From: an uncultured Poribacteria bacterium
Lineage (GTDB): Bacteria; Poribacteria; WGA-4E; WGA-3G
Direction: 5' to 3'
Length of the DNA stretch: 64,000 nucleotides
NCBI GenBank assembly: GCA_951828385.1
Contig: OX639973.1
Span: 2,241,561 to 2,305,560, forward strand
Shown here: positions 1 to 64,000 of the stretch, one piece after another
Numbering within the stretch: the first letter of the stretch is position 1
Layout: each line of letters opens with the position of its first letter
Position numbers and translations under genes: made by a program
Notes under the pieces: model-generated
The model's input: only the letters and a program-made list of their open reading frames with translations
Databases searched by the model: none
What the model was told of the DNA's origin: nothing

Positions 1-3000
1 TCCTTGTCACGCTCCAATTTCTCTTCACTCGTCAGTAAGTGTGCGACGTAGACTTCGTCCTTAATCAGCATCACTTTATGAAGATATCTGATAGCGGCTT
101 TTGTGGCACGATAGTCGTGCGATTCTGAATCGTGGGCGTGAACCTGCTTTATCTTTTCGACATAACCGCGTGCGTAGTTAAGATTCTCAAACTGGACGAG
201 GTCGTAGACATAGAGTGCCAGGAGACGATGTGTGTTGTCCGAACCGGTGTTTAACGTCTCCACAGCACTTTCGACGAGTGTCGTATATTCTTGTGCCAGA
301 CGCTTTCCGCCACGTTTTCTCTCCAGAATCTGTCGTTTTGCAGAGAGCATTTCGGCATAACTTGACTGGCGCGGTACCGCATCCTCAAAGTGTTGGGTGT
401 CAAGCGCGAGCCGCCGTCCGACATTGAATGCTTTCATATTGGTCTCCAAATCGGCGTGCGGCACCATCTGCTTGAGTGCTAATTGAAGCGGTTCCAGTTC
501 AAGAGGTATCAATCGTCGTTGGAAGGCAGTCCCCAGGAGCATCATGTTTGCATACAACTTATTGCCGAACAACTCCTCAGAAACGGTGAACAGATCGATG
601 CCGAAATACGCGTCGGATTTGGTATGGGTCTGAAGGGTCTCTTCAAGCGTGTCCGGATCAAAATCGTCTTTGCCAATGAGGGTGGTTATTGTCTCAGTTT
701 TTGCGGTATTGACCACAGCAGCAGTACGCGCCGGGGATGCAACACGGAAAAGTGACCGCGGTGTGATGCCGCGAACCGCCTCTAAAATGTCGAGTCCTAA
801 CAGAAGATCCGCCTTGCCATACGGGATCATCGGCGATGTAGGAACACCGGGTTGCACATAAGCGATGTGTGTATAAACCCCACCGTTGCGAATTGCCAGC
901 CCTTTTCTATCACAGAACGTCACATCGTAGCCTTGGAGATACCCCGCAACGACAAGTACCTTGGAAATAGTCCCAATACCCATGCCACCGACCCCTGCAG
1001 CGTACGTATTCCAACTCCGCTCAAATGTTAGCGGTGGCGGCGGTGGTAAAGGCGTGTCACTCAAAAGGTTCTTGTAGACGGAAGCGACTGCCTGCTCTTG
1101 GGGGGGACGTTTGCGTGTGACGATAACCTCTTCAAAGGCTGGACACGCGTATTTAATCCGCGCACATGCCCCATCAGAGACGCAATTCGACTGGTCAATG
1201 GCAACCTTCTCGCCATAATCGGTATCAACGATTTTTAAACCGGGACACCCGGTAGCCGTGGTGCATTCCCGACAAAATTCGCAGACTTCAGGGGTGATGT
1301 TAATATGCTTCTCATGTTTCAGAAAACCATCTGTGGCTATAGTTTGGCGTTGTTCACGACGGAGGCGGCGCTGATAAGTAATCGCGCACTCTTTATCAGC
1401 AATGACAATTTTGACCCCCGGTTTAAGAATGGTTTTCTCAAGATATTTTTTATAGTTTACCCGATCTTCCGGATTCGTACGCACGATGTCTATTTCAGAG
1501 CTGCCAGCGAGCCCCTGGGCAACCAACTCAATATCCTGTGCAAACGTCGGATTACCGAGAATGTCAAGTTCACCCGCCGGTGTCGGTTGATGCCCTGTCA
1601 TTGCTGTTGTTTGGTTGTCTAAAATGATGTAGGCGATGTCTTGGTTGTTTTTGATTGAATCTGAAATCGCTGCCATCCCGCCATGGAAAAAGGTCGAATC
1701 GCCCATGAAGACGATCTGTTTGTTTTCGATAAACGGGTCAATGCCAGCCCCTGACCCGCCCCCTAATGCCATTGCGGAGAGGTTGTGCATCAAACGCGGA
1801 AACGGCTCATATTTGAGCATTGAGTAGCAACCGATATCACCGTGAAAGACGATATCTACCGGGCCTGAATCGTGATGCTTCTTCATATAGTCCGCATCCA
1901 TAAACTGTTTTGTGATTTCAAGGAAGACGCTTGAAGAATCGCGGTGTGGGCAGCCCGGGCAGAAGGTCGGTGTCCGTTGCGGGATAGCAATCTGTTGTTC
2001 GGCGACCGCCTTTTGGAGGGTCTCTTCGCCGGAAAAGTGTCTCAAATCAACGAGGGTGTCGGTCTCTTCCGAGGCAGCGGTGCGGGGTTCTGTGGCGAGG
2101 CGGTGTTTGAGAAGGGGGATGAGTTTCTGGATGAGGATAGACGCATCCAATCCTGAGGCTGCGGGAATGCCTGCTAAACCGTCGGGGAATTGTTTGCCCC
2201 AAACATTTACGTACCGTTTGATACCACCCGCTTGGTACATTTGCGTAAGAAATGCCTTAATTTCGTTTTCTAAGAGTGGGCGTTTCTCTTCAACGACGTA
2301 GATTTCGTCAACTTGTTCAGCAAACTCTCGGACGATATCCGCATCAATCGGATGGGTCATACCGAGTTTGAGAACCGGGATGTCGCCGTATAGATTCAAT
2401 TCTCCGAGTGCATGGAGCAGGCAGCTATGTGCCAAACCAGCACTAACAAACCCGAGAGGAAACCGCTTTTTACCGGAGGTATCCCGCGCAAACTGAATTT
2501 TATTGAGTCCGAGATGCCTTGCCGTTTCAAGAGCGGTAGGCAGCCGTTCCTGCAACGTTTCTGTCTCAATCTGGGCGGTATGCGGGGGTAAAACAACCCG
2601 TTTATCAGCATCAATGAGTTGGGTATCAAGATTCACGCGTTTCAGACCAGTGATGTCAGGATAAATGTTAGGCTGAAGTTCAACATTTCCGCCACCACTC
2701 GCCTGATTTTCAGTGGTTAAATAACAAACATAGAGGTCCGCTGCAGCCGAAATCTGGAAAGCACAGTTAACCCAATCTTTGAGTTCCTGAAATGTACTCG
2801 GTTCAATAAGGGGCGTATAGACATGTCGCGCCAAGAATCGTGAATCAGCCGGTACCTGCGTGCTGTGTGACCAAGTATCATCACCGACGACAACGACAGC
2901 CCCCTCAGTCGTCCCCGCAAGGTTACTAATCGCCAGCGCATCGGAGGCGACATGCAACCCGACGCTTTTCATGAACGCTATTGCGCGGACATCCGCCATC

Positions 3001-3237
3001 TGCGAGCCATTGAGACGCGCGATACTTAACGCTTCATTGTTGGCTATCTGCGCGACAATGCCGTTGGTTTTCAACAATTCTGCGTTACGTTGGATGACAT
3101 CAAATACTTCGGCAAGTGGGGAGCCGGGATACCCCGTAAGAAGGCTGACACCACTCTCTAAGGCACCTTTGACCAATAACTCGCACCCAGTATAGACATG
3201 CGTTCCGCTGGCTTGTATAAACCTGTCGTCCATATTT
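1..3237 (-). CDS. Fused indolepyruvate/2-oxoacid:ferredoxin oxidoreductase (IorA TPP domain + IorB-like C-terminal part). Partial: the 3' end runs off the window start.
   Basis: A stop-free minus frame runs from ATG 3235-3237 to position 1. It is absent from the ORF track because there is no in-window stop. My own translation gives MDDRFIQASGTHVYTGCELLVKGALESGVSLLTGYPGSP..., the TPP signature IVFMGDSTFFHGGMAAISDSIKNNQDIAYIILDNQTTAMTGHQPTP, and ferredoxin-like Cys motifs (CEFCRECTTATGCPG; C..DGAC). The SD AAGGAAAG lies 8 nt upstream. Plus-strand ORFs 1305-1622, 1636-1827, 1912-2301 and 2860-3195 are antisense artefacts. Confidence 0.8.
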
Positions 3238-3365
3238 TTAACTTTCCTTGTGGTTCAGTCAAGCGGGTTAGTTGCTTCAATCGCCTTTTCGTAACCCTGC
3301 TTCGCAGTGAGAACCATTTCATTACGGACTATCGTTTTGGTTTTCCATCAGAAACCCGATAAAGA

Positions 3366-5105
3366 CTATTTCTCAGACAGTAACTCTCGTGCATGTGCAA
3401 GCCCTATTTCCGTTTCTTTGCCACCGTGCATTCGGGCGATTTCGTTAACCTGTTCTTCCACCGCTAACGGTTTCGCGGTAATCAGAGCCCGTTCATCAAC
3501 AACCTTTTTTTCGACTCGGAAATGCTTGTCAGCAAAACGGGCGATCTGTGGAAGATGCGTAATACAAATCACCTGTGAGAACGCCGAGAGTTCCTTCAAT
3601 TTTTTGCCAACAACATCTGCGACCTTGCCGCCAATGCCGCTATCAATCTCATCGAAAAGCAGCGTCGGAATCTCATCGACTTGTACCAACACCGTCTTTA
3701 AAGCGAGCATGATCCGGGAGATCTCACCACCTGACGCGATTCTTACTATCGGTCGCGCTTCGGAGCCGACGTTCGGTGCAATCAAGAATTCCACAGCGTC
3801 CATCCCATCGGAACGAAATGCATAACGTTCACCCTCTACTTGAAACGGACCGCGTTCGTCTGGAATGTGTTCGACGGATGCCTGAAACTCTGCTTTGTCC
3901 ATGCCGAGCGTGCGGAGTTCCTTTTCAATCCGTTCTGAAAGATGCTTCGCGACGTGTCGCCGTTTCGTTGAGAGTGCTGTACACAGATGCTGCGCTTCTT
4001 GGATCGTTTCCTGAATCTCGCCTTGGAGCGACGCTTGTTTCTCTGAACCAAGTTGTAAGGTCTCCAATTTTTGTTCGGCTTCAGCATGGTATGTGAGTAT
4101 CTCGGAAATGGTGTTGCCATAACGCCGCTTCAGTTTCGCGATCAGCGCAAGGCGGTCGGCGATCTCGTCCAGCCGCCCTTGATTGAATTCCACGGTGTCT
4201 GCATACTGACGGATCTGTAAGGCGATATCTTCCAATTCGTAGAGCGATGATTCCAAACGCTCCCGCAATTCCGAGAGGCTGCCATCCATATCTGATAAGT
4301 CTATGAGCGCGTTCGCAACATCTTTCAGACGGTCAAGCGTAGACAAATCCCTTCCCATACCCCCGCCACCAAAACTTCCTGCTCGGTTGCTGCCATCCAG
4401 TTGTTCCCATACATAATTTGCTGACTGAGATAATTTCTCCGCATTTTTTAGTACCTGTGCTTCATCTGCCAACTTTTCGTCTTCACCTTCCTCCAAATCC
4501 GCCGTGGTCAGTTCGTTAATTTCAAATGCAAGGAGATCTTTTTCGCGTTCTGATGCAGCCAAAGTGTCCGCGAGGGCTGCCGCCTCTTGTTGCAAAACAC
4601 TGAGTTGCGTGTATAACTTGCTAACCTGTTGCCTCGCCTCACTGCTTCCACCGAAATCGTCCAAAAGTTTGAGATGTGTTTCGGTCCGAAATAGCGATTG
4701 ATGTTCGTGTTGCCCGTGGATGTCAACAAGCAGTGTTCCGAGTTCTTGCAACTGCTTTAAATTCACCAAACGCCCGTTGATATGGCAGCGGCTCCTACCG
4801 TTGGCACTAATTTGCCTTGAAAGAATCACCACATCGGAGGGGTCCAACACATCGTTAAATGCAAAATCGGTGTGCCACATCGGATGCGTATCGTCAGGCG
4901 CGACACTCGCTTCTACCTTTGCAAAATCGGTACCTTCGCGTACAACATCGGCGGAGGCTCTCTCACCTAACACCAATCCAATCGACTTGAGGATAACCGA
5001 TTTACCGGCACCGGTCTCACCTGTAAAAATATTCAATCCGGGTGCCAGTTCCAAGTCAAGTTCATCTATGAGGGCAATGTTGCGGATAGAGAGTGTTTCT
5101 ATCAT
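3366..5105 (-). CDS. recN: DNA repair protein RecN
   Basis: 579 aa. N-terminal Walker A (NIFTGETGAGKS), long coiled-coil middle, C-terminal SMC signature/Walker B region (LLFDEIDSGIGG). Lies downstream of nadK, as in many bacteria. Confidence 0.9.
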   Translation of the reverse strand: MIETLSIRNIALIDELDLELAPGLNIFTGETGAGKSVILKSIGLVLGERASADVVREGTDFAKVEASVAPDDTHPMWHTDFAFNDVLDPSDVVILSRQISANGRSRCHINGRLVNLKQLQELGTLLVDIHGQHEHQSLFRTETHLKLLDDFGGSSEARQQVSKLYTQLSVLQQEAAALADTLAASEREKDLLAFEINELTTADLEEGEDEKLADEAQVLKNAEKLSQSANYVWEQLDGSNRAGSFGGGGMGRDLSTLDRLKDVANALIDLSDMDGSLSELRERLESSLYELEDIALQIRQYADTVEFNQGRLDEIADRLALIAKLKRRYGNTISEILTYHAEAEQKLETLQLGSEKQASLQGEIQETIQEAQHLCTALSTKRRHVAKHLSERIEKELRTLGMDKAEFQASVEHIPDERGPFQVEGERYAFRSDGMDAVEFLIAPNVGSEARPIVRIASGGEISRIMLALKTVLVQVDEIPTLLFDEIDSGIGGKVADVVGKKLKELSAFSQVICITHLPQIARFADKHFRVEKKVVDERALITAKPLAVEEQVNEIARMHGGKETEIGLAHARELLSEK

Positions 5106-5148
5106 TATAGTTTTCGGTTGTCAGTTTTCAGTTAAAGAGGTCTATCTC

Positions 5149-6153
5149 TTAACTGACACCTATTCCCAACATTAGTTTTTCACGCAAGGCTCTATAGTAA
5201 CTATGATGTCGCGAACGGATCAGTTGAATTGTCCGTTCTGCTCTCTCCACTCTTATGACTGCACCTGCAGTGAGGCTGTGCGTCTCGCGCTGTCCATCGA
5301 CAAAAACATCGACGCTCTGATACGCCGCACGCATCTTGACGGTTACCTCAGCATTACCATCAGCGATAAAGGGGCGCACGGTCAAACTATGCGGGGCAAT
5401 AGGCGTTAGAAGGATCGCCTCTAACTGCGGGGCAACGATCGTACCAGCACAAGAGAGCGAATATCCAGTCGAACCACTCGGCGTTGCGATTATCAATCCA
5501 TCAGCATTATACGGTATAAAGAGTTCGTCGTCAATATACGCGTCTAATTCAATGAGGCGCGTATAGTGCCGAATAACGACATCGTTGAGCGCGAAAGCCC
5601 GGAACGGTTTTTTTAATTTTCCTTGCGGTTCGGTAAAGTGGGTTTCGCCCTTCACGGTCCTGTCCGTATATCCGCCCTCCATTTCATTATGGGCTATGGT
5701 TTTATTAGCATCTGCAATTTCTTCTTCCGATTCGGTCAGGTCTACTTGGGGCTGCCCATCCACAACAACTTCTAACATCATACGATGTTCTACCCGATAG
5801 TCCCCTGCTAAGGTCGCCTTCAAAGTCGGATAAAGTTGGTCAAGCGATGCATCCGTCAAAAACCCAAGCGTCCCAATATTAATCGCCAAGATAGGTACAT
5901 TCTCAATCTGTGGTGTATGTGCTGCGCTCAGGAGTGTCCCATCTCCACCCAGAACGAGAAGCATATCTGCTTGTTCAACGACCTCCGTTTTGGAGATACC
6001 GGTTTGCGGATACCCTAATTCAACGGCTTGTTCCTCTGGGAGCAGCGGGATAATACCGCGTTCTTTAAGCCACGTAGACACATCTTTGACGATGCCTGCC
6101 GCGTTCGCTTTGGTAGTATTAACAAAAAAACCGACTTTTTTTATTTCTTTCAT
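5149..6153 (-). CDS. nadK: NAD kinase (PpnK/NadK) with a C-terminal extension
   Basis: 334 aa with GGDGT motif (MLLVLGGDGTLLSAAH) and NE/DGLIIATPSGSTGYSLSAGG-like motif (DGLIIATPSGSTGYSLSCAG). Confidence 0.85.
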   Translation of the reverse strand: MKEIKKVGFFVNTTKANAAGIVKDVSTWLKERGIIPLLPEEQAVELGYPQTGISKTEVVEQADMLLVLGGDGTLLSAAHTPQIENVPILAINIGTLGFLTDASLDQLYPTLKATLAGDYRVEHRMMLEVVVDGQPQVDLTESEEEIADANKTIAHNEMEGGYTDRTVKGETHFTEPQGKLKKPFRAFALNDVVIRHYTRLIELDAYIDDELFIPYNADGLIIATPSGSTGYSLSCAGTIVAPQLEAILLTPIAPHSLTVRPFIADGNAEVTVKMRAAYQSVDVFVDGQRETHSLTAGAVIRVERAERTIQLIRSRHHSYYRALREKLMLGIGVS

Positions 6154-6183
6154 CTATATAGGCTACCCGTAAACAGATCGTCC

Positions 6184-7212
6184 TTAATGCTCCAAGCGTG
6201 TAAATAAAAGGATAACGCCACCGCCGACAAGAAAAGCTCCCACAGTGATGAGCAGGTTCATATCGAGCTGCGGTAATATGTGAGCGGTATCTACGCGTTC
6301 CCCATCAACCATTGCGAACTCGCGAAAGGGCCATAATCCGTAAAGTGAACCCACCATCAATCCGATAAGAAAGGCAACTGTGAGGTTGCGGTACCGTTCC
6401 AACAAATAATTAAGCAACCGTGTAAATGCCAGAAGTCCGAACAGACATCCGAGCGCAGCGAAAGCGAGTATCAGAACACTGCCTAACGTCGCCTCGGTTA
6501 AAGTCCCGTTGATCAACCCTGGAACACCCTCTATCAGGGTATTTATCGCCGTTAGGAGCGGAAAATAGACCCCGAGTGCAAGCATCAGAAAAGAACCGCT
6601 GATACCGGGCAGGATCATCGCTGAAATTGCGAGTACCCCGCTTCCAAAAAAGAGTCCAAGTTCCCAATACGTTGGAAACCCATCCGTGTGTCCTGCACTG
6701 TCATCCATCACTGCCGCGTTCCCGGTTTTATAGGCAATCCGTTCTAACTGCTTTTCGTCTGTACCAATAGAGAGGCTTAATATCAGCGCAACGGCGATCA
6801 ATAGGACTAACAATTCCTTCCAGCCGAACGCTTTTAGCATTCGCAACGGGACGAGGATAGATGTTAAGATCAATCCGCTAAAGAAACCGTAAGTCGCGTC
6901 ATGATGGTTGTTCAACAGATAGACAATCAGTTTCGATGTAAGCAATAGGGCAGCGATCGCGCCGATGCCTAACAGTGCAAGAAAACCGAAGTCAATACGG
7001 CGAAGTTCGGTGCCTGCTTCCGTGAAGGCAGATTTTTTGAATCTTAGGACCCCGAGTAATTTTTTAACCGTTGAAAACCCGATGCACCGTAATGCGCCGA
7101 TGAGTCGTTCATAGATTCCCAAAACGAGCGCAAGGGTCCCACCACTCATACCGGGAATAATATTGGCAATGCCTATCAGAAATCCGTTAGCAAGAAGTCG
7201 GAGTGAATTCAT
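6184..7212 (-). CDS. DUF368-family polytopic membrane protein
   Basis: 342 aa, many TM helices, duplicated IPGxSGG motifs (IIPGMSGGTLALVLG; ILPGISGSFLMLALG) typical of DUF368/COG2035. Confidence 0.7.
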   Translation of the reverse strand: MNSLRLLANGFLIGIANIIPGMSGGTLALVLGIYERLIGALRCIGFSTVKKLLGVLRFKKSAFTEAGTELRRIDFGFLALLGIGAIAALLLTSKLIVYLLNNHHDATYGFFSGLILTSILVPLRMLKAFGWKELLVLLIAVALILSLSIGTDEKQLERIAYKTGNAAVMDDSAGHTDGFPTYWELGLFFGSGVLAISAMILPGISGSFLMLALGVYFPLLTAINTLIEGVPGLINGTLTEATLGSVLILAFAALGCLFGLLAFTRLLNYLLERYRNLTVAFLIGLMVGSLYGLWPFREFAMVDGERVDTAHILPQLDMNLLITVGAFLVGGGVILLFTRLEH

Positions 7213-7574
7213 ATTTTAGGTGTCAATTACCCCATCTGACGGTATACGCGTTGACCCTTGAGTCCCCTATCCGCGTGATACTCATGTCAAGCTGCTATTT
7301 ATGATAAATAACCGTTTTAGAACTTTACACGACAGCAACGCTATCACGAGCTTAGCAACCAAAGCCTCTGTAGCAACCTTATACTCTGGTATTTAATTAT
7401 ACTACAAATTTAATTTAAAGGAAAGTCAAATTATTTTTCAAAATAGATATAGATTAATTGCGGCGTACTCGTCCAAACGCGATCAGCATTCCTAACCGCC
7501 TGGGAACCAAAAAAAAGCGCGAAACCTGATAAATCCTTAAAACTAAATGCGCCTAATTATTGATGAAATTTACC

Positions 7575-7603
7575 TTGCTTTCTTAACAAAGTTATAGTAT
7601 AAT
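7575..7603 (+). promoter_or_regulatory. Candidate sigma70-type promoter for uvrA (TTGCTT-17 bp-TATAAT). A GTTA-N12-TAAC palindrome overlaps the -10.
   Basis: Read directly: ttgctt(7575-7580) tcttaacaaagttatag tataat(7598-7603), about 50 nt upstream of the uvrA SD AGGAGG. Lies in an AT-rich 440-bp divergent intergenic region. Confidence 0.4.
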
Positions 7604-7652
7604 TAGTAACAGAAAATTCTCTATTTTTTAACAACAAAATTAGGAGGCATGT

Positions 7653-10523
7653 ATGAGACAGACTGTCGCCGTTAAAGGCGCGCGAGAAAACAATCTACAA
7701 AACATTGAACTTGAGATTCCACGAGACCAACTCGTTGTTGTTACTGGCATCAGCGGTTCGGGTAAATCTTCATTAGCATTTGATACTGTTTACGCTGAAG
7801 GACAGCGTCGATTCCTCGAATCGATGTCCACGTACGCCAAACGCTTTATTACACAACTCAAAAAACCAGATGTTGATTTCATTGACGGCTTGTCCCCTGT
7901 GGTCTCTATTGAACAGAAAACAATTACGATGAACCCGCGCTCCACTGTTGGAACGATGACCGATTTGCAGGACTATCTCCGCATGCTCTTCGCAACGATC
8001 GGTGTTGCGCATTGCCCCTATTGTGAAGTCGAAATTCCCATCCGCTCACACTATCAGATGTTGGAACGGATGCTCTCCCTGCCAGAAGACACTGAGGTAG
8101 AGATTCACGCACCAGTCTTCAAAATCTACGGTGAAGATTACGATTACCTTTTTGACGACATTCGCACGAAAGGATGCAGACACGTCAAAATTGACGGCAT
8201 TGAACACGACATCAGCGAGGAAATTGAACTCGATCCAGATCAGGAATACGACCTCCAAGTGATTGTTGACAAATTCTATGTTAAAAAGGATATTGATAAA
8301 CAGGTGCTCGCCTCCCTTGAACACGCGATGCTCGTCGGCGAAGGCTTCATGCGATTTGATGTCCAGCTTCCCGAAGATGCCGAACCGGACGCAATAGAGC
8401 GGTTGGAAGGTTTCGGATGTCCGAAACATGGGATAATCATGGCTGAACTCGGACCGCATCACTTTACCTTTAACGAACCGACCGGTGCCTGTGTAACCTG
8501 CTCAGGGCTTGGCACTTACTTACAGGTGCATCCGAATTTACTCGTTCCTGACAGGACCCGGAGTATCGTCAAGGGCGCATTCGTCCACCAAGCTTTTAAC
8601 TACGATCCGGATAGATGGGACGGCAGGACAATGTACAGCCTCGCCGCACACTACGGGTTTGATCTTGACACACCTTTTGACGATTTACCAGAGAATGTTA
8701 TTGATATCCTCTATCACGGCACACACGGCGAAGAATTCCCGATCCAGCAGCCAGAAGGTGCAAGACCTGTTGAGAAACGCCACCTCGGTAGAAAAATCCG
8801 TTTTGATGGCATCATTACCCGTATTGACAGACACTATCGTCGTTACCGGAAACAGGGTGAGGCACACTCCGGTATGGAAGAGTATCTCCGAAAAGTGATG
8901 GTAGAACGCACCTGTCCGGATTGTGACGGTGCCAAACTTAAGCGACAACGGCTCCTTGTGACTATTGACGGCCAAACCATCCACGAAGTCGGCGAACTGC
9001 ATTTCGAGGAATTGCGGGATTTTCTGTTAACTGTCACAGGTATTCCCGAAAAACAGCGAGAAGCAGGCAAGCGCGTCATTAATGAACTTGTGACGCGAAT
9101 TAACCTCCTCCTCGGCATCGGGCTTGACTATCTCAACCTCAATCGTCGTTCTGCAACGCTCTCCGGCGGTGAATCGCAGCGTATCCGTCTCTCTACACAG
9201 ATCGGATCCGGGCTGATGGGCATGCTCTATGTCCTTGATGAACCGAGTATCGGTTTGCATCCGAAGGACAATGCTAAGATGATAGAGACCTTACGGAAAC
9301 TGCGGGACATCGGCAACACTGTTATCGTCGTTGAACACGATGAAAGCACAATTCGCGCCGCAGATCACATCATTGAACTCGGACCGGGACCCGGTGTCCA
9401 CGGCGGGCAGGTCGTCGTTCAAGGTGAACTTAAAACGATACTTGACTGCACCGAATCTTTGACGGGGCTCTATTTGAGTGGCAAACGAGAGATCCCGATG
9501 CCAGACCAACGCCGCGGCTTAAACGGTAAGTTCCTGAGTATTACTGGTGCCAGAGAAAACAACCTCAGAAGCATTGATGTGGATATTCCGGTGGGTGTCT
9601 TTATCTGCGTTACCGGTGCTTCCGGTTCTGGCAAGAGTACCCTCGTCAACGAGATTCTCTATAAGAGATTACATTCTATCTATCATGACAGTCGGACGCT
9701 CTACGGTACACACGATGAACTTGAAGGGCACGAACACGTCAGCGATGTGATTAGCATCGATCAGTCACCCATCGGGCGTTCCGCGCGTTCTAATCCTGCC
9801 ACATACATCAAGTTTTACGATAATATCCGCAAACTTTTTGCCAGCACACCACTCTCGCTCTCAAGAGGTTATACCGCCTCACGGTTCAGTTTCAACGTCA
9901 AAGGTGGACGCTGTGAAGAATGCCAAGGTGAAGGCACGATTACCACGCAGCTTCACTTTATGCCGGATGTAGAGGTCGTGTGTCCAACCTGTAAAGGTGC
10001 ACGTTACAATGAAGATACGCTTGACGTTACTTATAACGGCAAGAATATCTCTGAGATCCTTAATATGTCAATTGAGGAAGGCGTTGATTTTTTCGCCGAT
10101 CAGCGGTTGATTAACCATAAATTGGGTGTCTTAAACCAGCTCGGTATGGGGTATCTTCAGATCGGACACCCTGCCACGATCCTCTCCGGTGGCGAAGCAC
10201 AGCGGATAAAGTTGGCAAGCGAACTCGGCAAACTCAAGCGCGGTAAGCACAATTTGTATATTTTAGATGAACCCACTACTGGACTTCACCTTGCAGATGT
10301 GCAGAAACTCTTGGACAGCCTCAACCGTCTCGTCGATAACGGACATACTGTGCTTGTGATTGAGCATCATCTGGATGTCATCAAAACCGCAGATTACGTC
10401 ATCGACCTCGGGCCCGAGGGTGGTCATAAAGGCGGGGATGTTTTAGCGTGCGGTACCCCTGAAGAGGTCGCAGCAGTCGAAGCCTCCTTCACTGGGCAAT
10501 TTTTGAGGGAATATCTCATTTAA
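7653..10523 (+). CDS. uvrA: Excinuclease ABC subunit A (UvrA)
   Basis: 956 aa. Two ABC ATPase modules ([14 protein letters not shown]; [13 protein letters not shown]), zinc-finger Cys clusters (CPYC; CPDCDG; [14 protein letters not shown]), signature LSGGE motifs. Confidence 0.95.
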
Positions 10524-10756
10524 GCGAACGCATCACCTGTGCCGGTAGCCTACATCTCTCGTCGTGCACCGACTGCAGGTGATGCCTTGTCACCTGTTCA
10601 TAAAACCGTGTTCTGCAATTTTCCCCTTGTAAAATTAATTCTAAATCGTATATACTTTAATAGCATGAAATTAAGGCACTGTACCGGATGCTTGTAAACC
10701 TGTTACGGCAGCCCGGTGGGTCCCTCTTTAAAATACTACGAGATAAGGGGTAGAAC

Positions 10757-12958
10757 TTGACCGATAAGCTTTTAAATTCCTTAAATGATGTCCAGCGCGA
10801 AGCCGTCCAGCATGCCAATGGGCCGCTTCTCATTTTATCAGGCGCAGGCAGCGGCAAAACGCGCGTCATCACACACCGCATCGCTCACCTCATCAAACAT
10901 CACGGTATCTCCCCTTTCCGTATCCTTGCTGTGACTTTTACGAATAAGGCTGCAAATGAGATGAAAGATCGGCTGGATGCGCTCGTGGAAGGTGGCGTTA
11001 GCCGTGATCTCTGGGTGTCAACCTTCCATGCGACCTGTGCGCGTATCCTGCGTCGCGATATTGAGAAATTAGGCGAGCGTGCAGCCTCTGAAGGCGTATC
11101 CCCATCCAAAAAGCGTGCTTACACGCGGGATTTTACTATATTTGACACCGGTGAACAAGCCACGCTTGTCAAAGATGTGCTTCGGCAGCTCAACTATAGT
11201 GATAAGCAGTATAACCCGCGTGCTATCCTCAGTCTCATTAGTCGTGCCAAAAATGAATCCATTTCGCCCCAAAAGTATCAAGGAATTGCTGACGGCTATT
11301 TTGAGAGAATCGTTGCTGAAGTCTATCCACTTTATCAAGATGCACTGCGGCTGAACAACTCCCTTGACTTCGACGATCTGCTACTTTTCACGGTGGATAT
11401 CCTGAATCAGAACGCCGAGGTGTGCGAATTTTATCAGAACAAATTTGAATATATCCTCGTTGATGAGTATCAGGATACGAATCGCTGTCAGTACGAACTG
11501 GTGCGTTTGCTAACTGGCGCGAAACAGAATATCTGTGTCGTTGGGGACGACGACCAATCTATCTACGCCTTTCGCGGCGCGGACATCAGAAATATCCTCG
11601 ATTTTGAGAAAGATTATCCAAACACCCGTGTCCTCCGGTTAGAGCAGAATTACCGTTCCACGCAAAACATATTGGACGCAGCGTGGAATGTTGTCCAAAA
11701 CAATAAAGCACGAAAACCGAAAAAACTCTGGACTGAACAAGACGATGGCGAACTGATTACCTGTTACGAGGCGATGGATGAAAGTGACGAAGCGGGTTAC
11801 GTCGGTACGCAAATCGAAGATTGGCGCGCAGAAGGCGTAGATTACAAAGACTTTGCTATCTTTTATCGAACCAACGCGCAATCCCGTATTTTTGAGGAGG
11901 CGTTCCGAGCGGCAAACATCCCCTATCAGATTGTCGGGGGTGTCGGTTTCTACGATCGGATGGAGATCAAGGACCTCCTCGCCTATCTTCGTGTGATGTG
12001 TAATCCCAATGATTCTATGAGTGTCCGCCGTATTATTAATGTGCCGAGTCGCGGCATCGGTGCGACAACCCTTGAGCGACTCATTGATTTTGCCGCCGCA
12101 GAAGATATTACGCTCTTTGAGGCTGTCCAACGTGTTGAGGAAATTACCAAAATTAACCGTGGCCTCCAGTCAAAGGTGAAACGTTTCGCTAAAATTTTTG
12201 ATGAATTCGACGCATCGGTGCTACCTACCGATGCACTATATTATGTCTTAAAGGTAACCGGTTATCTCAAAAATTTGGAGGCACAGAATACGATTGAGGC
12301 ACAGAACCGTGTCGAAAATATTGAGGAACTCATTAACGCCGTTATCGAATATGAGGATAACGAACCAGAGCCAAGTCTTTCGGATTATTTGGAGAACGTG
12401 GCACTTATCGCTGATATAGATACGATGGAGACCGACAGCACAGATATGGTGACGTTGATGACCCTACACAGTGCTAAGGGCTTGGAATTCCCATTCGTTT
12501 TCATCGTTGGGATGGAAGACGGTTATCTACCGCATAAACGCTCTATTGATGAGGCAACGGAGGCAGCGATAGAAGAAGAACGGCGACTCTGTTACGTCGG
12601 CATTACACGAGCGATGGAGCAGCTGTATCTCTTGCACGCCAGATCCCGGAGAACGTTCCGAGAGACAGAATATCGCGTGCAATCTCGGTTTATCGCTGAA
12701 ATTCCAGAACACCTCATCAGGCATGTTGATCGTTACCGTTCTCCATTTCACGAATCGGCAGGCTTGTATGAAGAGGCACTTGAGGATGCGGATGATTATT
12801 ATGTTAACCAAATTGTCCATCACCCGCAGTTCGGAAGGGGTAAGATAACGAAAGTCAGAGGTGCAGGGCAGGATGTTTATATTACCGTTCGGTTTAGTCG
12901 TGCTGGCATGACGAAGCAATTCGCCGCATCGCTTACCCCCCTGACAATATCTGATTAA
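10757..12958 (+). CDS. uvrD: ATP-dependent DNA helicase UvrD/PcrA family
   Basis: 733 aa. Apparent TTG start with SD AAGGGG. Motifs: GxGKT (ILSGAGSGKTRVITHRIAHL), DEYQDTN, QNYRST, LMTLHSAKGLEFPFVFIVGMEDG, YVGITRA. Confidence 0.9.
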   Translation: MTDKLLNSLNDVQREAVQHANGPLLILSGAGSGKTRVITHRIAHLIKHHGISPFRILAVTFTNKAANEMKDRLDALVEGGVSRDLWVSTFHATCARILRRDIEKLGERAASEGVSPSKKRAYTRDFTIFDTGEQATLVKDVLRQLNYSDKQYNPRAILSLISRAKNESISPQKYQGIADGYFERIVAEVYPLYQDALRLNNSLDFDDLLLFTVDILNQNAEVCEFYQNKFEYILVDEYQDTNRCQYELVRLLTGAKQNICVVGDDDQSIYAFRGADIRNILDFEKDYPNTRVLRLEQNYRSTQNILDAAWNVVQNNKARKPKKLWTEQDDGELITCYEAMDESDEAGYVGTQIEDWRAEGVDYKDFAIFYRTNAQSRIFEEAFRAANIPYQIVGGVGFYDRMEIKDLLAYLRVMCNPNDSMSVRRIINVPSRGIGATTLERLIDFAAAEDITLFEAVQRVEEITKINRGLQSKVKRFAKIFDEFDASVLPTDALYYVLKVTGYLKNLEAQNTIEAQNRVENIEELINAVIEYEDNEPEPSLSDYLENVALIADIDTMETDSTDMVTLMTLHSAKGLEFPFVFIVGMEDGYLPHKRSIDEATEAAIEEERRLCYVGITRAMEQLYLLHARSRRTFRETEYRVQSRFIAEIPEHLIRHVDRYRSPFHESAGLYEEALEDADDYYVNQIVHHPQFGRGKITKVRGAGQDVYITVRFSRAGMTKQFAASLTPLTISD

Positions 12959-12979
12959 TAAGGAGACGCACTACGAAAA

Positions 12980-13312
12980 ATGGAAACGATTACGACGGAT
13001 GGCGTACGCCATGTTGCAAATTTGGCGCGCCTTGAATTTAACGACGAAGAAACAGAACACTTTACCGAGCAACTCGCCCGCATTCTGGAGTATATCGGGA
13101 AATTGAATGAACTTGAGACAGATGACGTGCCACCGACATCGCACATCCATCCGCACCAAGTTTTCATCATGGGTGCGCAAGAGGGAGCAGCGCATGTCGC
13201 CAAACCAGATATTGTCAAGCCTTCCTATCCGCGCGAAGAAATCCTTGTTAATGCACCTGAAGCTGAAGAGGGATACTTCGGTGTCCCCAGAGTAGTCGAT
13301 AGGGATTCTTAA
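12980..13312 (+). CDS. gatC: Asp/Glu-tRNA(Asn/Gln) amidotransferase subunit C (GatC)
   Basis: 110 aa. Conserved N-terminus (VRHVANLARLEFNDEE...FTEQLARILEYIGKLNELETDDV). SD AAGGAGA. Immediately followed by gatA. Confidence 0.85.
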   Translation: METITTDGVRHVANLARLEFNDEETEHFTEQLARILEYIGKLNELETDDVPPTSHIHPHQVFIMGAQEGAAHVAKPDIVKPSYPREEILVNAPEAEEGYFGVPRVVDRDS

Positions 13313-13456
13313 GCAAAGCCCAGGCAACGCGCCGAACCGCAAAGAAAGTTAAAAAAAGTTACAAAGAACGATAGTCCGTAATGAAATGGAGGACGGGTTA
13401 CGTAAAGGCGGTTGAAGTAACCAACCCGCCTGACCGAACCGCAAGGAAAGTTAAAA

Positions 13457-14932
13457 ATGCTTTACGAATTGACGGCACATACCTTGCACGAGAAACTCAA
13501 AAATCGGGAAATCACCGCTGTAGCGTTGGTTGAATCTGTCTATGCGCGTATTGCTGAAGTGGAATCGCATGTTAAAGGCTACCTGACGTTGACGAAGGAC
13601 ATCGCCTTGGAGCAGGCGAGTCATGCCGACGCGGGATTTCAAAAGGGAGACGAGATGCCGCCGCTCGCGGGTATCCCGATCGCGATTAAAGATGTGATAT
13701 GTACCAAAGGTGTACAGACAACCTGCGGTTCTAAAATCCTTGAAAACTTTGTGCCGCCATACAATGCGACTGTTATGACGAAACTCTACGAGCAGGGAGT
13801 TGTCATGGTCGGTAAAACGAATATGGACGAGTTCGCGATGGGTTCCTCTACCGAGAACTCGGCATATCAGATTACGCATAACCCATGGAATCTGGACACG
13901 ATCCCTGGTGGTTCAAGTGGCGGTTCTGCCGCAGTTGTATCTGCGGATACGGCGGTCTGTTCGCTCGGTTCAGATACCGGTGGTTCGATTCGGCAACCCG
14001 CAGCACTCTGTGGGGTCGTTGGCATGAAACCGACGTATGGACGTGTCTCCCGCTATGGACTCGTCGCTTTTGCGTCTTCACTTGACCAGATCGGTCCGTT
14101 TACCAAAGATGTCACCGATTGCGCCTTGTTGCTCAACGCTATCTGTGGCAGCGACGCGATGGATGCAACTTCTGTCGATGTACCTGTGCCAGATTTTACA
14201 CAGAGTCTCATCAACGATGTCCAAGGCTTAAAAATCGGTGTGCCGAAAGAGTATTTCACACCGGCGTTGGACACAGAAATTGCGGATAGCGTTCAGAGTG
14301 CGACGGCTGTTCTTGAAAATCTCGGGGCGACCGTTGAAGAAATATCGTTGCCACATACGGAGTATGCAATCGCGACGTATTACATCATTGCCCCCGCTGA
14401 AGCGAGTGCGAATCTCGCAAGATACGATGGTGTCCGTTATGGATACCGCAACGAAAACCCTGAAGACCTTATCGGTATGTACAAAAAGACGCGAAGCGAA
14501 GGGTTTGGTGAAGAGGTGAAACGTCGGATTATGCTCGGCACTTTTGCGCTGAGTGCAGGTTATCAAGATGCTTATTATAAAAAAGCACAAAAAGCACGGA
14601 CGCTGATCAAATCTGACTTTGATGCCGCATTTGAGAAGGTTGACGTTATCGCAACACCGACCTCGCCTACACCGGCGTTCAAAATAGGCGAGCGGACTGC
14701 AGATCCATTGCAGATGTATCTTTCTGATGTGATGACAACGCCTGCAAGTCATGCCGGGCTACCCGGTATCTCTGTGCCGTGCGGCTTCGTCCAAAACGGG
14801 CTGCCGGTCGGATTGCAACTCCTCGGCGCGCCTTTCGCAGAAGATAAAGTCCTACGCGTTGCCTATACTTTTGAACAGAATACCGAACACCATCGGCAGA
14901 AACCGAAAATTCAGACGAATGGAGCTGTTTGA
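13457..14932 (+). CDS. gatA: Glutamyl-tRNA(Gln) amidotransferase subunit A (amidase signature family)
   Basis: 491 aa. Amidase signature [11 protein letters not shown]...[14 protein letters not shown] and GatA-like N-terminus. Preceded by CAAGGAAAGTTAAAAATG. Confidence 0.95.
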
Positions 14933-15414
14933 CAATGAATACCGTGATAGCCCCGCTCGGTGGACTCCTGGGTGCAATACTTGGGGGTGTACTTTGGGCA
15001 AAATATAGCCAATGGACGGGACACACTGCTGGCTTTATTGCCATCGGTATCGGTGTGTTTACCGGAGCAGGGATGCTCCTGACAAGCACTCGAAGTCTGC
15101 CACAAGACACGAAAACTGCGTGGCGTATTGTCGGCATCGGTGCTGCGGTTTTTGCGATACTCGGTATCTTTATCGGGAAATACCTGGATGTTCAGTGGAA
15201 TGCGGTCGCACAAATCGCGGAGCAACTCCGTCAAGAGAATAATATGTCGTTGGAGCAAGCGATGCCTATCGCAAAGACACTTTTCAAAGGACAGTCTGTT
15301 TGGGAATTGATACAGCAACGGATGAGTCGCATTGACCTGCTTTATGGTGCCGTCGCGGCCTTCATCGCTTTTCGCATTCCAAATATTCAACGCTTACGAA
15401 ACTTTTTTTATTAA
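14929..15414 (+). CDS. Small hydrophobic membrane protein, unknown function
   Basis: 161 aa. Overlaps the gatA stop by 4 nt (ATGA). Has 3-4 predicted TM segments. No recognisable family by eye. Confidence 0.45.
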
Positions 15415-15508
15415 TTCAGACTTACATAGATTCCATGTCTCTGCAGCTTGATTTCCAATCGCGCACTTCCAAAACGCGATAGGAACATGCCTGCAGGAGG
15501 GAGAAAAA

Positions 15509-16960
15509 ATGAAACTGTTAATGATACGATCTGGAAACCTGCATGCCTCAGCCAAAACCTCTTTTCACATTTTGTTATCTATATTTCTGGTTTGCATGGT
15601 CCTGCCACTCAGTTGGAGTTCGGAAGAGACAGGAACGGCGGTTGACGATGAATTGTTGGAGGGCATCGCGCTCTTGTCAGATGTCTTGGCTTATGTCCAA
15701 CAGGAGCATCTGGATACGCCGGATAGTAAAGAGATTATAGAGGGCGCAATCAGGGGGATGCTTCGCGAATTAGATCGATACAGTCAATTTATTCCGGATT
15801 ATCTTGAATTTCAGACCCAGAACCAAGGTAAGTACGCTGGACTCGGTATGGTCATCGGTATTCGTGAAGACATGTTGACTGTCATTACGCCTTTTAAAGG
15901 TTCACCTGCCGCGTTGGCTGGCATTCAGAATGGGGACATTATCACTCACATTGAAGATGAATCGACGATGCCACTTTCACTGAGCGATGCTGTAGATCAG
16001 CTGCGTGGTGAACCCGGTACCTATGTTTCTATCACAATCGTGCGCGAGAACGAAAGCCGTCCAATTGAACTTACCATTACCCGTGAGATCATCCGGATTC
16101 CGAGTGTCGAATACGATGTTATCGGCGATAACATTGGATACATCGAAATCAATCAATTCCTTCAGACGACAGCAAATGATGTTGATAATGCGCTTGCTGG
16201 GTTCAAGGCGAAAAATGTCCGTGGCGTTATCCTTGACCTCCGATCAAATCCGGGCGGTCTACTTTCCTCAGCTGTTGATATCGCAAGCGATTTCCTGACA
16301 CCCGGTCAACTCGTTGTTTATAGTAAGGGGCTTGAATCCCGTGAGGACTTCCGGGCAAAAGGCATAAAAAGAGAACATTTTCCACTGATTGTACTCGTCG
16401 ATGACGGGAGCGCAAGTGCCTCTGAGATCGTTGCAGGTGCCATAAAAGATCATGGGCGCGGGCTTGTCATGGGCGATAAGACCTTCGGCAAGGCATCCGT
16501 CCAACGGGTCTTTCAGTTGCGGAATTCAAAAGCTGCTGTGAAACTCACCGTTGCGCGTTACTATACACCCAACGGCGTTGATATTGATAAGGTGGGTATC
16601 ATTCCCGATGTTGAGACAGCAGGGTTTAGTCAGTCTGAATTGGGGATGCTGCGGTCGAAACTCCAAAATCACGAGAAGCTTAAAACCTTTGTAGAAAAAA
16701 ATGGTGACGATGTGTTAGAGAAACTCACTGCTGCTGAATATGCCGCCAGCGACAACTTACAAGCCGGAAAGCTGCTACGGAGTTACCAACGCTTAAGCGA
16801 TGCGCTTGCTGAAGAGCAGATTGTTCTCAGGGATCTCGGTATTAAATACGGACTCGCTCAGATTACGGAAACATCTCAGGACGAGTTGATGCATGACCCG
16901 CAGATCTTCGCCGCGATAAATCAGTTGAAGGTACTTGAACTCTTTGGAAATAAAAACTAA
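15509..16960 (+). CDS. ctpA: S41-family C-terminal processing peptidase (Ctp) with PDZ domain
   Basis: 483 aa. Signal/TM N-terminus, PDZ ([40 protein letters not shown]), catalytic region ([22 protein letters not shown]...[23 protein letters not shown]...[11 protein letters not shown]). Confidence 0.85.
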
Positions 16961-16985
16961 TGCCAAAATTAATGGAGATAAGCTG

Positions 16986-18446
16986 ATGCCTGAAGTCCAA
17001 ACACCACTATCAAACTATATTGATAGCACGTGGCAAAAATCAGCGACGGATGAACTGCTTGACGTTACGAATCCAGCAACCGGGGAAGTCCTTGCCCAAG
17101 TCCCGCTTTCACCCGCTAAAGAAGTGCATCAAGCTGCCACTGCTGCTGCCGAAGCACTCCACGAATGGCGACGCACCCCGCCCGTTCAACGCATTCAATA
17201 CCTCTTTGCCTTGAAAAATCTTTTGGAAGAAAACATTGACGACATCGCGAGAACGATTACGTTGGAGTGTGGTAAGACGCTTGACGAGGCAAAAGGCGAA
17301 ATGCGACGCGCTATCGAAAACGTCGAGGTAGCGTGCGGCATCCCGACGCTCATGCAAGGCACGAACTTAGAGGATATCGCCACCGGTATTGATGAATTTA
17401 TGATTCGTCAACCTGTCGGCGTATGTGCTGCAATCGCGCCTTTTAACTTTCCAGGGATGATTACCTTCTGGTTTTTACCTTATGCAATTGCTTGTGGCAA
17501 CACCTACATCGTCAAACCCTCCGAAAAAGTACCGCTCACGATGCAAAAGGTGTTCCAACTGCTTGAGCAGACAGGATTGCCTAAAGGTGTGGTCAACCTT
17601 GTTAATGGTGGACAGGAGACTGTAGATGCCATCTTAACGCATCCCGATATCCGCGGCATTAGTTTTGTCGGTGCGACTGCAACCGCAAAAGCCATCTATG
17701 CGAAAGCCGCCGCGAACGGGAAACGGGTACAGTGCCAAGGCGGTGCGAAAAATCCACTGATTGTGCTTCCAGATGCTGACCCACAGTTTACTGTGAACGC
17801 TACAGCGGAGAGCGCGTTCGGGTGTGCCGGTCAACGCTGTCTTGCGGCATCCCTTGCATTCACTGTTGGTGGTGCGCGACACTGGTTCACAGAAGCCATC
17901 GCGGATACCGCCACCGATCGGGTTGTCGGAAACGGATTGGCGGAAGGCATCGAAATGGGGCCCGTGATTACTGCCGAAAGCCAGAAGCGAATCGAGGGGT
18001 TAATTCAGGCCGGTGCTGATGAAGGCGCGCAGCTGCTTGTTGATGGTCGGTATCCAAGCATCTCCGGTGGTGAAAACGGTAATTTCATCCGTCCGACGAT
18101 CCTCAACGGTCTTAACCCGGAAGGCGAGATCGCCAAGACCGAAATCTTCGGACCCGTTTTAGGACTTATTCATGTTGAAACAATTGACGATGCAATTGAA
18201 CTCATCAATAGCGGCAGTTATGGCAATATGGCGTGTCTCTTTACAAGTAGCGGTGCGTCTGCCCGGAAGTTCCGCTATGAAGCAGAGATCGGAAACATCG
18301 GCATTAACATCGGTGTCGCTGCCCCGATGGCGTTCTTCCCCTTCAGTGGCTGGAAAGATAGTTTCTTCGGCGACCTCCACGGTCAGAGTTGGGATGCGGT
18401 AGATTTCTTCACACAGAAGAAAGTCGTTGTTGAACGCTGGACGTAA
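16986..18446 (+). CDS. Aldehyde dehydrogenase family protein, probably CoA-acylating methylmalonate-semialdehyde dehydrogenase-like
   Basis: ALDH catalytic Cys motif [15 protein letters not shown]-binding [12 protein letters not shown]. About 500 aa. Start moved to the ATG at 16986 (SD GGAGA) because the ORF-track start at 16935 overlaps ctpA. Confidence 0.8.
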
Positions 18447-18477
18447 TTTTCATAGCAGTATTTTTTCCAATTCGGTA

Positions 18478-18508
18478 GGCGCGCTTTGCAAGCGCGCCGA
18501 TATTTTTT
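18478..18508 (+). terminator. Rho-independent terminator after the aldehyde dehydrogenase gene
   Basis: GGCGCGC-tttgcaa-GCGCGCC perfect 7-bp GC stem followed by gaTATTTTTT. Sits between convergent genes. Confidence 0.5.
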
Positions 18509-18579
18509 GGAAATACTCTGTCTTTCCGACTTTGCTGGCGAGGCTTCATCTCGCCTTATAGTGCTTATCGCGTTCATGC

Positions 18580-20472
18580 TCACCACGGCTGCCTATATGA
18601 CGGCGAATTCGCGAAACGTTCCATCCTCAATTCCAAATCAATCTCTGTGTTCGGCGGCAGTTGGACGCAGATATACATGCCATTGACCGGAACCGTTTGC
18701 ACCTTTTCACTGGTGTTGACGCGTGCTGAAGTGAAGTTATGCTCACCCATCGCACCTGCCTGCACAACGACATCCCGCGATTCTGTGGTGTTAAGGTTGA
18801 CAAGTTGAAGCTCCGTTGTATCCGCTGTCAGCTTGGTAACCAACGCACCGACATCCGGTGGAAGTCCCGGTCGCTGCTGTTGCGCGTCAAAGTGCCGTAG
18901 CCGTGTCACGAACAAGCCGCCGTTGTAATGCGGTAGCGGAGCCCCACAGGTCAGTTGAACCAGCCCTTCACACGTAATTGGGTTGCGCCGCTGGAAATAG
19001 GCATCTCCATAATTCGCTGGAGCCTCGTCGTCGTTCGCCATAAAGTTGAGACGTGCTTCGACTTGCGATATGTTATGATTGAGGATTGATTCTGGATATT
19101 CAGGATAATCGCCGCGCATAAACGCCAGCCATGCCCCGTCGTGCCCACCGCTATCCTTTGTATGATGCCACGCGTTGATGTCAAATTTTGAACCCGTCTT
19201 TTTAGCGATGTTCTCTCCGCGTTTTTGATCCGCCTGATCCATTGACATTGCCCATAGATGGGCGACATCCGAAGCGTGCATCGGCATAAATTCAAACCAA
19301 CCGTCCACTTGCAGAGCCGTGCCGTCCACGTTTGTAATCGGATATTGCAACCAAGCACCGGGGACGTAGTTGACCTTGCCCGGATCACCATACTTCTGCG
19401 GGACGTAAAGTTGATCGTCCTTCCCAATCCCTTGTTGAATTAAAACGTCAATCTGTGAGCGCGGAAAATCGAGGAACGCCAAATCGCGCCAGAGCAATGC
19501 CGCATTCTGTCCAGCGATACTGACTGCTTGCCCGACGCTATGCCACCCATGCGGCCAACTCCAACCGTAGTAAGAACCATACCATTTGCCGTCTATATGT
19601 TCGCCAATTTTTCCAGTAAGTCCGACGTTGTCTGGAACGATACCACCATTTTCGGTTGTCCGTTCTATCCACGCATCGACGTATTCCCGGACCCATTCGC
19701 TGTATTTATCTTCACCCGTCAGGAGATAGGCATTGGTCGCAAGGGTTGTCGCAGCGAGGTTGACAACAGTATCCCCGACACCTTGCCGTTCACGGATACG
19801 CTGCCCCATACGGGTGCGCACCGCCTCATTTTCCCGCACCGCTTCATGACTCGTGCCGCCCGGTATATCGTAGAACGGCATATTGTAGCCGTCCCAGGGC
19901 CAATATGGGTGTCCAGTGAAAGCCCAAAACGCTGGTCCTTTGCTTCCGTTCATGGCGCACTTGATGATTTTGTGCTGACTGTCATAATTTGGGGCATCAG
20001 GGTCTTCGTTCATAAAGAACCCCGCAAACCGTTTTGCCCGTTCAATGTGCTTAGCATTTGACGGGTCCGCCATGCAGAGCATGTAAAAGAGGTAGTTCCC
20101 TTCGCCTTGATGAAACCAGTCATATCCGGGTTGATAATCTTTGACAACCATTGGGTAACCATGACCGCTACCGTATCGCGCCATATCGTTTGTGATGACA
20201 TCGAATTCGGTGTCTGCATCGACCAAGAATTGCGCGTCGCCACCGAGCATATAAAAAAGGGGCCAGTTATGAAAACTCTCGTAGGCATCGTCTAATCCGT
20301 CGATACTCTGAAAGTCTGGGGTTGTTGGCCAGAGCAGTGTACCATCAGCGCGCGTATATTTCTGTAGGACTTCTGGTCCTGCAGCGTTCATTTTATCAAT
20401 GAGTTCGCGCTCAAGGACTGCCCACGCCGGTGGTGTCTGGAGTTGTATTTGCGCTTCAATCGTTGGGAACAT
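18580..20472 (-). CDS. Large cytoplasmic W/Y/G-rich hypothetical protein. Possible (alpha/alpha)6 glycosidase-like fold, not supportable from sequence alone.
   Basis: The ORF-track frame is 18580-20592. The likely start is the ATG at 20470-20472 (MFPTIEAQIQ...) with SD GAGGGT. No signal peptide. Aromatic-rich segments (GKWYGSYYGWSWPHGWHS; HPYWPWDGYNMPFYDIPGG). Confidence 0.5.
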   Translation of the reverse strand: MFPTIEAQIQLQTPPAWAVLERELIDKMNAAGPEVLQKYTRADGTLLWPTTPDFQSIDGLDDAYESFHNWPLFYMLGGDAQFLVDADTEFDVITNDMARYGSGHGYPMVVKDYQPGYDWFHQGEGNYLFYMLCMADPSNAKHIERAKRFAGFFMNEDPDAPNYDSQHKIIKCAMNGSKGPAFWAFTGHPYWPWDGYNMPFYDIPGGTSHEAVRENEAVRTRMGQRIRERQGVGDTVVNLAATTLATNAYLLTGEDKYSEWVREYVDAWIERTTENGGIVPDNVGLTGKIGEHIDGKWYGSYYGWSWPHGWHSVGQAVSIAGQNAALLWRDLAFLDFPRSQIDVLIQQGIGKDDQLYVPQKYGDPGKVNYVPGAWLQYPITNVDGTALQVDGWFEFMPMHASDVAHLWAMSMDQADQKRGENIAKKTGSKFDINAWHHTKDSGGHDGAWLAFMRGDYPEYPESILNHNISQVEARLNFMANDDEAPANYGDAYFQRRNPITCEGLVQLTCGAPLPHYNGGLFVTRLRHFDAQQQRPGLPPDVGALVTKLTADTTELQLVNLNTTESRDVVVQAGAMGEHNFTSARVNTSEKVQTVPVNGMYICVQLPPNTEIDLELRMERFANSPSYRQPW

Positions 20473-20739
20473 GATTTTTACCCTCAATATTCGGATTCTG
20501 ATTGGTAGCAGTATATCACATTTGGGTTTTTGTATATTCGTAAAATCTATACTCTTACGTAAAGATAATCTAAAACCAAATCGTACTATCATAGTTCAGA
20601 ACCATTCAATTCTCCATTTTTCGCTCGAATCTTCACCACAAGGCCCGGTAGGTGCGGTTTTGGATGCACTTTACTGAGGCACATGGATAAAAACATATCC
20701 AAAAACCAGTATTCAGGAGATCCTTTTGTGGATTGTCGC

Positions 20740-20768
20740 TTGAATTCTCAGCGGGTTTCGTGTATAAT
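20740..20768 (+). promoter_or_regulatory. Candidate sigma70 promoter for the eutN-like gene (TTGAAT-17 bp-TATAAT)
   Basis: ttgaat(20740-20745) tctcagcgggtttcgtg tataat(20763-20768), about 60 nt upstream of ATG 20827. SD AAGAAAGG. Confidence 0.45.
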
Positions 20769-20826
20769 TTCAGAAACAGAAATAGTGTAAGTGAACTATT
20801 TTAACTCATAAGAAAGGTCAAACTAA

Positions 20827-21114
20827 ATGATCCTTGGAAAAGTTACTGGGACAATCGTCGCGACGCAGAAAGATGAGAAACTTATCGGAAGCAAGTTGAT
20901 GGTTGTCCAAGATGTGGATCTGAATGGAGAAGTCGACCGGAAATATACAGTCGCTGTGGATGCGGTTGGCGCAGGCATCGGCGAGATTGTCCTCGTCGCA
21001 ACGGGGAGTTCTGCGCGGCAAACCCAAGTCACATCGAACAAACCGGTTGATGCTGTGATCATGGCGATTGTTGATACCGTAGAAGTCGCCGGAAAAGTCC
21101 GGTATCATAAGTAG
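20827..21114 (+). CDS. eutN: Bacterial microcompartment vertex (pentamer) protein, EutN/CcmL/PduN family (BMC-P)
   Basis: 95 aa. Aligns by eye along its full length to E. coli EutN. Conserved blocks: AVDAVGAGIGEIVLVATGSSARQ vs AIDNIGAGTGEWVLLVSGSSARQ, and PVDAVIMAIVDTVEVAGKVRYHK vs PVDLCVIGIVDEVVSGGQVIFHK. Confidence 0.9.
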   Translation: MILGKVTGTIVATQKDEKLIGSKLMVVQDVDLNGEVDRKYTVAVDAVGAGIGEIVLVATGSSARQTQVTSNKPVDAVIMAIVDTVEVAGKVRYHK

Positions 21115-21148
21115 AAAATGGAACGCGCATTTATACGGGAACAAAGTA

Positions 21149-21718
21149 ATGGAACGTGAACGTGTCCGCGCTGAAGTGCTTCGCCAGCGTGACGGACTCG
21201 TACCGGAAGTCCGTGCCGTGTTCAGCCGACAGATTGTAGATTCGGTCATGCGTTGGATACAAAGCGGAAGTTTCGACGCTGTGATGCTCTATCTCAGCAT
21301 GCGGAGCGAGGTCGAAACGGATGCCCTCCTTGAAAGGCTGCTCCACGCAGGAAAACATATTTGTGCGCCTGTCGTAGATACGGATCAGCACCGACTCATA
21401 CCGCGGCGTATTCAGGAAGTAGAAACAGCATTGGTACGGCATCGCTACGGTATGTTGGAACCCAATACGGCATGCCCGATTTTTCCGATTTCGCAGCTGC
21501 AACTCATCGTCGTCCCTGGTATCGCCTTCGATTGTAAAGGGTATCGCCTCGGATACGGTAAAGGTTTCTACGATCGGTTCCTCGCGAGCTGCCCACATGC
21601 CATCCCGATCGGTCTAGCGTATCAGATACAAGTTGTAGAAAATACGTTCCCGCACGTATGGGATATACCGGTTAAACACATTTTTACAGAGACCGGTAGA
21701 ATAGATATTCATGAATAA
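21149..21718 (+). CDS. 5-formyltetrahydrofolate cyclo-ligase (MTHFS)
   Basis: 189 aa. Motifs VVPGIAFDCKGYRLGYGKGFYDRFL typical of 5-FTHF cyclo-ligase. Lies 34 nt downstream of the eutN-like gene. Confidence 0.85.
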   Translation: MERERVRAEVLRQRDGLVPEVRAVFSRQIVDSVMRWIQSGSFDAVMLYLSMRSEVETDALLERLLHAGKHICAPVVDTDQHRLIPRRIQEVETALVRHRYGMLEPNTACPIFPISQLQLIVVPGIAFDCKGYRLGYGKGFYDRFLASCPHAIPIGLAYQIQVVENTFPHVWDIPVKHIFTETGRIDIHE

Positions 21719-21761
21719 AAGTTGGGCGAGGCACAGGGACCACGTTCAACAAGAGAGTGGC

Positions 21762-22175
21762 TCACTTGGCATTAACAAAAGGTCGGAGTTTTTCCAACGT
21801 CTTCGCGCCGATACCTTTGACGTTCTGAAGCGCATCCACGCTGGTAAAGTTGCCGTGCTGTGTCCGATAATCCACAATCCGTTGTGCTGTCGTCTCGCCG
21901 ATATTAGGGAGGGTTTGGAGCTCCTCAACAGTAGCGGTATTGATATTAAGAAGTTCCGGTTTGTTCGGCATCCTATCCTCTGTTGTTCGATTTTGTGGAT
22001 GTGCGTCATTCGGTACAGCGATCAGATCCGGTTTTCCGAGAAACATCGCCGGTGCGAACCGCCGCACCCCCCAAAAGCCTGCCCCCGCTAAAATCAGTAT
22101 CACAAGGAAAGTGACTGCCTTCCAATAATGGCGTTCAACTGCGTTCTCCACGTTATTCATCTCTATTTTCCTCAA
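21762..22175 (-). CDS. comEA: ComEA-like helix-hairpin-helix DNA-binding protein (membrane anchored)
   Basis: 137 aa. N-terminal TM helix. C-terminal HhH tandem (LLNINTATVEELQTLPNIGETTAQRIVDYRTQHGNFTSVDALQNVKGIGAKTLEKL). Confidence 0.75.
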   Translation of the reverse strand: MRKIEMNNVENAVERHYWKAVTFLVILILAGAGFWGVRRFAPAMFLGKPDLIAVPNDAHPQNRTTEDRMPNKPELLNINTATVEELQTLPNIGETTAQRIVDYRTQHGNFTSVDALQNVKGIGAKTLEKLRPFVNAK

Positions 22176-22615
22176 GAAATAGCACCACTCTCATGTTCTT
22201 CCCAACTCGTCCGCAGTAAGTTTTCAATTCGACGTGGAAGTTGGTCCAATGAAATCGTTTTGCTCATAGGTCCATCCCCTTTTCAAGTAACACTTTTGGT
22301 CATTATTATACCATATTTTTTAGAATGTCGGCTACATCTTTTGCTGGGCTATTTAAACGCCCTAATCAAAATACTCGTCCTCATTAAACTTTGTCCACGA
22401 TTCAAATATAGGGAAGGGTCGCGGAAAATTGTCGTTGTTGATATTCAATCTGAACCTTATTTTTTCGCTATCAAAAAGGTTCTGGATCGAGATTGAGATG
22501 CCCGTGGTTTCGATGCAATTGTCGCACTCTGTGGGGAGTATTTGTTGGGAACGGGGTGCTTCAAAATAAATTCTGTATTCCGAACCCGCCTTCTCAATAC
22601 GATAATCGTCCGATA

Positions 22616-22936
22616 CTATCTCCCACTCGTTAAGCGCATACGGACCTTCAGCATACTGTGCCCATAGGCTGACCCCGTTAAAGAAATCAAGGATAACGCC
22701 TTTCTCTTGTCGGCATCTTTAGAAGGGTCGAATTGGCGGAATGAACGATCATCCAATTCCGCTTTTATCCGTTGTTCCTCTTCGCTACTGACGGGTTGCA
22801 ATGGATTGTCCGCACACGAAGAAAGGATCAAACAGGTGAACGTAAAAATAAAAAGCAGGAAGCGTGTTTTTGTGTTGGTTTTGAAGGCGTTGTGTTGACG
22901 CATGTGTATCCCCTCCATTATATTTTTATTGTCCAA
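22616..22936 (-). CDS. Small lipoprotein (lipobox LILSSC), probably 5' part of a frameshifted ~190-aa gene extending to about 22362
   Basis: Signal peptide plus Cys lipobox. The -1 frame downstream continues stop-free for 89 codons of protein-like sequence with no start codon (...NEWEIVSDDYRIEKAGSEYRIYFEAPRSQQILPTECDNCIE...). A G4 run (aacggggtc) is the candidate indel site. Confidence 0.5.
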   Translation of the reverse strand: MDNKNIMEGIHMRQHNAFKTNTKTRFLLFIFTFTCLILSSCADNPLQPVSSEEEQRIKAELDDRSFRQFDPSKDADKRKALSLISLTGSAYGHSMLKVRMRLTSGR

Positions 22937-23065
22937 ATTGTAGCGTTAAGTGAATAGGATTTTCCACAGAAAACGGACAGTGTGCGTTGGAACATTGGAT
23001 TATACTTGATACGGAAACCTGTCTCTGCTAAAATACGCAGTGAATTCACATTTGAAGAAAATGTT

Positions 23066-24100
23066 ATGCAGGAAATTGTGGTAGATTCAGCGAAGTTACA
23101 TGATTTCGCTCGGACACTCTGTGAAAAATCGGGACTGCGCTCGGAAGACGCGGAGCAGATGGCGGCACTTCAGGTGCAGACCGATTTGCGGGGTGTCCAT
23201 TCACACGGCACACGCGCCTTGCCGGGTTACCTCAACCTTGTCCTTGACGGTAAAATGAATCCAAAACCCGAACTCCACATTGCGACAGAGGGACCGAGTT
23301 TCGTTGTCGTTGACGGAGACAACGGCATGGGACATCTGGCAAGCACGCTCGCAATGGAGACAGCGATAGAGAAAGCGAAGACGACCGGTATCGCTGCGGC
23401 AGGGGTACGCAATGCTGGGCATTTTGGTGCGGCTGCATGCTACTCGATTATGGCGGCATCAAACCAGATGGTCGGATTTTCGACGACGAACACAGGTGGT
23501 GCCTCTATTGTAGCACCGGGTGGTGCTGAGGCTGTAGTTGCCAACAACGCGATGAGTTACGCGCTGCCTACAGGTAATGGGCATCCGATCGTATTGGATA
23601 TGGCGTGCGGCGTTTCCGCATGGGGCAAGATCGGCACCCTCCGAATGTATGGCAAACCGATCCCAGAAGGGTGGCTCATAGACGATACCGGACAACCGAC
23701 CAACGACCCGGATAAAGGACGGTTCTTAGCACCCGCAGCAGGACCACGCGGTTATGGTTTGGCACTCATCATGGGTGTCCTCGCTGGTCCCCTGAGCGGT
23801 GGCTTGATGGCGTGTAATAAATCGGGGGATCCGTCTGAACATTTCTTTTTCGCGCTGAACATTTCGAGTTTCACCGATTATGACGGCTACGTTGAAGAGA
23901 TGCAGCAAGGAATCGACAAGATTCACACCTCGAAAACGGCAGAAGGCGTGGAACAGGCATACCTTCCCGGTGAAATTGAGTGGAATAACTACGACAATTA
24001 CCTTGAAAACGGCATTCCGATCCATATAGACCATTTACGAGGTCTCGCTGGCATCGCTGAGAAATTAGATGTACCTATCTGTTGGGAATGGGAAGAGTAG
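23066..24100 (+). CDS. Ldh_2 family (malate/L-lactate/sulfolactate-type) NAD(P)H-dependent dehydrogenase
   Basis: N-terminus MQEIVVDSAKLHDFARTLCEKSGLRSEDAEQMAALQVQTDLRGVHSHGTRALPGYL and overall size/composition are typical of Ldh_2. Start moved to the ATG at 23066 (ORF-track 22982). Confidence 0.75.
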   Translation: MQEIVVDSAKLHDFARTLCEKSGLRSEDAEQMAALQVQTDLRGVHSHGTRALPGYLNLVLDGKMNPKPELHIATEGPSFVVVDGDNGMGHLASTLAMETAIEKAKTTGIAAAGVRNAGHFGAAACYSIMAASNQMVGFSTTNTGGASIVAPGGAEAVVANNAMSYALPTGNGHPIVLDMACGVSAWGKIGTLRMYGKPIPEGWLIDDTGQPTNDPDKGRFLAPAAGPRGYGLALIMGVLAGPLSGGLMACNKSGDPSEHFFFALNISSFTDYDGYVEEMQQGIDKIHTSKTAEGVEQAYLPGEIEWNNYDNYLENGIPIHIDHLRGLAGIAEKLDVPICWEWEE

Positions 24101-24120
24101 CAAAGAAATAAGGAGTCAAT

Positions 24121-25620
24121 ATGGCAGATACTAATAATGAACGTGTAGATGGTGGTGCGCTTCCCGATTGGGATGTTGCGGAACTGCCCGAACCACCGAA
24201 ATATCAATTTGGAAAAGCGTTCCGAAGCATCTTAGGTCCCGGCATCATTGCATTAGGGGGTTCAATCGGGAGCGGTGAGTGGTTGCTGGGCCCCGCAATT
24301 ACTGCGCAATACGGCGGGAGTCTCCTATGGATCGCGACAATCGCTATTTTGCTTCAGGTGATCTTGAATACAGAGGCGATCCGCTATACGCTTTACACAG
24401 GCGAACCGATGTTGAGCGGCTACATGCGCTGTAAACCGGGCGCGCCATTTTGGGCATCTTTCTATTCGGGCATCAACTTTTTTGGGATTTGGCCCGGTTG
24501 GGCGATGACCGCTGCGACGGCACTCGCTGCGGCGTGGATCGGTTATATGCCACAAGATGCTGATAGTGGAACGGTGCGTCTATTCGCATATCTTATTTTT
24601 TTCGCGTGTTTAGGGATCGTGCTGTTTGGCGGAAAGATTTACAACGTCCTTGAGAAGGTCCAACTTTTCATGGTCATCTGGATTATCAGTTACCTTGTTG
24701 TTATTGATCTATTTTGGGTACCGCCAAGTGTGTGGTGGACAACGATCAAAGGTTTTTTTAGCTTTGGATCACTCCCTACGCCAGGACCAGACGGAGAGGT
24801 TAATTGGCTATTGCTTGGTGCTTTTGCGGCTTACGCGGGAAGCGGCGGCTTAGGCAACGTTACCATCAGCAATTACGTGCGCGATAAAGGGTGGGGTATG
24901 AGCAGTCTCGTCGGTGCGATCCCATCGATGATCGGTGGACAGAATGTAACGCTTTCACACTTGGGCAAAGTCTTTCGTATTACCCCAGAAAACCTTGCCC
25001 GATTCAAGGAGTGGTGGAAATATGTTCGCTTTGAGCAGTACGGTATCTGGCTCATTGGGTGTTTTATCGGCATTGCGCTACCAGCAATGTTAACCTTGGC
25101 GTTCGTGCCTGCTGGACAGGAGATAGACCAGTGGTCAGCGGCAGGATTCCAAGCGGACGGACTCGCGAAGGAAGGCGGTAGAGTGTTGTGGTATCTCACA
25201 CTACTCTGTGGGTTCTGGGTGCTGTTCTCAACACAACTTGGTAGTGTGGACGGCGTTCCGCGAACTTATACCGATATTATATGGACCGGATTGAAGCGTG
25301 CGCGAAACCTCGGTGAACACAACGCAAAATGGATCTACTATCCCATCCTCGGTGTCTATATATTGTGGGGTGTTATCGCGATATATTTCACGCAGCCGTT
25401 CTTTATGATTCTGGTATCCGCAACGATTGGCGGGTATCTATTGGTGATTACCTCGCTACATACACTTTACGTCAACCGAAAATTCTTACCGAAAGAGATA
25501 CAACCTCCGATGTGGAAACAGGTTGGGTTGGTGTTGTGTGCAGGATACTATTCGATTTTTGGGACGATTACTGTCTGGCAACAAGTGATTGTGCCTTATG
25601 TTTTGCCGATTTTTGGATAG
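24121..25620 (+). CDS. Polytopic membrane transporter with weak Nramp/APC-superfamily-like features. Substrate unknown.
   Basis: 499 aa with about 11-12 hydrophobic segments. Gly-rich first TM region (GPGIIALGGSIGSGEWLLGP). Immediately downstream of the Ldh_2 gene. Confidence 0.5.
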   Translation: MADTNNERVDGGALPDWDVAELPEPPKYQFGKAFRSILGPGIIALGGSIGSGEWLLGPAITAQYGGSLLWIATIAILLQVILNTEAIRYTLYTGEPMLSGYMRCKPGAPFWASFYSGINFFGIWPGWAMTAATALAAAWIGYMPQDADSGTVRLFAYLIFFACLGIVLFGGKIYNVLEKVQLFMVIWIISYLVVIDLFWVPPSVWWTTIKGFFSFGSLPTPGPDGEVNWLLLGAFAAYAGSGGLGNVTISNYVRDKGWGMSSLVGAIPSMIGGQNVTLSHLGKVFRITPENLARFKEWWKYVRFEQYGIWLIGCFIGIALPAMLTLAFVPAGQEIDQWSAAGFQADGLAKEGGRVLWYLTLLCGFWVLFSTQLGSVDGVPRTYTDIIWTGLKRARNLGEHNAKWIYYPILGVYILWGVIAIYFTQPFFMILVSATIGGYLLVITSLHTLYVNRKFLPKEIQPPMWKQVGLVLCAGYYSIFGTITVWQQVIVPYVLPIFG

Positions 25621-25646
25621 CAAGAAATCGGGGTTACAAACCGCTT

Positions 25647-27179
25647 CTACAAAGAATGGTAAGCTGCAATAATTGCCTCCACAAGGCTCTCTATTGTGGC
25701 TTTCTTTGCAATCACATCAACCTGTATACCCTGTTTGATCGCTGTTTTCTGTGTCTCTGGACCGATGACTGCGATTTGCACATCCGCCAATAAAGTCTCA
25801 GGGGTATGCCTGGGGAACATCTCCAAGAAATTGTTGACTGTGGAAGAACTGGTGAATGTGAGGAGGTCAATCCTGCCGTTCAAGAGATCCGTTTCAATTT
25901 CATCTCGCCCTTTATCGCTATCGCTTGCCACTTTGAGGGTATCGTAGAGCGGGATATCATCAACGTGCGCGCCTCTTTCGCGCAAACCGTCGGGGAGATC
26001 GGACATCGCGATTTTCGCACGTGGTAGAAGGATTTTCCGCGCGCTTACTTCGTCTATTTCAGCAGCAATGGCACTCCCGCGGGAGCGCGCTGGGACAAAG
26101 TCAGGCTGAATACCGATAGCGTTAAGTGCCTCAACCGTTTTCGGACCCACTGCACAGATTTTGGTGCCACCGAACGCTCGTACATCGCTCCCATTTTCTC
26201 GCAAACGTTTATAGAAAATCTCAACGGCGTTAACACTCGTAAAGATAACCCAATCGTATTTGTCGGGAGAAGGCAGGTCTACACGTTCAATAGGTTGAAT
26301 CTTTATAGTCGGAAACTGGATGACCTCTGCGCCGTTTGCCTCTAAGAGGTCTGCGAATTCACTTGCTTGTGCGCGGGCGCGTGTGACAAGGATGCGTTTT
26401 CCGAAAAGTGGTTTGGTGTCAAACCATCGGAGTTGCTGGCGTAGCCGATTCACTTCTCCGACAACGATAACAGCGGGACTTTCGAGTTGGACTGCCGTTA
26501 CTTTTGACACAATATCCGCAAGGGTCCCTTGGACGACTTGCTGTTGCGGTGTCGTGCCAACACGTACTAAACTAACAGGCGTTGCGGGCTGCCTACCGTG
26601 TGTTATCAATCGTTCCACAATCTCGCGGAGATGCGCGACTCCCATATAAACGACAAGCGTATCTACTGCAGTGGCGAGGTGTTCCCAATTGATGTTTGAA
26701 TCTGATCGCAGTGCGGCGGAATGTCCTGTCACAAACGCTACCGATGATGCGTAATCTCGGTGCGTGACGGGGATGCCTGCATAAGCGGATGCGGCAATCG
26801 CAGAAGTGATACCGGGGACGACCTCAAACGGAATGCCTGCCTCGGTGAGTGCCATCGCCTCTTCGCCGCCACGCCCAAAGATATAGGGATCTCCACCCTT
26901 GAGGCGAACGACAACTTTGCCTGCCTTGGCATGCTTAACAAGTAACTGATTAAGTTCGGCTTGGCGTGTGGCGCGCACCCTTGGATCGGGTGCTTTGATT
27001 TTTTCGGTGTGCGAAGGACAGTGTTCCAATAACGCATCGTTCAGTAATAGGTCATAGATAACGACATCGGCGCGCTGAAGACACTCCACCCCTTTAAGTG
27101 TGATAAGTTTTCTATCACCGGGTCCAGCACCTACGATGTAGACGCTACCTGTGGGTAGTTTGTTTAGAGACGCGTTCAT
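25647..27179 (-). CDS. Uroporphyrinogen-III C-methyltransferase (CobA/SUMT) fused to uroporphyrinogen-III synthase (HemD)
   Basis: 510 aa. N-terminal SUMT motifs (VYIVGAGPGDRKLITLKGVECLQRADVVIYD; VVRLKGGDPYIFGRGGEE). C-terminal ~250 aa HemD-like. Confidence 0.85.
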   Translation of the reverse strand: MNASLNKLPTGSVYIVGAGPGDRKLITLKGVECLQRADVVIYDLLLNDALLEHCPSHTEKIKAPDPRVRATRQAELNQLLVKHAKAGKVVVRLKGGDPYIFGRGGEEAMALTEAGIPFEVVPGITSAIAASAYAGIPVTHRDYASSVAFVTGHSAALRSDSNINWEHLATAVDTLVVYMGVAHLREIVERLITHGRQPATPVSLVRVGTTPQQQVVQGTLADIVSKVTAVQLESPAVIVVGEVNRLRQQLRWFDTKPLFGKRILVTRARAQASEFADLLEANGAEVIQFPTIKIQPIERVDLPSPDKYDWVIFTSVNAVEIFYKRLRENGSDVRAFGGTKICAVGPKTVEALNAIGIQPDFVPARSRGSAIAAEIDEVSARKILLPRAKIAMSDLPDGLRERGAHVDDIPLYDTLKVASDSDKGRDEIETDLLNGRIDLLTFTSSSTVNNFLEMFPRHTPETLLADVQIAVIGPETQKTAIKQGIQVDVIAKKATIESLVEAIIAAYHSL

Positions 27180-28102
27180 TCCAAGACCCCTTGTGTCGCC
27201 AACAATCCAGTTGCCCCCCCCTCCCGGAGTTTTTCGGCAACAACTTCGCCTAAGTGTTGGGCAGCGTTTGGTTCCCCCTTTGCGCTCTTCACAATACGCA
27301 AGGCACCTTCTGGATGACAGACGACACCGATAAGGGAAAGTTCGCCATTAACATGTTTGGCGTACGCGCCAATCGGTACTTGACATCCACCGCCGAGGCT
27401 TTCCAACACGGTCCTTTCAGCGGTAACTTCTGCCACCGTTTCCTGATGGTTCAGAGGTTGAAGTAGGGTTTCAAGCGCAGTATCGCCTTCGCGTGCTTCA
27501 ATCGCGAGCGCGCCTTGTCCAACGGCTGGTACCATCCGTTCTACATCAAAGAATTGTGTAATAACTTCCGGCTTGCGGAGACGGTTGATGCCGGCTGCAG
27601 CAAGGATAATTCCATCAAGGCCGGTTTCATGAAGTTTGCGCAACCGCGTATCTATATTACCTCGGATATCAACGACTTGTAAATCTGGACGCATATAGAG
27701 GATTTGCGCTTTTCGACGCGGACTTGTGGTGCCGATTGTTGCGCCATTCAGCAAGTCCTCTAAGGGTAGTCCTGAGGCAGTGATGAGTACATCTCGCGGA
27801 TCCTCCCGTGTCGGAATCGCGGCGATGCAAAGCCCTTCGGGAAGTTCTATTGCGAGATCTTTCAAACTATGCACAGCGAGATCAATATCTCCTGCTAAGA
27901 GTGCGTTTTCTATCTCTTTGGTAAAGGCACCTTTGCCGAGTCCAACTAATGAGCGGTCCTGAATGGTATCCCCAGTAGTTTTGATGATCTTGAGGTTGAC
28001 TTCGAGATCAGAAAAGAGGCGTTCCAACTGATCTTTGACGAATTGTGCTTGCCAAAGTGCGAGTTGGCTACCACGGGTGCCGATTACAAGCGAGTTGCGC
28101 AT
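27176..28102 (-). CDS. hemC: Hydroxymethylbilane synthase / porphobilinogen deaminase (HemC)
   Basis: Conserved N-terminus LVIGTRGSQLALWQA and dipyrromethane cofactor Cys region (GGGCQVPIG). Start moved to the ATG at 28100-28102 (SD AAGGAA). 4-nt overlap with the downstream cobA/hemD gene. Confidence 0.9.
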   Translation of the reverse strand: MRNSLVIGTRGSQLALWQAQFVKDQLERLFSDLEVNLKIIKTTGDTIQDRSLVGLGKGAFTKEIENALLAGDIDLAVHSLKDLAIELPEGLCIAAIPTREDPRDVLITASGLPLEDLLNGATIGTTSPRRKAQILYMRPDLQVVDIRGNIDTRLRKLHETGLDGIILAAAGINRLRKPEVITQFFDVERMVPAVGQGALAIEAREGDTALETLLQPLNHQETVAEVTAERTVLESLGGGCQVPIGAYAKHVNGELSLIGVVCHPEGALRIVKSAKGEPNAAQHLGEVVAEKLREGGATGLLATQGVLE

Positions 28103-28224
28103 CAAAATTCCTTTTTTTAATATCGGGATTCTGCTCGTTTTTTGCCCTGCTTCCCCGTAACGGGTGGCGGATCTTATCAAAACGGAGCTTCCGTGAAGTT
28201 ATGTTGCTCTTGACGGGATTCACC

Positions 28225-29526
28225 TTATACATCCGAATGATCATCGTTAACATCCAAGGCGAACAATTCCTGCAAGGCTTGGATGTACTGCCCGTGGTCG
28301 GCATCTCCGTCGTTGACGGCACAGCGTAGATTTTGCATGGGATGGTGGAGCAGTTTTTTGACAATCGCTTGCGTCATGGAAGCAACAGCCGCTTCCTGCT
28401 GATCCGAAAGTGTTGCTTTATAGAAACACGCTTGCAATTCAGTGTCAGCGATCTCTCGAAACTGCTGATGGAGTGCCTTAATAGTAGGATTGACCTGAAA
28501 GATTTGCAATTGGGCGTAGAACCGCTTCGCTTCTTCGGTGACAATCTGCTCTGCTCGGTTCGCTTCTTGCTGTCGATCCTTGAGGTTGGAGGCGACAACG
28601 GCTTCAAGGTCGTCAATATTGTAAAGGAAGGCGTGGTCAATCTTACTCACATCGGGGTCTATATCGCGGGGTACAGCGATGTCAATGAGAAACATATACC
28701 GGTGCCTGCGTTTCCGCATGATATTAGCGAGGGGCTGTCGTTTGATAAGATAATCGGGTGCATCGGTAGAACTAATAACAATGTCGGCATCAATAAGGAA
28801 ATCAAGGTCGCTATCATAAGCGATGGGTGTACCGTTAAACTTCTCTGCGACTTTGACAGCACGTTCATAAGTGCGATTTGCAACAATCACGTTAGAGACA
28901 CCATTTGAAACGAGATGCTTTGCGGTCAGTTCACTCATTTCACCTGCTCCGAGAATTGCAACAGTCTTGCCTTCAAGTGTATTGAAAATCTTTTTGGCGA
29001 GTTCAACGGCGGCGTAACTAATAGAAACGGCACCCGTGGCGATAGTCGTCTCGGAGCGGATCCGTTTACCAACACTGAAAGCCTTGGTGAAAAGACGGTT
29101 GAGAATTGCCCCCCCCCCACCGGCTTCCCGCGAGGTATCGTAAGCAGTCTTGACCTGTCCTAATATTTGGGATTCACCGACCACCATAGAATCAAGGCTC
29201 GTTGTCACTCTGAAAAGGTGTTGGATTGTCTCCAAGTTATGATGGAGATACGTCCATTTTTTGAGGGACCCTACGCCGATTCGGTGGTAGTGTGAGAGGA
29301 ATTCAACCAACATTTTGGCGGCAGCGTCAGCAGTTCGCACCGAATTCACAACAGCGTAGACTTCTACCCGGTTACAGGTAGAGAGAATGACCGCCTCGTG
29401 AATCTGATAAGACTCACGAAGCTGCTGGAGCGATTCAGTAAGTTGTGCTTCGGAAAACGCCAATTTTTCCCTAAATTCAATCGGGGCAACATGATGGCTG
29501 GTTCCGATGGAGACGATCTGGTTCAT
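28225..29526 (-). CDS. hemA: Glutamyl-tRNA reductase (HemA)
   Basis: 433 aa. Catalytic Cys region (LSTCNRVEVY). NADPH-binding (AILGAGEMSELTAKHL). Confidence 0.9.
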   Translation of the reverse strand: MNQIVSIGTSHHVAPIEFREKLAFSEAQLTESLQQLRESYQIHEAVILSTCNRVEVYAVVNSVRTADAAAKMLVEFLSHYHRIGVGSLKKWTYLHHNLETIQHLFRVTTSLDSMVVGESQILGQVKTAYDTSREAGGGGAILNRLFTKAFSVGKRIRSETTIATGAVSISYAAVELAKKIFNTLEGKTVAILGAGEMSELTAKHLVSNGVSNVIVANRTYERAVKVAEKFNGTPIAYDSDLDFLIDADIVISSTDAPDYLIKRQPLANIMRKRRHRYMFLIDIAVPRDIDPDVSKIDHAFLYNIDDLEAVVASNLKDRQQEANRAEQIVTEEAKRFYAQLQIFQVNPTIKALHQQFREIADTELQACFYKATLSDQQEAAVASMTQAIVKKLLHHPMQNLRCAVNDGDADHGQYIQALQELFALDVNDDHSDV

Positions 29527-29655
29527 TCCTTATAACCAAAAGATCTAAAAGCTGAAATGTTGTTGATACGTTCCGTAAATTATATCACATATCAGCGATT
29601 GTGTCAAATTTGGAAGTCGCGAAGTCGCGATTCCAAACGGCTCTACCCAAGAAAA

Positions 29656-30498
29656 TTAGCGATACGTATGCATGCTATCTAAAAAGAGATCAACGCCAAC
29701 GTAAGTGCAAAGGACAGCGACGAACCCGAGGATTGCGGCGTAGGCTGCGCGTCGTCCGTGCCAGCCCCATAACTGACGGAGACCGATCTGGACGACATAG
29801 ATAAACCATGTCATGAGGGTGGAGATTACCTTCGCATCAAGCCACCTCCACGGGACATCTCGGATATACTGGGTCCAGAGACTTCCGACAATGACACCCA
29901 TTGTGAGCAGAATCACACCGAGAATCGTACAACGATACCCAAGTTCATCAGAAACACCGAGAGAAGGGAGGAGGTTGTCAAAAAGCGTGTCCGTTTTTTG
30001 GCGGATTTTCCGCTCGGCTATCAAATACATCAACCCAAATCCAAACGCAGCGATGAACGCCGCATAGCCGAGAAAGATGAGGGAGGTGTGTGCCAAAAGC
30101 CAATAGTTTTGCAACGGTTCCGGGAGTGCAGCAGTGTGTGTCGCGAAACTATATGAGATAAGTATAGCAATAAACGCAACCGGCATCACAAAACTACCGA
30201 GTGTGCGGAGTTGTGTCAGCCGCACGATGATGAGGTAGATCAGTGTGATTGCCCATGCAAAGAAAGCGGTGGAATCGGTCCAGTGCGTCATCGGAAAATG
30301 CCCTTGTGTGAGCCACCATAGCGTAATAAAGAGACTCAGAAAAGCAAAACCGATACTGGTTCCCCAAAAAGCGATTCGCTCAATCGTTGGACGGATGATA
30401 ACCGCTTCGCTCCGGTTACTGATAGCCAACGAGAGTGTCTGAAAAATGCTTGCCGCTAAGTATATTAAAAGAGTAACAAGAAACAGAAAATTTATCAT
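29656..30498 (-). CDS. Cytochrome c assembly protein CcsA/HemX-like (W-rich motif membrane protein)
   Basis: About 280 aa, 8 TM segments, WGW motif region (LRQLWGWHGRRAAY). Location immediately upstream of hemA is typical for hemX/ccsA-like genes. Start moved to the ATG at 30498. Confidence 0.6.
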   Translation of the reverse strand: MINFLFLVTLLIYLAASIFQTLSLAISNRSEAVIIRPTIERIAFWGTSIGFAFLSLFITLWWLTQGHFPMTHWTDSTAFFAWAITLIYLIIVRLTQLRTLGSFVMPVAFIAILISYSFATHTAALPEPLQNYWLLAHTSLIFLGYAAFIAAFGFGLMYLIAERKIRQKTDTLFDNLLPSLGVSDELGYRCTILGVILLTMGVIVGSLWTQYIRDVPWRWLDAKVISTLMTWFIYVVQIGLRQLWGWHGRRAAYAAILGFVAVLCTYVGVDLFLDSMHTYR

Positions 30499-30562
30499 AC
30501 GCTGTGCTTTTCGAGAGCCTAAGGACACATAGCAGTCAGATATGCCTCTCCGTTATGTGTGT

Positions 30563-31510
30563 TCATTCGCTTTCATTTTCGCTATTGGCGAGGTGCGCCC
30601 GGAGGCGTTCTAACTCGGCTTCTATTGCCAGTCGTCTTTCGGCTTCTTCTCTGGCGCGACTTTCCGCGGCTTGCCGCTGTTCCGCTTCTTCTCTGGCGCG
30701 ACTTTCCGCGGCTTGCCGCTGTTCCGCTTCCTCTCTGGCGCGACTTTCCGCGGCTTGCCGCTGTTCCGCTTCCTCTCTGACGCGTCTTTCTGCCGCTTGC
30801 CGCTGTTCCGCTTCTCCTGCCAGCAGTTCTTCTGCTGCCACTCGTAGGTGATGTTCCTCCAGGGAAGTTGTAATAGCGGTGCCATCGGGAAGATACGGAC
30901 GTAAAAGCCGCAGCTCCCACGCCTCATGAAGCTCCCACCGAAAATAAAGGTTTAACGACGCACTGAACAAACCATCATCAGCCTCTTCTTCAATCTCAAC
31001 GATGTCGCCCAATGCATCCCGCCGCCACCCCCGAAATTCTATAGGGCGATTCATGTTGGGTTGATGAATGAAATACTCCGCAACCCCCATATCCCGCAGA
31101 TACACTTCAATTTTTTCATGCCGGTCCTCAGACGCTGTTGTATCTGAAAGGAACTCAAAAACTGCTGTAGGGACGGCGCCTTCTGCCCAGGTATAAAAAC
31201 TCCTTCGTAACGGAAGTTTCGCGGCACCAAGGGCGACAAACACATCGGGAGCCACGACCTTTCTGATATCGCCTTCGCGGTAATAGATAAAGTTGTCCAT
31301 ACCGACATGGATATACGGGTGTGCCTGAAAATATCGTAAGAACTGGTCAAATAAACTATGCATCTGCATTCCGTGAAATTCGCCTGCTGGCATGGGTTCA
31401 TCGTCCTCATAAGGGTAGCCTTCAATGTAAGTGGTCGGTTTTCCACTCGCTTTTGGAAAGACAGGCATGTATTTTCTTTGCTTGAGTTCAAAATCGTTTA
31501 GCGTATTCAT
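30563..31510 (-). CDS. Uma2-family (DUF820) putative endonuclease with a C-terminal coiled-coil tandem-repeat tail
   Basis: N-terminal ~230 aa Uma2-like (PVFPKASGKPTTYIEGYPYEDDEPMPAGEFHGMQM...VAPDVFVALGA...VFEFLSDTTASEDRHEKIEVY). C-terminus has 4 copies of the 14-aa unit AEQRQAAESRAREE. Confidence 0.7.
   Translation of the reverse strand: MNTLNDFELKQRKYMPVFPKASGKPTTYIEGYPYEDDEPMPAGEFHGMQMHSLFDQFLRYFQAHPYIHVGMDNFIYYREGDIRKVVAPDVFVALGAAKLPLRRSFYTWAEGAVPTAVFEFLSDTTASEDRHEKIEVYLRDMGVAEYFIHQPNMNRPIEFRGWRRDALGDIVEIEEEADDGLFSASLNLYFRWELHEAWELRLLRPYLPDGTAITTSLEEHHLRVAAEELLAGEAEQRQAAERRVREEAEQRQAAESRAREEAEQRQAAESRAREEAEQRQAAESRAREEAERRLAIEAELERLRAHLANSENESE
30643..30810. repeat. Near-perfect 42-bp tandem repeat x4 (coding; encodes the EAEQRQAAESRARE repeats of the Uma2 protein)
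   Basis: Unit cttcttctctggcgcgactttccgcggcttgccgctgttccg at 30643, 30685, 30727, 30769, with 0-4 substitutions per copy. Spawns artefact ORFs on both strands. Confidence 0.9.
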
Positions 31511-31630
31511 GATTTTCTTCCTTTGCCTATCGAGACAGGAATGTCACTCATCTACGTGAGATGGTTAAGGCAGTACTCAACCGTTTTGAAAATCTTAAAA
31601 AAAGCAGACTATTTTCGCTTTCGGGCAATT

Positions 31631-32818
31631 TTAACACCCCTTGTCCGCTTTATCAAGCAGTTTGGTGGTAAAGGTATCGGCGCGTTCCAAATTGCCGTGC
31701 CGAACCCAGTTGAAAAGACATTCAGCAGAACACTCAGGGTTTGTGAGGCCGAGACAACATGTTGTAGGAGGGATTTGCAACCCCGATCCCGCATCTTCAA
31801 CGGTGTTGATAAGCGTTTCAAAGAAGTCGGCGCGTTTCTTAGGCGTTGGAAAAGCCTTGAGAATCTCGGAACGACGCGCCCCAAGGAACTCAATAAATGC
31901 ACCGTAGCCGTTGTTTTCAAACTGGTTGGCGAGTTGCTTATGGAGCCGTTTCGCTTTGTCACTGTCTTTGCCGTTTTGAGTCGATACACTAATTATTAGA
32001 TTGTCGTCTACCACAAGATCAGGGGTGAAGTGGGTGCCAGCACTCGGTTGATCAAGATATTCTCGAATGAATCCGGTTTCACTTTCACAAGATGCGTCTA
32101 CCGCTGAAGATTTGTCTGCGATTACAAGGAATGCATCTTCAAGATGATGCGGTTTCACTTCGTCCGGTGCCGGACGGACAACAGACGCACCACATCGGTT
32201 TAGCAAGGAGATGCGGCGTTCAATCTTCTGCGTTTTCTGCTTATATAAGACGATACACGTGCGATTTTCCAATAGTAGGTAGACAGGATAGGGTAACGCT
32301 TGCCCTCCTTTTTCACTGGCAATCGGCACCGGTACTCCATCTTCATACCCGAGCGTATATAGAGAAGTCGCGTTCAGTATTCTCTCAAAATGTTCACGGA
32401 TGCGGCGGCTCGTCGCGGGACTTTTACCACTCGTGGAGATGCTGAGCATCAAGTCGCCATCCGTTACAACAGAAGCGGCGGCGAAGGTGCATTGTGGGAT
32501 AACATCAACGACATTAACTAAACGAATTTTGTTTTTCTCGTGCGCTTCTGTGAAGACAGCAGTGTTAATATCCGTGAAATCGGTGGCAGCACAAACGAGG
32601 AAATAGCCGTGCGTGTCACCTATTTTCAGTTGCCGTTTGTGCCAGCGAATTGTGCCGATTTGTGCAAGGTAGGTCAGCAATTCGGTTGCATCAGGACTCA
32701 CCACGGTAACATCGCCACCACTGACGAGCATAGCGACGACTTTCCGCTCAGCAACGGTTCCGCCCCCTACGACAAGGCATTTCCGATCTTGAAGGTTTAC
32801 GTGCACAGGATAAAACAT
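31631..32818 (-). CDS. Precorrin-2 dehydrogenase / sirohydrochlorin ferrochelatase-like (SirC/Met8p-type). Has a tandemly duplicated Rossmann-type domain and a Cys-rich C-terminal tail.
   Basis: N-terminus VHVNLQDRKCLVVGGGTVAERKV...LMLSISTSGKSPATSRRIREHFE matches the CysG N-terminal/SirC pattern. A second degenerate copy follows (YLLLENRTCIVLYKQKT...LIISVSTQNGKDSDKAKRLHKQL). The C-terminus carries TTCCLGLTNPECSAEC. Confidence 0.6.
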   Translation of the reverse strand: MFYPVHVNLQDRKCLVVGGGTVAERKVVAMLVSGGDVTVVSPDATELLTYLAQIGTIRWHKRQLKIGDTHGYFLVCAATDFTDINTAVFTEAHEKNKIRLVNVVDVIPQCTFAAASVVTDGDLMLSISTSGKSPATSRRIREHFERILNATSLYTLGYEDGVPVPIASEKGGQALPYPVYLLLENRTCIVLYKQKTQKIERRISLLNRCGASVVRPAPDEVKPHHLEDAFLVIADKSSAVDASCESETGFIREYLDQPSAGTHFTPDLVVDDNLIISVSTQNGKDSDKAKRLHKQLANQFENNGYGAFIEFLGARRSEILKAFPTPKKRADFFETLINTVEDAGSGLQIPPTTCCLGLTNPECSAECLFNWVRHGNLERADTFTTKLLDKADKGC

Positions 32819-32913
32819 TTTATAATAGTTCTCAGTCGTCAGTCGTCAGTTATCAGTTAAGAGGTGGTCTGATTAATCAAAAATATCTTTAACCGACAGT
32901 TGATAGTCATTCC

Positions 32914-33897
32914 TCATGACTCGCGTGAAACGACGTAGTCTGCGAGTTGTTCGAGTGCGAGGCGGGCAGGTGTCTCTGGTAAGTCTGTCAATGCTGCTTT
33001 AGCACGGTCGGCATAGTCTTGGGCAACCTTCAAACAGTGAGTCTCGACACCATACCGTTGGAACAGTGCCTCAACAAAGGCGATCGCCTCTGCTTCATTC
33101 GTATTCGGATTCAGGACTTTCTCAAGTGTCTGCTTTTCATCATCATTGCAAACGGATCTGGCATAAATGATTGGAAAAGTGAGTTTTCCTTCACGGAGGT
33201 CCCCGAATGTATTTTTTCCTAATTTATCAGAATCTTCCGTGAAATCAAGCACATCATCGACAATTTGGAAGGCGGTTCCAATTTGCTGTCCGTAGGTTGT
33301 GAGTGCCTCAACCTGCTGTGTGTCTGTTGGGTTTCCGAGGTGTGCGCCGAGGGTGCAGGACGCAGCGATCAACTTACCGGTCTTGAAACTGATGATTTTG
33401 AGGTACTCGGCTTCGGAGATGTCAAAATCACCGCTTTTATATGCATGGATAACTTCACCTTCACACATCGCCTGCGTGGTGTCGGCGAGGATCGCCATCG
33501 CGGGATCGTCGGCACGACGGGAGACGAGCATAGAGAGGACACGCGCATGGAGATAATCTCCGACGAGGACAGCGACTTTATTGCCCCATTTCGTCTGTAA
33601 GGTCTCACGTCCACGCCGGATCGCGGCTTCATCAAGCACATCGTCATGAACAAGTGATGCAACATGGATGAGTTCAACGACAGCGGCAAGCGTGTGTGCA
33701 TCGTTTCCTTCATATCCGTAGACCTTGGCAGAAAGCACAACGAGGATAGGACGGAGCCGTTTGCCCCCGCCTTCTACAACATGTTGGACTGCCATATCGA
33801 CGAAACTATACTCGCTGGCGGTGTGTTCCGTGAGTTTCACCTCAATAGCACTGAGATCATCGGCAATTAATTCAACAATTTGATCAAAACTGGACAT
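32914..33897 (-). CDS. Polyprenyl diphosphate synthase (trans-IPPS; IspB/HepT-like)
   Basis: 327 aa with both Asp-rich motifs (LVHDDVLDEAAIRRG and FQIVDDVLDF). Confidence 0.85.
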   Translation of the reverse strand: MSSFDQIVELIADDLSAIEVKLTEHTASEYSFVDMAVQHVVEGGGKRLRPILVVLSAKVYGYEGNDAHTLAAVVELIHVASLVHDDVLDEAAIRRGRETLQTKWGNKVAVLVGDYLHARVLSMLVSRRADDPAMAILADTTQAMCEGEVIHAYKSGDFDISEAEYLKIISFKTGKLIAASCTLGAHLGNPTDTQQVEALTTYGQQIGTAFQIVDDVLDFTEDSDKLGKNTFGDLREGKLTFPIIYARSVCNDDEKQTLEKVLNPNTNEAEAIAFVEALFQRYGVETHCLKVAQDYADRAKAALTDLPETPARLALEQLADYVVSRES

Positions 33898-34058
33898 AAT
33901 GTAATGGTTGTCAGTTGTCAGTCATCAGTTGTCAGTTCGGTTTTTCTGCGAAAAACCTTTCAGTTATCAGTTAAAGAGGTGTACTGTGGCAGTAACATAA
34001 TTTGTAATTGCCACAAGAAGTTAACTGAAAACTGACAACTGATGACTGACAACTATTA
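33898..34058. repeat. Imperfect ~30-bp inverted repeat built from AACTGAC-type heptads, flanking an ~80-bp centre (hemL-ispB intergenic)
   Basis: Left arm ggttgtcagttgtcagtcatcagttgtcagtt (33906-33937). Right arm aactgaaaactgacaactgatgactgacaac (34023-34053). Related heptad runs at 5116-5160 and 32825-32860. Confidence 0.7.
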
Positions 34059-35342
34059 AAAGAGGTTCCCCAGTACCTCCGTTGCGGCTTGAACGGTTTT
34101 ATTGATATCGTCTTCAGAATGGACCAAAGAGACGAACCCCGCCTCGAACTGGGAGGGTGCGACATAGACCCCGCGTTGGACGAGTCCCCAGAAGTAGTGT
34201 TCAAAGCGTTCGGTATCCGCTGTGCGTGCGCCATCAGCATCCGTAACGGTCTCCGGTGTGAAGTAGAGCATCAGCATCGAACCGACGCGGCTATGCCAAG
34301 CATCAATATCGTGTTTTTGGGTTGCTTCAGCGAGTCCGTCCGCAAGGGCTGCCGCACGAGTCTCGAGTTGTTCATAAGTGCCCGGTTCAGCAAGCCTTTT
34401 GAGCGTTGTTATACCCGCGGTAACGGCTAACGGATTACCGGACAACGTACCCGCCTGATAGACATCGCCTTCTGGAGCGACACACTGCATGATGTCCCGT
34501 TTGCCGCCGTACGCCCCAACCGGTAAACCGCCACCGATAATCTTCCCTAAACAGGTCATATCAGGTGTGACGTTATAGTAAGTTTGGGCACCGCCATAAG
34601 CCACCCGAAAGCCGGTGATAACCTCGTCGAAGATGAGTACAATACCGTGTTCTTCGGTAATCTCACGGAGTTGATTGAGGTATCCGTCATGCGGTGGGAT
34701 GATCCCCATATTGCCCATAATCGGTTCGAGAATGAGACAGGCGATTTCATCTGGATTGGCTGCTACTGCTTCGCGGACAGCATCGGGATTGTTAAAGGGG
34801 ACGGTGAGCGTATTGCGTGCGAAATCCTCCGGCACGCCGCCGCTATCAGACAGTCCAAACGTTGCGACCCCAGAGCCGGCTTTTGCCAACAGATAGTCCA
34901 CATGACCGTGATAGCATCCGTCAATTTTGAGGATCTTATCGCGACCGGTATACCCGCGTGCGACGCGGATCGCGCTCATTGTGGCTTCGGTCCCGGAATT
35001 GACGAGACGTACCTTTTCGATTGAAGGCACAGCGTTGACAATAATCTCAGCGAGTTCCGTTTCTAATGTCGTTGGCGCGCCAAAACTGGTGCCGTTCAAC
35101 GCTGCTGCACCGATAGCCTCCGCAATGCTCGGATGCGCATGCCCTAAAACTAAGGGCCCCCATGAAGCAACATAGTCAACATACGCGTTTCCATCGATAT
35201 CGTATATTTTTGAACCTTCGCCACGTGCGATAAAACGGGGATGCCCGCCGACTTTGCTGAAATTTCGGACAGGACTGTTGACCCCACCGGGGATAAATTG
35301 TTGTGATTTTTGCCATGCGGCTAAGGATTTACTGCTCTCCAA
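34056..35342 (-). CDS. hemL: Glutamate-1-semialdehyde 2,1-aminomutase (HemL)
   Basis: 428 aa class-III aminotransferase with PLP-Lys region ([12 protein letters not shown]) and HemL-like N-terminus ([11 protein letters not shown]). Confidence 0.9.
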
Positions 35343-35444
35343 AGCGTTCCCTCCAAATTTTTAAATTTTTAGCTACTCGGTTTCTGATGAAGTTATGTCG
35401 TTATCAGTTGATAGAGACAAACAACGAAGGGTCAATTGCGATTC

Positions 35445-36422
35445 CTAATCGTTGAGCCATTCGACGACGGACTTTGCGAAGTACGTTAAAATCATATCCG
35501 CGCCGGCGCGCTTGATGCTTGTTAAAAGTTCCAATGCGACCCGCTCTTCGTCAATCCAACCGTTCTGTGCTGCTGCTTTAACCATAGCGTATTCTCCGCT
35601 GACGTTATAGGCAGCAACAGGTACCTGAAATTCTGTCTTGACGCGATGGATGACATCCAGATACGAGAGTGCGGGTTTCACCATAAGAATGTCCGCGCCT
35701 TCCTGAATATCCAATGCGACTTCCCGTAGTGCTTCCTCTGCATTCGCTGGGTCCATCTGATAGGAGCGGCGGTCCCCAAATTGTGGTGCGGATTCCGCGG
35801 CTTCGCGAAAGGGACCGTAAAATGCCGAAGCATATTTGGCGGCGTATGCCATAATGGGTATATTCTCATACCCGTTTTCGTCCAATGCTTCTCGAATTGC
35901 GCCGACGCGACCGTCCATCATATCTGAGGGGGCAATGACATCGGCACCAGCACGAGCGTGTGAGAGGCTCTCTTTAACGAGGAGTGCCAGTGTCGGGTCG
36001 TTTTGTACCTCGTTATCTTCAATGACACCACAATGCCCATGATCGGTGTATTCACAGAGACAGACATCTGTCATCACAAGCAGGTCCGGCACGGCATCTT
36101 TGATTGCTCGGACCGCGAGTTGAATGATACCGTCATCGGCATAAGCCTCAGTGCCGAGTGGGTCTTTCGCTGCGGGTATGCCGAACAAAATTGTGCCGGG
36201 GATTCCGAGGGCAGCGAGTTCTTTCGCGGCGGTGACGAGCCTATCAACCGAGAATTGGTAGCAACCGGGCATCGCAGAAATTTCGGTTGCGGTATTATGT
36301 CCATGAACGACGAACATCGGATAAATGAGGTCATTGACAGAGAGTGCCGTTTCGCGGACGAGTCGGCGTAGGTTTTCATTTGCACGCATCCGTCTCGGGC
36401 GATAGACAGGGAAGGTGCTCAT
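35445..36422 (-). CDS. hemB: Porphobilinogen synthase (HemB / ALAD)
   Basis: 325 aa. Active-site Lys regions and metal-binding Cys cluster ([14 protein letters not shown]). Its ATG overlaps the stop of the upstream secreted-protein gene (ATGA). Confidence 0.9.
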
Positions 36423-37339
36423 TCATCCTCCGAAGGTGAGCCTTTGATTTCATAGTTCGTTAGTTCGAGGGTACTCTCTCCATCAGGTTCCAATCCGAGC
36501 TGCTCCTTTGCTTCGTCAGACTCCGGATGCTCATGACTGAATTTGACAATACCGACGTTAGGTGCCAACCAGATTGTTGTTAGGGTCGTCCCGTTTCGTT
36601 CTTCCGGTTCTTGCTGCGGCGCACCAGGCACAGATATATTTACTTCAACCGTTTCGTTCGTCTGGTATTCAATGATCAAGCAGTCTTCAAACGTGCCAGC
36701 AGATGTTTCAACGGTTTCTGTGCCGGTAACTGTGCCTGTCTCAATGATGGTGCTATGGGTTTTGATAACCGGTGCACCGCCCGGTATTTCCATAGGTGCC
36801 CCTTGGATATCCATAGTCAGGGTGAGCGTAACATTTAACTCCAACGCTGTCCATTCTTCATTGTAGGCAATAGGTGTAGGTAGCAGATAGAAATAATCTG
36901 CGGATACCACCTCAATATCGTAATTCAAGTCAAGGGCGACCCCTTCAGGGGCATCCCCGAGCATTTGTTGACGTAGCATTGGCAGTATTTCTTCCATCTC
37001 TTGCGCTGTGCGTGCTTTAAGCCCGTTCTCAATTTCAGTGCCGACAAAGAACGCGACCCAGTCGTCCCCGACCTGATAAAAATACGGATGAATGTAATGC
37101 TCAAAGTCCGCCCAATCCTCCAAGGCGGGATCATAACTGAAGGCGCGATAGGTTTCGCCATCAATATCTTCAGGTGCTATGGCGTAGCGCGTTAATTCGT
37201 TCCCGTCTTGGTCTTCATAAGTCCAGTAGCTGCCAACTGCATCTGGAAAATAGTAGTTTGCCCATTCATTTCCGACGGACATCGCGCTGAAACCGAAAAT
37301 GAGTAAAAGGACAAAAACAGGCTGCATTTTTTTTAACAT
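36419..37339 (-). CDS. Secreted hypothetical protein, paralog 3 of a tandem triplet
   Basis: Signal peptide, then [42 protein letters not shown]... This is near-identical at its N-terminus to the 37407-38306 gene. SD AAAGGAA. Start at the ATG at 37339. Confidence 0.6.
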
Positions 37340-37406
37340 AAGAGATTCCTTTTGCGCCTCGCGGTAAACTTTCAAGTTCCCGAAAGCGGTGCTTCAGAAA
37401 GCGGAA

Positions 37407-38306
37407 TTAATCACTTTCACTGCTCTCTGATTCAGTGGATTTGATTTCATAGTTCGTTAGTTCAATGGTTTTAACGATGTCGGTACTTTCGGATTCCTGT
37501 AGCATTTTAACAATACCGACATTCGGAGCGAGCCAGAGCGTTGTCAACGCCCCCTTATATACATCCTCAAACATAGTTTTCGCTTCTGGTAGATCCGGTT
37601 CAGTCCTTATTGAGGCATCCATTTTATACTCAATTATTAGGCAATCTTCAAACGTACCGGCAGCGGTTTCGACCGTCTCTGTACCCGTTACATTCCCAGT
37701 TTCAACAAGCGTTAAGAACATTGTGATCATCTGACTTGTTGGTGGAAAACCCTCCACGTTGCTTGTGATGTCAATCTGCAGATCCATTTCCACATTAACG
37801 CGCGAAGCCTCCCACTCCTCATTGAACGTCGCAGGCGTTGGCAAAACATAGAAATAGTCTTGTGCCTCTATATCAAGTTCGTATGTTACATTAAGGTCAA
37901 CAGTCACCCCGGGTGGCAGTTGATTATTCAACTGTTGTTTCATCACTACCATAGCCTCGTTCCAGTGCTTCTCTGTGACCGCCCGTGTCGTATTCTCGAT
38001 ATCATCACCGACAAAGAACGCCACCCAGTCGTCACTGACTTGGTAAAAATAGGGATGAAAATAATACTGGTATTTTGTCCAGTCCTCCAAGACGGGTTCA
38101 TAACTGAAGGCACTATAGGTTTCGCCATCAATATCTTCGGGTGCTATGGCGTAGCGCGTTAATTCCTCACCGTCTTGGTCTTCATAAGTCCAGTAACTGT
38201 CGAGTGCATCTGGAAAATAGTAATTTGCCCACTCATTCCCCATCAATGTCGTGCTAAAACCGAAGATGAGTAAGAGAACGAAAACGGACCGCATTTTTTT
38301 TGACAT
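37407..38306 (-). CDS. Secreted hypothetical protein, paralog 2
   Basis: 299 aa, signal peptide, same family. SD AAAGGAA. Confidence 0.6.
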   Translation of the reverse strand: MSKKMRSVFVLLLIFGFSTTLMGNEWANYYFPDALDSYWTYEDQDGEELTRYAIAPEDIDGETYSAFSYEPVLEDWTKYQYYFHPYFYQVSDDWVAFFVGDDIENTTRAVTEKHWNEAMVVMKQQLNNQLPPGVTVDLNVTYELDIEAQDYFYVLPTPATFNEEWEASRVNVEMDLQIDITSNVEGFPPTSQMITMFLTLVETGNVTGTETVETAAGTFEDCLIIEYKMDASIRTEPDLPEAKTMFEDVYKGALTTLWLAPNVGIVKMLQESESTDIVKTIELTNYEIKSTESESSESD

Positions 38307-38384
38307 GAAGAGTTCCTTTCGCTATTTTTGCTAACTTTACAGAAAATGTCTACATATTTCGGGATTTCAGCATATAAAGCGGGA

Positions 38385-39323
38385 TTAATCGCTCTCACTG
38401 CTTCCGGACGCATCGGACGTGATTTGGTATTTCGTTAATTCAAAAGTCTTAACCGTGGCTGAGGATTGAAACTCAGGAGAAGGTATAGTTTTCAGAAATA
38501 TATCCTCTGTTTTCTGATGAAACTTCACAATCCCGACATTCGGAGCAAGCCACAACGTCGTAACAGATTCGCCGGGTGGATCATTTGCTGAGTGCTGTTC
38601 GACAGGTGACACTTCCATTGTCGTTGCTGTGCGGTATTCAATCTTTAAACAGTCCTCAAAGGTACCCGCCTGCGTTTCAACGGTTTCTGTGCTGAGGATG
38701 TTTCCGGTTTCGGCAATGTTAAAGTCAAGTATAATTTTTGGCATCTCATCTGTCGCGGGGAAATCAGCAGGTGCCCCTATGATTTCATACTGCATCGAGA
38801 CTTTCGCTTTTATCTGCGTTGTATCCCACTTTTCGTTTGGAGTTGTGGCAGTTGGAACCAGAACAAAATGGTCCTCTGCCTTAACCTCCACATCATAATT
38901 GATATCAAAGGAGATATTAGGTGCGTCGGGTGGCGGGTTGTCCTCTATAGATTTCTTCGCCATCTCGGTGAAAGCTTCCATCTCTTTGATAAGGCGTGCC
39001 TTCATCGCTTTTTCTATCTCGTCGCCGATGAGGCATGTAATACTCTCATCATCAACACTGTACAGGGACGGCAGAAAGTGATAAGCGTAATTTGCCCAAT
39101 CTTCTATGTCAGGTTCGTAAATGAAAATGTTATACGTTTCGCCAGCAATCTCTTCGCCTTCATCAACAGTGCGTGTCAATTCATTTCCATCTTGGTCTTC
39201 ATATACCCAATAGCTGCCAAACGTCCCCGGAAAATATGTTTTCGCCGTTTCATTTCCCATCAATGTCGTACTGCAACTGAAGACGAATAGGAAAACGAAA
39301 ACGGCTCGGATTTTTTTTAACAT
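38385..39323 (-). CDS. Secreted hypothetical protein, paralog 1 (more divergent)
   Basis: Signal peptide [58 protein letters not shown]. Start at the ATG at 39323. Confidence 0.6.
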   Translation of the reverse strand: MLKKIRAVFVFLFVFSCSTTLMGNETAKTYFPGTFGSYWVYEDQDGNELTRTVDEGEEIAGETYNIFIYEPDIEDWANYAYHFLPSLYSVDDESITCLIGDEIEKAMKARLIKEMEAFTEMAKKSIEDNPPPDAPNISFDINYDVEVKAEDHFVLVPTATTPNEKWDTTQIKAKVSMQYEIIGAPADFPATDEMPKIILDFNIAETGNILSTETVETQAGTFEDCLKIEYRTATTMEVSPVEQHSANDPPGESVTTLWLAPNVGIVKFHQKTEDIFLKTIPSPEFQSSATVKTFELTKYQITSDASGSSESD

Positions 39324-39479
39324 GCGACACCCCTGTTGCATTTTGTGCTTCCTCAATTAAGTATACAGAATCCGAGCGCAAACGGCAAGGAAAATTCAAT
39401 TGTCAGCCATCAGCAAAGAATGTCTTACAAAGGCGTAGAAGTGCTTCGCTGGTTTTTTCGCCTGCGATCTTTTGAGCGT

Positions 39480-40565
39480 TCAACGTTTGTCATACGCAAA
39501 CGGAAAGGTAACGGGTGCGCCGTTGTTTGACCATGAACGTGCCATCGCGACATCAATTTCTCGGTCTTTACGACCGTTGTATGCACCGTATTCAGGTGCT
39601 ATATCATCGCGAACGGCGTTGACGAGGCTCATCAGTTCAGAAGCGACCGTAATTTCACCATCGCTGAGCGGATAATTTTGCAACGGGTTTTCCCAAACCA
39701 CTTCAGGGTCCGTATCGGCGACAAGTGCGGCTAAGGTTTCATAGCCGTCAACGGTATTGGTTCTGCGTGCGATCGTAATCGCGCGCTGTTCATCGGCGGT
39801 GTCGTTCAAAATAACAGCATCGTTTCGGAAACACATCCCGCGTTCTGCGTAGAATTTAGAACCGTTAAAGCCGCGTAGCGGAGAACCGTAGGAGAGCCCA
39901 CTGAAATTGAAGATGCCGACAGCACCATCGGCGAATTCAATCACCGCATGTTGCCAATCTTCGGTATTGCGCGTGGGTTGCCCTTTCCGCCAGACGTGTT
40001 CCTGAACGTCATATCCCTTTCGGAATCCGTAAACTTGCACCGGTTCGTTATCAAAACCGAGGTAGCTGCGGATGAGACCGATGCCGTGATAGCCGTGTCC
40101 TCGAAAATCATTGTAGGCGACGTTGACTTTGCCGAAGACTCCTGCGAGAATCATCTCGCGTTTGATCCGCTCTGTCGGTACACGATAATAGTTTTCGTTG
40201 ACCTCCAGTTTTATGCCGTTCTCCTGTGCGGAAGCGATCATCTTGTCCGCCCATCCGAGATCGGTATCAATCGGCGTTTCTGTACAATAACTGACACCGC
40301 GTTCGGAGCAGAGTAATCCGGGAATGTGATTGTTGCTCGGTGTAATCACGATTGAACAGATATCAGGTTTTACTTCGTCTAACATCTGCTCGGTGTCTGT
40401 GTAAGCAGGAACGTTGTATTTTTCGCCTTGTTCCGTAACGCTCTCTTCACGTGGATCGCAAACAGCGACCAACGCAAGGTCATGCGTCAGTTTTGAGATA
40501 AGGGGAAGGTAGGTACCGGCACCACGTCTGCCCGTGCCGATATGTGCGATGCTGAGTCTATCCAT
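39480..40565 (-). CDS. Gfo/Idh/MocA-family NAD(P)-dependent oxidoreductase
   Basis: 361 aa. N-terminal Rossmann (IAHIGTGRRGAGTYLPLISKLTHDLALVAVCD). Family-typical size. Confidence 0.75.
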   Translation of the reverse strand: MDRLSIAHIGTGRRGAGTYLPLISKLTHDLALVAVCDPREESVTEQGEKYNVPAYTDTEQMLDEVKPDICSIVITPSNNHIPGLLCSERGVSYCTETPIDTDLGWADKMIASAQENGIKLEVNENYYRVPTERIKREMILAGVFGKVNVAYNDFRGHGYHGIGLIRSYLGFDNEPVQVYGFRKGYDVQEHVWRKGQPTRNTEDWQHAVIEFADGAVGIFNFSGLSYGSPLRGFNGSKFYAERGMCFRNDAVILNDTADEQRAITIARRTNTVDGYETLAALVADTDPEVVWENPLQNYPLSDGEITVASELMSLVNAVRDDIAPEYGAYNGRKDREIDVAMARSWSNNGAPVTFPFAYDKR

Positions 40566-40595
40566 GACTTCTCTCCATCTGGGTGCGGCAGGTGG

Positions 40596-41090
40596 TTACT
40601 CTACCCAGAAGTAATGGCTCCGCTCAAAGAGGTCGCCATCAAGGTGGATTTCAACGAACCACTCACCTGTAATGTCCGGGTCTGGTAGATCGACATAAAA
40701 CCATGTAATTTTATCACCGGTTGTTGATGTAAAGCTCTGTTTATCTGTCCAGAAGGGTGGATCCTCAGGGTCGTCTTCCGGCGAGTACCATGAGACCTCA
40801 ACGGTATGCTGTTCGGTGATATTTGTCCATAAGATCCATAAAAACACCTGATCGTCGAATTCGGCGAAGAACGTGTTTGTAATCCCGCTGGGTCTGTCCT
40901 CTAAAATATTATTCGCCAAGACAGAATCAATGATAGTCGGTTCACCGCGCGCGACATCCGTGAAGCCGCTGCCGCCAGAAGGATCCTCACCACAACCACT
41001 CAACGCAATCGCCACGGACAGCAGGACTATCCCTAATGTAGAATATAGATCTGTAAACAATGTTCTCATACGAGTGTGTGCCTGATGCAT
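40596..41090 (-). CDS. Hypothetical lipoprotein
   Basis: Lipobox LSGC after a hydrophobic signal segment. Strong SD AGGAGGAAA upstream of the ATG at 41088-41090. Confidence 0.5.
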   Translation of the reverse strand: MHQAHTRMRTLFTDLYSTLGIVLLSVAIALSGCGEDPSGGSGFTDVARGEPTIIDSVLANNILEDRPSGITNTFFAEFDDQVFLWILWTNITEQHTVEVSWYSPEDDPEDPPFWTDKQSFTSTTGDKITWFYVDLPDPDITGEWFVEIHLDGDLFERSHYFWVE

Positions 41091-41297
41091 GCGTTTCCTC
41101 CTGATGGCTGTTATGGACATATTGCCTTTACAAGGCTAAAGACCGATGGCGATTTTTTGTTATTCTATCAAGCATCAGGTTTTTTGTCAAAGAAAATCGG
41201 GATAAGCGTTGTGATTTGGAGATCAATTCCATCGAAATTTTCTGTTGACGGACACCCTTTTTGATGGTAAACTCAATCAACAATAGAGGAGAATTTT

Positions 41298-42851
41298 ATG
41301 AGATTTGATACAATCATTGCAGACGGAAGTATCGTTGATGGGACAGGTAAACGGGAACCGTTTGTTGCAGACCTCGGTATTCAAGACGATCAAATCGCCG
41401 CGATTGGTGACCTCTCGGACGCAGAAACGCCGCGTCGGATTTCAGTAGCAGGACAGGTTGTCTGCCCCGGGTTCGTTGATGTGCATGTGCATTCCGAAAT
41501 CGCTCTGCTCGGTGGACGCGACCAGTTCGCTGCTGTCAGTCAAGGTGTAACGACGCATTTAGCTGCGCCGGATGGCTTTGGATGGGCACCTTTGGCACCA
41601 GAGCAGGCGAAAGAATTGTGGCACTACACACAATTCGCTTATGGCGATGCTGAACTACCGCTCAACTGGCAGACCCCTGAAGCGTATCTTGATATGTTCC
41701 ACGGGCGAATCCCTGCGAACCTCTACCCGCAAGTACCCCACTGCGCTGTCCGCCTCGGTGTGATGGGTTGGGATCCACGTCCGGCAACTAATGATGAACT
41801 GAGAGCGATGACGCGCATAACCCATAGGTGGTTAGCGGAAGGTGCTTGTAGTCTCTGCTTAGGGTTGGATTATCAACCCTCCGCGAATGCCGACCTGAAC
41901 GAACTCGTGTATCTCTCAAGTATCGCTACAAGCTACGACGCAATCTATGCCGCGCATATCCGATACCGTATTCTCGGGAGAAAACAGGCGTGGGAAGAGA
42001 CGATTGAGATTGCTCAACGCGCTGGGATTCCTGTGCATATCTCACATGAACGGGTAGACGATGAAGTCGCTGATATCCTTGAACGTGTTGAGAAGGAACA
42101 GATTGATTTGACCTTTGAATCCTATCTCTATCCCGCTGGCATGACGCATCTCGCAATGATGCTCCCGATGGAATATCAGACGGGTGCTCCTGATGATATG
42201 TTAGCACATCTCGAAAACCCCGAAGTCCGAGAAAAATCGATTGCACACCTACGCGGTGAATTACGCGACGGTAGCCAGATTGTGGGTTACAACCGTTCGG
42301 GTCGGTTTATCGGTATGACGCTCGCTGAAGCCGCCGAAAGTGAAGGTAAATCTAACGAAGAATTCGCCTTTGACTTTATCTGCGAAGAAGCCGCGATTGA
42401 GACCTTTGTGATGCCGTGGGCGACACCGCCTGAAGCAAACGAACGTATCTTGAATCAGACGGCAAGCCACCCGCGTATGATGATCGCGAGCGATGGTGTT
42501 TATAACATTCCACATCCACACCCCCGGAGTTATGGATGTTTCGTGCAGTATCTCGGCAAGTTTGTGCGTGAACGTCAACTCGTCTCGCTGAAAGAAGCGA
42601 TTTACAAGATGAGTGGTTTCCCCGCGGAACGTTTCCGAATTTTCGACCGCGGCAGAATCAGTCGCGGACTCGCCGCGGATATAGTCGTTTTCGATCCAGA
42701 GACCGTTTCAGATAGGTCTACATGGTTTGATCCGGTGCAATCGCCCGTCGGTGTAAACTGGGTGTTCGTCAACGGCGTTTCAGTTGTTGAAGATGGGAAC
42801 GTGACGGGGCAGCTGCCGGGTAGAGTGCTGCGTCGGTCAACATGGGGATGA
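41298..42851 (+). CDS. Amidohydrolase-superfamily N-acyl-D-amino-acid deacylase (D-aminoacylase)-like
   Basis: 517 aa. N-terminus MRFDTIIADGSIVDGTGK...VCPGFVDVHVHSE (metal-binding HxH). D-aminoacylase-like length and layout. Confidence 0.75.
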   Translation: MRFDTIIADGSIVDGTGKREPFVADLGIQDDQIAAIGDLSDAETPRRISVAGQVVCPGFVDVHVHSEIALLGGRDQFAAVSQGVTTHLAAPDGFGWAPLAPEQAKELWHYTQFAYGDAELPLNWQTPEAYLDMFHGRIPANLYPQVPHCAVRLGVMGWDPRPATNDELRAMTRITHRWLAEGACSLCLGLDYQPSANADLNELVYLSSIATSYDAIYAAHIRYRILGRKQAWEETIEIAQRAGIPVHISHERVDDEVADILERVEKEQIDLTFESYLYPAGMTHLAMMLPMEYQTGAPDDMLAHLENPEVREKSIAHLRGELRDGSQIVGYNRSGRFIGMTLAEAAESEGKSNEEFAFDFICEEAAIETFVMPWATPPEANERILNQTASHPRMMIASDGVYNIPHPHPRSYGCFVQYLGKFVRERQLVSLKEAIYKMSGFPAERFRIFDRGRISRGLAADIVVFDPETVSDRSTWFDPVQSPVGVNWVFVNGVSVVEDGNVTGQLPGRVLRRSTWG

Positions 42852-42855
42852 CATT

Positions 42856-44283
42856 GTGGATACGTACGATTTGACGATTATCGGTGGCGGCAGTGCGGGA
42901 CTCGTGCTTGCTGTGGCAGGCGCAAAATTAGGAAAAAAAACCGCACTTGTGGAGAAGCATCGCATCGGTGGCGACTGCCTCTGGACGGGGTGCGTGCCTT
43001 CTAAAGCACTCCTGAAAGCGGCGAAGGTGGCGAATTACACCAGAAACGCGGCGAAATACGGCATTGATGTGCAAGACACTACGCCTGATTGGCAACGCGT
43101 GATGGATTATGTGCGGGGGACGCAACACGCTATAGAAGAAGAACACGACAACCCGGAGCGGTTCCGCGAAATGGGAGTCGATGTCATTTTTGGAGACGGG
43201 CATTTTGAATCCTCCGATACCTTCGTCGTGGCAGATACCGAAACCGGAGAGACACGCACGCTCAAAAGCAAAAAATTTGTGATCAGTACGGGTTCTCGTC
43301 CGGTAGCCCCCCCGATACCCGGGTTGGAATCTTGTGATTACCTCGACAGTGAAACCGTTTGGGAGTTGGCAGAATTCCCGGAACGGCTGCTCGTTGTCGG
43401 TGCGGGTCCGATTGGTATTGAACTCGGACAGGCATTTCACCGTCTCGGTGCCGACGTGACGATTGCCCAACGGAGCGAACGTATCCTCACAAAAGAGGAT
43501 ACCGATGTCTCTGAACAGATGCTGGGTTACCTCCGTGAGGAGGGGATCACGATTCGACTCAATACGAATATCACGCAGGTTGCGCAAAGCCAAGAAGGCG
43601 TAAACGTCCAGTTTAATAGTAGTGAGAACGGAACAGTAGAACAGGCGTTTGATAAAATCCTGATTGCGGCGGGACGCGCGCCGAATGTGGAAGGGTTAGG
43701 CCTCGACAAAATCGGGGTGCAGGTCGGTAGCCGCGGGATTGAAGTTAACAACAAACTTCAGACGAGCGTCAGGAATATCTATGGCGCAGGTGATGTGATT
43801 GGGCACTACCTGTTCACACACGTCGCTGCTTTTCAAGCGCAGCTGCTCCTCCGAAATATCTTCTTTCCGCTTTCTAACACTATCAACTATGCTGTCGTGC
43901 CGTGGACAACTTTCTGTGATCCAGAGGTGGCACGCTGTGGTCTGACCGAGGCAGAGGCGCGTGAGAAATACGGCGATGTTGACATCTTTACACTCGATCA
44001 AAACGATGTTGACAGAGCTGTTGCGGAAGGCGAGACGCACGGGTTCAGTAAAGTTATTGCGAGCCGATGGACAGGAAAGATATTGGGGGTCCACCTCGTC
44101 GGTACGAATGCGGGTGAGGTTGTGCATGAATATGTTCTGGCGATGCAACAGGGGATTCCGTTGCGGAAGTTGAGCGGGATGATCCATGTCTATCCGACGT
44201 TTTCGAGCAGTGTGTGGCGTGTGGCGGGCAAATGGTTCTCGGAGAGCACACTGATTCAGACGTTGCGAAAATTGTTTCCATAA
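42856..44283 (+). CDS. Class-I pyridine nucleotide-disulfide oxidoreductase (dihydrolipoyl dehydrogenase / mercuric reductase-like family)
   Basis: GTG start. FAD site DLTIIGGGSAGL. Redox-active disulfide GGDCLWTGCVPSK. Second dinucleotide fold LLVVGAGPIGIELG. C-terminal dimerisation HVYPTFSS. Confidence 0.8.
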   Translation: MDTYDLTIIGGGSAGLVLAVAGAKLGKKTALVEKHRIGGDCLWTGCVPSKALLKAAKVANYTRNAAKYGIDVQDTTPDWQRVMDYVRGTQHAIEEEHDNPERFREMGVDVIFGDGHFESSDTFVVADTETGETRTLKSKKFVISTGSRPVAPPIPGLESCDYLDSETVWELAEFPERLLVVGAGPIGIELGQAFHRLGADVTIAQRSERILTKEDTDVSEQMLGYLREEGITIRLNTNITQVAQSQEGVNVQFNSSENGTVEQAFDKILIAAGRAPNVEGLGLDKIGVQVGSRGIEVNNKLQTSVRNIYGAGDVIGHYLFTHVAAFQAQLLLRNIFFPLSNTINYAVVPWTTFCDPEVARCGLTEAEAREKYGDVDIFTLDQNDVDRAVAEGETHGFSKVIASRWTGKILGVHLVGTNAGEVVHEYVLAMQQGIPLRKLSGMIHVYPTFSSSVWRVAGKWFSESTLIQTLRKLFP

Positions 44284-44412
44284 CACGACAACGCGGACAA
44301 AACACCGTGGCGAAGCACACGCGCGCAAAAGATGCTTTACCCTCGAAATCCCTTAATTGAGTGAGTGGCGATTTCCTGAAAAACCACCACTCTACTGGAA
44401 ACATGACATTGC

Positions 44413-46041
44413 TTACTTCCGAATTAACATCTTACGCGTCGCAGTAAACTGCCCAGCTTTGAGCGTATAGAAATAGACTCCACTTGCGACTGGCTCTCCG
44501 TGAGCATTCTTACCATCCCAATAGGCAGCACGGTCTCTACTCTGATAGACACCTGCAGGCATTTCGCCTAACGGCAAACTCCGAACTAAAGCACCGTTCG
44601 CAGTATGAATGAAGACAGCGACTTCCGCTGGTTGCGCCAACTGATAAGGTATCCAAGTCTCTGGATTGAAGGGGTTGGGGTAGTTTGCCAAGAGCACTGT
44701 TTTTGGGGGTGTCGGTCGTGCCATCCGTGTCCCAACTGCCAAAAAGCGTTCTAAGATCGCGATCGTCTGTGGATCCGCACCGACATCCTGTGCCTCTTGG
44801 ATCCACTGCTGGACATCTTCTGCAGTGAAGGAGAAATCGTGTAGATGCTGTGCAAGAATAGGAGCCGCTTGGGAATCTACTGGTGCTTGGGCATCCACTG
44901 CCTTAGCAACAACAATGAGGTCTTCAATATTAACGACCCCATCTTTGTTGACATCCGCGCGTGGGTTTGCGCCATCTACGACAGTTTTTCCGTAGTTCTC
45001 TCCCACCTCAATAATGTCAAGATATGTGACACTACCGTCCCCTGTTATATCAACCGCTGCGAGTGGCTCCCACAAGCGGATTGTGTCGTCATCACTGCCA
45101 CTCACAAGAAGTGACCCATCAGAGTTCCAAGCAATTGTATTAACACTAGCGGTATGCCCTTTCAGAGTGGCTTTGTGTGCGCCAGTGGTGGAGTCCCATA
45201 AGCGGATGGTATCATCGCTACTGCCACTGGCAAGGATTGCCTCGGTTGGATGGAATGCCAACGTATGGACGTTACCGGTATGCCCTTCCAAGACGTGCAG
45301 CGGGGAATCCGTGTCCGTTGGGTCCCAAATACGGATGGTGTCATCGTTGCTTGCACTCGCGAGCAGCGTTCCATCAGGACTCCACGCAACCGATCTAACA
45401 GTATGCGTATGTCCGCGAAGTGTAGCAATGTTGGCACCGTTGTCTGGGTTCCACAAACGGACGGTACGGTCTCTACTTGCACTGGCGAGCAGCGTTCCAT
45501 CAGGACTCCACGCAACCGACTCGACATCATTCCGATGCCCCCGCAGTGTCCGAACGGGTCGACTTTTCCATGCGTCCCATGTTAAATCCCAGATACGGAT
45601 TGTGTCGTCATTGCTCCCGCTGGCAAGGATGGAGCTCCCCGGTTTAAAGGACAGCGTATTGACAGTGTTTGTATGTCCTGTGAGGTAACCTCTTATGTCT
45701 CCGTCATCTGTGTAAGACATCCCAATATAAGGGCGGAAAAAGAGTCCGCCGGCATAAACGACAAAACGCGAGTCATGCGATGAGATCGCAATATCAGAGA
45801 TTAAGAAGAGATCCACTTCGGTATGCCAAGGTTGTGCACCCGTGTCAAGATCCCAAAAGCGAAGGTCGCTATCGCCTCCCACACTGATAAGTGTGCTATC
45901 GTCTTTGAATGCCACTGCAGAGACATGAATTTTATGCCCGCTGAGCGTCCGAGTATGGAAGTACTCTTCGGCAGCGGCAAAAGGTAAAGTAACTGTGAAA
46001 ATGGACAGTAGCGTTAAAATCAAAAGGCTTATTTTTTTCAT
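44413..46041 (-). CDS. Secreted WD40 beta-propeller protein with a dockerin-like repeat and a T9SS-type (Por_Secre_tail/FlgD-Ig-like) C-terminal domain
   Basis: Signal peptide, about 7 WD40 repeats (LRGHTHTVRSVAWSPDGTLLASASNDDTIRIWD etc.), dockerin-like DVNKDGVVNIEDLIVVAKAV, C-terminal NYPNPFNPETWIPYQL...GVYFYTLKAG. Confidence 0.8.
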   Translation of the reverse strand: MKKISLLILTLLSIFTVTLPFAAAEEYFHTRTLSGHKIHVSAVAFKDDSTLISVGGDSDLRFWDLDTGAQPWHTEVDLFLISDIAISSHDSRFVVYAGGLFFRPYIGMSYTDDGDIRGYLTGHTNTVNTLSFKPGSSILASGSNDDTIRIWDLTWDAWKSRPVRTLRGHRNDVESVAWSPDGTLLASASRDRTVRLWNPDNGANIATLRGHTHTVRSVAWSPDGTLLASASNDDTIRIWDPTDTDSPLHVLEGHTGNVHTLAFHPTEAILASGSSDDTIRLWDSTTGAHKATLKGHTASVNTIAWNSDGSLLVSGSDDDTIRLWEPLAAVDITGDGSVTYLDIIEVGENYGKTVVDGANPRADVNKDGVVNIEDLIVVAKAVDAQAPVDSQAAPILAQHLHDFSFTAEDVQQWIQEAQDVGADPQTIAILERFLAVGTRMARPTPPKTVLLANYPNPFNPETWIPYQLAQPAEVAVFIHTANGALVRSLPLGEMPAGVYQSRDRAAYWDGKNAHGEPVASGVYFYTLKAGQFTATRKMLIRK

Positions 46042-46120
46042 CTGAATGCATCCTTTCCCGAAAACACTTTCGGGTGTAGATAATTTATGTTGCCCTAAAT
46101 TGCTCAAACTTTCAGTCGTT

Positions 46121-46179
46121 GTTTAATGATACAATTTGAAGGTCAAAAAGGTGCATAATGGGAAAAAAAATTGAATGAG
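46121..46179 (-). promoter_or_regulatory. Conserved ~55-bp upstream element, copy A (between the ECF-fusion 1 stop and the WD40 gene start)
   Basis: gtttaatgatacaatttgaaggtcaaaaaggtgcataatgggaaaaaaaattgaatgag. Matches copy B 49280-49338 at about 50 of 59 positions. On the coding (minus) strand it carries TGCACC-18-TATCAT. Confidence 0.55.
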
Positions 46180-46220
46180 ATGAAAATAAGCGGTTTTTGA
46201 TGGGAGAATTGCTGGGAATA

Positions 46221-49200
46221 TCAATCGTTTTTCTTCTCAAGCGCGGCATAAAACATCCCGCTCCGTTCGGTAACAATATAAAGCCTGTTACGCTTGACAG
46301 CAACAGAAATGACGCGGCTTGGTACGTTTGGCGAGATCTGTTCCCATCTGCCCCGAGTATCCAATTGATAGGCACCCGTATCGCCAGCACCATAAACGGT
46401 TATATCATCTACGGCAACTCGGGCTATGACGGTGTGTGTACCACCTTTATCGGTGATTGCGCGCCAATTTTCACCGTCTGCCGATGTTAAGACCCCCGCG
46501 TCTGTGGCGACATAAACCGTTGAACCCGCAAAAACAATATCGTTGAAATGTTCAAATCGAAGTGGCAGTGTTGCGGTCAGGTCTTTCCATGTGTTCCCGC
46601 TATCAAACGATCGGAACAGATGTCCATCCCGTTTGCCAACGTAGACGGTTTCACCTGAAACAGCCAGAACGAAATGATCGGGCCCCTCATGGTTAGTAGG
46701 TGCGTCAATGTCTACCAGCCCAGTGTCGAACCATTCAGGTTCGCCGCGTCTCCACCGCAGGAGCCGCCCCTGATATTCCACATAGAACGTATCACCGCTG
46801 ACTGCAAACGCGCTGTGAGATGCTATGGACTCGCGGGTTGTGTCTATCGATTTATCGGCTTTCTCAGGATCGTTAGGGGCAGCGTCGGGTATATTTCTTT
46901 CCGACATCTCTTGTGATGCAGTTTTTGGAGGCTCAATAGAAAGATTTTCACCCAAAACAGGGGCTTCTGGCATAAGCACCAGCACACCGCCATTCTTAGA
47001 AAGATGGAAGATGCGCTGCTCGGTACCTTCTATGTCTACGGAAAGTGCGGTGCCGATGCAGTAGAGTTTATCGTCAGAAATTGCCAGCTGCGAAGAACGG
47101 AGTAGAAGACCGACAGCCAATACCGATCCTAATTCTGGTGTTAATTGATCAGGGCTGAATCGCAGGTCTCTCCATGACATCCCACCGTCGGTGGATTTCG
47201 CGATATTTGTACCGGTATAGGCGTAGAGTGCGTTTTTGAATGCGACTAAGTTAGATATCTGGGTTCCGACCATGCCTGTCATAAACGGATGCCACGATTC
47301 GCCAGCATCGGTTGAACGGATAAGTCCAAAAGGACTGGCTTTGAACAGGATATTTTCGTTCATGCCAATAGCGGGGAATACACTCAGCATAAACGAATTC
47401 ATCATTGAAAGCGGATCCAATTTTTTGTATCCGTGGTTTGTCCATGTTTCGCCGCCGTCAGTCGATCGGCATTGGAAGCCGGTGTATCCCAATGCCCAAA
47501 GCGTTTTTCCAGCAGTAAGGACCTTAATGCCCGGGGATAGCATCGTCAAGACTGGCTCGCTTGTAGGTGTGATTTCAGTCCACGAATCGCCGAAATCGGT
47601 TGACCGGAAAATTTCCCACATAGACTGCCCGGCAGACACCTCTTCGCGTATTTCATCCTCTTTAAAGGCTCCCAAGTCGGGACCTGTCCCGACATAGAGG
47701 TTGCTTTCAGAAACCGCTAAGGAGTGGATAGCCTTAGTGGTCGTTAGCGGCAATTTTTCCCACATATCCATTGCCGAATTATGCCCTGGATTGATACGGT
47801 AGAGTCCCTGATTCGTTCCGATAAACATTGTGTTTTCAAGAGTAGCCAAAGCAAAGATTTTTCTATCCGTCACTTCACCACCGAGGGGTGTCCACTGCTG
47901 TCCCCTATCTTCGGATCGGAAAACACCTTTATCTCTCAGCAGGAGGTATAAGGCTTCATCCGTTACGGCCAATGCGACAGCAATACCTTCGGGGCGGGTG
48001 CCAATCGGCTCCCACATCTCGCCGCTATCGGTTGAGATAAGTACTTTATCATCAGAAATAAGATAAAGGGTTCCGTTTTGCTCCGCCATCGGTATCATGG
48101 GGGGTGCCTCCGTAGGTGTCTCCAAAGTTGTTGTAGGGCTGAGGAACGTCCATGCTCGTGTGTCTGGCGTTAATCTATAGACACCGAGACGCGAAGCGGC
48201 GTAGATATCGCCATTTGAACTTACCAGTAAGCCGCCTACGGGGCCGCTCGCTGGTACGCTCGCGGGTCTCCACTGCTGTGGTGTTGTCAGTGGTTCCTTT
48301 TCTATCTGCGCGACAGCAGGGACAACAGGCTCTGAAACTTGCGGCCCGGCACCGCTGCCCCGACCCGTGGTATCAGAACGTCCGGCTTGGTTCCGTAGGT
48401 CCGGTTCCGCCTGCGTATCAATAACAATGGGTGTGTCAATAATTTCAACAGTGGTTTCCGATTGGGCATTCAAGTTGTAAGGTCTCTGAAAGCGACTCAG
48501 GTATTGGGACCCGACACCGATCATCAGCATTATAAGAATGGTAGCGGTGCCAAAAGCGATCCAGGGTAGCAACGGTTTTCCAACCGAAGGTGGTGCTGGT
48601 TTGATGTCGGCAACTTGCTGCATAATACGCTCAATGAAATTGGCAGGCATCTGGACGTTTCCAAGCGTTTCGCTAATCAGGTGCTCTTCGGCTTGTAAAC
48701 GCTCCCGTGCCCGGCGAAGCCGACTTTTAATGGTGTTCACCGATACCCCTAAGAAATTGCCAATCTCCTTCGCCGTCATTTCACCGAGGTAGTAGAGCGT
48801 TACCACCGTCCGTTCACTCTCTGGCAATGTTTCCAGAAGCTCTTTGACGATTTCGTGGCGATGTTCCATCGCTTCCGCCTCCCGTTGCTCCGATACATAA
48901 CGTCTATAAGAAAATGCCTCTACGTCCGCTACAGATGTGTCATCCAGGGATTGCATCGCGGGTTTGTTGCTTTGATGCCACCTCTTGCAAAGATTACTCG
49001 CAATCACATAAAGCCATCCAGCAAACTGGCTGGGATTCCTCAGCCTTGCAAGGTTTTTGTATGCTTGGAGGAAGGCATCTTGGGCAATCTCTTCAGCGAT
49101 GTGAAAATCGCCAATCTTCCGCCACGCCAGCGCGTGAACGCTTTTTTGGTACTTTTGGACCAAAGCACTAAATGCCGCTTCATCACCCGACAAAATTCTG

Positions 49201-49229
49201 TGAATCAGTTGAACATCGTTTTCCACCAT
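46221..49229 (-). CDS. Membrane-tethered ECF sigma factor fused, via one TM helix, to a large extracytoplasmic BNR-repeat beta-propeller domain (paralog 1)
   Basis: N-terminal ~190 aa has sigma70 regions 2 and 4 (HIAEEIAQDAFLQAYKNL...; LGEMTAKEIGNFLGVSVNTIKSRLRRARERL). TM helix PLLPWIAFGTATILIMLMIGV. At least 8 Sx(D/S)xGxxW BNR motifs in the remaining ~800 aa. Start taken at MVENDVQ (49229) by homology with paralog 2. Confidence 0.8.
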   Translation of the reverse strand: MVENDVQLIHRILSGDEAAFSALVQKYQKSVHALAWRKIGDFHIAEEIAQDAFLQAYKNLARLRNPSQFAGWLYVIASNLCKRWHQSNKPAMQSLDDTSVADVEAFSYRRYVSEQREAEAMEHRHEIVKELLETLPESERTVVTLYYLGEMTAKEIGNFLGVSVNTIKSRLRRARERLQAEEHLISETLGNVQMPANFIERIMQQVADIKPAPPSVGKPLLPWIAFGTATILIMLMIGVGSQYLSRFQRPYNLNAQSETTVEIIDTPIVIDTQAEPDLRNQAGRSDTTGRGSGAGPQVSEPVVPAVAQIEKEPLTTPQQWRPASVPASGPVGGLLVSSNGDIYAASRLGVYRLTPDTRAWTFLSPTTTLETPTEAPPMIPMAEQNGTLYLISDDKVLISTDSGEMWEPIGTRPEGIAVALAVTDEALYLLLRDKGVFRSEDRGQQWTPLGGEVTDRKIFALATLENTMFIGTNQGLYRINPGHNSAMDMWEKLPLTTTKAIHSLAVSESNLYVGTGPDLGAFKEDEIREEVSAGQSMWEIFRSTDFGDSWTEITPTSEPVLTMLSPGIKVLTAGKTLWALGYTGFQCRSTDGGETWTNHGYKKLDPLSMMNSFMLSVFPAIGMNENILFKASPFGLIRSTDAGESWHPFMTGMVGTQISNLVAFKNALYAYTGTNIAKSTDGGMSWRDLRFSPDQLTPELGSVLAVGLLLRSSQLAISDDKLYCIGTALSVDIEGTEQRIFHLSKNGGVLVLMPEAPVLGENLSIEPPKTASQEMSERNIPDAAPNDPEKADKSIDTTRESIASHSAFAVSGDTFYVEYQGRLLRWRRGEPEWFDTGLVDIDAPTNHEGPDHFVLAVSGETVYVGKRDGHLFRSFDSGNTWKDLTATLPLRFEHFNDIVFAGSTVYVATDAGVLTSADGENWRAITDKGGTHTVIARVAVDDITVYGAGDTGAYQLDTRGRWEQISPNVPSRVISVAVKRNRLYIVTERSGMFYAALEKKND

Positions 49230-49279
49230 CAGCATTCTCCATGTCTCACGCATAAACGTGATTGTGTTTACATTCAAAT

Positions 49280-49338
49280 TGTTAATGATACAATTTTAAG
49301 GCGGAAAGGGTGCATGATTTGAAAAAAAATTGATACCC
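49280..49338 (-). promoter_or_regulatory. Conserved ~55-bp upstream element, copy B (about 55-110 nt upstream of the ECF-fusion 1 start)
   Basis: tgttaatgatacaattttaaggcggaaagggtgcatgatttgaaaaaaaattgataccc. See copies A and C. Confidence 0.55.
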
Positions 49339-49380
49339 ATAGGGTTTGGATTATAGTAAATTCCAAAAATAACACACTTT

Positions 49381-49575
49381 CAACACCGCAAAACCGCACC
49401 TACCGGACCTGGGAACTGAGACGGGATTCAAGAGGGTTTTGAAGTCCTCAAGGTTTCCGCGTAGTATCCGGTTCGGTTAGGAATGCAGGTCGCATTTGGG
49501 CGTGTACGCCGCGATGCACGTCGCATCTGGGCGTGTACGCCGCAAAAACCGAACCTACCGGGCCTGGGTCTGAAA
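49381..49575. repeat. Complex intergenic repeat region. Direct copies of CAAAACCGCACCTACCGGRCCTGGG flank a 2x direct repeat GTCGCATYTGGGCGTGTACGCCGC.
   Basis: 49389-49413 and 49545-49570 carry the flanking motif. The inner repeats are at about 49485 and about 49517. A further inverted copy of the flanking motif lies at 20643-20665. Confidence 0.6.
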
Positions 49576-49684
49576 CGGTTAAGGTAGGTCGTACGGGAAT
49601 GGATATGTTAAAAGTGCGCGCTAAATGTAGGAACAAAAAAGTCCTACTTTTTCAAGTTCAACTTTAAGATTTTGTGTGTCAAGT

Positions 49685-50596
49685 TCAAAACGCTTCTGAC
49701 TTGACTTGGCCCCATGTCGTTGTTAAAGAGGTATCGGGACGAATTTCAAGTCCACCTTCAGGATTGCGATTAAGATCAACACCGGTTCCACCAATCACAG
49801 CAGCACCATTCATGCCGATGAGGGTCTTCCCATTCCCAGACGTATCTTCAAAGCGATCCGCGCCTTCCTTGTCATTGAAATCCCAGAGTGCTAACGTGTG
49901 TGCATCAGCAAAAAAACGAGGCGGTGGATTAAACGGATTGTCGCCCTGTTCGGCGCAGTCATACCGAGCGATATTTGAAAACCTTATCGCATCAATTTCG
50001 CCTTGAAAACTACTTACTTGGAATAACAACGCACCGTTAGGTGCCACAAACTTATCCTCACCATATCCGCCTACGACGAAATCTTGAACGCCTTCAGGTC
50101 TATTGATATGCAAAGACACCCTGTCCACAAGAGGAAGTCTCCGGCCTTGACTAATTCGATTGTTGGACGCATGACAAAGCATGCCATTCTTGAAAATGAT
50201 TGCTATATAGTTCCATTGATCTTTCTCGACTGCACTATCAGTTCCTGCAAGTCCGTCAGCTCTGTCTCCTGAAAGATATGCCTGACGATAACTGCAAAGT
50301 TGATTTTTTTCGAGTAGACACTGATCTCTTGCCTTTAATCCGATGGAAACTTGCTGAGTGAGAATAAGGTCTTTATCTTTTTGCTTCGGTTCATCTTTCG
50401 GATAGAACCATACTTCAACAGTAAACGCGTGGGTGCCTTCCGGGAAAATATGCCCATGTTCCGCAAAAGGGAGTATTGCATAGTCATCTTCACCATCCAA
50501 CGACAAAACACCACCGGACGGCTCGAAAGAAAGAACAGGTACAACTAAGCTGAACAATAACACCGTACTGAGTAAGCACTTAAAATTAATAAACAT
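49685..50596 (-). CDS. Secreted LamG/concanavalin-A-like lectin-fold protein with a C-terminal ...TTTWGQVK tail
   Basis: Signal peptide. LamG_3-like hallmarks (SLDGEDDYAILP...FTVEVWFYP...WNYIAIIFKNG). SD GAAGGAGAG. Confidence 0.65.
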   Translation of the reverse strand: MFINFKCLLSTVLLFSLVVPVLSFEPSGGVLSLDGEDDYAILPFAEHGHIFPEGTHAFTVEVWFYPKDEPKQKDKDLILTQQVSIGLKARDQCLLEKNQLCSYRQAYLSGDRADGLAGTDSAVEKDQWNYIAIIFKNGMLCHASNNRISQGRRLPLVDRVSLHINRPEGVQDFVVGGYGEDKFVAPNGALLFQVSSFQGEIDAIRFSNIARYDCAEQGDNPFNPPPRFFADAHTLALWDFNDKEGADRFEDTSGNGKTLIGMNGAAVIGGTGVDLNRNPEGGLEIRPDTSLTTTWGQVKSEAF

Positions 50597-50657
50597 CAGA
50601 AACTCTCCTTCAACGGTTATTTATAGTAAAGTTTAGAATTAATTGGGCACTCTCAAA

Positions 50658-50690
50658 CAGTCTGAATACCTATAACAGGCATTCAGACTG
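50658..50690 (-). terminator. Hairpin terminator candidate downstream of the PD40a gene
   Basis: cagtctgaata-cctataacagg-cattcagactg has a 10-11 bp stem. On the minus strand it is followed by a T-rich tract (TTTG). Confidence 0.35.
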
Positions 50691-50697
50691 GCACAAA

Positions 50698-51121
50698 CTA
50701 AAAGTTTGTGGTACGAATGTGTCTATTTATTTTAGGATTCACTATAACATATTTTTTCAGTTGTCCCCACGTCACTGCCAGTTTACCTTGGGGTTGAACC
50801 GATAAATTGCCGTGGTTCGGCACCTCTTCGCCCACAAAAAGAGAGTGTTCTGAACTAAAGGCAATCCATTGGCTGTCCGGAGACCAAGCCGGTCTTTTGC
50901 AGCCCCCTCGGTTCGTCAGCCGCTTCACATTTCCGCCATCTGCGTCTATTCTGTAGATGTCCATCTCCCCGTTGCGTTCGGCGATGAATGCGATCCACTT
51001 CCCATTCGGAGACCAAGCGGGCCATATATCTCTACTCTCGTGGAACGTCAACTGACGTTCTACATTTGTTCTCACGTCCCTCACATAAAAATAGAATTGT
51101 TACAATGATTAGAAATTTCAT
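50698..51121 (-). CDS. Exported PD40/TolB-like repeat protein (paralog a), frameshifted at a T5 run between the lipoprotein-type signal peptide and the PD40 domain. C-terminal ...VTWGQLKK tail.
   Basis: The ORF-track part 50698-51084 starts at GTG. Upstream in another frame, SD GGAGG + ATG 51119-51121 encodes MKFLIIVTILFLCEG... (lipobox-like). Deleting one T of tatttttat restores a continuous ORF. PD40 motifs WPAWSPNGKWIAF and PAWSPDSQWIAF. Confidence 0.6.
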
Positions 51122-51300
51122 TAGTTTCGTCACCTCCGCTCTACACAAACATTCGTATGATATAGTAGATTCTGTAATTACTTATACACTCGTATGGTAG
51201 CGCGAACCGTGAAGTTGCGTCCTATACTGCCACAGGGGACCAACGGTTTCCTATGCTACAAAAGTGTAAATTTATTTTCGGATTTTACTATAAATCACAT

Positions 51301-53184
51301 CTAAAACGCATTTGCGACCATCACAAGGTCCAAAATGTTCACAACACCATCAAAGTTCAAATCAAATTTCAAATCGGAATCTGTTGAACTACCAAAAGCG
51401 TTCGCAACGATCACAAGGTCCAAAATGTTCACAACACCATCAAAGTTCAAATCTTCACGAGGCGTATTCACCATTTGTTCTAATTCTTCCCAAAACTCAA
51501 CATTTGAAGAGGTGCGATGCAGTATGGAAATCGCTTGTTGTATTTCCAGATGATGCTCAAAATAATACCGGATTGTCGGAAGCACCGGTACCTGTTTATA
51601 CGTCTTAATATGTGCATTCAATATTTCCAGTTCTTGTGCTTTATATCTGTCCCCCAAATAGGCAAAAGTACCGCTATAAGCAAGGGACCACTGCGAAAAT
51701 AAGAAATCCGTAATCGGGTGCGGATCTCCGTAATCCAAATTGTCCGCGGTCCCATAAAAAGCGACATACGGAGCTGTCACCGCGTGAATATATTCGCCAG
51801 AAAAAACAATATCTGGCATCGCTTCAATAAGTTCTTCATGTAAAAGCATGTTCCCTTGAATAGGTGTCAATCCATCAATTGTAGCGTGATTTCTGATAAG
51901 CCCGTTAGCGTCAAGATGGATGGCATCAATGTTATATGTCTCTTGCACGTTTTTCAATAATTGCACGAAATATTCTCTATAACTTGAAGCTGCAGGATTT
52001 ATATAGGCGGGGCCTCCCAGTTCTAATTCCCATCCCTGTATGTTTCCATCGCTATCTCGATAGAAATAGGGTTCCCACTCAGCGTAACGCGGGTGGTCTT
52101 GAGCAACAAACGGAAAACCTGCATAGACCATTACCCTAAACCCGCGAGCCTTTGCCTCAGATACAAACGCCCCGAAGTGTTCCTGTCTCCAACCGCCGCG
52201 ACAGTAAATTAACACATTTTGCGGGTTGATCTGTTGTGGTAAAAAATCTAACATTCTAATGTAGTTACGAGTCAGTGAACAGTACATAACAACGAGTTGA
52301 ATATCTTTAACCCACGCCGGCTTATGAGCGAGACGCGATGCATTTCGCTCCATCATCCCTTGACGATACCTTTCCGCAGGCACCTGCCAATCACCCCTAT
52401 ATGTATTAAATCTCCAAATTGCGGAGGTAATATGTTGACGATTTTCAAAAGGAAGAAAATTGTGCGTGTTAAAAGCAATAGCGAAGAGATTTGGCTTTTT
52501 TCTCTCTGGCCACTGACCGAGTGCTTTAAATTGATCTGTTTCATCCTCACTCATCACAAAACATCCGCCCAATGTTCCTTGCACGACGGCAAGAGGGGCT
52601 TCCCATAGACCCGGATACGTCCAATACAAATCCATCGTGTGTTGTCCATTCATTATGTTTCCGCTGCGCCCTGGCACAATCGGAGATACCTGATCATAAT
52701 CTAAATTTCCGATTCCCCATCCGATAGTGGAAATTCCTGTTTGATCAGAAAAACCTTCCTGTCTAATTATTAAATCTCCAGTGAGCACCTCAATAATCAC
52801 CCACATAATAAGTGTGCTCTGATGCCACCGAGCCGTCAGTTTCGCCGCTAAGGGTGAAATCTTTTCAACTTCCAAGGCATCAGCACCACCTATTTCCCAC
52901 TCAGGTTCCAAGTAATCTTCGCCGTCTATTTCTGACTCATGGAACCGGGGCCCACGCATCCCTGAAAGTCTTGCATCTGGTCTTCCTGAAAGTGTATACG
53001 TTTCTTGAGTGAGTTTGTTATGCACATGTATGACGTTACCATTTTTAAACCGCACCTGATAGCGATCCGTCTCAGCGAAAACTTCACCATCTTCACTGAT
53101 CGTCAAAGTGTTTGACAACGCAGCGGGTACTAAAACAAACTGCAATATCAGCATATAAACACATTTTGTCCAAACATTTTTCAT
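51301..53184 (-). CDS. Secreted putative glycoside-hydrolase-like (TIM-barrel-type, family unassigned) protein with two C-terminal dockerin repeats
   Basis: Signal peptide MKNVWTKCVYMLILQFVLVPAALS. Catalytic-looking central region. C-terminal DLNFDGVVNILDLVIVANAF x2 (dockerin type-I-like). Confidence 0.65.
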   Translation of the reverse strand: MKNVWTKCVYMLILQFVLVPAALSNTLTISEDGEVFAETDRYQVRFKNGNVIHVHNKLTQETYTLSGRPDARLSGMRGPRFHESEIDGEDYLEPEWEIGGADALEVEKISPLAAKLTARWHQSTLIMWVIIEVLTGDLIIRQEGFSDQTGISTIGWGIGNLDYDQVSPIVPGRSGNIMNGQHTMDLYWTYPGLWEAPLAVVQGTLGGCFVMSEDETDQFKALGQWPERKKPNLFAIAFNTHNFLPFENRQHITSAIWRFNTYRGDWQVPAERYRQGMMERNASRLAHKPAWVKDIQLVVMYCSLTRNYIRMLDFLPQQINPQNVLIYCRGGWRQEHFGAFVSEAKARGFRVMVYAGFPFVAQDHPRYAEWEPYFYRDSDGNIQGWELELGGPAYINPAASSYREYFVQLLKNVQETYNIDAIHLDANGLIRNHATIDGLTPIQGNMLLHEELIEAMPDIVFSGEYIHAVTAPYVAFYGTADNLDYGDPHPITDFLFSQWSLAYSGTFAYLGDRYKAQELEILNAHIKTYKQVPVLPTIRYYFEHHLEIQQAISILHRTSSNVEFWEELEQMVNTPREDLNFDGVVNILDLVIVANAFGSSTDSDLKFDLNFDGVVNILDLVMVANAF

Positions 53185-53218
53185 AAATGCATCTCTTTCT
53201 TGTGTTATTTCTCTTTCT

Positions 53219-55248
53219 CTATTCAAACGCATTCGCTACAATCACCAAGTCCTGTATATTGACAACGCCATCACCATTTATATCCGGTGCCGTTTCCCCA
53301 AACGCATTTGCGACGATGACCAAATCCTGGATATTCACGACACCATCACCATTAACATCCGCAGTGGGAGGCGTTTCCGACTTCAAATAGATTTCGCCAT
53401 CCAAATCTGCCAACGTATGCTGGCGTTGATTCTCTACACCGCTTGCCCAGCCGGAGACCTCCTGCGGAAGTTCTATCTCCTGTTCCTTACCAGAGCGATT
53501 ATACACCGCCCAACCATTGGTGAATTCCCGGATAAACAACCCCTCTCGGTTCTCATAAAGCTGCGCTTTCGTTTCATTGCCACCCACCGGACGACCGAGG
53601 TCGGCGTTCCAGAAATCGTACCAGTAAAACTCATCATAATGGAACGTATAAACCGATGCATTGGAATGCGTGAGTGCCATTGTCGTGAAAAACCTGTTGC
53701 GTTGCTTTGCTTCGGGACCGTCGATCGGTTTGAAAGGTGACAACTCACCTTCTAAAAGATTTAATGTTGGTTTCCTCAGCTTCGTTCATTCCACAAAAGC
53801 GCATCTTCTATGTCACGGATCCCAGACAAGGTATAGCCCTCAGGTTCACCCGGGTGAAAGTCATAAAGATCACGTCCTGTTTCCATGTAGATACCGTTGA
53901 CATAGGGTGCCCAACGGCGCTGCAGTTTACGGCGGTTGTTGTTAACGAGTATAAAAAAGTCATCGGGGACAACTTCGCGAATGCGTCGGAGGATTGTGTC
54001 CATCGCAATAGATTCTTCTTCTGCGGTATAGATTCCCTGTAGCCTCTTTTTTCCTTCGCCCCAATGGTCAAAAAAGATACCATCATAGAGTCCACACTCG
54101 CTAATCGCTTTTGCCTGTTGCACAATTTGTTCTATGACAGCAGGTTTCGTGAAGTCAATAAGATGATCTATTAGTTCTTCCATGGCATGCCTGCGCCAAA
54201 CTGATGTTAGACGGTTTCCTTCTTTATCGCGTAGCCAACCGTCCCAATCTTCGCCATAAAAATCGGGGTGCCCGCTCTCAAAATACAGCCCTACAAGCAA
54301 AATCATATTAGGATTTCGGCGAAGGACTTCGGTGTGTGTTTCTATCATTTTATCCATCTGTCCTGTCCGTAAGGTTGCGTTTATACCCTCAGGAGACAGC
54401 CATATTGTTCTCACATCATTTCCGAGTGGGCCAAAAGGGTGCACTCCAAAAATAAAGTCAAACACCGTGAAAATTTCTATAGTGTGTTGATCGTGCTCCG
54501 CAAGCGTGTGGGATTTTACCCAATTAGAAGGAAAGTTTCTGTTTTGAATGCGTTCTGCCAAAGGGAGTTTGTACGAAAAATCGTCAAATAAAGATAAACA
54601 CCATCTCTCAAATGAGTTTTTTATTGCTCCTGCGAAATGCTTGATCTGGGAAAAATCCTCAATAGGGTTGTCTATTATTTCCAAAACTTTGAGTTTGGTT
54701 AGACCGGTTATTGCGGATAGGTCTGAAACCTGATTCTCGCGCAATAGCAATACTTCTAAATTTATCAGTCCCGCCAGGGGTGTTAGGTCTGAAATCTGAT
54801 TCTCGCTCAATTGCAATTCTTTTAAATTTATCAGTCCAGTGAGGGGTGTTAGGTCTGAAATCTGGGTGTCATAAAATTCGAGCGTGTGTAGTTTGACCAG
54901 TCCAGCGAGGGGCGTTAGGTCTGAAATGTTACATCGATTGATACTTAGAAACTTCAAATTAACGGCGTGTTGGAGACCTTCAAGGTTCTCAATTTCATCA
55001 CGTTCGCTTATAAGCGTGTGTAATCGTTGCATGTCCGCGATTGTTAGGCTTTCCACGTCCAACGCTTCTGATACAATTCTCCGTAGGTGTGGATCCGGCA
55101 TCCAGTCTTGGACATCTTCTGCATGGACGGAAGCATTATAGACAAGTATGCCCACAATCGACGCGAGGAACAACTGAAACCAAAATGATTTACGATATAT
55201 TTCTTTCATTGTCATAAGATAATCTATAATCTCCTTTTCAAAACGCAT
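53219..55248 (-). pseudogene. Disrupted paralog of the LRR-hydrolase-dockerin gene (two ORF fragments, 53776-55248 and 53219-53743, separated by a frameshift)
   Basis: Fragment 1 ends ...ALLWNERS*. The -1 frame then continues as KLRKPTLNLLEGELSPFKPIDG..., colinear with ...TLLWSEKNFREPQINALEGWGLESEPLDSP... of the intact paralog 55238-57268. A single nucleotide near 53787-53790 restores the frame. Confidence 0.65.
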
Positions 55249-57229
55249 TCGCTACAATCACTAAATCCTGTATATTCACAACGCCATCACCATTCAGATC
55301 AGGTGCCGCTTCCCCAAACGCATTCGCCACAATAACTAAATCCAGTACATTCACCGTGCCATCACCATTGACATCCGCAGTAGGAGGCGTTTCCGACTTC
55401 AAATAGATTTCGCCATCCAAATCTGCCAACGTATGCCGGCGTTGATGCTCCACACCGCTCGACCAGCCAGAGACCGTTTCCGCAAATTCAATCTGTTGTT
55501 CGGAGCCGGACCGATTATACACTGCCCAGCCGTTAGTAAACTCCCGGATAAACAACCCCTCGCGATCCTCATAAAACTGCCCTTTAGTTTCATCACCACC
55601 CACCGGCCGACCGAGGGGTGCCTCGTAGAAGCGGTACCAGTAATGTTGATGTTGGTGGTCATGGGATGTTCCGATGGCGTGTTCTTCTGAATGTCCTGCA
55701 TAGAGTTCATAAGCGTGCGTGTGTACGGGACCGTTAATCCCTGTTACATACTGGACGTAACCGTCGGAATGCGTCAAATTCAGCGTTGTGAAAACACGCA
55801 TCCACTGCCGGTTTTTAGGACTGTCAAGCGGTTCGCTCTCAAGTCCCCATCCCTCAAGGGCATTTATTTGTGGTTCTCGGAAGTTCTTCTCTGACCAGAG
55901 TAACGTGTTTTCAATTTCGCGCAGTCCTGCGTATGTGTAACCACTTTTGTAATCCCGTACGGTTTCCATAAATGTTCCATTCACATAGGAAGCCCATCTT
56001 GGAATTTTACCTCGATTCGTATTTACCATTATCAGAAAGTTATCACCCACTGCCTTGCGAATTCCCTTGAGAATTCTGTCTCGTGCAGTGTGTTCTTCCT
56101 CTAAAGTCTTGGAAGCTTCGAGTCTTGGCTGTTCATTCCAGTGATCGAGAAATATACCGTCATATAACCCGCATTTTGAAACTTCAATTGCCTGTTGGAC
56201 GAACATATCTTGGATTTCAGGATGTGTATAATCAATGAGATATACACCGTTATTCCCGTCCTCCACCCTCTTACCTGATGTGTCTCGCAACCAGTACTCC
56301 CAATCTTCAGGATACTCATTTGGATGTCCATAGTAGTAACGGATGACAGCAAGAAATATCATATTGGGGTTTTGAGAAAGCAGCGCGTTTCTTGTTGACT
56401 TTGCGCGTTCTATATCTCCAATTAGTTTCCAACCGTTGGACGTAGATTCCCATTGAGTACCAAAGTAATCCGGGTAAGAAAAATATAGATGGTGGTATGT
56501 GAGTAGTTCGCTCCATGTTCCTGGCAAGTTGATAATGTTATGCCATGCTGCAAATACCCGCGGTGTGTTTATGTTCTTCAACCTAACTTCGACAGAATCT
56601 CGAGGTAAAGCACATATATTGTGGGATGTGAGATTCAATGCAATCAATTCTGTAACATCTGCGCTGTTTCCATAAGTCTGCACATTTTGAAGTCTTGGGA
56701 GTTTCAAAATCGGTGTAAAATCTTCTATCTGATTTTCTTGCAACTTCAATTCTTCCAGGTTTATTAACCCTGCGAGCGGGGCAATATCCGAGATGTGATT
56801 CTTAGACAACTTTAAGACCCGTAAGTTCTCAAGCCCCACAAGCGGTGTCAAATCCGACACTTCACTTTTAACAATAGCCAAGAATTCTAAGTTCTCAAGC
56901 CCCGCAAGTGGTGCTAAATCTGAGACTTCACTTCTGTCGATAACCAAGACTCTAAGATTCACGGCATACTCAAGTCCTCTTAAACTCCTAATCTCGTGTT
57001 CTATTTCTATTAAGATAAGATTATGTAATCCTGTCATGTCTCCAGGATGTATAGGTATCTCATCAGGGATGCCGAGTTCTTCACGGACAGCCTGCCGAAG
57101 GTTTGGATCGGGCATCCAATCCTCGGCATCTTCTGCATAGGTAAAAGCATTATAGACAAGTATGCTCACAACAGACGCGAGGAGCAACTGAAACCACAAG
57201 GATTTACGATATATTTTTTTCATTGGCAT
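55238..57229 (-). CDS. Secreted protein with N-terminal leucine-rich repeats (internalin-like), a central hydrolase-like domain and two C-terminal dockerin repeats
   Basis: Signal/TM segment KSLWFQLLLASVVSILVYNAFTYA. LRRs (VSDLAPLAGLENLEFLAIVKSEVSDLTPLVGLENLRVLKLSKNHISDIAPLAGLINLEEL). Motif GLYDGIFLDHWNE. Dockerins DVNGDGTVNVLDLVIVANAF and DLNGDGVVNIQDLVIVANAF. Start codon uncertain (M14 or M16). Confidence 0.7.
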   Translation of the reverse strand: MPMKKIYRKSLWFQLLLASVVSILVYNAFTYAEDAEDWMPDPNLRQAVREELGIPDEIPIHPGDMTGLHNLILIEIEHEIRSLRGLEYAVNLRVLVIDRSEVSDLAPLAGLENLEFLAIVKSEVSDLTPLVGLENLRVLKLSKNHISDIAPLAGLINLEELKLQENQIEDFTPILKLPRLQNVQTYGNSADVTELIALNLTSHNICALPRDSVEVRLKNINTPRVFAAWHNIINLPGTWSELLTYHHLYFSYPDYFGTQWESTSNGWKLIGDIERAKSTRNALLSQNPNMIFLAVIRYYYGHPNEYPEDWEYWLRDTSGKRVEDGNNGVYLIDYTHPEIQDMFVQQAIEVSKCGLYDGIFLDHWNEQPRLEASKTLEEEHTARDRILKGIRKAVGDNFLIMVNTNRGKIPRWASYVNGTFMETVRDYKSGYTYAGLREIENTLLWSEKNFREPQINALEGWGLESEPLDSPKNRQWMRVFTTLNLTHSDGYVQYVTGINGPVHTHAYELYAGHSEEHAIGTSHDHQHQHYWYRFYEAPLGRPVGGDETKGQFYEDREGLFIREFTNGWAVYNRSGSEQQIEFAETVSGWSSGVEHQRRHTLADLDGEIYLKSETPPTADVNGDGTVNVLDLVIVANAFGEAAPDLNGDGVVNIQDLVIVANAF

Positions 57230-57379
57230 AGGTATAACTAAAGTTTGGACAATCGATTTGTGTATCAAGTAGCGTTTTCAAGGGGCTTGGTATTTTTCTG
57301 TGAGTTCTGTACCCAGGCAAACGCGGAAAAAACTATAACAGGTTAGTTACACAAGAGACACAGCCTAACAGGAGACCAT

Positions 57380-57574
57380 GCTACACAAGAGACACAAACT
57401 GGAAGTTTATGCTACACAAGAGACACAAACTGGAAGTTTATGCTACACAAGAGACACAAACTGAAAGTTTATGCTACACAAGAGACACAAACTGGAAGTT
57501 TATGCTACACAAGACACAACTGGAAGTTTATGCTACACAAGAGACACAAACTGAAAGTTTATGCTACACAAGAG
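57380..57574. repeat. Intergenic 31-bp tandem direct repeat, about 6.3 copies (gctacacaagagacacaaactggaagtttat)
   Basis: Units at 57380, 57411, 57442 (G>A variant), 57473, 57504 (28-bp short copy), 57532, and a partial seventh. Degenerate partial copies lie at 57341-57379. No unique spacers. Confidence 0.9.
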
Positions 57575-57663
57575 GGTATTCAAGTGGAAACCTGTGTCTA
57601 TTTTAAAATTGTCCAAACTTTAGTAGGTATAAGATATAATCTCCATTTCAAATTTTGTTCCCT

Positions 57664-60603
57664 CTATTTACGAGATAAGTTGTCTCCCGCTTCCGCAAGC
57701 GGAATCTGAAACATCCCGTTGTGTCTGGTAACAATATAAAGTGTGTCGTTTTTAACAGCGAGTGAGAGGACTTTATCTGGCACGCTTGGAAAAATCTGTT
57801 CCGATTGTCTACGGTCCTCTAAACGATAGACACCGGCATCACCAGCCCCATAAATTGTGGTACCATCAACAGCAAATCTGTCTATAACGATACGCTCGCC
57901 CGCGGTATCGGTCAGGACACGCCAATATGCGCCGGTTTGTGAAGCTAAAATACCTCTGTCCGTTGCGACGTAAGCCGTTGAATCGACAAAAACGATCTCC
58001 TTGAAATGGGTAAAACGTAGGGGCAGGCTGGGGGTAATGTCGCGCCAACTGTCGCCGCCATCAAGCGACTGAAAGAGCCTACCGTCTCGCTTACCGACGT
58101 AGACGGTTTCCGCTGAGACCGCCAATTTGAACCCATTTTTCGAGCCGTCATCAGCCCGTTTCCCGGTATCTATTAATCCGGTATTTTTCCATTCAGGATC
58201 ACTCGGTTTCCAATTAAAGAGTTTCCGCTTGTATTCCACGTAGAAAGTATCACCACTGATTGCAAACGCACCGGCTCTCTCATAGTTTTCACGAAAGGAC
58301 AAATCCCTCATCAATTTACGGTCCTTTTCAGGATCACCAGAAAAGGACATTCCCTGTGCTACCGCAATCTCCTTTAGCACCGCAGGAGACAGATTTCTCT
58401 TACCAAAATCGGGTACGCCTTGAACAGGGATAAACGTATTATCACCAGATAAATGGAAGATACGGAGGTTGTCTCGCCCAGACTCAATAGCATAAAGAAC
58501 GTCGTCAACAATCACAAATTTTGAATCAGTATCGAAGTCGGTGTTAGGAGATTCTCTTTTTGAGGGTTCAGATGCTTGTTCGGCGTAATCAACTGGAACA
58601 GGTGTCCAAGATTCGCCGTCATCAGCAGATTGAACCATATTGCCGTTAGCATGTACATAGAGGCTATTATTGAATACCACCAGATCTCGTGCTCCGGTGC
58701 CGACCATGCCGTCCATAAAATGATGCCACGATTCACCCGCGTCGGTTGTGCGATAGAGACCGGAGTTTCCGGTCTTGTAGAAGGTATTTTTATCGAATGC
58801 TAAATAGGCATAGGTATTTGAGACAGTGCCAAGATTTGTCCAAGTTATCCCGTCATCTTTTGAACAAAATAGCCTGAGACCGCGTGCTAAAATTGTTTCG
58901 CCTCTAACAGCCATTGCCATAGCAGATGCTGCTATAAGGGGATATTTTTTGTCTGTAGGCGTTATCTCGGTCCACGACGTTCCGAGATCGTTTGATTTGA
59001 AAATTCTGCCTGCCCGTGACAGATCAAGTCGCATGTGATCCTCAACTTTGCGACCTGTTCCGACATAGAGAGTATCTTCAAAGGCCACCAAGTCGTGTAC
59101 GGCTCTGGTTGTATCTACCGGTAACTGTTCCCAAACATCGGCGTTGAGGCGGTAGAGGCCTCTGTCTGTGCCAGTGAATACCGTCTCTTTAATCGCAGCG
59201 AGTTTGTAAATTTCTCTACCCGTTAATCCCGTGTTCACGGGTGTCCAGTGTTTTCCAGCATCGGTGGATCGGAAAACGCCTCTCTTCCAAAGGGCGAGAT
59301 ACATCGTAACATTCGCGGGTGCGTTGCGTCCATCTGCTGCATCTACCACGATGAGTTCAGCAGGGTGTCCTTCTGGCCGGTGCCCTAATGTATTCCACGT
59401 CTCGCCATCATCGGTTGAAGCTAATAGTTCATTGCCAGCGATGATATAGAGGGTGCTTGCATGCTCTGCTATAGGCACTCGCGGCATTTCGTTTGGAATA
59501 TTGACGTTTACGGGTGTCCAGAGAGTTGCATCTGCTGTTAACCTGTAGATGCCTATTGACGAATTAACGTAGAGTGTTTTGTTAGATGTCTCAAAGATGT
59601 CAAACACGAATCCGCCTGGCGGTCCGCCCATCTGTGTCCACGGCGCAGTCGAAAATGTAGCGGAGAAATCCGCCGTTGTTGTGGTTACGACAGCCGCCTC
59701 AGCAGTCTGTAAGCCGGTCCCGATGTTTTTGGTGGCGGTCGTCGTGCGTCCGACCTGATTTCGGACAGCTGGTTTGGAAAGCAGATGGAGCATGATAGGT
59801 GCGTCAACGATTTCAACCGTCGGTTCAGATTGTGCTTCAAAACTGTATGGCTGCTGGAAGCGCGCGAGATACTGATGATGCGTACCGAGCATCAAAACTA
59901 TCAAAAGCACAGCCGCGCCAAAAGCCGCCCACGGTAGCAACGGTTTCGCGACCTGCGGCGGTGTCAGTTTCAGATCGGCGACGTGCCGCATGATGTGCTC
60001 TGTTAGGTGAGTGGGTAATTGGAAATTCCCAAGCATCTCACGAATTAAGGATTCTTCGTTCCGCGCCTGTAAACGCTTCCGCGCCCGTTGAAGCCGACTC
60101 TTGATTGTGTTCGCGGATACGCCTAAGAAGTTGCCAATTTCTTTGGCAGTCATCTCGCCGAGATAGTGGAGCGTTACGACGGTACGTTCACTTTCGGGTA
60201 GTTTTTTCAGGAGTTCCTTAACGATTTCGTAGCGGCGTTCCGCGGCTTCCGTTTCTCGTTGCTCTAATACATAATGTTTATAAGAAGATTTTTCTACTTC
60301 TGTGCGAGATATTTTTTCCAGTGATAGCATTGGCGGTTTTTTATTTTTGAACCACCGAATGCACATCCGATTCGTAATTACATATAACCACCCTGCAAAT
60401 TGGTTGGGGTTTTGGAGTGTCGTGAGTTTTTTGTGGACTTGGAGGAAGGTATCTTGTGTAATCTCTTCAGCGATATGAAAATCGCCAACTTTCCGCCACG
60501 CGAGTGCGTGGACACCCTTTTGGTATTTTCGGACTAAAGCAGTGAACGCCGCCTCATCACCTGCTAAGGTTCTCTGGATTAATTGAACATCATTTTCTAC
60601 CAT
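57664..60603 (-). CDS. Membrane-tethered ECF sigma factor fused to a BNR-repeat beta-propeller extracytoplasmic domain (paralog 2)
   Basis: N-terminus MVENDVQLIQRTLAGDEAAFTALVRKYQKGVHALAWRKVGDFHIAEEITQDTFLQ... is highly similar to paralog 1. TM PLLPWAAFGAAVLLIVLMLG. BNR motifs STDDGETW, STDAGKHW, SNDLGTSW, SKDDGITW, TTDAGESW, SADDGESW, SLDGGDSW. Its SD AAAAAGGAG lies inside the upstream PD40b tail. Confidence 0.8.
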   Translation of the reverse strand: MVENDVQLIQRTLAGDEAAFTALVRKYQKGVHALAWRKVGDFHIAEEITQDTFLQVHKKLTTLQNPNQFAGWLYVITNRMCIRWFKNKKPPMLSLEKISRTEVEKSSYKHYVLEQRETEAAERRYEIVKELLKKLPESERTVVTLHYLGEMTAKEIGNFLGVSANTIKSRLQRARKRLQARNEESLIREMLGNFQLPTHLTEHIMRHVADLKLTPPQVAKPLLPWAAFGAAVLLIVLMLGTHHQYLARFQQPYSFEAQSEPTVEIVDAPIMLHLLSKPAVRNQVGRTTTATKNIGTGLQTAEAAVVTTTTADFSATFSTAPWTQMGGPPGGFVFDIFETSNKTLYVNSSIGIYRLTADATLWTPVNVNIPNEMPRVPIAEHASTLYIIAGNELLASTDDGETWNTLGHRPEGHPAELIVVDAADGRNAPANVTMYLALWKRGVFRSTDAGKHWTPVNTGLTGREIYKLAAIKETVFTGTDRGLYRLNADVWEQLPVDTTRAVHDLVAFEDTLYVGTGRKVEDHMRLDLSRAGRIFKSNDLGTSWTEITPTDKKYPLIAASAMAMAVRGETILARGLRLFCSKDDGITWTNLGTVSNTYAYLAFDKNTFYKTGNSGLYRTTDAGESWHHFMDGMVGTGARDLVVFNNSLYVHANGNMVQSADDGESWTPVPVDYAEQASEPSKRESPNTDFDTDSKFVIVDDVLYAIESGRDNLRIFHLSGDNTFIPVQGVPDFGKRNLSPAVLKEIAVAQGMSFSGDPEKDRKLMRDLSFRENYERAGAFAISGDTFYVEYKRKLFNWKPSDPEWKNTGLIDTGKRADDGSKNGFKLAVSAETVYVGKRDGRLFQSLDGGDSWRDITPSLPLRFTHFKEIVFVDSTAYVATDRGILASQTGAYWRVLTDTAGERIVIDRFAVDGTTIYGAGDAGVYRLEDRRQSEQIFPSVPDKVLSLAVKNDTLYIVTRHNGMFQIPLAEAGDNLSRK

Positions 60604-61211
60604 CCGGATTCTCCTTTTTCAGTTGTCCCCAGGTCGTCGATAGCAACGCCGGCTGCGGCGAGACCGGCAACGCATACGCTGGATTAAACCAATCCGCGTT
60701 GGCGTTATCACCCCGGCGCGTGAGTTGTTCTGGAACACCGTCGTCCGAAGCGATTTTGAAGAGTTGTCTGAAACCACGAACCCGTTTATCGTAAATGAGT
60801 TCATTCCCGTGCGGTGCCCAGGCAGGATTAGACGCGAAGTTGCCGCCTCCATCTGCAATCTTCCGGAGTCCGCTACCATCTTGGTTCACAACATAGACCC
60901 CCATAGTGTGTCCTATCTCTTGCCTACCTGTCCAAAAAAAGGCTATCTGCGCGCTATTGGGTGCCCAAGCTGGGTCAAACATCCCAATCTTCCCCGGAAG
61001 AATTTTCTCTTCTACATGCGTTTGTAGATTAATAATCTCGACCCTGACGTTCGGTGCTTGGAGATTTCCGTTTTCAGCCCAAACGAACTTGGCTGCCATA
61101 AAGGCTATCTCAGAACCGTTAGGAGACCACGCATGCTTTGGCAAAAAGTGGACGCATCATTCCACACATCAGCATCCAGAAGATGATAGAAAAAACCAAC
61201 TTCAATCTCAT
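60590..61211 (-). CDS. Exported PD40/TolB-like repeat protein (paralog b), frameshifted at a T5 run after the signal peptide. C-terminal ...STTWGQLKK tail. Its 3' end overlaps the ECF-fusion 2 start by 14 nt.
   Basis: The ORF-track part 60590-61144 starts at TTG. Upstream, GGAGGAATCGGT-ATG (61209-61211) encodes MRLKLVFSIIFWMLMCGMMRPLFAKAC... in the +1 frame. Removing one T of ctttttgcc fuses the two. PD40 motifs AWSPNGSEIAF, PAWAPNSAQIAF, PAWAPHGNELIY. Confidence 0.6.
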
Positions 61212-61292
61212 ACCGATTCCTCCGATTCGTAATTTTAGGACCAATGATTCAAAGCCGTCATTCTGTCGCGCGTGTCGGCATGGCACTATTAT

Positions 61293-61352
61293 CCAATTAT
61301 TAAAGAGACTATTTTTAAGGGCAAAGGGTGCATAATTTGAAAAAGTGGATAG
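61293..61352 (-). promoter_or_regulatory. Conserved ~55-bp upstream element, copy C (about 80-140 nt upstream of the PD40b signal-peptide ATG)
   Basis: ccaattattaaagagactatttttaagggcaaagggtgcataatttgaaaaagtggatag. Shares the core TTTTAAGG-N4-AAAGGGTGCATNATTTGAAAAA with copies A and B. Confidence 0.5.
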
Positions 61353-61397
61353 TCCTTATGAACACTCCCAGTTAATTTTAGAAAAAATCACAACGTA

Positions 61398-62771
61398 TCA
61401 CTTCGATTGGACAGTATAGGAAACATTATCAAAATAGACATCGACAAAATGTCCACCGCGCTGAAATGAAAGGATGCCGAACCGATCAAAAACGGCACCA
61501 CCCGCGCGAGCATCGGGTTTGAGATTCAGCGAGACTGTTTCGTCATTGAACGTGACAGTCACCTGTCCGTCTCCATTGTTGGCATCTGGTGCGTAGGCGA
61601 GTCGCCACTGATGCGCTGTGCGAGAAGGTTTAATCACGGGTCCGGTCTTCATAATTTCGTGCTGACTTTTAGCGTTGGCATAGACAGGACGGAAGTAATG
61701 TCCGATACGACTGGGTCCCTCAACCATGATGCCGACAAAGTTGCTCGGTGGGGCGCCGATATAGGTTTCCGAATTGAACCAACCGATAAGCACGGCACTG
61801 TCAGCACTTGCCCGAAGCATTGCGATTTTTCCGGATGCCTCAAGTGTATCCTCCATCGTTAGATGACCGATTCGATCCGCATAATACCCCGCCTGTTCAG
61901 GTTTCCTCTCGTCTGCGCGCCAAATCAGCCCACCAATTTCGCCGAGTGTTCCACCGGCGTGGTTCGTTTGGCTCCATCCAAAATTATGGTAGGGTCGGAT
62001 TTCGCTGTCATCGAATGTGATGCGGTTGCGGTTCTCTTCCCAAGCCGGATCGTCGGTGAAATCGTAGGATTCTCCATCAATGCTCAGGTCATCGAGATAG
62101 ACGTTCATCCCCTTCCCGGCAACCTGCATGTTCACCATACCGAAGCGATTAAAGGTGGCACCGTCGGCTTTGTGTCCGGGTGCCAGTGGTGCCGTATAGG
62201 TTACACCGTCTATGACAAAGGTTATCTTGCCGTTGCTATCGGCACTGTCCGGGTCGTAGGTTAGTGACCACGTATGTACTGTGCTGTCCGCCTGCTCTGG
62301 TGGCGTTTTCGTGGTTTGATAGCGTTCACCTTCAAAGGTCGCGCTGCCTCCTGTCAGATAATTCTGCGTCCCGTATTCAAAGAACACCCAATATTTTCCG
62401 CCGTTGCCGTCCAATCGGAACACCAGCGAATTGGGGGTTCTCCAACCTCTTGAATCGGTATTGAACCAACCGATCAGCATCCCACTACTGCTATCGGCTT
62501 CGGTGACAGCGAATTTGCCAGACGCTGTGAAGGGGTCGTTGAGTGTTTTCGTGGGGATAACTGTGGCGTAAGTCGCTGGTGTCAGTGAACGTGAGATATG
62601 TCCGCCGATCTCACCGGGTGTCTCGCCGCCTGCATGATTCGTGCGACTGTAGCCGAAGTCTTGCACAACGGTTCGAGCGTGCTTTTCGGCGGTTCGATTG
62701 CCTCTACCTTCCCAGTTTGGATCGGCAGTGAAGTCTTGGAAGCGGTTGGCGGTTGCTTGTGTAGTGAGCAT
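61398..62771 (-). CDS. Hypothetical protein made of two tandem ~225-aa homologous domains (unknown family)
   Basis: Internal duplication is visible by eye: FTADPNWEGRGNRT...NHAGGETPGEIGGHI...ASGKFAV...IGWFN...FNRFGMVNMQVAGKGMNVYLDDLS versus FTDDPAWEENRNRIT...NHAGGTLGEIGGLI...ASGKIAML...IGWFNS...FDRFGILSFQRGGHFVDVYFDNVS. No signal peptide detected. Confidence 0.55.
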   Translation of the reverse strand: MLTTQATANRFQDFTADPNWEGRGNRTAEKHARTVVQDFGYSRTNHAGGETPGEIGGHISRSLTPATYATVIPTKTLNDPFTASGKFAVTEADSSSGMLIGWFNTDSRGWRTPNSLVFRLDGNGGKYWVFFEYGTQNYLTGGSATFEGERYQTTKTPPEQADSTVHTWSLTYDPDSADSNGKITFVIDGVTYTAPLAPGHKADGATFNRFGMVNMQVAGKGMNVYLDDLSIDGESYDFTDDPAWEENRNRITFDDSEIRPYHNFGWSQTNHAGGTLGEIGGLIWRADERKPEQAGYYADRIGHLTMEDTLEASGKIAMLRASADSAVLIGWFNSETYIGAPPSNFVGIMVEGPSRIGHYFRPVYANAKSQHEIMKTGPVIKPSRTAHQWRLAYAPDANNGDGQVTVTFNDETVSLNLKPDARAGGAVFDRFGILSFQRGGHFVDVYFDNVSYTVQSK

Positions 62772-62880
62772 AATGGATAGTAGTATGGTTATTCTCGTAT
62801 GTTCTCCAATCGGTTTGATGGCATCCGTTCAACCCAACCTACAATGCCATCTTTCCTTAAATTGACACCTATGGGCAGTT

Positions 62881-64000
62881 TCAAACGGTGTCTACCGGGT
62901 CTGGGGATTCTAATGCCGGTAGGTTGTCGATAATATCCACCGTCTTCACGCTGACAGTGATGACTTTGCCGATTAACTTGACGATATACTGCGGGTCATC
63001 GGTGCGGTTTGGGTCGTTGACGATGCCGCTCCGTTTGTCCGTTTTGACACGATATTGGTCGATTACCCACTCCAGCGCGGAACGGGTGCCGAGCCGGTAG
63101 TCGAAGACTTTTGGCGGTATCCCATCAAGCGTCAAGAATTTATTGTAGACAATCTGTGTTTTGTCTTTCGAGAGTTTCATCTTCTCAACGCGCCAATCGA
63201 GCGGCACCTCCGGGGTCTGGATGAACTTGAGTTTATCGTATTCGGGTTGCGATTCGTAGGTGACGTGGAGATCCGCTAACCTCGCGCCTGCCTTTGCAAA
63301 CCCCCAGAAGTTTTTAGCGAGAGGGATATGCGGTAGATCGCGTTTGAGGTTCGCTTCGTATTTTTCGCGATACTCCGGGTGATGCAAGAGTCCGTAGTTA
63401 TAGTGGAAGATGTCCCACTTGCTGATGGTGTCGTCCGCGTAATGCGTGCGGAATTGCGTCAATGCCCAATCGGTGATGTTCTCGCGGCGATTTGTGCCGT
63501 CTTCGTCGTAGGTGTAGAAGGGAAAGCATTGGGCACTGCAACCTGGACCCACAACATGGAGGTCGGTGAGTTGGTCGCTCATAAGAACCATGAAAGGTTT
63601 TTCAGACCCCTTATCCGTCAGGCAAATCACTCGATTTTCCGTCTCTGTCTCTGAAATCGGAAAAATAAAAGGAAATACAAGCACTCTATCATTCATCATT
63701 CGATCAAAATAGAGGTTAGATTTCGTAAAGGGACGATAAAGAGATTGCCGGATTTTTGCCTCTGTAAATGCCTCCACCTGACCATTTCGCAGTTTTTGCT
63801 TTAAAGTTGAACTCCACTTAATTTTTGTCCCATCAGAAATTACGTAATCATCAAGGTTATCACTCCGATCCGTCCGTTGTCCCCATCGTGCAACTTCCGC
63901 ATTGTAATTTTCAATCATTCTCCTTATGTTTTCAGTTAGCGTGCTTCGGTTGAAGTTGCAAACCCATGCATCGCGATTGGTTTTCACACCGTTGCTGTAG
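62881..64000 (-). CDS. C-terminal (target-recognition/coupler-like) region of a large restriction-modification-type enzyme (type IIG/ISP or BREX PglX-like). Partial: the N-terminal part lies beyond the window end.
   Basis: The frame stays open to the window edge. Motifs recalled from MmeI/type-ISP/PglX-like methyltransferase C-termini: LYRPFTKSNLYFD, CFPFYTY, LPHIPL, FWGFAKAGARLADLHVTYE, LDGIPPKVFDYRLGTRSALEWVIDQY. Assignment is from memory, not from a search. Confidence 0.35.
   Translation of the reverse strand, partial: YSNGVKTNRDAWVCNFNRSTLTENIRRMIENYNAEVARWGQRTDRSDNLDDYVISDGTKIKWSSTLKQKLRNGQVEAFTEAKIRQSLYRPFTKSNLYFDRMMNDRVLVFPFIFPISETETENRVICLTDKGSEKPFMVLMSDQLTDLHVVGPGCSAQCFPFYTYDEDGTNRRENITDWALTQFRTHYADDTISKWDIFHYNYGLLHHPEYREKYEANLKRDLPHIPLAKNFWGFAKAGARLADLHVTYESQPEYDKLKFIQTPEVPLDWRVEKMKLSKDKTQIVYNKFLTLDGIPPKVFDYRLGTRSALEWVIDQYRVKTDKRSGIVNDPNRTDDPQYIVKLIGKVITVSVKTVDIIDNLPALESPDPVDTV

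Follow-up and report, generated by a model that had tools for sequence, protein, structure and literature searches.

The 31-nt tandem repeat that precedes the LRR-GHL15-dockerin gene in the window (the whole 64,000-nt stretch of DNA that was analyzed) is the expandable core of a non-autonomous transposon, not a free-standing promoter feature. We consider it likely that the repeat is a hairpin minisatellite, prone to slippage and borne by an IS701-derived MITE, which inserted upstream of the ATG of the LRR gene. The MITE inserted at TATACCT immediately before the ATG and duplicated 7 bp; the spacer behind the ECF-sigma fusion gene grew from 39 to 434 nt. The tandem hairpin units gain and lose copies and vary in length, so that arrays differ in length between strains; the most probable mechanism is replication slippage or unequal recombination, which the hairpins themselves would favor. 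If the downstream gene is affected at all, structured RNA in the transcript would be the cause. What appeared to be a regulatory repeat is reclassified here as a transposon-borne minisatellite.

Tandem Repeats Finder places the array at 57378-57574 (minus strand), with a period of 31 nt, 6.5 copies, 94% matches and a score of 359; the 31-bp tandem direct repeat of the original prediction, which had counted about 6.3 copies, is therefore real. The 31-mer occurs five times in the window when up to one mismatch is allowed, compared with zero occurrences in 100 shuffles. Repeat finding, a unit inventory, the unit fold and covariation define the minisatellite, which in gene orientation comprises a partial unit at its 5' end and six full AAACTTYCAGTTTGTGTCTCTTGTGTAGCAT units (five of 31 nt and one of 28 nt), with start-to-start spacings of 31, 31, 31, 31, 28 and 31 nt. 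The single 28-nt copy noticed earlier is present, whereas the supposedly single G>A variant is found on the + strand in two copies, at 57443-57473 and 57533-57563. A diverged terminal repeat unit, GGTCTCCTGTTAGGCTGTGTCTCTTGTGTAAC, follows at 57346-57377 (minus strand); it is a 65% copy in the repeat family and is similar to the AGGCT/AGCCT-type units of the arrays at L058 and L124. The location had also been read correctly, as the array lies between the ECF fusion and the LRR gene, 149-345 nt upstream of the ATG at 57229 (predicted, 150-350 nt). Because the units are arranged head-to-tail, at spacings of 31 or 28 nt and without unique spacers, a CRISPR reading is ruled out, in agreement with the prediction. 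Exact scans with the 21-nt core of the repeat gave no matches in either genome or metagenome contigs; this core is strain-specific because the CT/GT tract varies.

The region had further been called non-coding, with a unit length that is not a multiple of 3, and this holds. The + strand of the unit is stop-free in all frames, and gene callers have predicted ORFs across it (P0121-P0125), which might indicate that the array encodes a repetitive small protein through the + strand ORFs at 57409-57606 and 57440-57709. The unit, however, measures 28, 29 or 31 nt depending on the strain, neither frame nor peptide is conserved between strains, and the ORFs have no Pfam domain and run beyond the element into the antisense of the ECF gene. 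The probability of a coding function is next to negligible.

A 388-bp element (57237-57624), with terminal inverted repeats and a target-site duplication at its borders, surrounds the array; neither these border features nor the hairpin in each unit formed part of the original prediction. The two 17-nt terminal inverted repeats, ACTAAAGTTTGGACAAT at 57237-57253 (the 3' end of the element in gene orientation) and ATTGTCCAAACTTTAGT at 57608-57624 (the 5' end), are complementary at 17 of 17 positions. They are flanked by a 7-bp direct repeat: the LRR-side copy of the target-site duplication (57230-57236; AGGTATA on the + strand, TATACCT in gene orientation) directly abuts the ATG, and the second copy, AGGTATA, occupies 57625-57631. 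This combination is the signature of a transposon insertion. Read in gene orientation, the element consists of a 17-bp inverted repeat, a 33-nt leader, the array, a tail of about 125 nt and the second 17-bp inverted repeat. The non-repetitive leader (TTTAAAATAGACACAGGTTTCCACTTGAATACC; 57575-57607, minus strand) was delimited by alignment with insertion-sequence 5' ends, which it matches as far as a conserved CCTCTTG block, and it is there that the array starts. The non-repetitive tail (57254-57345, minus strand) aligns in register with IS and MITE 3' ends (the TTTTCTGYGAGTT block) and holds, at 57265-57333, a C-terminal transposase remnant of 22 codons; its translation, VFSAFAWVQNSQKNTKPLENAT followed by a stop, is in frame and corresponds to the last residues and stop of the IS701-family transposases of L114 and L047. 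Otherwise, the element contains no transposase gene. Because the leader and tail match IS ends and a transposase remnant is kept, the element is an internal-deletion derivative of an IS701-type IS, i.e., a MITE. Terminal inverted repeats, an abutting duplication, small size, an empty site and ends shared with an autonomous IS, features by which MITEs are recognized, are all found here. A search of the 64-kb window with the 17-mer at up to three mismatches returned one other, weak match (0.12 expected by chance), and neither the window nor 23 kb of L003 contains a second copy of the inverted repeat or unit.

The two flanking genes are co-oriented on the minus strand. The upstream gene (57664-60603, with its TAG stop codon at 57664-57666) encodes a 979-aa fusion of an ECF-type sigma factor (regions 2 and 4) to a BNR/sortilin-type beta-propeller, and the downstream gene (55238-57229) encodes a 663-aa protein with a signal peptide, LRR, GHL15 and dockerin. 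Exact-product matches to the two flanking proteins, and to an alternative start, were sought and none was found. Orthologues of the ECF gene were collected by exact-product look-ups and one genome scan. In L006, a Poribacteria-related MAG (79% identical), both genes are present with a 39-nt spacer and a single TATACTT, and the element is absent; the spacer ends in GGAGATTATATCTTATACTT directly before the ATG, and spacer and gene start are otherwise collinear with the window. The gap in the window is now 434 nt, the sum of 39, 388 and 7. The empty site in L006 thus indicates that a short spacer alone once divided the two co-oriented genes and that the element inserted there. In L003 (an 8.08-Mb contig whose ECF protein is 92% identical) the element occupies the same site with the same duplication; it is 468 bp long because its array has 9.4 units, mostly of 29 nt. 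L001 and L002 (96% identical) stop inside the array, a typical short-read assembly break. In all three, the element site is the same as in the window, with identical flanks. The non-array parts are 100% identical between the window and L003, and the flanking gene is a mosaic in which 100-nt windows are 89-100% identical; against this background, the identity of the non-array parts is not informative about selection on them. Orthologues with 88-91% identity have different downstream genes and lack the element, which indicates that the insertion is confined to a narrow clade. The LRR-GHL15-dockerin gene is intact in the occupied genomes (the window and L003) and in the empty-site genome L006.

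Several further features of the neighborhood were recorded. The gene upstream of the ECF fusion (60590-61144 in the window, Tricorn_N/PD40-like) encodes 184 aa here and 170 aa in L003, and its orthologue is 345 aa long in L001, L004, L135 and L137; the gene may be truncated or frameshifted in the window/L003 clade. L003 (584-1738, intact) and L004 (14004-14857, split) each have an IS630-type (DDE_3) transposase gene close to the orthologous locus, unrelated to the window MITE. The MITE-free ECF orthologues of L135 (5945-6120), L137 (5945-6120) and L136 (6035-6150) are followed by a common block, CGTAGGTTGGGT...GAAACCCAAC, which may be a different small mobile element. Other tandem repeats in the window are a 42-nt unit in 4.2 copies at 30638-30815 (in ORF 30563-31510), a 31-nt unit in 2.0 copies at 49483-49543, and 66-nt units in 2.2 copies at 54718-54864 and 56814-56956; the last two fall one in each of two LRR genes and presumably are LRR coding repeats. 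Heptamer tandem repeats of the AACTGAC/GACTGAC type (for example, ctgacgactgacgactgagaactattataaaATG) occur at 5109-5133, 32827-32859, 33907-33937 and 34023-34054, less than about 30 nt upstream of the ATG of the minus-strand genes 3366-5105, 31631-32818 and 32914-33897, so that this motif recurs in 5' leaders.

The original prediction assigned the array to a promoter region and proposed that it may act as iterons or tandem operators, or as a phase-variable spacer that alters the geometry of the LRR promoter. In favor of these proposals are the variation in copy number between strains, a 31-bp unit close to three helical turns, MITE-borne promoters known elsewhere in bacteria (PMC10969869; BrickBuilt), and a related array at a contig end, L076, which abuts a canonical TTGACA-18-TATAAT promoter. 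However, a consensus scan predicted no sigma-70-like promoter on the gene strand between 57000 and 57900, and the array sits within a transposon insertion in what had been a 39-nt spacer, a length that implies transcription together with the upstream gene and not from a promoter of its own. At about 190 bp, the stack of 31-bp units is too long to fit between a -35 and a -10 element, and no flanking hexamers are predicted on the gene strand at this distance from the ATG, which led us to reject a phase-variable promoter repeat. Iterons need a replication origin and an initiator gene, yet no replication gene, regulator gene or origin is associated with the array, whose neighbors are the ECF-sigma fusion and LRR/dockerin genes. 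The array moves with a transposon, related arrays recur at unrelated loci, and the 29-nt unit of L003 breaks the helical phasing. A role of this kind is very improbable, and we infer that the array acts as neither iteron nor operator. The two flanking genes probably are, or were, co-transcribed. Apart from a weak terminator-like hairpin within the diverged unit, a terminator scan of the region gave no prediction.

One part of the regulatory proposal, variation in repeat number between related strains, was borne out by the copy-number comparison: the window array has 6.5 units of 31 nt and that of L003 has 9.4 units of 29 nt, a difference in unit length that may be due in part to assembly error in repeats. 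An array at the same locus is also found in the independent assemblies L001, L002 and L003 and in the predicted ORFs P0121 and P0125 (6.5-6.7-Mb contigs), which shows that it is not an assembly artefact of the window. The unit variant in L001 and L002 reads GTGTGTC. Of the predicted ORFs, P0121 (6.54-Mb contigs) lacks the G>A variants, P0125 (6.66-Mb contig) is identical to the window ORF, and P0124 comes from the L003 genome. Point variation within the arrays falls in the loop (TCC, TTC or TTT) and the CT/GT spacer. Slippage is the presumed mechanism of array variation.

The 17-mer that ends the element is widespread. It was found in at least 120 metagenome stretches, with many of the matches at contig ends; several others were set aside as coincidences within conserved coding sequence (T-K-V-W-T-I-K-E-A). 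In inverted orientation the 17-mer bounds elements of 1347-1394 bp, each with one ORF of 408-438 aa; examples of these approximately 1.35-kb elements with identical 17-mer ends are L034, L046, L047 and L114, among others. The ORF of L034 scores 194.5 bits on the NCBIfam IS701 model NF049999 (cutoff 170), and the IS ORFs also match Pfam DDE_5 and DDE_Tnp_1; the window itself carries no such ORF. With a single DDE transposase above the NF049999 cutoff and a length of about 1.35 kb, the partner IS resemble the IS701 family. More than 20 loci hold transposase homologues (46-100% identity). The partner transposases share only 20-25% identity with plasmid transposases annotated as IS701, which marks the group as divergent. 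No IS701-type transposase was found in the window or at any of the poribacterial loci examined.

The same 17-mer also bounds ORF-free MITEs of 185-540 bp, with duplications of 6-9 bp, mostly 7-8 bp. IS701-family elements are usually described with 4-bp target duplications, and in this respect the 17-mer group differs from the family. Other same-ended MITEs have either no array or unrelated arrays (L026, L035, L017 and L055). Those at L017 (4606-4928) and L055 (10816-11110) contain an unrelated internal array of 28-32-nt units (CCTTTTTCAAAGGGGG...), so that internal arrays recur in this inverted-repeat family. The inverted repeat of full-length IS runs about 8-10 nt past the 17-mer (TAATGNTTT-ACTAAAG...), as seen in L034 (1181-1192 and 2542-2553) and L046 (340-351 and 1700-1711). 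As no duplication abuts the 17-mer in L034 and L046, the true ends of some family members lie further out.

Each unit of the window array carries a 9-bp hairpin, GCAUAAACU-UYC-AGUUUGUGU. The layout common to all units is GTAGCAT-A, stem, 3-nt loop, complementary stem and TGTG, and four stem variants are seen: AAACT/AGTTT, AGGCT/AGCCT, AGACT/AGTCT and AACCT/AGGTT. A peptide-based search of predicted proteins, with the translated stop-free + strand of the array as query, returned the orthologous locus and L138 only. Related arrays are present in the Aplysina aerophoba sponge metagenome MKWU01 at L058, L124 and L076. The array of L058 has 7.8 units; that of L124 has about 17 and lies in an element whose ends are slightly degenerate versions of the same inverted repeats, between a glycosyltransferase gene (best named matches Poribacteria, 92% identity) and a co-oriented downstream gene. 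At L138 the array reaches 27.8 units, built on the same stem, and is flanked by a CARDB-domain gene and holA. This array lacks the 17-mer ends and has instead a 15-nt inverted repeat (87% complementary) and direct repeats of roughly 30 nt. A palindrome-containing unit of about 38 nt, TATCGCGTGCACAGCACGCTCCTACAGAAGATATAATG, flanks the array at L138, with two tandem copies to one side and a single copy to the other (3312-3387 and 4358-4387), as if the array had landed within a different small repeat. At L009, one solitary unit-like hairpin, with an AACCT/AGGTT stem, is found at the 3' end of a gene.

These loci bear on whether the array began inside the MITE. The array family could instead be older than the MITE and independent of it, a REP-like hairpin of Poribacteria that builds up tandem arrays at any site it reaches and that was captured by, or grew inside, the IS701-derived MITE. 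The absence of ACTAAAGTTTGGACAAT ends at L138 suggests that the array may have such an origin; the solo hairpin of L009 has no inverted repeat nearby, and other MITEs with these inverted repeats have no array or an unrelated one. Against this, the arrays of the window, L058 and L124 lie exactly between an IS-derived leader and tail, and the 3' part of the unit, CTCTTGTGT, continues the conserved CCTCTTGTGT block of the leader, which suggests that the unit arose from MITE sequence. L138 could also be a decayed or differently bounded element. L138 and L009 point to capture, and the continuity of leader and unit to an origin within the MITE; we regard an independent array family as a possibility, though a rather doubtful one.

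The preferred reading, a MITE-borne minisatellite, is compatible with a second function layered on it, in which the hairpin array, transcribed within the ECF-LRR mRNA, is an RNA module, co-opted like REP/BIME sequences, that alters mRNA stability, processing or translation initiation through its stacked hairpins and the pairing of the two inverted repeats, with the number of units tuning the effect on the surface-protein gene. Across an alignment of 11 distinct unit types, all 99 of 99 cells form standard pairs, compared with 18-50% in slid controls; two pairs covary, with both sides changing, and one U.G pair is invariant, such that the pairing is kept across the four stem variants while variation is concentrated in the loop and spacer. 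Predicted folding is strand-asymmetric in the unit (-7.4 kcal/mol sense, -2.7 kcal/mol antisense), in the whole window element (z = -4.83 sense, -1.03 antisense) and in the L124 element (z = -9.85 sense, -0.20 antisense). At all five independent array loci, the GU-rich strand runs in the sense direction of the neighboring genes, and the downstream gene stays intact where the element is present. Finally, the 3' inverted repeat is paired in the predicted fold and ends 8 nt before the ATG: the two inverted repeats could pair with each other, placing these 17 nt in a long helix with the hairpin array between its arms.

Other considerations count against such a role. The covariation evidence is thin because it comes from about three to four independent stem lineages, the strand asymmetry derives in part from GT-rich composition, and five loci lend little statistical weight to the shared orientation (by chance, about 1 in 16 to 1 in 32). 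DNA-level processes can also keep palindromes intact, and no Rfam family matches: the whole window gave no match at gathering thresholds, and the region at E<=1 gave a chance match of 13.9 bits only. Strand bias and covariation in these few lineages are suggestive of an RNA role, and an RNA-level effect of the array on the operon is possible, although we consider a co-opted RNA module unlikely. Its most extended form, in which GCAUA-NN-CU / AG-NN-UGUG would define poribacterial expandable RNA hairpin arrays that are partly spread by IS701-type MITEs, lie in sense orientation within operons and, by unit number, tune downstream genes such as those for LRR/dockerin proteins, seems more improbable still.

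As a transposon-borne minisatellite, the array provides a dated insertion, with an occupied and an empty site, in an uncultivated sponge-symbiont phylum (Candidatus Poribacteria), and it links a widespread 17-bp end sequence to a divergent group of IS701-type IS and MITEs. In practice, arrays of this kind disrupt short-read assemblies, as in L001 and L002, and yield spurious ORF calls (P0121-P0125). If the array does act on the transcript, it would provide a simple, heritable and variable control over the expression of a eukaryote-like LRR/dockerin protein, and the LRR/dockerin surface proteins so tuned would be ones implicated in the interaction between sponge and symbiont.

Two kinds of known repeat systems resemble the window element. 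The REP/BIME sequences of enterobacteria are imperfect palindromes of about 30-35 nt that form clusters between the genes of operons, are co-transcribed and affect mRNA stability; BIME units alternate in orientation, and REPs are mobilized by RAYT (IS200/IS605-type) transposases. In the window, L124 and L138, imperfect palindromic units likewise separate co-oriented genes. In contrast to BIMEs and RAYT-mobilized REPs, the units of the window are all in direct orientation, and the element has DDE-type inverted repeats.

The second kind comprises minisatellite-bearing MITEs, namely BrickBuilt (23-nt units) and MITEPgRS/MITE464 (41-nt units) of Porphyromonas gingivalis, which are strictly intergenic, vary in repeat number between copies and strains, and have short terminal inverted repeats that match resident insertion sequences of the IS5 type; they are present in about 19 copies per genome, and promoter activity has been shown for BrickBuilt (Klein et al. 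2015, PMC4596501). The window element has the same layout of leader, spacer-less tandem direct repeats, tail and IS-type inverted-repeat ends. It differs in its IS701-type rather than IS5-type ends and in the combination of a covarying, strand-biased hairpin unit with a clean 7-bp duplication; the 64-kb window contains one copy. A MITE within an operon also has a precedent in Chunjie of Geobacter uraniireducens, which lies between co-oriented genes and apparently has not destroyed the operon (Chen et al. 2008, in PMC10969869). Chunjie is 178-235 bp long, belongs to a different parent family and, unlike the window element, is not described with a minisatellite. Minisatellites inside bacterial MITEs, and MITEs tolerated in operons, are thus already known; the window element differs from these in the IS701-type parent, the host phylum, the clean 7-bp duplication with its empty site, and the covarying, strand-biased hairpin.

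Follow-up and report, generated by a model that had tools for sequence, protein, structure and literature searches.

ECF sigma factors are usually controlled by a separate anti-sigma protein, and their genes have a promoter of their own, in which a -35 element is followed after 16-17 nt by a -10 element and which is usually autoregulated. Single-polypeptide transmembrane ECF sigma factors are rare and, to our knowledge, IutY of Pseudomonas putida is the only one to have been dissected. Glycan sensing by double propellers can be coupled to transcription, as in BT4663 and BT4673, periplasmic sensors of the hybrid two-component systems (HTCS) of Bacteroides.

IutY, an ECF243-type hybrid, starts with a cytoplasmic ECF sigma domain, crosses the membrane once through a transmembrane (TM) helix, and ends in the periplasm; it also has an anti-sigma domain of the FecR type, and its signal comes from a TonB-dependent receptor in the outer membrane (PMC5411451, PMC8999054). 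In this single-polypeptide transmembrane sigma/anti-sigma protein, the sigma domain is freed by periplasmic trimming by Prc and then a cut by RseP (PMC5411451). Actinobacterial proteins of groups ECF52, ECF48, and ECF53 (for example SCO4117) carry an ECF sigma, one or more TM helices, an extracytoplasmic Pro/Thr-rich linker, and a carbohydrate-binding domain, with a zinc-finger (ZAS-like) anti-sigma before the membrane; proteolytic sigma release has also been proposed for the ECF52 protein SCO4117 (PMC5826349, PMC8999054). Planctomycete ECFs, such as the WD40-like ECF57, form a large lineage-specific expansion in which duplicates bear unrelated C-terminal extensions (PMC8999054, PMC7671368), and ECF57, which has two conserved cysteines, is discussed as being controlled through contact with other proteins or a change of conformation (PMC8999054).

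Here we describe a sigma-sensor fusion, paralog 2, encoded in a 64,000-nt stretch of DNA (the window) from an uncultured sponge symbiont of the Poribacteria; its neighbors include glycoside-hydrolase-like and dockerin genes. Like the IutY- and ECF52-type hybrids, it joins a sigma factor, a TM helix, and an extracytoplasmic C-terminal part in one polypeptide, but it is without a recognizable anti-sigma domain of the FecR N-terminal or zinc-finger (ZAS) kind. In contrast to IutY, it has a propeller of its own as a periplasmic part of ~650 aa, which could bind the signal directly. Compared with the actinobacterial groups, it comes from another phylum, has a different and much larger ectodomain, and is built on a chassis reused with many ectodomains. 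The chassis family, like the planctomycete ECFs, carries WD40 domains, and also LRR and LamG. It differs from ECF57, discussed in the terms above, in always having a TM helix and a conserved juxtamembrane motif on the periplasmic side; the two are likened here by architecture. We propose, at a probability of about 0.6, that paralog 2 is a one-polypeptide transmembrane sigma factor freed by regulated proteolysis, the mechanism by which IutY is activated (PMC5411451).

An ECF sigma module linked through one TM helix to a predicted double propeller

The paralog 2 gene (57664..60603, minus strand) is an intact ORF that starts with ATG and encodes 979 aa; its orthologs have 975-984 aa and share 63-96% identity. 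A dN/dS of 0.30 against locus L001, a 92% relative, argues that purifying selection acts on the gene. The cytoplasmic module (aa 1-185; 60049..60603, minus strand) comprises sigma-2 and sigma-4: Pfam matched Sigma70_r2 at residues 23-89, Sigma70_r4_2 at 126-178, and Sigma70_ECF at 7-181, and TIGR02937 scored 94.6 bits against a cut-off of 42.9. The module aligned full-length with the structures of SigW, sigma-E, and sigma-H (SigW 5wuq, 9-181 to 9-183, E 1.4e-27), while a profile search gave no match to sigma region 3 or 1.1. By its domains, paralog 2 is an ECF (group IV) member of the sigma-70 family. The sigma module is also its most conserved part, with 97% identity and a dN/dS of 0.17 against L001.

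A linker of ~35 aa leads from sigma-4 to the membrane. We looked for an anti-sigma domain there and found no Pfam family matching residues 176-327 at E <= 10, and a Pfam scan of the whole protein returned no anti-sigma or FecR domain. The TM helix (aa 220-242, PLLPWAAFGAAVLLIVLMLG; 59878..59946, minus strand) is the sole strongly hydrophobic 19-residue window of the protein (KD 2.33), and its residues P221, P224, W225, and G240 are invariant across 28 family members. AlphaFold placed a helix at residues 228-239 with an all-beta domain after it. On the periplasmic side follows a conserved juxtamembrane segment (aa 243-285; 59749..59877, minus strand) with the pattern QYLxRFQxPYSFEAxSEPTxEI...KPAVRNQxG, in which L246, Q250, P252, Y253, A257, and E264 are invariant in the 28 family members. 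This segment is part of the chassis and is connected to the ectodomain by a low-complexity stalk rich in Thr and Ala.

The extracytoplasmic BNR/Asp-box ectodomain (aa 321-979, ~650 aa; 57667..59643, minus strand) holds seven BNR motifs. It was matched by the Pfam families Sortilin-Vps10, DUF6242, and BNR, and below threshold by an NCBIfam BNR glycosylhydrolase family. The AlphaFold model was all-beta with a pLDDT of ~75-92 over most of aa 321-970, and poor, with a pLDDT below 50, at aa 27-115 and 192-316 in the sigma module and linker. Foldseek returned GH74 structures as the top 22 matches (TM (target) 0.54-0.59), led by the GH74 xyloglucanase 2cn3_A (E 3e-24, TM 0.58), and weak profile matches pointed to the same GH74 chains. 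The ectodomain is thus predicted, from its modeled structure, to consist of tandem seven-bladed beta-propellers with a GH74-like fold. The likeness to the GH74 xyloglucanases, themselves two tandem seven-bladed beta-propellers that form a cleft holding a catalytic Asp pair, is one of predicted fold and Asp-box motifs; sequence identity is only ~15%, and sequence alignments between the two are repeat-driven and unreliable for catalytic residues. Matches to the double-propeller HTCS sensors BT4663 and BT4673 were weak (TM ~0.3). The output of paralog 2 would be the fused sigma factor, in contrast to the glycosidase activity of GH74 enzymes or the kinase/response-regulator output of HTCS.

Overlap with an upstream PD40 gene that is a remnant in the window

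A sequence-only reading of this DNA had placed the start of paralog 2 14 nt inside the 3' end of an upstream PD40 gene (PD40b), with the Shine-Dalgarno (SD) sequence in the tail codons of that gene, and the sequence bears out both. The overlap (ATGGTAGAAAATGA; 60590..60603, minus strand) extends from the sigma ATG at 60603-60601 to the upstream stop TGA at 60592-60590, a stop that spans sigma codons Asn4-Asp5 (AAT GAT). The SD, AAGGAG (60611..60616, minus strand), lies 7 nt 5' of the ATG in upstream codons L-K-K-E-N. Because an in-frame TGA stands 18 nt 5' of the ATG, the ORF cannot begin earlier. A wrong start choice as the source of the overlap was rejected, since all 28 family members share D5, Q7, L8, and I9, alignments with both the ECF HMM and the sequence of the SigW structure begin at residues 7-9, and no further Met occurs before residue 80. 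The same 14-nt overlap was present in 10 independent orthologous loci of Candidatus Poribacteria with an intact, exported PD40 protein of 336-345 aa (intact-PD40 loci: L002/3, L005, L006, L009, L011, L013, L014/15, L016, and L017), and the SD is kept in orthologs as A(A/T/C)GGAG. The genes are on the same strand, with a nested start and an SD within the upstream coding sequence, and this arrangement is kept in relatives.

In the window itself, PD40b proved to be broken. What remains, as identified by tblastn and alignment to intact orthologs, is a 184-codon remnant of a PD40/TolB-like beta-propeller (60590..61144, minus strand) equivalent to residues ~154-338 of a full-length PD40 protein. An internal, out-of-frame deletion of ~365 nt relative to L006 separates it from the signal peptide, and the first ~153 residues, signal peptide included, are missing from the remnant. 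By translation and alignment, the start and signal peptide that PD40 once had lie in an orphan 30-codon ORF (MRLKLVFSIIFWMLMCGMMRPLFAKACVVS*; 61119..61211, minus strand), in a different frame. The same junction occurs in L001, an independent assembly, so an assembly error behind the frameshift was rejected. The remnant scored 20.4 bits with Pfam PD40, just below the cut-off of 20.9, and is without a full PD40 propeller and signal peptide. Its intact orthologs match the propeller region of TolB at 145.6 bits against an equivalog cut-off of 343, scores by which they are classed as PD40 propellers, not TolB. Because its dN/dS against L001 is 0.42, the remnant may still be translated and of consequence. 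Translation could reinitiate at the ATG ~20 nt beyond the stop of the orphan ORF. It is only remotely conceivable that a +1 slip of the ribosome at CUU_U within that ORF rejoins the frames, and no stimulatory element was found for it. The window also holds a PD40a remnant and a split GHL15 gene.

The sequence-only reading had further argued for obligate co-expression with the exported PD40 protein, a claim that fails on the broken PD40b here and in L001 and on the state of other orthologous loci. L004/L010 have PD40 reduced to a 24-codon mini-ORF that begins at the old start codon of the gene and ends, in frame, at its old overlapping stop, and L008 lacks the gene altogether. Across orthologous loci, PD40 copy number ranges from 0 to 3, and the sigma gene is intact where PD40 is broken, near-deleted, or absent. 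One sigma-fusion ortholog, in L011, is disrupted.

We therefore consider it unlikely that PD40 and the sigma-sensor form an obligate, translationally coupled pair in which the exported PD40 is a required co-sensor made in fixed proportion. The overlap and internal SD kept in 10 independent intact-PD40 loci fit such a pair, but GGAG stands in every PD40 cassette tail (LK-x-E-K/N), whichever cistron comes next, and in tandem arrays it precedes the next PD40 copy too. The tail-borne SD is thus generic to PD40 cassettes, with no sigma-specific adaptation, and the sigma gene has a strong consensus SD of its own at ideal spacing. Sigma codons 2-11 vary little at synonymous sites (0.043, where the whole gene averages 0.186), placing them among the lowest 1.8% of 10-codon windows. 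This is in keeping with an obligate pair, as are the in-frame 24-codon ORF kept even in L004/L010 and the dN/dS of the PD40b remnant. However, when the PD40/sigma junction was searched for an RNA fold that would mask the SD, the single-sequence z-score was -1.0 and the consensus fold had no pair with compensatory change, and paralog 1, the second fusion in the window, has no PD40 gene directly upstream, nor does its ortholog in L019. A 10-bp long-range pairing between the ADWFD and QLI codons was set aside as uninformative, with no claim made, since both arms are invariant. Since PD40 is broken, near-deleted, or absent in some loci, the gene comparisons argue that it is a frequent yet dispensable partner.

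Paralog 1 and a chassis family with swapped ectodomains

Paralog 1 (46221..49229, minus strand) is a sigma-TM-BNR fusion of 1002 aa counted from MVENDV; an ortholog at L019 has the same 5' region. The two paralogs are colinear all through and share 48% identity over their full length. Aligned domain by domain, they are 70.6% identical in the first 230 aa with 2 gap columns, 73% in the sigma module, 56% in the juxtamembrane segment, 20% in the Thr/Ala-rich stalk, and 45.5% in the ectodomain, and both have exactly seven strict BNR/Asp-box motifs (S/T-x-D/N-x-G-x-x-W) at equivalent positions. These values agree with the earlier description of a near-colinear, mostly identical N-terminal ~230 aa and a diverged sensor with at least 7 BNR motifs, and the homology spans the whole length, not the sigma module alone. 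The duplication followed by diversification that had been suggested holds as an event within a large, old family but not for a recent pair. Among the top 120 matches, 45 clusters (50-55% identical) were closer to paralog 2 than paralog 1 is, none of them paralog 1 orthologs, and a recent duplication was rejected for this reason. The comparison argues for an ancient duplication within a very large gene family.

The sigma-TM-juxtamembrane chassis (~aa 1-290) recurs on varied ectodomains. In the 150 best-matching representatives of clusters at 50% identity, the sigma module was combined with a BNR sensor in 44, and a further 74 carried the chassis with another C-terminal region, all 74 matching the TM helix and juxtamembrane segment. 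A Pfam scan of nine of these 74 recognized LRR, WD40, LamG, GHL15, and Peptidase_M16_C. The family thus comprises at least 118 clusters at 50% identity within the top 150 matches, and it is likely restricted to Poribacteria. In the literature searched, we found no paper on a combination of ECF sigma and BNR, and, among the papers listed for Poribacteria and sigma factors, none that seemed relevant from its title or abstract.

This family context bears on whether the ectodomain is chiefly an anchored GH74-type glycosidase or structural surface protein, the sigma module being a degenerate anchor or leader, or the gene decaying. The closest folds are GH74 enzymes, and with the sub-threshold match to the BNR glycosylhydrolase family, the remnant or split neighbors (PD40a, PD40b, and GHL15), and the disrupted L011 ortholog, they lend this explanation some weight. 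It is nonetheless very unlikely: the sigma module is the best conserved part against both L001 and paralog 1 (73% identity), matches ECF models and structures over its full length, and is kept ahead of unrelated ectodomains, and the paralog 2 gene is full length and intact.

A putative shared promoter and its leader

A motif scan found an ECF-type promoter-like motif, ATGCACC-N17-GTCTC, 5' of PD40 and paralog 2 (61305..61333, minus strand) and the same motif as ATGCACC-N17-GTATC directly 5' of paralog 1 (49287..49315, minus strand). A third copy (46128..46156, minus strand) lies 5' of a gene with WD40 and Por_Secre_tail (T9SS-tail) domains (44413..46107), a candidate regulon member. The three matches to TGCACC-N17-GTMTC in the window compare with 0.00 expected. 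In 11 independent related loci the motif was always 5' of the PD40/sigma operons, and on metagenome contigs it was found 5' of other sigma-fusion genes, a PD40 gene, a TTWxNLK-tagged secreted protein, and an FtsX-like permease. Its conservation and position make it a putative ECF-type promoter. A generic scan for sigma-70 promoters and terminators gave counts at shuffle level.

Between the motif and the PD40 start lies a 93-nt leader (61212..61304, minus strand) that is highly conserved among orthologs. A search for structured RNA in it gave a consensus energy of -1.8 kcal/mol and no consensus fold, and Rfam had no match at E <= 1. Paralog 2 is the last cistron after motif and leader; in relatives, one to three PD40 genes intervene, the last overlapping the sigma start by 14 nt.

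Proposed mechanism and significance

In the mechanism that we propose, the sigma module would face the cytoplasm and be kept inactive at the membrane; inactivity while tethered is an assumption, because the linker showed no anti-sigma domain. The ectodomain would sense a signal, probably a glycan given its fold and the neighboring glycoside-hydrolase-like and dockerin genes, whereupon the periplasmic part would be trimmed. Intramembrane cleavage of the helix containing Pro and Gly, helix-destabilizing residues typical of site-2 protease substrates, would follow and set the sigma module free. These invariant residues and the conserved periplasmic stub of ~45 aa are indirect evidence for such site-1 and then site-2 cleavage. 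No protease gene was linked to the paralog 2 locus. The freed sigma factor would transcribe from TGCACC-N17-GTMTC promoters, its own included, in positive autoregulation, as well as genes for secreted proteins. PD40 would be an accessory periplasmic partner, co-transcribed and dispensable, and probably translationally coupled where intact.

The sigma factor could instead act while anchored, as in ToxR or CadC, with ligand shifting its conformation or oligomeric state and RNA polymerase being recruited without cleavage. With no anti-sigma domain between sigma-4 and the membrane, nothing obvious keeps the module inactive, and the conserved juxtamembrane segment could serve dimerization or transmission, not as a protease site. 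However, ~35 residues between sigma-4 and the membrane would leave little room within a holoenzyme of ~400 kDa, and the invariant helix residues Pro and Gly are in line with a substrate of a site-2 protease. IutY, the only characterized single-polypeptide transmembrane sigma factor, is freed by proteolysis (PMC5411451). We regard action at the membrane as improbable and favor release by proteolysis.

More tentatively, and with some doubt, paralog 2 may represent a modular Poribacteria class in which a constant chassis carries interchangeable ectodomains, each variant sensing its own glycan or protein of host or food origin and driving its own operon, together with TTWGxLK-tagged or dockerin-domain secreted proteins, from shared TGCACC-N17-GTMTC promoters, with PD40 propellers as optional co-receptors. 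If so, the chassis family would be the functional counterpart in sponge symbionts of the PUL regulators of Bacteroides, and the plugged-in ectodomains would be of the 'eukaryote-like' and glycan-related kinds in which the Poribacteria secretome abounds.

For annotation, the remnant state of PD40b means that claims of co-expression based on the overlap alone would mislead. The paralog 2 locus points to a large uncharacterized sigma family of at least 118 clusters with interchangeable ectodomains. It lends itself to studying how a sensor can be wired straight to a sigma factor, and it might supply orthogonal, modular regulators that span the membrane. The LRR, WD40, and glycan-domain repertoire of Poribacteria is well known; this family would tie it to gene regulation, beyond secreted effectors.

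The sigma-BNR protein and its junction with the PD40 gene

ORF calling and translation confirmed that the sigma-BNR gene, which encodes a fusion of a sigma module, a transmembrane (TM) helix and a BNR sensor, occupies 57664..60603 (-), starts with ATG and specifies 979 aa. Pfam placed Sigma70_r2 at aa 23-89, Sigma70_r4_2 at aa 126-178 and Sigma70_ECF at aa 7-181, with BNR, Sortilin-Vps10 and DUF6242 matches C-terminal to this module. The N-terminus was assigned to the ECF superfamily (NCBIfam TIGR02937, 94.6 bits against a cut-off of 42.9), and the entire SigW structure sequence aligned to residues 9-181 with a family profile (E 1.4e-27). The protein has one strongly hydrophobic segment (aa 220-242) and seven strict Asp-box motifs, at 396, 446, 537, 581, 619, 659 and 846. 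The start choice is secure because an in-frame TGA lies 18 nt 5' of the ATG, D5, Q7, L8 and I9 are invariant across 28 homologs, and the next Met is residue 80.

The sequence-only reading had placed this start 14 nt inside PD40b, the upstream PD40 beta-propeller ORF (60590..61144 (-)), with its SD in the codons of the QLKKEN tail. Both points held, and the secure start rules out an overlap created by a wrong start choice. The upstream TGA (60592-60590) arises from sigma codons Asn4-Asp5 (AAT GAT), downstream of the sigma ATG at 60603-60601, and AAGGAG (60616-60611) lies 7 nt 5' of that ATG within the upstream codons for QLKKENPDGRK and stop. The overlap is conserved: ATGGTAGAAAATGA recurs in orthologous loci where the upstream gene is intact and its product, 336-345 aa long, begins with a signal peptide (MRLK...LFAKAP) and matches PD40/Tricorn_N propellers. 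One PD40 copy was present in L014/15 (sigma protein 96% identical to that of the window), L002/3 (84%), L005 and L013 (83% each) and L009 (72%), two in L011 (80%), two in tandem in L016 (90%) and L017 (88%), and three in L006 (79%).

Each copy in the tandem arrays ends in TTWGxLK(K/L)E(K/N) and a stop, and the GGAG of this tail serves the following cistron, 2-8 nt downstream. Because every tandem copy carries GGAG for the next cistron, the tail-borne SD is a generic feature of the PD40 cassette; at the sigma junction, read-through into the sigma gene simply replaces the customary PD40 stop. Synonymous variation in sigma codons 2-11 was 0.043 versus 0.186 overall (lowest 1.8% of windows), as dual coding combined with an initiation region would lead one to expect. 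RNA folding detected no SD-sequestering structure at the junction (0 compensatory pairs, z-score -1.0).

A C-terminal tag, approximately [VL]-x-P-x-x-x-L-x-T-T-W-G-x-[LIVM]-K followed by 2-8 residues and a stop (18 residues in the PD40a remnant, 50772), occurs at 60634, 49717 and 50772 (-), as well as in L001-L013 and L021. Its carriers are unrelated secreted proteins (PD40, LamG and 3-keto-disaccharide-hydrolase-like), and among ORFs >80 codons the tag core was C-terminal in 27/27 occurrences. The tag looks like an undescribed Poribacteria sorting or recognition signal.

The upstream PD40 gene is broken

The overlap had been taken to argue for obligate co-expression of the sigma protein with an exported PD40 protein, a view that these loci contradict. 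Using tblastn, the intact L002 PD40 protein matched the window solely from residue 154 on. The original start and signal peptide persist as a 30-codon ORF at 61211..61119 (-), MRLKLVFSIIFWMLMCGMMRPLFAKACVVS and stop, out of frame with the 184-codon PD40b remainder. Compared with L006 copy 3, the intact allele closest to it (92.8% nt identity across the remainder), PD40b lacks ~365 nt, which is not a multiple of three. An assembly error was rejected as the source of the frameshift, and the deletion is real, because L001, which was assembled independently and has a sigma protein 92% identical to that of the window, shares the junction exactly. In L004/L010 (77% ortholog, complete chromosome) PD40 is almost wholly lost, leaving MRLKSIFSIITWGQLKMENPDGRK and stop, which retains the 14-nt overlap. 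In L008, PD40 is absent altogether. Co-transcription and translational coupling are probable where PD40 is intact, and the pairing is not an obligate partnership.

The PD40b remnant may be translated to some extent, since it is open in the window and in L001, its dN/dS is 0.42 (versus 0.30 for sigma-BNR), and an ATG lies ~20 nt past the stop of the orphan signal-peptide ORF. Such translation cannot supply the exported PD40 protein. Speculatively, signal peptide and remnant would be rejoined if tRNA-Leu slipped +1 from CUU to UUU in CCA CUU UUU GCC (61119-61150 (-)), a site with no stimulatory element. PD40a, a second remnant at 50698-51084 (-), has 128 codons and two PD40 repeats and lies 5' of a LamG gene and paralog 1; its TWGQLKK tail is followed by 18 extra codons before the stop, versus 4 in L001.

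A shared promoter-like motif

The window holds three copies of the motif ATGCACC(C/T)TTT-N8-AAAWW-GT(C/A)TC-(T/A)TTAA, all (-), against 0.00 expected: at 61333-61305, 93 nt 5' of the PD40 start; at 49315-49287, 5' of paralog 1; and at 46156-46128, 5' of a WD40/T9SS-tail gene (44413..46107). Because TGCACC and GTMTC are invariant at a spacing of 17 nt while the AT-rich flanks vary, the motif fits a putative ECF-type -35/-10 pair. At related loci it always lies 5' of the operon's first PD40 gene or of the sigma gene itself, and a metagenome scan placed it 5' of five kinds of gene: a paralog-1 ortholog, another sigma fusion, a PD40 gene, a gene for a 246-aa secreted protein with the C-terminus KLATTWANLKQF, and an FtsX-like permease gene. 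This placement speaks for positive autoregulation, and for a small regulon, without proving either.

Between motif and PD40 start, the 93-nt leader (61212-61304 (-)) is strikingly conserved among orthologs, more so than the PD40 coding sequence. Its ortholog alignment yielded no consensus fold, and Rfam gave no match; three relatives have insertions at a single point within it.

An old duplication

Paralog 1 (46221..49229 (-); N-terminus MVENDVQLIHRIL) is homologous to the sigma-BNR protein throughout, at 48% identity over the full length (BLASTP). As the sequence-only reading had proposed, the first 230 aa are nearly colinear and mostly identical (70.6%, 2 gap columns), and the sensor has diverged while keeping at least seven BNR motifs, with 7/7 at equivalent positions. 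Identity was 73% in the sigma module, 65% in the TM helix, 56% in the juxtamembrane segment, 20% in the stalk and 45.5% in the ectodomain. Homology and the greater sensor divergence agree with duplication followed by diversification, but the duplication is not recent. Sigma-BNR orthologs at 63-96% identity are present in many Candidatus Poribacteria assemblies, and among the top 120 matches 45 clusters (50-55% identity) are nearer to the sigma-BNR gene than paralog 1 is, with no paralog 1 ortholog (all ≤50.5% identical to it); the duplication is therefore old. L019, from another metagenome, carries a paralog 1 ortholog that shares its 5' region.

Paralog 1 has an in-frame 7-codon extension (MRETWRML / MREIWRML) before MVEND (49229-49253 (-)), conserved in L019, whose DNA resembles the PD40 tail/SD region minus ~15 nt and may be a relic of an earlier PD40-sigma junction. 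The intergenic region 5' of its promoter (49383-49570) holds two 30-nt direct repeats at 49483-49543 and a 24-nt direct repeat with copies at 49390 and 49545. In L011 (4001-8039) the orthologous sigma-BNR frame ends at codon 179 (raw ORF length) and the sensor-coding part is broken by ~1 kb, so this gene is probably inactivated.

An ectodomain with a predicted GH74-like fold

AlphaFold, given a 28-sequence alignment, modelled the ectodomain confidently as all-beta, with pLDDT ~75-92 for most residues between 321 and 970; its model of the sigma module and linker was poor. The top 22 Foldseek matches in the PDB were GH74 xyloglucanases (2cn3_A: E 3e-24, TM 0.58, ~15% identity), and Bacteroides hybrid two-component double-propeller sensors matched with lower TM. 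Downstream of sigma-BNR lie LRR-GHL15-dockerin and GHL10/DUF6259-dockerin genes, and orthologous loci additionally carry 3-keto-disaccharide hydrolase-like genes. Because of the GH74-like fold and the neighbouring glycoside-hydrolase-like and dockerin genes, it is reasonable to infer that the sensed signal would be a glycan.

Other features surround the gene. A 31-nt tandem repeat, ATGCTACACAAGAGACACAAACTGGAAGTTT, fills 57378-57574 (6.5 copies, 94% matches) between the sigma-BNR stop and the LRR-GHL15-dockerin gene; L001 has one copy of the unit and every other locus has none. ORFs 53776..55248 (490 aa, LRR) and 53219..53743 (174 aa, C-terminal part of GHL15 plus dockerin), both (-), look like the pieces of a single gene that a frameshift or a stop has divided, of which 55238..57268 would be the intact paralog. 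A Type ISP restriction-modification enzyme gene (C-terminal specificity domain, E 8e-104) at 62881-63987 (-) continues past the window end, and this gene also flanks the sigma locus in L001 and L017.

A modular family of predicted membrane-bound sigma factors

Exhaustive HMMER searching of 1.84 billion cluster representatives recovered 513 clusters (E ≤ 1e-30), the best 150 of which were divided by local BLAST into sigma plus BNR sensor (44), matches to residues ~1-300 only (74; 50-66% identical, 450-1283 aa), ectodomain only (22), chassis only (7; <450 aa, fragment or truncated) and other (3). TM and juxtamembrane segments were matched in 74/74 of the ~1-300 class. A Pfam scan of 9/74 found ectodomains of LRR (P0178, P0189), WD40 propeller (P0197, P0210, P0227, P0235), LamG (P0240), GHL15 (P0177) and Peptidase_M16_C (P0170) type. 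By these comparisons the conserved unit, or chassis, comprises sigma module, linker, TM helix and a ~45-aa periplasmic motif, QYLxRFQxPYSFEAxSEPTxEIxDxP...KPAVRNQxG, to which exchangeable ectodomains are joined. Because the juxtamembrane segment is constant while the ectodomain swaps, this argues for a role in transduction rather than ligand binding.

ECF sigmas with a transmembrane sensory C-terminal extension are a known kind (PMC5411451, PMC8999054, PMC5826349), as are lineage-specific ECF expansions with variable extensions, for example in Planctomycetes (PMC7671368, PMC7826278). The only characterised single-polypeptide transmembrane sigma is IutY of Pseudomonas putida, which undergoes periplasmic trimming to ~50 residues before RseP cuts it (PMC5411451). 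Pfam detected no anti-sigma domain in the sigma-BNR linker, between sigma-4 and the membrane, whereas IutY has a FecR-type domain (PMC5411451, PMC8999054) and ECF52 a zinc-finger anti-sigma (PMC8999054, PMC5826349). The ~45-residue periplasmic stub, low-complexity stalk and invariant TM Pro/Gly of sigma-BNR are compatible with the IutY scheme, and because of this fit we favour a model in which regulated proteolysis would free the sigma module from the membrane. We give this overall model, a sigma factor with regulated proteolytic release, a probability of roughly 60%, with the odds on the proteolytic step itself close to even; its main rival is a ToxR-like mode, in which the sigma acts while tethered to the membrane.

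We found no description of the chassis family in the searchable literature, and Poribacteria go unmentioned in the main text of the ECF classification paper. On present comparisons, the new elements are a chassis with no detectable anti-sigma domain, a predicted GH74-like double-propeller ectodomain and optional associated PD40 cassettes. This chassis family is of more interest than the pair of paralogs from which the analysis began.
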